Assembly (NCBI RefSeq): GCF_046105845.1
Contig: NZ_CP151004.1
DNA: 64,000 nucleotides
Source of the DNA: Escherichia coli
Lineage (GTDB): Bacteria > Pseudomonadota > Gammaproteobacteria > Enterobacterales > Enterobacteriaceae
Direction: 5' to 3' (one strand)
This document shows positions 1-64,000 of the stretch, piece by piece (positions within the stretch are counted from its first letter, which is position 1; each line of letters starts with the position of its first letter). The notes under the pieces were generated by a model. The model was given only the letters and a program-made list of their open reading frames with translations. It ran no database searches and was not told the DNA's origin. A program made the translations under genes and the position numbers.

Positions 1-672
<672 letters not shown>

Positions 673-854
673 AAAAGTTTGATGCTCAAAGAATTAAACT
701 TCGTAATGAATTACGTGTTCACTCTTGAGACTTGGTATTCATTTATCGTCTTGCGACGTTAAGAATCCGTATCTTCGAGTGCCCACACAGATTGTCTGAT
801 AAATTGTTAAAGAGCAGTGCCGCTTCGCTTTTTCTCAGCGGCGCGGGGTGTGCA

Positions 855-1027
855 TAATACGCTTTCCCGCTACAGAGTCAAGCATTTATTTTTGCTTTCT
901 CTGCCGGAATTCTCAGGAGAACCCCGCTGACCCGGCGGCGTGTTTGCCGTTGTTCCGTGTCAGTGGTGGCGCATTATAGGGAGTTATTCCGGCCTGACAA
1001 GAGGAAATTTAAAATAATTTTCTGACC
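855..1027 (-). promoter_or_regulatory. rRNA operon tandem promoters P1 and P2 with UP element
   Basis: Minus-strand reading gives the canonical rrn P1 core (TTGTCA -35 at 995-1000, TATAAT -10 at 973-978, GCGC discriminator) preceded by an A/T-rich UP element at 1001-1027; a P2-like TATTAT -10 at 855-860. Confidence 0.7.
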
Positions 1028-1152
1028 GCGCATTTTTTCAGCAAAAGCCCCGTTAATGTGCCATAAAACAAGCAATTTGCCGTTTTTGCAACCGTAATCA
1101 CACTTCCTGGTGGCATACTAAGGAGGAATAAAAAGAAAAAGGAAGATTAGTA

Positions 1153-1845
1153 ATGCCTTTAAGCGCACAACAGTTAGCTGCACAGAAAAACCTTTCGTAT
1201 GTTCTGGCTGAGAAGCTGGCGCAACGCATCTTAAAAGGTGAATATGAACCCGGCACCATTTTGCCCGGTGAGATTGAGCTGGGCGAGCAATTTGGAGTGA
1301 GTCGTACAGCGGTACGCGAAGCGGTCAAAACGTTAACGGCAAAAGGGATGGTTTTACCGCGACCGCGAATTGGTACCCGGGTAATGCCACAATCGAACTG
1401 GAATTTTCTTGATCAGGAATTGCTTACCTGGTGGATGACAGAAGAGAACTTTCATCAGGTCATCGATCACTTTCTGGTTATGCGTATCTGTCTGGAGCCG
1501 CAAGCTTGCCTACTGGCTGCAACGGTTGGCACCGCGGAACAGAAGGCGCATCTCAATACGTTAATGGCCGAAATGGTGGCATTAAAAGAGAACTTTCGCC
1601 GTGAACGCTGGATTGAGGTCGATATGGCCTGGCATGAGCATATCTATGAAATGAGCGCCAATCCGTTTTTGACCTCATTCGCCTCGCTATTCCATTCGGT
1701 TTATCACACTTACTTCACGTCAATTACCAGCGACACAGTGATAAAGCTGGATCTGCATCAGGCGATTGTCGATGCGATTATCCAAAGCGATGGCGACGCG
1801 GCATTTAAAGCTTGTCAGGCGCTGCTACGCTCACCTGATAAGTGA
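1153..1845 (+). CDS. yieP: GntR/FadR-family transcriptional regulator
   Basis: 230-aa ORF with N-terminal winged-HTH (GVSRTAVREAVKTL) and FCD-like C-terminus; position next to hsrA. Confidence 0.85.
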   Translation: MPLSAQQLAAQKNLSYVLAEKLAQRILKGEYEPGTILPGEIELGEQFGVSRTAVREAVKTLTAKGMVLPRPRIGTRVMPQSNWNFLDQELLTWWMTEENFHQVIDHFLVMRICLEPQACLLAATVGTAEQKAHLNTLMAEMVALKENFRRERWIEVDMAWHEHIYEMSANPFLTSFASLFHSVYHTYFTSITSDTVIKLDLHQAIVDAIIQSDGDAAFKACQALLRSPDK

Positions 1846-1867
1846 CACCCCGATAACAGGACATTGA

Positions 1868-3295
1868 ATGAGCGATAAAAAGAAGCGCAGTATGGCGGGT
1901 TTGCCGTGGATCGCGGCGATGGCCTTCTTCATGCAGGCACTTGATGCCACTATTCTGAATACCGCCTTACCCGCAATCGCTCATAGCCTTAATCGTTCTC
2001 CTCTCGCGATGCAATCAGCCATCATCAGTTATACGCTGACGGTGGCGATGCTTATTCCGGTAAGCGGATGGCTAGCCGATCGCTTCGGTACGCGTCGCAT
2101 ATTTACCCTTGCCGTGAGTCTGTTCACGTTGGGTTCTCTGGCCTGCGCACTTTCTAACTCGCTACCACAGTTGGTTGTCTTCCGGGTTATTCAGGGGATA
2201 GGCGGCGCAATGATGATGCCTGTTGCTCGGCTGGCCTTACTGCGCGCTTATCCTCGTAATGAGCTTCTTCCTGTATTGAATTTTGTCGCCATGCCGGGTC
2301 TGGTGGGGCCAATTTTAGGCCCCGTTCTTGGCGGCGTGCTGGTCACCTGGGCAACCTGGCACTGGATATTTTTAATCAATATCCCCATAGGTATTGCGGG
2401 CCTTCTTTACGCGCGCAAACATATGCCCAATTTCACCACCGCACGACGCAGATTCGATATCACTGGCTTTTTGCTGTTTGGCCTTAGCCTTGTTCTCTTC
2501 TCAAGCGGAATAGAGCTATTCGGGGAAAAGATTGTCGCCAGTTGGATTGCCTTGACGGTAATTGTCACCAGCATCGGGTTACTGCTTCTCTATATTCTCC
2601 ATGCACGACGCACGCCAAACCCATTAATTTCATTAGATTTATTTAAAACCCGCACTTTCTCGATCGGTATCGTAGGCAATATTGCAACCCGTCTGGGGAC
2701 CGGTTGTGTACCGTTCCTTATGCCATTGATGTTACAGGTAGGATTTGGTTATCAGGCGTTTATTGCCGGCTGTATGATGGCACCGACAGCGTTAGGTTCC
2801 ATTATTGCAAAATCGATGGTTACCCAAGTCTTACGTCGTCTGGGCTATCGCCATACGTTAGTGGGGATCACGGTGATTATTGGGCTAATGATCGCTCAGT
2901 TCTCTTTGCAATCACCGGCAATGGCGATATGGATGCTGATCTTGCCGTTGTTTATATTAGGGATGGCTATGTCGACGCAATTTACCGCGATGAATACCAT
3001 CACACTTGCCGATCTGACCGATGACAACGCCAGCAGCGGTAACAGTGTTCTGGCGGTCACGCAGCAACTGTCTATCAGTTTAGGCGTTGCTGTAAGTGCG
3101 GCCGTCCTTCGCGTTTATGAAGGGATGGAAGGTACAACGACTGTCGAACAATTCCACTATACGTTTATCACAATGGGCATTATTACTGTTGCTTCAGCAG
3201 CAATGTTCATGCTTCTGAAAACAACCGATGGTAATAATTTGATCAAAAGACAGCGTAAATCTAAGCCGAACCGCGTTCCATCAGAATCGGAGTAA
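1868..3295 (+). CDS. hsrA: MFS transporter (putative efflux)
   Basis: 475-aa ORF, multiple hydrophobic TM segments, MFS signature around [11 protein letters not shown]. Confidence 0.85.
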
Positions 3296-4253
3296 GTTGT
3301 AATCGTTGTTGCTGAAGGGTCGGTTGGGTTATCCGATGGATGAGTACATCAATCGCCAGCTCCCCCAGTTCATCTTTCGGTTGATGGATAGTGGTTAATG
3401 GTGGCGTCATAAAGCTTGCCAGTTCGATATCGTCATAGCCAATCACCGCGATATCCTGCGGAACCTGTAACTCTGCCTGATATAGCGCCTGGTAAACGCC
3501 AACAGCCATAGCGTCATTTCCGGTAAAGACGGCCTGAGGACGCAGCGGATGTGATAACAGTTGGCGCATAGCGTCAAACCCGCCGTTAAATTCAAAATCA
3601 CCAGTGACTTCATAGCCATCAGGAATGTTGAGACCCGCACGTTTCATCGCCGCCCGATAACCTTCCAACCGCAGGCGCGCCGGAGTTTTATCCAGCGGGC
3701 CGGTAATACAGGCGATACGGGTATGACCTTTATCGATCAGATATTGCGTTGCTAAGTCTCCGCCCAGCAACGAGTTATCCTGAATAAGATCGCTGTCGCC
3801 ATCGAACGGTGCCCAGTCCATCATCACGGTAGGCACTGTCGGATAACGTTGCATGATTTCACGCGAAGGCTGATGCGTTTCGGTGCACAGTAACAGCAAG
3901 CCATCAACGCGTTTTTGCATCAGCGTTTCCAGATTGCGATTCATCCGCTGTTCATCGCCTTCGGTATTGCATAGGACAAGACTATAACCGCGTTCGAAGC
4001 AGCTGCGTTCAACGCCACGCACCAGTTCAGAATAGAAAGGATTGGTACTGGCAGTGATCAACATGCCAATGGTATGTGTTTGATTGAGTTTGAGGCTACG
4101 CGCCAGAGCTGATGGCGCGTAATTGAGTTCTTTAATCGCCGCTTCAACTTTGGCGGTAATCGCTTCACTGACGAAGCGATCTTTATTGATAACGTGAGAA
4201 ACTGTTGAGGTAGAAACGCCCGCCAGGCGGGCAACATCTTTCATTGTAGCCAA
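3261..4253 (-). CDS. rbsR: LacI-family ribose operon repressor
   Basis: 330-aa ORF, N-terminal [26 protein letters not shown], periplasmic-binding-fold C-terminus; last gene of rbs operon. Confidence 0.9.
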
Positions 4254-4256
4254 GCG

Positions 4257-5186
4257 TCACCTCTGCCTGTCTAAAAATGCGTCGATCTCTTCACGCCACG
4301 GTACGGAAGGTTGTGCGCCTTTACGCGTTACGGCAATCGCAGCGGCGGCATGGGCAAAACGAATCGCCTCTGGCAATGGTTTTTCTTCCAGCAACGCCGT
4401 GATTAACGCGCCGTTAAAGGTATCTCCGGCAGCAATGGTATCGACAGCCTGCACCCGGAATCCAGGAACGCGCTGACCTTCACCATTCACGCTAGCCCAT
4501 ACACCACGACTTCCTAAAGTAATCAGTACAGTACGGATACCTTTTTCATGCAGTACCTGCGCCGCCTTCGCTGCATCTTCATCATTTTCAACACGAATAC
4601 CGGTGAGCTTTTCTGCTTCCGTTTCGTTTGGCGTAATAATGTCTACCAGTGCCAGCAGTTCGTCAGGAAGTTCGCGAGCCGGAGCCGGGTTAAGCGCAAC
4701 GATAGTCTTATTTTGATGGGCGATTTTCGCCGCTGCCATCACACTTTCGAGTGGTGATTCCAGCTGCATTAATAATGCTGACGCGTTGGCAATACGCTCA
4801 CGTTGCGCTTCAACCAGCGCAGGGGAAAGGGCAGCATTAGCGCCGGCATGAATACCGATGACATTCTCACCTTCGCCATTAACAAAAATCAGCGCCACAC
4901 CTGTTGATTCGCCTTTGATCACGCTGACCGGAGAAATATCGATGTTATCAGTGGCGAGCTGCTGGCGAACGCTCTCGCCAATGCTGTCATCGCCCGTACA
5001 GGCAATAAACGCGATATTCGCACCGCTACGCCCAGCAGCCACAGCCTGATTAGCGCCTTTGCCGCCAAATGCAACCTGATAGTGGTTACCGGTTACGGTT
5101 TCGCCTGGAGTAGGAAAAGATTGAAGATTAAGAATGTGGTCAGCATTAATGCTGCCAAGAACAACGAGGCTGCCTGCGTTTTGCAT
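4257..5186 (-). CDS. rbsK: ribokinase
   Basis: PfkB-family motifs (GGKGANQA, DTIAAGDTFNGA); start chosen at MQNAGSLVVLG rather than the upstream in-frame ATG of the ORF track. Confidence 0.9.
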   Translation of the reverse strand: MQNAGSLVVLGSINADHILNLQSFPTPGETVTGNHYQVAFGGKGANQAVAAGRSGANIAFIACTGDDSIGESVRQQLATDNIDISPVSVIKGESTGVALIFVNGEGENVIGIHAGANAALSPALVEAQRERIANASALLMQLESPLESVMAAAKIAHQNKTIVALNPAPARELPDELLALVDIITPNETEAEKLTGIRVENDEDAAKAAQVLHEKGIRTVLITLGSRGVWASVNGEGQRVPGFRVQAVDTIAAGDTFNGALITALLEEKPLPEAIRFAHAAAAIAVTRKGAQPSVPWREEIDAFLDRQR

Positions 5187-5311
5187 ATTCGGGATGTCCA
5201 TAAAATGCGCCACCGTGTTAGGGTGGCGCGTGCCCTGCTTTTCTTTATATTACACGTTCATCTGTCGATGCCGTATTTATGTCACCATCAGGTCATACAA
5301 CCTGATTAAAA

Positions 5312-6202
5312 CTACTGCTTAACAACCAGTTTCAGATCAACCGGATACTTAGCCTGAACTTTCTCACCTTTCAGTACTTTATCGGCGGTTTCGACGCCTT
5401 TCGCGCCAATCTGATCGGGTAGCTGAGCGATAGTCGCTGCTAGTTTGCCATCATTCACCGCTTTTTCGCCATCCGGTGTACCGTCAAATCCGACGACCAT
5501 CACATCCGATTTACCGGCAGTTTGCAGTGCGCGCAGCGCGCCCAGCGCCATTTCATCATTCTGCGCGAATACAGCCTGAACATCCGGATGTGCGGTCAAC
5601 AGGTTCTGCATTACGTTCAAACCTTTAGTGCGATCAAAATCTGCTGGCTGGCTGGCAAGAACATTAAACTTGTGAGCAGCAACAGCCTGCTGGAAGCCTT
5701 CGCCACGTTCACGGGCTGCGGATGTACCGGCAATGCCTTGCAGCTCGATAACTTTGGCACCTTCACCCGCTTTCTTCGCGATGTAATCACCGGCGATTTT
5801 GCCGCCCAGTACGTTATCAGAAGCAATGTGGCTCACCACTTCACCTTTCGTTGCCTGGCGGTCAAGAGTGATAACCGGGATGTTCGCCTGGTTAGCCATC
5901 TTCACAGCATTACCCACTGCGTCGGAGTCGGTCGGGTTAATCAGCAGAATTTTGGTGCCGCGAACGGTTAAGTCCTGCACGTTCGCCAGCTCTTTCGCCG
6001 GGTTGTTCTGGGAGTCCAGCACCACCAGGTTATAGCCAAGTTTATCCGCCTCTTTCTGCGCGCCATCTTTCAGCGATACAAAGAACGGGTTGTTAAGCGT
6101 GGAGACCACCAGCGCGATGGTGTCTTTTGCCATCGCATTCGCACTGACGGTGGCGCTTAGCGCAACTGCGGAAACCAGGGTAGCCAGTTTTTTCATGTTC
6201 AT
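5312..6202 (-). CDS. rbsB: ribose ABC transporter periplasmic binding protein
   Basis: Signal peptide followed by periplasmic sugar-binding fold; start at [10 protein letters not shown]. Confidence 0.9.
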
Positions 6203-6226
6203 ATTCAAGATGTCCTGTAGTCGTTA

Positions 6227-7192
6227 TTACTGCTTTTTGTTGTCTACCAGCACCGCCAGCAAAATCACCACCGCTTTGACGATCATCTGGTAATAGGAGG
6301 AAACACCTAACAAATTCAATCCATTATTAAGGAAGCCAAGAATTAATGCGCCGATCAACGTCCCAACAATGCGACCTTTTCCGCCCGCCAGACTCGTACC
6401 GCCCAGAACCACCGCAGCAATGGCATCCAGCTCATAGCCAGTCCCCGCCGTGGGTTGTGCGGAGGAGAGACGCGCCACTTCAATGATCCCGGCCAGCGAT
6501 GCCAGCAGACCACAAAGAGAATAGACGATGATTTTGATTTTATTGACGTTGATACCTGAAAGACGCGTTGCCGCTTCGTTGCCGCCCAGCGCGTAGATGT
6601 AACGCCCCAGACGCGTGTGATGCAGCATGTACCAGGCCGCGAGGAAGACAATTCCCATGATCCAGACTGGCGTCGGTACGCCCAGCGGACGACCGATCCC
6701 AAACCAGCCAAACAGATCGGCGTTCTCAGTAAAGCCGGTATTCACTGGGCTACCGTTGGTATAAACCATGGTCACGCCGCGCAGTAAAAGCATCATAACC
6801 AGCGTAGCGATAAACGCCTGGACGCGACCTTTCGCTACAATCACCCCGGTTACCGCACCAATTGCGGCACCTAATGCGAGAGCGGCAGCGACAGCCACCA
6901 GCGCATTGACTTCAATGCCGACGATAGATGCAGCAACTGCGCCGGTCAGCGCCAACAGAGAACCTACCGACAAGTCGATGCCCGACGTCAGGATCACCAG
7001 CGTCATCCCGACTGCCATAATGGCGTTCACCGAGGTTTGCTGGAGAATATTGAATAAGTTATTGATGGTGAAAAAGTTCGGACTTAACGTCGAGACAATC
7101 GCGATCAGCACCAGCAGAGCGATAAGCGATTTCTGCTCCATCAGCCACGCTTTCGTGAAATAACGGCGACCAGAGACAGTCTGGGTTGTCAT
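6227..7192 (-). CDS. rbsC: ribose ABC transporter permease
   Basis: 321-aa polytopic membrane protein in rbs operon order. Confidence 0.9.
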   Translation of the reverse strand: MTTQTVSGRRYFTKAWLMEQKSLIALLVLIAIVSTLSPNFFTINNLFNILQQTSVNAIMAVGMTLVILTSGIDLSVGSLLALTGAVAASIVGIEVNALVAVAAALALGAAIGAVTGVIVAKGRVQAFIATLVMMLLLRGVTMVYTNGSPVNTGFTENADLFGWFGIGRPLGVPTPVWIMGIVFLAAWYMLHHTRLGRYIYALGGNEAATRLSGINVNKIKIIVYSLCGLLASLAGIIEVARLSSAQPTAGTGYELDAIAAVVLGGTSLAGGKGRIVGTLIGALILGFLNNGLNLLGVSSYYQMIVKAVVILLAVLVDNKKQ

Positions 7193-7196
7193 TTTT

Positions 7197-8702
7197 TTAC
7201 TCCTGATTCACGCGATTAAGCTTGCCCACAGCGGCAGCCATTAACACTTCCTGGGTGGCCTGCTCACGAGTAAATTCCCCGCTGAGATGCCCTTCATGCA
7301 TGACGATGATGCGATCGCTCATGCCTAATACTTCTGGCATCTCCGATGACACCAGAATGATGCTCAATCCATCGGCTTTGAACTGGTTAATCAGTTGATA
7401 AATCTCTTTTTTCGCGCCGACATCTACGCCACGGGTAGGCTCATCGAGGATCAACACTTTGGGGCGTGTCATCAGACCGCGGGCAATCGCCACTTTTTGC
7501 TGATTGCCACCGGAAAGCAGACCAATTGCCTGTTCCATCGACGGCGTTTTCACATTGAACAGGCGAATAAAATCACTCACTGCCTGCTGTTCATCGGCAT
7601 GCTTCAAACTGCCGCCAGCGCGGCTAAAGTAGCGCAGCGCGGTCAGCGACATGTTCTCTTTTACTGACATGCCCAGCACTAAACCGTCGCGTTTACGGTC
7701 TTCGGAGATATAAACAATGCCGTTTGCCAGGCCATCCTGCGGTGAACGGGTAACAACTTCATGCCCATCCAGGGTGACGTAACCGCTGGTGCGCGGCAGT
7801 GCGCCGTAGAGCACTTTCATCAGTTCGGTACGACCTGCGCCCATCAAACCAGAGACGCCAAGAATTTCGCCTTTGCGTAAAGTAAAAGAGACATCGTTAA
7901 CGCCAGGTCCGCAGAGATTATCGACTTTCAGGCGAATATCTCCTGGCGCTTTGTCCAGGTGCGGATATTGATCTTCCAGCTTGCGGCCCACCATCATCTC
8001 AATCAGCGAATCTTCGGTCAGTGATGCTACTTCACGCTCAGCAATAAATTGCCCATCACGAAAAACGGTAACGTCATCGCAAATCTCGAAGATTTCTTTC
8101 ATGCGGTGGGAAATATAGACAATACCGCGGCCTTGCGATTTCAGCTCGCGGATGACGCGGAACAAGGATTCGGTTTCGGTATCGGTCAGCGCATCGGTCG
8201 GTTCATCCATAATGATGACTTTCGACTCAAAGCTCAGCACTTTGGCGATTTCAACCATTTGCTGGTCACCGATGGAAAGATCGCCCACCAGCTTGTCGCT
8301 TTTAAAGCGCAGGTTAAGTTTAGCCAGCAATTTATCCGCTTCGGCATACATGGTTTTCCAGTCAATTTTGCCAAAGCGATTAACAAACTCACGACCGAGG
8401 AAAATGTTTTCGGCAATGGTCAACTGCGGGATCAGGTTCAGTTCCTGATGGATAATCCCAATCCCGGCTTCCTGGGAAGATTTCGGCCCGGTAAACGTCG
8501 TTTCTTTCCCCAGCCATAAAAGCGTACCGGCATCGCGAGTATAGATACCCGTAAGCACTTTCATCATGGTGGATTTACCCGCACCGTTTTCGCCCACCAG
8601 CGCCATCACGCGGCCAGGATAGACATTTAACGCTGCACCCGAGAGGGCTTTTACGCCCGGGAAGGCTTTATCGATGCCTTTAAGCTGAAGTAATGCTTCC
8701 AT
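7197..8702 (-). CDS. rbsA: ribose ABC transporter ATP-binding protein (duplicated ATPase)
   Basis: 501-aa ORF with two Walker A motifs (GENGAGKST and GLMGAGRTE) and ABC signatures. Confidence 0.9.
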
Positions 8703-8709
8703 GACGGCC

Positions 8710-9129
8710 TCAGAACGTCACGCCAGCACAGAGAATGATATTCGCATACGGAGAACATTCTCCGCTGCGAATTACCGCCTGACTTTCTGCGGTTTGTTGT
8801 TTGAATTGTTCATGCGTGGTGTAACGAATTTCAATGGTATTTCCCTGGTGTTTTTGCAGCTGCTCAAGGTGAGTGAGCAACGTTTCGTGGAGTTGCGGAT
8901 TATGTTGTTTGATCTCTTCCGCGATAATGGCTGCCTCGACCTGCATTTCATTTGTGACGACGCCCAGCACCTGCATAAAAGAAGGTACACCCTGGGTTAA
9001 TGCCATATCTATACGCGTTGTACTTTTGGGGATGGGTAAACCAGCATCACATACCACCAGCGTATCGGTATGTCCCAGACGGGAGATCACCGATGAAATA
9101 TCAGAATTAAGAACGGTGCCTTTTTTCAT
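8710..9129 (-). CDS. rbsD: D-ribose pyranase
   Basis: 139-aa product starting [14 protein letters not shown]; first gene of rbs operon. Confidence 0.9.
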
Positions 9130-9140
9130 TTTTTTCTCCA

Positions 9141-9160
9141 TCAGCGAAACGTTTCGCTGA
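9141..9160 (-). promoter_or_regulatory. RbsR operator-like perfect palindrome upstream of rbsD
   Basis: TCAGCGAAACGTTTCGCTGA perfect 20-bp palindrome immediately 5' of the rbsD start; a related half-site CGAAACGTTT recurs near 9224-9236. Confidence 0.6.
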
Positions 9161-9295
9161 CCCGCAGTTTAATCCTGACTGAGTTGGGAAAACCATCGTG
9201 ACGTTACGGAAATGTGATCAACCTCGAAACGTTTTACATGGTGATTAACCATGAAAACAAAAACGCCCCCTTATGGAGAAAGGAGGCGTCTGGCG

Positions 9296-11164
9296 TTAGA
9301 TTTCGACCTGAGTACCCAGTTCGATAACCCTGTTTGGCGGGATTTCAAATTGATCCGGCGCACGCAGCGCATTACGTTGCAACAGCAAGTACAGCTTACC
9401 GCGCAGACGCAAATACCACGGGCGTTTGCCGAGGATCAACGACTCATGCGACATAAAGAAGGAGGTTTCCATCATCCGGCAACTTAATCCTTCCAGACCG
9501 CAGCGGTGGAATACTTCTTCCACGTTTGGCGTTTCTCGCCAACCATAACTTGCCACCACGCGCCAGAACGTGGGCGACAGTTGTTCAATCTGTACCCGAC
9601 GGACGTTATGGACATAAGGCGCGTCTTCGGTGCGCAGAGTTAACAGAATCACCCGCTCATGCAATACCTTGTTATGTTTAAGGTTATGCATCAGCGCAAA
9701 GGGAATGACGTTGATTGCACGTGACATATACACCGCGGTCCCAGGCACGCGAACGGGCGGTGATTTCTCCAGCGAAGCAATCATCGCCTCCAGAGAGTTG
9801 CCATGTTCATGCATCCGCCGCAGCAAGCGGAAACGCTCGCTCTTCCAGGTGGTCATCACGATAAACATCACCGTACCGAGGCTCAATGGCAACCAGCCGC
9901 CGGAGAGCAGTTTATCGAGGTTAGCGGTGAACAATGGAATATCGACACAAAGGAAAGCAATCAGGATCAGCGCAACAAAATACTTATTCCAGTGCCAGTT
10001 CTGACGTGCCACGGTAGTCGAGAGAATAGACGTCAGCACCATGGTTCCGGTCACCGCAATCCCGTACGCCGCCGCCAGGTTGCTGGAGTGCTCAAAGCTG
10101 ACAATCACAATCACGACCGCGACATAGAGCATCCAGTTCACAAACGGAATATAGATTTGCCCTGACTCCATTTCGGAGGTGTGAATAATGCGCATCGGCG
10201 ACAAATATCCCAGACGTACCGCCTGACGCGTCAATGAGAAGACGCCAGAGATAACCGCCTGCGAGGCAATTACCGTCGCCAGTGCGGCGATGATCAGCAG
10301 CGGGATCAGCGCCCAGTCCGGTGCCAACAGGAAGAACGGGTTCTTAATCGCTTCCGGGTTCTTTAACAACAACGCTCCCTGACCGAAGTAATTAAGGGTC
10401 AAGGAAGGTAATACGACGGTGAACCACGCCAGGCGAATAGGGAACTTACCAAAGTGCCCCATATCAGCATACAGCGCCTCGACCCCCGTAATTGACAGCA
10501 CCACTGCCCCTAATGCAATAAAAGAAACCGTTTTGTATTCAAGGAAGAAATGCACCGCCCACATCGGATTCAGCGCATGCAGCACTTCCGGGTTAGCAAT
10601 AATGCTACGTAACCCCAGTACTGCCAGAATCAAAAACCAGGTCAGCATGATCGGTGCAAACAACTTACCGACCATAGCCGTGCCATGTTTTTGAATCATA
10701 AATAATAAAGTGAGAACGATAATTGAGAGGGGAACTATCCAGGTATCCAGCTGCGGGGCGACGATTTCCAGACCTTCAATGGCAGACATCACCGAAATAG
10801 CGGGTGTTATGACGACTTCACCATAGAAAAAACTGCCGCCGATTAGCCCCATAATCACCAGCATTGATGTCGTTCGCGCCGACGTATTACGCCCGGCAAG
10901 CGACATCAACGTCAGGATCCCCCCTTCACCGGCGTTATCTGCCCGCATCACGAAGGTGAGATATTTAATGGAAACCACAAAAATTAGCAGCCAGAAGATC
11001 AGCGATAAAAAGCCAAACACGGCATCGCGTTCAACGCCAAAACCAAACTGGCCGGACAAACATTCACGAAGTGTATATAACGGGCTGGTACCAATATCGC
11101 CGTAGACAACTCCAATCGCCGCGAGGGTAATCGCGGGCAATGATTGCTTATTATCAGTGCTCAT
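9296..11164 (-). CDS. kup: low-affinity potassium uptake transporter
   Basis: 622-aa polytopic membrane protein with soluble C-terminal domain; N-terminus [30 protein letters not shown]. Confidence 0.9.
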
Positions 11165-11386
11165 AGACTAGTCTTTCGTTGAAATATGAAATGTGTGCTT
11201 AGTCCCTTGGCCCACAAAAAAGCGCACAGTATGCACGATTAACGGCAAAATCGTACTCCTAAATGCGGCCACATTAACCTGGCTCAAAGAAAAATACCCC
11301 CCCTTTGAGACTATTTTAGCCACCAGCAAGAAACGTCTATACTCGCAATTTACGCAGAACTTTTGACGAAAGGACGCCACTTCATT

Positions 11387-12883
11387 ATGGCTCACCCTCA
11401 TTTATTAGCGGAAAGAATTTCCCGCCTGAGCAGTTCGTTGGAAAAGGGGCTTTATGAACGTAGCCACGCCATCCGCTTGTGTTTATTAGCGGCATTAAGT
11501 GGTGAAAGTGTGTTCCTCCTTGGCCCGCCAGGCATTGCCAAAAGTTTGATCGCCCGGCGCTTAAAATTCGCCTTTCAGAATGCCCGCGCGTTTGAATATC
11601 TGATGACCCGCTTCTCCACGCCGGAAGAAGTTTTTGGTCCCCTTTCTATTCAGGCGCTAAAAGATGAAGGGCGCTATGAACGTTTAACCAGCGGTTACCT
11701 GCCGGAAGCAGAAATCGTCTTTCTGGATGAGATCTGGAAAGCGGGCCCGGCAATTCTTAATACCTTGCTCACCGCCATTAACGAGCGCCAGTTCCGCAAC
11801 GGTGCACACGTAGAAAAAATCCCGATGCGTCTGCTGGTGGCGGCCTCCAACGAGCTGCCGGAAGCAGACAGCAGTCTGGAAGCGTTATATGACCGCATGC
11901 TGATTCGTCTGTGGTTAGATAAAGTGCAGGATAAAGCGAATTTCCGCTCCATGCTGACCAGTCAACAGGATGAAAATGACAATCCGGTTCCTGCCTCCTT
12001 GCAGGTCACAGATGAAGAATATGAACGCTGGCAGAAAGAGATTGGTGAAATTACGCTGCCCGATCATGTATTTGAGCTGATTTTTATGCTGCGCCAGCAA
12101 CTGGATAAATTACCGGATGCGCCTTATGTCTCGGATCGTCGCTGGAAAAAAGCGATCCGCTTATTGCAGGCCAGCGCCTTTTTTAGCGGTCGCAGTGCCG
12201 TTGCCCCGGTAGATCTCATTTTGCTGAAAGATTGCCTGTGGTATGACGCGCAAAGCCTGAATTTGATACAACAACAAATTGATGTATTGATGACCGGTCA
12301 TGCCTGGCAACAGCAAGGGATGTTGACCCGCCTGGGCGCGATTGTGCAACGTCACCTGCAACTACAGCAGCAACAAAGCGATAAAACAGCCTTAACGGTA
12401 ATTCGTCTGGGCGGCATTTTCAGCCGTCGTCAGCAGTATCAACTCCCTGTTAACGTTACAGCTTCCACTCTGACTCTGCTGCTGCAAAAACCGTTAAAAC
12501 TGCATGATATGGAAGTGGTTCATATCTCCTTTGAGCGTAACGCGCTGGAACAGTGGCTGAGTAAAGGTGGTGAAATTCGCGGCAAACTGAACGGTATCGG
12601 CTTTGCTCAGAAATTGAATCTGGAAGTGGATAGCGCCCAACATCTTGTTGTACGCGATGTAAGTTTACAAGGCAGTACGCTGGCACTTCCCGGTTCATCG
12701 GCTGAAGGTCTGCCAGGTGAAATAAAACAACAACTGGAAGAGCTTGAAAGCGACTGGCGCAAGCAACACGCTTTATTCAGCGAACAGCAAAAATGTCTGT
12801 TTATCCCTGGCGACTGGTTAGGTCGCATTGAAGCCAGCCTACAGGATGTCGGCGCACAGATTCGCCAGGCACAACAATGCTAA
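11387..12883 (+). CDS. ravA: AAA+ MoxR-family ATPase
   Basis: Walker A GPPGIAKS; start chosen at [11 protein letters not shown]; overlaps viaA by 7 nt. Confidence 0.9.
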
Positions 12884-14328
12884 CGCTGGATACGCTTAAT
12901 GTGATGCTGGCCGTCAGCGAAGAGGGATTGATCGAAGAGATGATCATCGCGCTGCTGGCCTCACCGCAGCTGGCAGTCTTCTTTGAAAAATTCCCACGAC
13001 TGAAGGCGGCAATCACTGATGATGTTCCCCGCTGGCGTGAGGCGCTGCGCAGTCGGCTGAAAGATGCCCGAGTCCCGCCGGAACTCACCGAAGAGGTGAT
13101 GTGCTATCAGCAAAGCCAGCTCCTCTCCACGCCGCAGTTTATTGTGCAGCTACCACAGATCCTGGACTTACTGCATCGTCTGAATTCCCCATGGGCAGAA
13201 CAAGCCCGACAGTTGGTTGATGCTAACAGCACGATCACTTCAGCGTTACACACGCTTTTTCTCCAGCGTTGGCGTTTAAGTCTGATCGTGCAAGCAACGA
13301 CGTTAAATCAACAGCTATTAGAAGAAGAACGCGAACAACTGTTGAGTGAAGTTCAGGAACGCATGACGCTGAGCGGGCAACTTGAACCCATTCTCGCAGA
13401 TAACAATACCGCAGCTGGTCGTCTGTGGGATATGAGCGCCGGTCAGCTTAAACGTGGCGACTATCAGTTGATTGTGAAATACGGTGAATTTCTTAACGAA
13501 CAGCCGGAACTGAAACGCCTGGCAGAACAGCTGGGGCGTTCCCGGGAAGCCAAATCAATACCGCGCAACGATGCGCAGATGGAAACCTTCCGCACCATGG
13601 TGCGCGAACCGGCGACAGTTCCTGAGCAGGTTGATGGTCTGCAACAAAGCGATGATATTTTACGTCTCCTGCCGCCAGAACTGGCGACACTGGGGATAAC
13701 GGAACTGGAGTATGAGTTTTACCGTCGGCTGGTGGAAAAACAGTTGCTCACCTATCGCCTGCACGGTGAGTCGTGGCGTGAAAAAGTGATCGAACGCCCG
13801 GTGGTGCATAAAGATTACGACGAACAGCCGCGCGGACCGTTTATTGTCTGCGTGGATACTTCCGGCTCAATGGGCGGCTTTAATGAACAATGTGCGAAAG
13901 CGTTCTGCCTGGCCTTGATGCGCATTGCTCTCGCTGAAAACCGGCGCTGCTATATTATGTTATTTTCCACCGAGATCGTCCGTTATGAGCTTTCAGGCCC
14001 ACAAGGTATTGAGCAAGCGATCCGCTTTTTAAGTCAGCAGTTTCGTGGCGGCACCGATCTTGCCAGTTGTTTTCGCGCCATTATGGAACGCTTGCAAAGT
14101 CGGGAGTGGTTTGACGCCGATGCGGTGGTGATTTCTGATTTTATCGCCCAGCGGTTGCCTGACGACGTGACGAGCAAAGTGAAAGAGTTGCAGCGGGTAC
14201 ATCAGCATCGCTTTCATGCCGTGGCGATGTCGACACATGGCAAACCCGGCATCATGCGCATTTTCGATCATATCTGGCGCTTTGATACCGGGATGCGAAG
14301 CCGCCTGCTCAGACGCTGGCGGCGATAA
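12877..14328 (+). CDS. viaA: VWA-domain protein partner of RavA
   Basis: 483-aa ORF with C-terminal VWA/MIDAS motif (DTSGSM); coupled to ravA. Confidence 0.9.
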
Positions 14329-14332
14329 ATTA

Positions 14333-15325
14333 TTACAGCAGAGAAGGGACGCTCTCGCGAACAGCTGCCGGCCATACACCACACTGAACCTGGCCGATAT
14401 GTGGCAGTTGCAGCAGCAGCATGGTCAAACGAGACTGCCCGATACCGCCGCCGATGGTCTGCGGCATTTCACCGCGCAGCAGCGCCTGATGCCACTCCAG
14501 CTCCAGGCGATCTTCGTCACCGGTCAGCGCCAGCTGATGCTTCAGCGTGTCGGCATCCACGCGGATCCCCATGGAAGAAAGCTCAAACGCATCTTCCAGT
14601 ACCGGGTTCCACACCAGAATATCTCCGTTCAGACCCGCATGGCCCAGCTCTGACGGGGTGCTCCAGTCATCATAATCCGGTGCGCGCACGTCGTGGCGAT
14701 GACCATCGCTCAGCTTGCCGCCAATCCCGACAAGGAATACCGCACCAAGATCTTTCGCTATCGCCCGCTCACGCCCTTTGGCATCAAGATCCGGATAACG
14801 AGACAGTAACTCCTGGCTGTGTACGAAGTGGATCTGATCCGGCAGGAACGATGCCAGGCCAAACTCTTCGCTAACTGCAGCTTCGGTTGCTTTAATTCCC
14901 GCCCAGATCGCCTCTACCGTGCTTTTCAGAGTCGAGAATTGACGCTCGCCGTCGCCCATTACGCGTTCCCAGTCCCACTGATCAACATAGACCGAGTGCA
15001 ACGGGGAAAGACGGTCTTCATCGGGGCGAAGGGCTTTCATGTGGGTGTACAGCCCTTCGCCCGCGCTGAAGTCGTGTTGCCCTAAGGTCTGACGTTTCCA
15101 CTTCGCCAGTGAATGAACCACTTCGAACTGGGCATCAGGCAGAGCTTTCACTTTTACCTGCACCGCTTTTTCACAGCCCGACAAGTTATCCTGCGTGCCA
15201 TCCCCCACACGGCTAAGAATCGGCGCCTGGACTTCGATCAGCCCCAGACGTTCTTCCAGTTGACGAGAAAAGTGAGATTTCACGAAGCTAATTTGACGTT
15301 GTTTGGCAATGTAAGCGGTTTTCAT
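14333..15325 (-). CDS. asnA: aspartate-ammonia ligase (asparagine synthetase A)
   Basis: 330-aa ORF, class II aaRS-like fold; divergent from asnC. Confidence 0.9.
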
Positions 15326-15476
15326 TTTTTATACTCCTGCGTCCTGTTGCTTATGATTAAGCAACAAAAACCGACACACATGCAATAATCATTCAATAAA
15401 AAGCCTAACTCACTTTTGATTCATTAAAAAAGAAGGCTAAAATAGAATGAATCATCAATCCGCATAAGAAAATCCT

Positions 15477-15935
15477 ATGGAAAATTATCTAATCGACAAT
15501 CTGGACCGTGGCATCCTGGAAGCATTAATGGGCAATGCGCGCACCGCTTACGCCGAACTGGCGAAACAATTTGGCGTCAGTCCGGGGACGATTCACGTTC
15601 GAGTAGAGAAAATGAAGCAGGCGGGGATCATTACCGGGGCGCGTATTGATGTCAGCCCGAAGCAGCTCGGTTATGACGTAGGCTGCTTTATCGGCATTAT
15701 ATTAAAGAGCGCCAAAGACTATCCTTCCGCGCTGGCGAAACTGGAAAGCCTTGATGAAGTCACTGAAGCCTATTACACCACCGGCCACTACAGCATCTTT
15801 ATAAAAGTGATGTGCCGTTCGATCGACGCTCTCCAGCATGTACTTATCAACAAGATCCAAACAATTGATGAAATTCAGTCCACCGAGACATTGATCGTCC
15901 TGCAAAACCCGATCATGCGTACCATCAAGCCCTGA
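15477..15935 (+). CDS. asnC: Lrp/AsnC-family transcriptional regulator
   Basis: 152-aa ORF with N-terminal HTH and RAM domain. Confidence 0.9.
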   Translation: MENYLIDNLDRGILEALMGNARTAYAELAKQFGVSPGTIHVRVEKMKQAGIITGARIDVSPKQLGYDVGCFIGIILKSAKDYPSALAKLESLDEVTEAYYTTGHYSIFIKVMCRSIDALQHVLINKIQTIDEIQSTETLIVLQNPIMRTIKP

Positions 15936-16024
15936 TCGGCTTTTTTAATCCCATACTTTTCCACAGGTAGATCCCAACGCGTTCACAGCGTACAATACGC
16001 CACTCTTAATAAAGGTGGCGGTTT

Positions 16025-16468
16025 ATGGCAGATATCACTCTTATCAGCGGCAGCACCCTCGGCGGTGCCGAATATGTAGCAGAACACCTGGCTGAAAAGC
16101 TGGAAGAGGCGGGTTTTACCACCGAAACGCTGCACGGTCCGCTGTTGGAAGATTTATCTGCCTCGGGGATCTGGCTGGTTATCAGCTCCACCCACGGTGC
16201 CGGAGACATTCCGGACAACCTTTCTCCTTTCTATGAAGCATTGCAGGAACAGAAGCCCGATCTTTCTGCGGTCCGCTTTGGCGCTATCGGTATTGGCAGT
16301 CGTGAATATGACACCTTTTGTGGGGCTATCGATAAACTCGAGGCAGAACTCAAAAATTCCGGTGCAAAACAGACGGGCGAAACTCTGAAGATCAACATTC
16401 TTGATCACGACATTCCGGAAGATCCGGCAGAAGAATGGCTGGGATCGTGGATTAATTTACTCAAATAA
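16025..16468 (+). CDS. mioC: flavodoxin-like FMN-binding protein
   Basis: 147-aa flavodoxin fold (ITLISGSTLGGAEYVAEHL); immediately flanks oriC. Confidence 0.9.
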   Translation: MADITLISGSTLGGAEYVAEHLAEKLEEAGFTTETLHGPLLEDLSASGIWLVISSTHGAGDIPDNLSPFYEALQEQKPDLSAVRFGAIGIGSREYDTFCGAIDKLEAELKNSGAKQTGETLKINILDHDIPEDPAEEWLGSWINLLK

Positions 16469-16477
16469 GTATACAGA

Positions 16478-16758
16478 TCGTGCGATCTACTGTGGATAAC
16501 TCTGTCAGGAAGCTTGGATCAACCGGTAGTTATCCAAAGAACAACGGTTGTTCAGTTTTTGAGTTGTGTATAACCCCTCATTCTGATCCCAGCTTATACG
16601 GTCCAGGATCACCGATCATTCACAGTTAATGATCCTTTCCAGGTTATTGATCTTAAAAGCCGGATCCTTGTTATCCACAGGGTAGTGCGATCCTAATAAG
16701 AGATCACAATAGAACAGATCTCTAAATAAATAGATCTTCTTTTTAATACCCAGGATCC
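16478..16758. other. chromosomal replication origin oriC
   Basis: DnaA boxes: TGTGGATAA at 16491-16499 (R4), TGTGTATAA at 16566-16574 (R2), TTATCCACA at 16671-16679 (R1). Three AT-rich 13-mers GATCTnTTnTTTT present as reverse complement at 16693-16705, 16708-16720 and 16724-16736. Dense GATC sites; GGATCC boundary at 16753-16758. Confidence 0.92.
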
Positions 16759-16846
16759 CAGGTCTTTCTCAAGCCGACAAAGTTGAGTAGAATCCACGGC
16801 CCGGGCTTCAATCCATTTTCATACCGCGTTATGCGAGGCAATCACC

Positions 16847-18736
16847 ATGTTTTATCCGGATCCTTTTGACGTCATCATCATTGGCGGGGGTCATGCAGGC
16901 ACCGAGGCCGCGATGGCCGCGGCGCGTATGGGTCAACAGACTCTGCTTTTGACACACAATATCGACACTCTGGGGCAGATGAGCTGCAACCCGGCGATCG
17001 GCGGTATTGGGAAGGGACATCTGGTAAAAGAAGTGGATGCACTCGGCGGTCTGATGGCGAAAGCGATCGATCAGGCGGGTATCCAGTTTAGGATACTAAA
17101 CGCAAGCAAGGGACCAGCGGTTCGCGCTACCCGTGCTCAGGCGGATCGTGTGCTCTACCGGCAGGCGGTACGTACGGCGCTGGAGAACCAACCGAACCTG
17201 ATGATCTTCCAGCAGGCGGTTGAAGATCTTATTGTCGAAAACGATCGCGTGGTCGGTGCTGTTACCCAAATGGGACTGAAGTTCCGTGCCAAAGCCGTCG
17301 TGCTCACCGTTGGGACGTTCCTCGACGGTAAAATTCATATCGGTCTGGATAACTACAGCGGTGGTCGTGCTGGTGATCCGCCGTCCATTCCGCTCTCTCG
17401 CCGTTTGCGTGAACTGCCGCTGCGCGTTGGTCGTCTGAAAACCGGGACACCGCCGCGTATTGATGCGCGTACTATCGACTTCAGCGTGCTGGCGCAACAG
17501 CATGGCGATAACCCAATGCCGGTATTCTCGTTTATGGGTAATGCGTCCCAGCATCCACAGCAGGTGCCGTGTTATATCACCCATACCAACGAGAAAACCC
17601 ATGATGTGATCCGCAGTAATCTCGATCGTAGCCCAATGTATGCAGGGGTGATCGAAGGTGTCGGCCCACGCTACTGCCCGTCGATCGAAGACAAAGTCAT
17701 GCGCTTCGCCGACAGAAATCAGCATCAGATCTTCCTTGAACCGGAAGGGCTGACCTCAAACGAAATTTATCCGAACGGTATCTCCACCAGCCTGCCGTTC
17801 GATGTGCAGATGCAAATCGTCCGCTCCATGCAGGGGATGGAAAACGCGAAGATCGTGCGTCCGGGTTATGCCATTGAGTATGACTTCTTCGATCCACGCG
17901 ACCTGAAACCGACGCTGGAGAGCAAGTTTATCCAGGGGCTGTTCTTTGCTGGTCAGATTAACGGCACTACCGGTTACGAAGAAGCCGCTGCGCAAGGTTT
18001 GCTGGCCGGTCTTAACGCTGCCCGTCTGTCTGCTGACAAAGAAGGTTGGGCTCCGGCGCGTTCTCAGGCCTATCTCGGCGTACTGGTTGATGACCTGTGC
18101 ACTTTAGGAACTAAAGAACCGTATCGTATGTTTACCTCGCGCGCAGAATATCGTCTGATGCTGCGCGAAGATAATGCAGATCTGCGTTTGACTGAAATCG
18201 GTCGTGAACTGGGCCTGGTGGATGACGAACGTTGGGCGCGCTTTAACGAGAAACTTGAGAATATCGAGCGTGAGCGTCAGCGTCTGAAATCGACCTGGGT
18301 AACCCCGTCGGCGGAAGCTGCAGCCGAAGTGAATGCTCACCTGACTGCGCCGCTTTCCCGTGAAGCCAGTGGTGAAGATCTGCTGCGTCGTCCGGAAATG
18401 ACTTATGAAAAATTAACCACGCTGACGCCGTTTGCCCCTGCGTTGACAGACGATCAGGCGGCGGAACAGGTTGAGATTCAGGTTAAATACGAAGGTTATA
18501 TCGCGCGCCAGCAAGATGAGATCGAAAAGCAGCTGCGTAACGAGAACACCCTGCTACCAGCGACGCTGGATTACCGCCAGGTATCCGGTCTTTCTAACGA
18601 AGTGATCGCCAAACTTAACGATCACAAACCGGCCTCTATCGGCCAGGCTTCGCGTATTTCTGGCGTCACGCCTGCGGCCATCTCCATTCTGCTGGTGTGG
18701 CTGAAAAAACAGGGTATGCTGCGTCGTAGCGCATAA
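16847..18736 (+). CDS. mnmG: tRNA uridine 5-carboxymethylaminomethyl modification enzyme
   Basis: 629-aa ORF, FAD-binding [10 protein letters not shown] motif near N-terminus. Confidence 0.95.
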
Positions 18737-18799
18737 CGCATTAAAAATGCCTGGTAAGCACCCGCTTACCGGGCAACGCATCAAGAACAGGTAATCACC

Positions 18800-19423
18800 G
18801 TGCTCAACAAACTCACCTCTCTGCTGAAAGACGCAGGAATTTCGCTTACCGATCACCAGAAAAACCAGCTAATTGCCTACGTGAATATGCTGCATAAATG
18901 GAATAAAGCGTACAACCTGACTTCGGTCCGCGATCCTAATGAGATGCTGGTACGCCATATTCTCGATAGCATTGTGGTGGCACCGTATCTGCAAGGTGAA
19001 CGGTTTATCGATGTCGGCACCGGACCAGGACTGCCTGGCATTCCACTCTCTATCGTACGTCCTGAAGCCCACTTCACGTTGTTGGATAGCCTTGGTAAAC
19101 GCGTGCGTTTCCTTCGTCAGGTGCAACATGAGCTTAAACTGGAGAATATTGAGCCAGTACAGAGCAGGGTAGAAGAGTTTCCTTCTGAGCCGCCATTTGA
19201 TGGCGTAATTAGCCGCGCTTTTGCCTCTCTGAACGATATGGTGAGCTGGTGCCACCATCTTCCTGGTGAGCAAGGTCGTTTCTACGCGCTGAAAGGCCAA
19301 ATGCCGGAAGATGAAATCGCTTTGTTGCCCGAAGAATATCAGGTCGAATCAGTGGTTAAACTTCACGTTCCGGCCCTGGATGGCGAACGTCATCTGGTGG
19401 TGATTAAAGCAAATAAAATTTAA
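18800..19423 (+). CDS. rsmG: 16S rRNA m7G527 methyltransferase
   Basis: 207-aa ORF with SAM-binding [10 protein letters not shown] motif; non-ATG start (GTG). Confidence 0.9.
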
Positions 19424-19490
19424 TTTTTATCAAAAAAATCATAAAAAATTGACCGGTTAGACTGTTAACAACAACCAGGTTTTCTACTGA

Positions 19491-19547
19491 TATAACTGGT
19501 TACATTTAACGCCACGTTCACTCTTTTGCATCAACAAAGTAACGTGG
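19491..19547 (+). terminator. putative intrinsic terminator after rsmG
   Basis: Inverted repeat GCCACGTT...AACGTGGC followed by T7 run. Confidence 0.45.
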
Positions 19548-19920
19548 CTTTTTTTGGTAAGCAGAAAATAAGTCATAAGTGAAAATATCAGTCTGCTAAA
19601 AATCGGCGCTAAGAATCATCATTGGCTGTTAAAACATTATTAAAAATGTCAATGGGTGGTTTTTGTTGTGTAAATGTCATTTATTAAAACAGTATCTGTT
19701 TTTAGACTGAAATATCATAAACTTGCAAAGGCATCATTTGCCAAGTAAATAAATATGCTGTGCGCGAACATGCTCAATATGTGATCTGAAGCACGCTTTA
19801 TCACCAGTGTTTACGCGTTATTTACAGTTTTTCATGATCGAACAGGGTTTGCAGAAAAGTCGCAATTGTATGCACTGGAAAAATATTTAAACATTTATTC
19901 ACCTTTTGGCTACTTATTGT

Positions 19921-19948
19921 TTGAAATCACGGGGGCGCACCGTATAAT
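19921..19948 (+). promoter_or_regulatory. sigma70-like promoter upstream of atp operon
   Basis: TTGAAA (19921-19926), 16-nt spacer, TATAAT (19943-19948), located ~90 nt upstream of atpI. Confidence 0.55.
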
Positions 19949-20039
19949 TTGACCGCTTTTTGATGCTTGACTCTAAGCCTTAAAGAAAGTTTTATACGAC
20001 ACGCGGCATACCTCGAAGGGAGCAGGAGTGAAAAACGTG

Positions 20040-21244
<1,205 letters not shown>

Positions 21245-21272
21245 TTTACCAACACTACTACGTTTTAACTGA

Positions 21273-21547
<275 letters not shown>

Positions 21548-21591
21548 TAAAGAGCAATATCAGAACGTTAACTAAATAGAGGCATTGTGCT

Positions 21592-22062
21592 GTGAATCTT
21601 AACGCAACAATCCTCGGCCAGGCCATCGCGTTTGTCCTGTTCGTTCTGTTCTGCATGAAGTACGTATGGCCGCCATTAATGGCAGCCATCGAAAAACGTC
21701 AAAAAGAAATTGCTGACGGCCTTGCTTCCGCAGAACGAGCACATAAGGACCTTGACCTTGCAAAGGCCAGCGCGACCGACCAGCTGAAAAAAGCGAAAGC
21801 GGAAGCCCAGGTAATCATCGAGCAAGCGAACAAACGCCGCTCGCAGATTCTGGACGAAGCGAAAGCTGAGGCAGAACAGGAACGTACTAAAATCGTGGCC
21901 CAGGCGCAGGCGGAAATTGAAGCCGAGCGTAAACGTGCCCGTGAAGAGCTGCGTAAGCAAGTTGCTATCCTGGCTGTTGCTGGCGCCGAGAAGATCATCG
22001 AACGTTCCGTGGATGAAGCTGCTAACAGCGACATCGTGGATAAACTTGTCGCTGAACTGTAA
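21592..22062 (+). CDS. atpF: F0F1 ATP synthase subunit b
   Basis: 156-aa, N-terminal TM helix and long charged helix. Confidence 0.95.
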
Positions 22063-22076
22063 GGAGGGAGGGGCTG

Positions 22077-22610
22077 ATGTCTGAATTTATTACGGTAGCT
22101 CGCCCCTACGCCAAAGCAGCTTTTGACTTTGCCGTCGAACACCAAAGTGTAGAACGCTGGCAGGACATGCTGGCGTTTGCCGCCGAGGTAACCAAAAACG
22201 AACAAATGGCAGAGCTTCTCTCTGGCGCGCTTGCGCCAGAAACGCTCGCCGAGTCGTTTATCGCAGTTTGTGGTGAGCAACTGGACGAAAACGGTCAGAA
22301 CCTGATTCGGGTAATGGCTGAAAATGGTCGTCTTAACGCGCTCCCGGATGTTCTGGAGCAGTTTATTCACCTGCGTGCCGTGAGTGAGGCTACCGCTGAG
22401 GTAGACGTCATTTCCGCTGCCGCACTGAGTGAACAACAGCTCGCGAAAATTTCTGCTGCGATGGAAAAACGTCTGTCACGCAAAGTTAAGCTGAATTGCA
22501 AAATCGATAAGTCTGTAATGGCAGGCGTTATCATCCGAGCGGGTGATATGGTCATTGATGGCAGCGTACGCGGTCGTCTTGAGCGCCTTGCAGACGTCTT
22601 GCAGTCTTAA
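22077..22610 (+). CDS. atpH: F0F1 ATP synthase subunit delta
   Basis: 177-aa ORF in operon order. Confidence 0.95.
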
Positions 22611-22622
22611 GGGGACTGGAGC

Positions 22623-24164
22623 ATGCAACTGAATTCCACCGAAATCAGCGAACTGATCAAGCAGCGCATTGCTCAGTTCAATGTTGTGAGTGAAGCTCAC
22701 AACGAAGGTACTATTGTTTCTGTAAGTGACGGTGTTATCCGCATTCACGGCCTGGCCGATTGTATGCAGGGTGAAATGATCTCCCTGCCGGGTAACCGTT
22801 ACGCTATCGCACTGAACCTCGAGCGCGACTCTGTAGGTGCGGTTGTTATGGGGCCGTACGCTGACCTTGCCGAAGGCATGAAAGTTAAGTGTACTGGCCG
22901 TATCCTGGAAGTTCCGGTTGGCCGTGGCCTGCTGGGCCGTGTGGTTAACACTCTGGGTGCACCAATCGATGGTAAAGGTCCGCTGGATCACGACGGCTTC
23001 TCTGCTGTAGAAGCAATCGCTCCGGGCGTTATCGAACGTCAGTCCGTAGATCAGCCGGTACAGACCGGTTATAAAGCCGTTGACTCCATGATCCCAATCG
23101 GTCGTGGTCAGCGTGAATTGATCATCGGTGACCGTCAGACCGGTAAAACCGCACTGGCTATCGATGCCATCATCAACCAGCGCGATTCCGGTATCAAATG
23201 TATCTATGTCGCTATCGGCCAGAAAGCGTCCACCATTTCTAACGTGGTACGTAAACTGGAAGAGCACGGCGCACTGGCTAACACCATCGTTGTGGTAGCA
23301 ACCGCGTCTGAATCCGCTGCACTGCAATACCTGGCACCGTACGCTGGTTGCGCAATGGGCGAATACTTCCGTGACCGCGGTGAAGATGCGCTGATCATTT
23401 ACGATGACCTGTCTAAACAGGCTGTTGCTTACCGTCAGATCTCCCTGCTGCTCCGTCGTCCGCCAGGACGTGAAGCATTCCCGGGCGACGTATTCTACCT
23501 CCACTCTCGTCTGCTGGAGCGTGCTGCGCGTGTTAACGCCGAATACGTTGAAGCCTTCACCAAAGGTGAAGTGAAAGGGAAAACCGGTTCTCTGACTGCG
23601 CTGCCGATTATCGAAACTCAGGCGGGTGACGTTTCTGCGTTCGTTCCAACCAACGTAATCTCCATTACCGATGGTCAGATCTTCCTGGAAACCAACCTGT
23701 TCAACGCCGGTATTCGTCCTGCGGTTAACCCGGGTATTTCCGTATCCCGTGTTGGTGGTGCAGCACAGACCAAGATCATGAAAAAACTGTCCGGTGGTAT
23801 CCGTACCGCTCTGGCACAGTATCGTGAACTGGCAGCGTTCTCTCAGTTTGCATCCGACCTTGACGATGCAACACGTAAGCAGCTTGACCACGGTCAGAAA
23901 GTGACCGAACTGCTGAAACAGAAACAGTATGCGCCGATGTCCGTAGCGCAACAGTCTCTGGTTCTGTTCGCAGCAGAACGTGGTTACCTGGCGGATGTTG
24001 AACTGTCGAAAATCGGCAGCTTCGAAGCCGCTCTGCTGGCTTACGTCGACCGTGATCACGCTCCGTTGATGCAAGAGATCAACCAGACCGGTGGCTACAA
24101 CGACGAAATCGAAGGCAAGCTGAAAGGCATCCTCGATTCCTTCAAAGCAACCCAATCCTGGTAA
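22623..24164 (+). CDS. atpA: F0F1 ATP synthase subunit alpha
   Basis: 513-aa ORF, Walker A GDRQTGKT. Confidence 0.97.
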
Positions 24165-24214
24165 CGTCTGGCGGCTTGCCTTAGGGCAGGCCGCAAGGCA
24201 TTGAGGAGAAGCTC

Positions 24215-26487
<2,273 letters not shown>

Positions 26488-26507
26488 CGCCTTAATCGGA
26501 GGGTGAT

Positions 26508-26927
26508 ATGGCAATGACTTACCACCTGGACGTCGTCAGTGCAGAGCAACAAATGTTCTCTGGTCTGGTCGAGAAAATCCAGGTAACGGGTAGCGAAGGT
26601 GAACTGGGGATCTACCCTGGCCACGCACCGCTGCTCACCGCCATTAAGCCTGGTATGATTCGCATCGTGAAACAGCACGGTCACGAAGAGTTTATCTATC
26701 TGTCTGGCGGCATTCTTGAAGTGCAGCCTGGCAACGTGACCGTTCTGGCCGACACCGCAATTCGCGGCCAGGATCTCGACGAAGCGCGAGCCATGGAAGC
26801 GAAACGTAAGGCTGAAGAGCACATTAGCAGCTCTCACGGCGACGTAGATTACGCTCAGGCGTCTGCGGAACTGGCCAAAGCGATCGCGCAGCTGCGCGTT
26901 ATCGAGTTGACCAAAAAAGCGATGTAA
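26508..26927 (+). CDS. atpC: F0F1 ATP synthase subunit epsilon
   Basis: 139-aa ORF, last atp gene. Confidence 0.95.
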
Positions 26928-26945
26928 CACCGGCTTGAAAAGCAC

Positions 26946-26980
26946 AAAAGCCAGTCTGGTAACAGGCTGGCTTTTTTTTA
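26946..26980 (+). terminator. intrinsic terminator after atpC
   Basis: GC-rich hairpin (AAAGCCAG...CTGGCTT) followed by T8 run. Confidence 0.7.
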
Positions 26981-27279
26981 CGCGTATTGACCCGTCCTGA
27001 AGAGCGTTCACATAGATCCTGCTGATATAAAACCCCCTGTTTTCCCGTTTATTCATTGATCGAAATAAGAGCAAAAACATCCACCTGACGCTTAAATGAA
27101 GGTATTGCCTTAATTTTCTGCAGACAAAAGGCGTGACGATGGTCGAAAATGGCGCTTTCGTCAGCGGGGATAATCCGTTATTGAACAATTTATCCTCTGT
27201 CCATTTCACGATGAAAAAAATGTAGTTTTTTCAAGGTGAAGCGGTTTAAATTCGTTCTCAAATTACAGTCAGGACGCGT

Positions 27280-28650
27280 ATGTTGAATAATGCTATGAGC
27301 GTAGTGATCCTTGCCGCAGGCAAAGGCACGCGCATGTATTCCGATCTTCCGAAAGTGCTGCATACCCTTGCCGGGAAAGCGATGGTTCAGCATGTCATTG
27401 ATGCTGCGAATGAATTAGGCGCAGCGCACGTTCACCTGGTTTACGGTCACGGCGGCGATCTGCTTAAACAGGCGCTGAAAGATGACAACCTGAACTGGGT
27501 GCTTCAGGCAGAACAGCTGGGTACAGGTCATGCGATGCAGCAGGCCGCACTTTTCTTTGCCGATGATGAAGACATTTTAATGCTCTACGGCGACGTGCCG
27601 CTGATCTCTGTCGAAACACTCCAGCGCCTGCGTGATGCTAAACCGCAGGGTGGCATTGGTCTGCTGACGGTAAAACTGGATGATCCGACCGGTTATGGAC
27701 GTATCACCCGTGAAAACGGCAAAGTTACCGGCATTGTTGAGCACAAAGACGCCACCGACGAGCAGCGTCAGATTCAGGAGATCAACACCGGCATTCTGAT
27801 TGCCAACGGCGCAGATATGAAACGCTGGCTGGCGAAGCTGACCAACAATAACGCTCAGGGTGAATACTACATCACCGACATTATTGCGCTGGCGTATCAG
27901 GAAGGGCGTGAAATCGTCGCCGTTCATCCGCAACGTTTAAGCGAAGTAGAAGGCGTGAATAACCGCCTGCAACTCTCCCGACTGGAGCGCGTTTACCAGT
28001 CCGAACAGGCTGAAAAACTGCTGTTAGCAGGCGTTATGCTGCGCGATCCGGCGCGTTTTGATCTGCGCGGTACGCTTACTCACGGGCGCGATGTTGAAAT
28101 TGATACTAACGTTATCATCGAGGGCAACGTGACTCTCGGTCATCGCGTGAAAATCGGCACCGGTTGCGTGATTAAAAACAGCGTGATTGGCGATGATTGC
28201 GAAATTAGCCCGTATACCGTTGTGGAAGATGCGAATCTGGCAGCGGCCTGTACCATTGGCCCGTTTGCCCGTCTGCGTCCTGGTGCTGAGTTGCTGGAAG
28301 GTGCACACGTCGGTAACTTCGTTGAGATGAAAAAAGCGCGTCTGGGTAAAGGCTCGAAAGCTGGTCATCTGACTTACCTGGGCGATGCGGAAATTGGCGA
28401 TAACGTTAACATCGGCGCGGGAACCATTACCTGCAACTACGATGGTGCGAATAAATTTAAGACCATTATCGGTGACGATGTGTTTGTCGGTTCCGACACT
28501 CAGCTGGTGGCCCCGGTTACAGTAGGCAAAGGCGCGACCATTGCTGCGGGTACAACTGTGACGCGTAATGTCGGCGAAAACGCCCTGGCGATCAGCCGTG
28601 TGCCGCAGACTCAAAAAGAAGGCTGGCGTCGTCCGGTAAAGAAAAAGTAA
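27280..28650 (+). CDS. glmU: bifunctional GlcNAc-1-P uridyltransferase / GlcN-1-P acetyltransferase
   Basis: 456-aa ORF, N-terminal nucleotidyltransferase LAAGKGTRM and C-terminal left-handed beta-helix hexapeptide repeats. Confidence 0.95.
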
Positions 28651-28811
28651 TTCTGGCCGGGAAATCCGGTCATATGGGATGAGGAGATAACATAATCTCC
28701 CGCCCACAAGCAGTAACTATAAAAATAACCCCACTCTCTACAAGGCTCGGGGTGCCCGAAAAAACGGGCATACAGGTTGACCGACAACGATATAAATCGG
28801 AATCAAAAACT

Positions 28812-64000: not shown

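Follow-up and report, generated by a model that had tools for sequence, protein, structure and literature searches.

The convergent genes hsrA and rbsR share the last 35 nt of their coding sequences in the 64,000-nucleotide stretch of Escherichia coli DNA analyzed here (the window): hsrA runs from 1868 to 3295 on the plus strand and rbsR from 3261 to 4253 on the minus strand, and the overlap, at 3261–3295, is evident in the open reading frame (ORF) listing, in the sequence itself and in a comparison of the junction across species. On the plus strand hsrA closes with a TAA at 3293–3295, and on the minus strand rbsR closes with a TAG at 3263–3261. We propose that this is, with high probability, a genuine and ordinary tail-to-tail gene pair whose overlapping transcripts are mostly a tolerated by-product. 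The original prediction, made from the sequence alone, had placed the end of hsrA at 3295 on the plus strand and that of rbsR at 3261 on the minus strand, with 35 nt shared between them, and the same ends are recovered from both the sequence and RefSeq. The latter gives hsrA at 1969–3396 (+) and rbsR at 3362–4354 (−) in its locus coordinates, i.e., at the window positions plus 101, and annotates identical ends for the two genes in two E. coli strains, K-12 MG1655 and 2013C-4282, the latter being the closest to the window. As a stop codon fixes the C-terminus of a protein unambiguously, chance is not an issue for the overlap.

The overlap was already known, both from the standard E. coli reference annotation and from maps of overlapping transcription. 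For annotation work, the upshot is that neither the hsrA end nor the rbsR end needs correcting. The finding matters little in itself; it has a modest value as a clean worked example, and what is described below, a reconstruction by comparison and a footprint of dual coding, is tidy but unsurprising.

The two genes and their neighborhood

The overlap is embedded in the following gene neighborhood: a 16S rRNA gene (minus strand) at the start of the window, yieP and hsrA on the plus strand, and rbsR, rbsK, rbsB and rbsC on the minus strand. The yieP gene (1153–1845, +), recognized from its ORF and in RefSeq, codes for a FadR/GntR-family regulator and is the first gene of the yieP–hsrA operon, which displays conserved synteny (PMC11340327). 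Each member of the overlapping pair closes its own operon, with hsrA being the last gene of yieP–hsrA and rbsR the last gene of rbsDACBKR.

The product of hsrA, as identified by its ORF, RefSeq, Pfam and NCBIfam, is a 475-residue transporter of the DHA2 type in the MFS superfamily. Its Pfam MFS_1 domain spans residues 17–406, the match to the NCBIfam profile NF007799 takes in only residues 13–465 of the 475, and the closest solved structure is that of EmrB. RefSeq/PGAP names the gene in the window “mdtD” (multidrug transporter subunit MdtD) because its product passes the subfamily cut-off of NF007799 (458.6 bits against 426); this label seems to be a family name applied too broadly. We take the gene at 1868–3295 to be hsrA (yieO), with the canonical mdtD presumably located elsewhere, in the mdtABCD–baeSR operon.

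The rbsR gene (3261–4253, −) codes for the 330-residue LacI-family ribose operon repressor, an identification that is concordant between its ORF, RefSeq, NCBIfam, Pfam and the PDB. The NCBIfam equivalog profile NF007743 covers residues 1–330 of 330 with a score of 697 bits, the Pfam Peripla_BP_3 domain extends to residue 329, the homology with PurR reaches that same residue, and residues 2–330 are identical to the PDB entries 9ny7 and 9ny8 (“Ribose operon repressor”). Both overlapping ORFs are real genes of known family, and the names hsrA and rbsR given to them in the original prediction are right. Since NF007799 ends at residue 465 and the RbsR profile is complete, the overlap represents, for HsrA, an add-on beyond the core of the family and, for RbsR, a portion of a conserved domain. 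The two frames stand in the phase 123:132, in which the wobble position of rbsR faces codon position 2 of hsrA; this is the most frequent phase among convergent overlaps of at least 5 nt (PMC2174442).

The start sites on the rbs side also deserve comment. The annotated start of rbsR is a TTG that lies 3 nt past the rbsK stop on the minus strand (TGA cgc TTG, window 4251–4259), a context that suggests translational coupling to rbsK along with weak independent initiation. The longest ORF for rbsK (4257–5213, −) begins with a GTG at 5213 and codes for 318 residues; the RefSeq start, at window position 5186, yields 309 residues, with the longest ORF beginning 27 nt upstream of it. The shorter version is the more plausible one because the extra stretch crosses the terminator hairpin of rbsB.

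The locus is a nearly constant feature of the species: of 5426 complete E. coli genomes, 5414 contain a match to an 801-nt query comprising positions 2900–3700, and in 5360 the match reaches at least 95% identity over at least 80% of the query. Two strains carry deletions at the locus. In E. coli JNE181771 (locus L083, 2788–2806) the deletion fuses a truncated hsrA to a truncated rbsK, with the loss of rbsR and of the overlap. In E. coli W (locus L084, 1862–2795) the deletion removes the 3′ end of rbsC, rbsB, rbsK and the 5′ end of rbsR, and the end of rbsR that overlaps hsrA is kept.

Origin of the overlap and constraint on the HsrA tail

We compared the locus from 80 Enterobacteriaceae species, which with the window make up 81 sequences; the E. 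coli records L001 and L002 were left out. The genes hsrA and rbsR are convergent and abutting in all 80 species, with arrangements ranging between a gap of 3 nt and an overlap of 53 nt, and the junctions can be divided into the following classes: The 35-nt overlap is found in the window and in 36 further species, 37 sequences in total, from Escherichia, Salmonella, Citrobacter, Intestinirhabdus, Enterobacter and Leclercia. An overlap of 4 nt is seen in 26 sequences, from Raoultella, Pseudocitrobacter, Yokenella, Trabulsiella, Pluralibacter, Franconibacter, Siccibacter, Buttiauxella and others, a count that includes three loci (L054, L079 and L082) whose stops were placed via conserved motifs, as their tblastn alignments cross stop codons. 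In this class the two stop codons themselves overlap, as TTAA, CTAA or CTAG, and it represents the most frequent state once the Escherichia/Salmonella/Citrobacter and Enterobacter/Leclercia/Lelliottia groups are set aside. Six Kosakonia sequences display an overlap of 9 nt and Kosakonia oryzendophytica alone one of 24 nt (1 sequence), and in eight sequences from Kluyvera and Phytobacter the genes are separated by 2–3 nt. Finally, an overlap of 53 nt is seen in five sequences of Lelliottia and Huaxiibacter (L030, L033, L034, L036 and L044, with an Enterobacter MAG among them), in which the rbsR stop has been lost through a TAG to TCG change (CTA to CGA on the plus strand), adding six residues to RbsR (e.g., SAGGDL). 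This form is a second, independent extension at the junction. Thus, a single junction passes through three relative reading phases across the family, from a small gap to overlaps of 4, 9, 24, 35 and 53 nt, with these states being produced by single-base indels and one stop-codon loss.

Two of the compared loci stand out for their labels. The locus L035, from a contig titled “Chryseobacterium sp. 18061”, is an Enterobacteriaceae yieP–hsrA–rbsR locus that clusters beside that of “Citrobacter sp. 18056” (L027) and probably derives from a mislabelled or contaminated assembly. L027 in turn groups with Pseudocitrobacter-like loci rather than with Citrobacter.

The spacing of the terminal codons offers a handle on how these classes are related. 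From the conserved codons for Asp-Gly-x-Asn-Leu-Ile to the rbsR stop there are 38 nt (give or take whole codons) in 8 of the 8 displayed species with the 4-nt overlap, 37 nt (plus whole codons) in 8 of the 8 displayed long-form sequences and 39 nt in Kosakonia, which implies that single-base indels in the final codons of hsrA set the classes apart. The short-form HsrA homologs terminate at …ERHK(KA)*. In E. coli a CTAA tetramer persists at 3261–3264, readable on both strands, which by comparison of the junctions appears to be a relic of the 4-nt stop–stop overlap; hsrA reads through it as TCT-AAG, with the TAA out of frame, and proceeds for 31 nt past the old stop, such that its actual TAA at 3293–3295 lies antisense to the rbsR codons for Leu320 (CTT) and Thr321 (ACT). 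The C-terminal extension of HsrA that results, as delimited by the short-form homologs and by the end of the profile match at residue 465, consists of codons 466–475 and the TAA stop (3263–3295, +).

Based on these observations, we suggest that the 4-nt stop–stop overlap was probably the ancestral state, a polarity that draws on parsimony and on the presence of the short form in Buttiauxella and Franconibacter rather than on a rooted species tree. The loss of 1 nt within the final few codons of hsrA would have thrown the ancestral stop out of frame, as the comparison of the two forms indicates; hsrA would then have read on antisense to the C-terminal codons of RbsR, acquiring about 10 hydrophilic residues on the cytoplasmic tail of HsrA. 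The sequence of the overlap would be dictated by RbsR, and the HsrA tail would be tolerated because the RbsR sequence is left unchanged. In a neighbor-joining tree of the locus the long form occupies two non-sister clades, namely Escherichia/Salmonella/Citrobacter/Intestinirhabdus and Enterobacter/Leclercia/Lelliottia, and the deep branches are short. Hence, the deletion might have occurred once, with the deep branching being poorly resolved, or twice, or might have been transferred between the two clades. The comparison points to the displacement of a stop codon, followed by extension into the neighbor, as the likely origin of the overlap.

That the extension is more than a stretch of ORF is suggested by its effect on the opposite strand. 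In the long-overlap species the wobble diversity of the last 10 codons of rbsR is 0.255, corresponding to the 0.7th percentile of all 10-codon windows of the gene, whereas in the short-overlap species it is 0.483, at the 56th percentile. Similarly, the four-fold sites of rbsR in the long-overlap species have a diversity of 0.229 in the overlap versus 0.521 upstream, with none of 20,000 resamples being as low, and the corresponding values in the short-overlap species are 0.465 and 0.516 (P = 0.22). These figures carry a small ascertainment effect, in that a T or C at the wobble position of rbsR codon 324 creates an hsrA stop and thereby removes the species from the 35-nt class; the reduction in diversity persists when codon 324 is set aside. 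On the protein side, the HsrA tail displays the recurrent pattern KP…PS[E/K]xE across genera. Without constraint on the tail, the synonymous sites of rbsR would be expected to vary there as much as in the rest of the gene; as they are unusually conserved, and only in the stretch that also codes for the hsrA tail, translation of the tail is probable, and the tail appears to be under some purifying selection, with the constraint being weak. The junction thereby provides a measurable dual-coding footprint, in which the four-fold sites of rbsR are conserved only opposite the hsrA tail.

These data also bear on the reading under which the overlap would be an artefact of annotation or ORF-calling, with the true HsrA ending near residue 465. 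Such a reading could appeal to the NCBIfam profile match, which stops at precisely that residue, and to the HsrA proteins of Raoultella, Pseudocitrobacter, Yokenella, Pluralibacter, Franconibacter, Buttiauxella, Kluyvera and others, which end in …ERHK(KA)*. However, the window, K-12 and 41 other long-form species have no in-frame stop before the one at 3293, and a stop codon, unlike a start codon, allows no choice of C-terminus. Moreover, the tail pattern remains recognizable from one genus to another, and the reduced variation at the rbsR four-fold sites opposite the tail is confined to the species that possess the extension. A sequencing error is made unlikely by the 5360 genomes that carry the region. 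We accordingly reject this reading, to which we would grant next to no credence, as it is contradicted by the sequence itself in having no earlier hsrA stop in frame. The original prediction had looked to an alignment of homologs to settle the C-terminus of HsrA, and this alignment does find that the HsrA of other genera ends about 10 residues earlier; the difference is a lineage-specific extension, and the E. coli end stands. Homologs that end earlier are thus not a valid test of the C-terminus of the E. coli protein.

Transcription and termination at the junction

Scans of 2600–4000 and 1000–9000 recovered no intrinsic terminator, in the form of a hairpin followed by a T-run, on either strand at or near 3261–3295. 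A plus-strand candidate at 2879–2900 was rejected, as it lies upstream of the hsrA stop and is within chance expectation. Likewise, no bidirectional intrinsic terminator, with a GC-rich hairpin, an A-tract and a T-tract, is present at the junction, and the 201-nt RNAs spanning 3240–3440 (+) and 3310–3110 (−) fold no better than their shuffled versions (z = −0.42 and −0.70). The C/G ratio in 100-nt windows downstream of either stop is mostly 1.0–1.5, without a strong bias; this composition, which is uninformative as a proxy, reveals no obvious rut (Rho loading) site downstream of either stop.

Published K-12 data sets provide evidence for the transcripts themselves. These all come from a strain other than that of the window, under LB-type conditions without ribose induction, and were brought into the window by the conversion k + w = 3942470 between K-12 (k) and window (w) positions, which was checked on two anchors. 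On the hsrA strand, a bicyclomycin-sensitive Rho termination region has been reported at the K-12 coordinate 3938923 (−), with a score of 2.78 and a significance of 7.6e-6 (PMC7815308). Its center (supplementary file 2 of that study) maps to approximately 3547 on the plus strand of the window, antisense to rbsR and about 250 nt inside it past the hsrA stop, the position being coarse, as the Rho calls compare windows of 800 nt. In the lists of the same study, neither a Rho region nor a 3′ end of the rbsR mRNA falls within hsrA. Further, a duplex of the RNase III type, with 22 nt per strand and 2-nt overhangs, was captured by p19 at about 1.9 and 2.7 reads per million (RPM; PMC7373196, Table S3); it maps with no mismatches to 3260–3283 on both strands. 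For comparison, dsRNA clusters were called in that study at about 23 RPM or more, and at least 1 RPM was obtained from 87% of genes (PMC7373196). Finally, rbsR–hsrA is among the 165 convergent excludons, pairs of adjacent genes with overlapping transcripts from opposite strands, that were detected by RNA-seq in at least 50% of 58 MG1655 transcriptomes (PMC12288877).

Taken together, the captured duplex at 3260–3283, the Rho region near 3547 and the excludon listing uphold the contention of the original prediction that the two genes are transcribed into each other. Its companion claim, that the overlap leaves no room for terminators, holds insofar as there is neither intergenic DNA nor an intrinsic terminator at the junction; the refinement is that termination is displaced into the partner gene rather than being absent. 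More generally, where coding sequences overlap convergently, termination is moved into the partner gene, in this instance by Rho.

The rbs side presents a different picture, with termination signals well upstream of the overlap. An intrinsic terminator, recovered by both the terminator scan and Term-seq, follows rbsB on the minus strand (5192–5229), comprising a hairpin at 5229–5207 and a T-run; the hairpin has the sequence GCGCCACCCTAACACGGTGGCGC and the T-run comes immediately after it. The 3′ end at 5192 is presumably that of RbsZ, the sRNA derived from rbsB. The end at 5192 features among the “orphan” Term-seq 3′ ends, with very high scores of 84576 and 28585 (PMC7815308). This terminator attenuates transcription into rbsK–rbsR. 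A second site lies within the 5′ part of rbsR, where a Rho region at about 4083 (score 3.77, p = 1.4e-13) is accompanied by a Term-seq 3′ end at 4145 (4083–4145, −; PMC7815308, supplementary files 1–3). A hairpin in the form of a perfect 8-bp palindrome at 4159–4180 is situated beside the Rho region and the 3′ end, about 100–170 nt inside rbsR, and this suggests premature termination within rbsR itself. With the rbsB terminator and the Rho region and 3′ end in the 5′ part of rbsR acting in succession, only a fraction of rbs transcription reaches the overlap.

These observations can be assembled into a simple account of the junction. In the absence of an intrinsic terminator, each transcript that reaches the junction enters the other gene; the one from the hsrA strand is stopped by Rho about 250 nt into rbsR, and most of the transcription from the rbs side ends earlier, at the terminator after rbsB and at the Rho site near the 5′ end of rbsR. 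RNase III cleaves the short sense–antisense duplex between the two to a small extent. In our view, the transcripts overlap mostly because the junction is compact, a by-product that is tolerated, and the overlap is not a dedicated switch.

The main competing reading sees the junction as a regulatory excludon that has been selected to be free of terminators, such that inducing one operon lowers the expression of the other. On this account ribose together with cAMP–CRP would induce rbsDACBKR and YieP would induce yieP–hsrA, with polymerase collision and RNase III cleavage effecting the antagonism. The presence of rbsR–hsrA in the list of 165 convergent excludons (PMC12288877) and the capture by p19 of an RNase III-type duplex from precisely the shared stretch (PMC7373196) are in its favor, as are the lack of an intrinsic terminator at the junction and the near-zero spacer in 80 of the 80 species, for a tight junction could itself be the object of selection. 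However, the coding overlap alone would trivially place the pair on such a list once both genes are transcribed, and the duplex is rare, at about 2–3 RPM against the cluster threshold of about 23 RPM (PMC7373196). Moreover, the rbsB terminator and the Rho region early in rbsR largely halt transcription from the rbs side before the overlap, neither PMC12288877 nor PMC11340327 gives anticorrelated expression or a phenotype for the pair, and ribose catabolism is not known to be functionally connected with HsrA. Hence, we consider the regulatory reading to be unlikely. A related notion, in which the junction serves as an antisense coupling device, with read-through from rbs dampening yieP–hsrA or the reverse, and the HsrA tail possesses a function of its own, strikes us as likewise unlikely. 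The tolerated by-product thus remains our preferred reading of the junction.

Comparison with known overlapping gene pairs

Termination inside a convergent neighbor has a precedent in the Rho-dependent termination described by Adams et al. (2021, PMC7815308), to which the hsrA strand conforms, with its Rho region lying antisense to rbsR. Indeed, Rho termination is the usual fate of untranslated RNA past a stop codon, and the hsrA transcript follows this pattern. Such termination within the partner is listed for the hsrA strand only.

A second parallel is offered by the excludons. The pair is explicitly listed as rbsR–hsrA by ExcludonFinder (PMC12288877), the two transcripts overlap in vivo in the published K-12 data sets, and an RNase III-type duplex has been captured from them. 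The classical excludons, however, are characterized by overlaps of long 5′ or 3′ UTRs and by a demonstrated reciprocity of expression, whereas the rbsR–hsrA overlap follows automatically from the coding sequences, its duplex is rare, and a reciprocity of expression would be hypothetical.

The closest relatives of the junction are the convergent gene overlaps surveyed by Lillo and Krakauer (2007, PMC2174442), who recorded 58 of them in E. coli, recognized a 4-nt tetramer class and attributed their origin to stop-codon mutation. They made the same general point about displaced termination: for 21 of the 58, a rho-independent terminator belongs to one gene or both and must sit within coding sequence. 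Like these pairs, hsrA and rbsR are two bona fide genes on opposite strands that share their 3′ ends, and their short form is the classic 4-nt stop–stop overlap (CTAA, TTAA or CTAG). The long form of hsrA likewise appears to have arisen by losing access to its former stop and reading through to the following one. Unlike the point mutation of a stop codon envisaged in that survey, hsrA seems to have been displaced by a 1-nt deletion just upstream of its stop; the point-mutation type is nevertheless represented at the same junction by the rbsR of Lelliottia and Huaxiibacter, where the change from TAG to TCG yields the 53-nt overlap. With its phase of 123:132, the hsrA/rbsR junction takes its place as one of the approximately 58 convergent pairs of E. 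coli.

Follow-up and report, generated by a model that had tools for sequence, protein, structure and literature searches.

The intact chromosomal replication origin between mioC and mnmG in an Escherichia coli strain and its near-identity to the oriC of K-12

The window, that is, the whole stretch of 64 kb of Escherichia coli DNA analysed here, contains the replication origin flanked by two genes of the plus strand: mioC (16025..16468), transcribed toward oriC, and mnmG or gidA (16847..18736), transcribed away from it. MioC scored 244.9 bits against a cut-off of 158 (NCBIfam NF006531) and MnmG 1016 bits against a cut-off of 525 (TIGR00136); both products are well above their NCBIfam equivalog cut-offs. 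The earlier note was right in placing an intact oriC between these two genes. Equivalog matches in NCBIfam also confirmed the neighbouring RsmG, AsnC and AsnA, and the gene order asnA-asnC-mioC-oriC-mnmG-rsmG-atpIBEFHAGDC is the one of K-12.

The whole oriC comprises 16476..16758 on the minus strand, as defined by a gap-free alignment of 99% identity to K-12, by the map of its elements and by a cluster of GATC sites. Its orientation is reversed with respect to the conventional map, the plus strand of the window being the minus strand of K-12: the R4 end is at the left beside mioC and the unwinding element at the right beside mnmG. The conventional left end, with the BamHI site and the duplex-unwinding element (DUE), corresponds to 16758, which we take to be position 1 of the classic BamHI-based oriC numbering, the R4 end lies at approximately 16491 and the classic 245-bp minimal origin is 16492-16736. 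The interval of the earlier note (16478-16758) holds the elements that it was said to hold; its start splits the GATC at 16476-16479. The 'oriC' feature of the RefSeq K-12 record has 232 bp (NC_000913.3 3925744-3925975) and is equivalent to 16505-16736 in the window; as it starts exactly at 13-mer L and ends inside C1, lacking the essential R4, it is unsuitable as a functional boundary.

A terminator scan identified no terminator-like site between the mioC stop codon and oriC, in keeping with the mioC transcripts known to read through into oriC. On the other side, a consensus scan identified a sigma-70-like promoter, TTCTCA-16-TAGAAT, at 16766..16793 on the plus strand, pointing into mnmG and away from oriC and matching in position what we take to be the known gidA/mnmG promoter (PgidA). 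The mioC promoter region contains the DnaA box TTTTCCACA (15957..15965, plus strand), 60 bp upstream of the mioC start codon, and the asnC-mioC intergenic sequence is identical to that of K-12; PMC10380432 mentions that mioC is repressed in a DnaA-dependent manner.

The left edge of the window truncates a 16S rRNA gene on the minus strand, of which the first 672 nt (1-672) are present, covering the 5' 662 model positions. This fragment probably belongs to the rrnC-equivalent operon, judging by its position about 15.8 kb from oriC and by what we take to be the position of rrnC in K-12. No tRNA genes were identified inside the 64-kb window. The atp operon (atpIBEFHAGDC) is located on the plus strand to the right of oriC, beyond rsmG on the same strand, and the 16S fragment on the minus strand to the left, so both are transcribed the way the forks move as they leave the origin. 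The explanation of the earlier note for the presence of rrn and atp here is the standard gene-dosage argument, by which proximity to the origin would raise the dosage of these genes. The spacer between atpC and glmU contains a full-length Rfam match to the enterobacterial sRNA STnc410 (187.9 bits, 27039-27196, minus strand), which runs antisense to its neighbouring genes.

Three DnaA boxes of the origin match the consensus TTATNCACA perfectly: R4 (TTATCCACA; 16491-16499, minus strand), a high-affinity box identical to that of K-12 and forming the right end of the DnaA-oligomerization region; R2 (TTATACACA; 16565-16573, minus strand); and R1 (TTATCCACA; 16671-16679, plus strand), also of high affinity and adjoining the DUE. 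The span from R4 through R2 to R1 is 189 bp, as in K-12 and in other genera. A further box with one mismatch to the consensus, TTATCCAAA at 16530-16538 on the plus strand, overlaps C2 and C3 and is taken here, from established knowledge, to be R3.

The low-affinity sites form two arrays. The right array (16503-16544, minus strand) comprises C1 (16503-16511, TTCCTGACA), I3 (16514-16522, TTGATCCAA), C2 (16525-16533) and C3 (16536-16544), and the left array (16583-16624, plus strand) comprises I2 (16583-16591, CTGATCCCA), I1 (16594-16602, TTATACGGT), tau2 (16605-16613, AGGATCACC) and R5M (16616-16624, TCATTCACA). Coordinates within the arrays were derived from a 2-bp spacing rule, anchored on R5M in the left array and on I3 in the right one, the I3 sequence being the one that we take for this site. 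Whatever the exact coordinates, the sequence under every array site is identical to K-12 in the alignment, and the same is true of R1, R2, R3, R4 and R5M. The rule itself, with the sites of each array exactly 2 bp apart and all facing one way, is that of PMC4451416, and the R5M sequence TCATTCACA is as in the oligonucleotides of PMC6158602.

Over the whole 64-kb window perfect DnaA boxes (TTWTNCACA) are not enriched (10 vs 6.6 expected) and only their clustering stands out, three of the ten being located within 190 bp (simulated P = 0.003). Another perfect TTATCCACA, at 63317-63325, was considered as a dnaA-promoter box and rejected: it is a chance occurrence inside tnaB, and the window ends short of dnaA.

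The DUE (16693..16736, minus strand) comprises three 13-mers, all on the minus strand and identical to K-12: R (16693-16705, GATCTCTTATTAG), M (16708-16720, GATCTGTTCTATT) and L (16724-16736, GATCTATTTATTT). These AT-rich 13-mers (consensus GATCTnTTnTTTT) directly flank R1, the arrangement of an oriC of the E. coli type. Mismatches to the consensus are one in L, one in M and two in R. A scan of the whole window for the consensus with at most one mismatch found L and M, missed R and gave no enrichment (3 vs 1.9 expected); R was identified by homology because of its two mismatches. Nor does AT-richness single out the DUE locally, as the rsmG-atpI spacer (19403-19453) holds a 40-mer with 95% A+T, richer than the DUE. 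An AT-rich cluster of 12 bp, TATTAAAAAGAA (16737-16748, minus strand), flanks 13-mer L just beyond the minimal origin, an element described in PMC10380432.

The GATC cluster comprises 13 sites in 281 bp (16478-16758), where the density of the whole window would give 1.34, with a Poisson P of about 2e-9 per window of this size and about 5e-7 after correction for the number of such windows. The best 281-bp window in the 64 kb starts at 16474 and contains 14 sites, the maximum elsewhere being 6. Eleven sites are found in 16491-16736 and all of these fall within the classic 245-bp minimal origin; eleven is the number published for oriC (PMC10380432), and all GATC sites are unchanged with respect to K-12. 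The elements listed in the earlier note, namely R1, R2 and R4, the three 13-mers and the GATC cluster, are all present at the positions given here.

Two further candidate sites are consensus-like sequences, each with one substitution with respect to K-12 at an unspecified position. The first is the 15-mer GAACAAC-G-GTTGTTC (GAACAACGGTTGTTC; 16539..16553, without strand), a putative Fis site in the gap between C3 and R2 that matches GnnYAnnnnnTRnnC perfectly; the consensus and the location between R2 and C3 are those of PMC10380432 and PMC4451416. The second is the core of a putative primary IHF-binding site (IBS1), AGATCAATAACCT, with ATCAA/TTGAT, between R1 and R5M; its exact placement at 16641..16653 on the minus strand is predicted from the IBS consensus and from the position between R1 and R5M (PMC10380432, PMC5716108).

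The cumulative G-C minimum of the 64-kb window, at single-base resolution, falls on 16879, some 120 bp away from the edge of the origin, and the mean GC skew is -0.040 to the left and +0.052 to the right. In bins of 2 kb the skew is negative in 1-16000 with the exception of 12-14 kb, and positive from 16001 onward with the exception of 60-62 kb (-0.002). The check by GC skew put forward in the earlier note, carried out on these 64 kb, thus gave a change of sign at the locus.

The segment 16440-16860 was aligned with the reverse complement of the K-12 region with no gaps and four substitutions, an identity of 99% over 420 bp. One substitution (16451) is inside the mioC coding sequence; the other three, given as K-12>window, are 16546 T>G, 16646 G>A and 16683 C>T, and the 378-bp mioC-mnmG intergenic region differs from K-12 nowhere else. 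None of the three alters a DnaA box, a 13-mer or a GATC site, and the comparison with the K-12 minimal oriC that the earlier note had proposed recovered every DnaA box and 13-mer unchanged. The window-wide counts of DnaA boxes and 13-mers are unremarkable alone. The alignment to K-12 is the decisive evidence. Divergence from K-12 is 0.79 differences per 100 bp in the intergenic region vs 1.99 in the mostly coding flanks (13480-19480); the lower intergenic value, as would be expected under purifying selection, is counted as support.

A query of 461 bp (16400-16860) matched 5,424 of the 5,426 complete E. coli genomes with a median of one copy, always on the chromosome, never on a plasmid, and always between annotated mioC and mnmG. 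This distribution, along with the K-12 alignment, the K-12 synteny and the local switch in GC skew, upholds the earlier statement that the window sits at the chromosomal origin. The three intergenic substitutions differ in frequency. The G at 16546, the central and unspecified base of the palindromic Fis 15-mer, was identified as an exact 61-mer in 895 of 5,410 complete genomes; the A at 16646, an unspecified base beside the invariant IHF core TTGAT/ATCAA, in 11 of 5,408 (about 0.2%); and the T at 16683, in the spacer between R1 and 13-mer R, in 61 of 5,421 (about 1.1%). Only the last two alleles are rare; that at 16546 is a common polymorphism. The full 461-bp haplotype is identical in a single genome of the 5,426, strain AST215 (NZ_AP043621.1).

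AST215 is 100% identical over 16400-16860 and 99.26% identical and collinear over 1-30642 of the window. It lacks the 5.4-kb lpf fimbrial insert (glmS-pstS) and the 8.4-kb segment 40744-49154, both present in the window, and its identity is 98.3-98.9% beyond pstS vs 99.26% to the left of glmS. The identity values and accessory differences suggest recombination breakpoints close to the origin region. With accessory segments differing from AST215, the surroundings of the origin are a mosaic, though oriC itself is nearly invariant.

The fimbrial insert (30643-36070) is a 5.4-kb chaperone-usher operon between glmS and pstS with a GC content of about 44%, coding for a major subunit of 190 aa, a PapD-like chaperone of 243 aa, an usher of 840 aa and a fimbrial protein of 356 aa, and is annotated as lpfA/B/C-O113 (long polar fimbriae) in matching genomes. 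It was identified in 2,340 of the 5,426 complete E. coli genomes, the best match being just 97.2% identical, so the allele of the window is not closely represented. The 8.4-kb segment (40744-49154) lies between phoU and an effector island and most likely contains the bgl operon (bglF, bglB, bglH), which the annotations of other genomes place within the queried 30000-54900. The island (49156-56540) has a low GC content (30-33% vs 48% for the window) and three large ORFs: one of 834 aa without Pfam match and two, of 395 and 808 aa, with weak pentapeptide-repeat matches. Annotations in matching genomes are T3SS effector EspY4, type III effector protein and pentapeptide repeat-containing protein. 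Of the 5,426 genomes, 1,109 carry the island, only 7 of them with an identity of at least 99%.

Conservation in other genera was analysed by scanning one genome per species for the frame R4-N(60-70)-R2-N(90-105)-R1, a search pattern that by its construction makes R1, R2 and R4 conserved in the resulting set. About 17 genera, from Enterobacterales and Vibrionales, have the identical 189-bp span: E. albertii, Citrobacter, Enterobacter, Klebsiella, Siccibacter, Pantoea, Erwinia, Dickeya, Yersinia, Providencia, Morganella, Photorhabdus, Xenorhabdus, Plesiomonas and Vibrio presented it, and in Aliivibrio the span is 188 bp. Elements conserved across genera independently of the search pattern were I2, I1, tau2, R5M, the IHF-core TGATC and the 13-mer GATC cores, the latter invariant or nearly so in the 19 aligned origins. 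Wherever a column of this 19-sequence alignment is conserved at 90% or more, the base of the window is the majority one. At columns 16546, 16646 and 16683 all four bases were seen; E. albertii and Citrobacter also have the G at 16546, Dickeya the A at 16646 and E. albertii the T at 16683. Given this variation across genera, the three substitutions would most simply be neutral.

The same pattern also matched unrelated phyla: Blautia and other Lachnospiraceae, Deinococcus, Meiothermus, Actinomycetota and Gloeomargarita (the loci of these non-relatives include L017, L018, L022, L030, L040, L041, L053 and L078). Several of these matches are on both strands at one place, which indicates palindromic box arrangements, and they are presumably the origins of these organisms or box clusters of their dnaA regions.

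The rarity of two of the alleles could be read as a sign of a functional oriC with a regulation quantitatively different from K-12, in IHF binding or initiation timing, by means of 16646 A and 16683 T. The counts (11 of 5,408 and 61 of 5,421, with the full haplotype in one genome of 5,426) agree with such a reading, as does the location of 16646, which adjoins the invariant TTGAT core within the region protected by IHF. However, the published consensus sequences leave both bases unspecified (PMC10380432), all four bases occupy these columns in functional origins of other genera (A in Dickeya, T in E. albertii), and DnaA boxes, 13-mers and GATC sites are all unchanged, which leaves a regulatory difference very improbable. 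A quantitative effect of the rare IHF-core allele 16646 A is likewise unlikely; if the reading were true, the rare haplotype (16646 A and 16683 T) would subtly alter IHF binding or unwinding and with them initiation timing in the lineage.

Far less probable still is a cluster of DnaA boxes titrating or regulating DnaA in the manner of datA or DARS and not acting as an origin: clustered boxes together with an IHF site are indeed found in datA and DARS2 (PMC10380432), but the full DUE with three 13-mers, the cluster of 11 GATC, the mioC/mnmG context and the 99% identity to the defined oriC stand against it, and the K-12 alignment already refutes it. Chance co-occurrence, for which it counts that short motifs are common (10 vs 6.6 expected for TTWTNCACA, 3 vs 1.9 for the 13-mer consensus), has a vanishing probability and is already refuted, as a gap-free 99% identity over 420 bp to the K-12 oriC is impossible by chance and the GATC cluster (corrected P of about 5e-7) and the box clustering (P = 0.003) also oppose it.

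The interval 16476-16758 is therefore confirmed as the E. coli oriC, intact, in its canonical location and near-identical to the K-12 origin, as seen directly in the anatomy of the sequence, in homology and synteny, and in the local switch of the skew; the alignment, motif, synteny, skew and distribution analyses gave no evidence against this identity. The locus is almost certainly the single chromosomal oriC of this Escherichia coli strain and would be expected to function exactly as in K-12. DnaA-dependent initiation is predicted from the 99% identity to the experimentally defined K-12 origin, the mechanism of which has been dissected (PMC5716108, PMC10380432, PMC4451416, PMC6158602). By near-identity to that origin, the steps of binding and unwinding would be the following: DnaA would stay on the high-affinity boxes R1, R2 and R4 and fill the low-affinity arrays cooperatively; Fis would be displaced and IHF would bend the DNA between R1 and R5M (Fis-to-IHF switch); the neighbouring AT-rich 13-mers R, M and L would unwind and DnaB would be loaded, leading to bidirectional replication. 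After firing, the dense hemimethylated GATC sites would be sequestered by SeqA. Few DNA elements are as well characterised as the E. coli origin, and the oriC identified here, an element already known, adds no new biology. Its only use is as a landmark: it shows that the window lies at the chromosomal origin, which way replication runs on either side and how the window is oriented with respect to the K-12 map.

Compared with known systems, the locus resembles datA, DARS1 and DARS2 in being a cluster of DnaA boxes, some of those regulatory clusters having IHF and Fis sites (PMC10380432). As described in the same work, they lack unwinding 13-mers and dense GATC, have other map positions and are not origins. 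The oriC regions of other Enterobacterales and Vibrionales share the AT-rich cluster with the window, whereas their spacers diverge (mean column identity 73%) and the peripheral GATC sites at 16476, 16484, 16517, 16663 and 16754 are common to only 6-7 of the 19 sequences. A further known system is the oriC of K-12 MG1655 (NC_000913.3, around 3925744-3925989, between mnmG/gidA and mioC), which has the same length, order of elements, spacing and flanks, with all 9-mer DnaA sites, the three 13-mers and the 11 GATC sites identical to those of the window.
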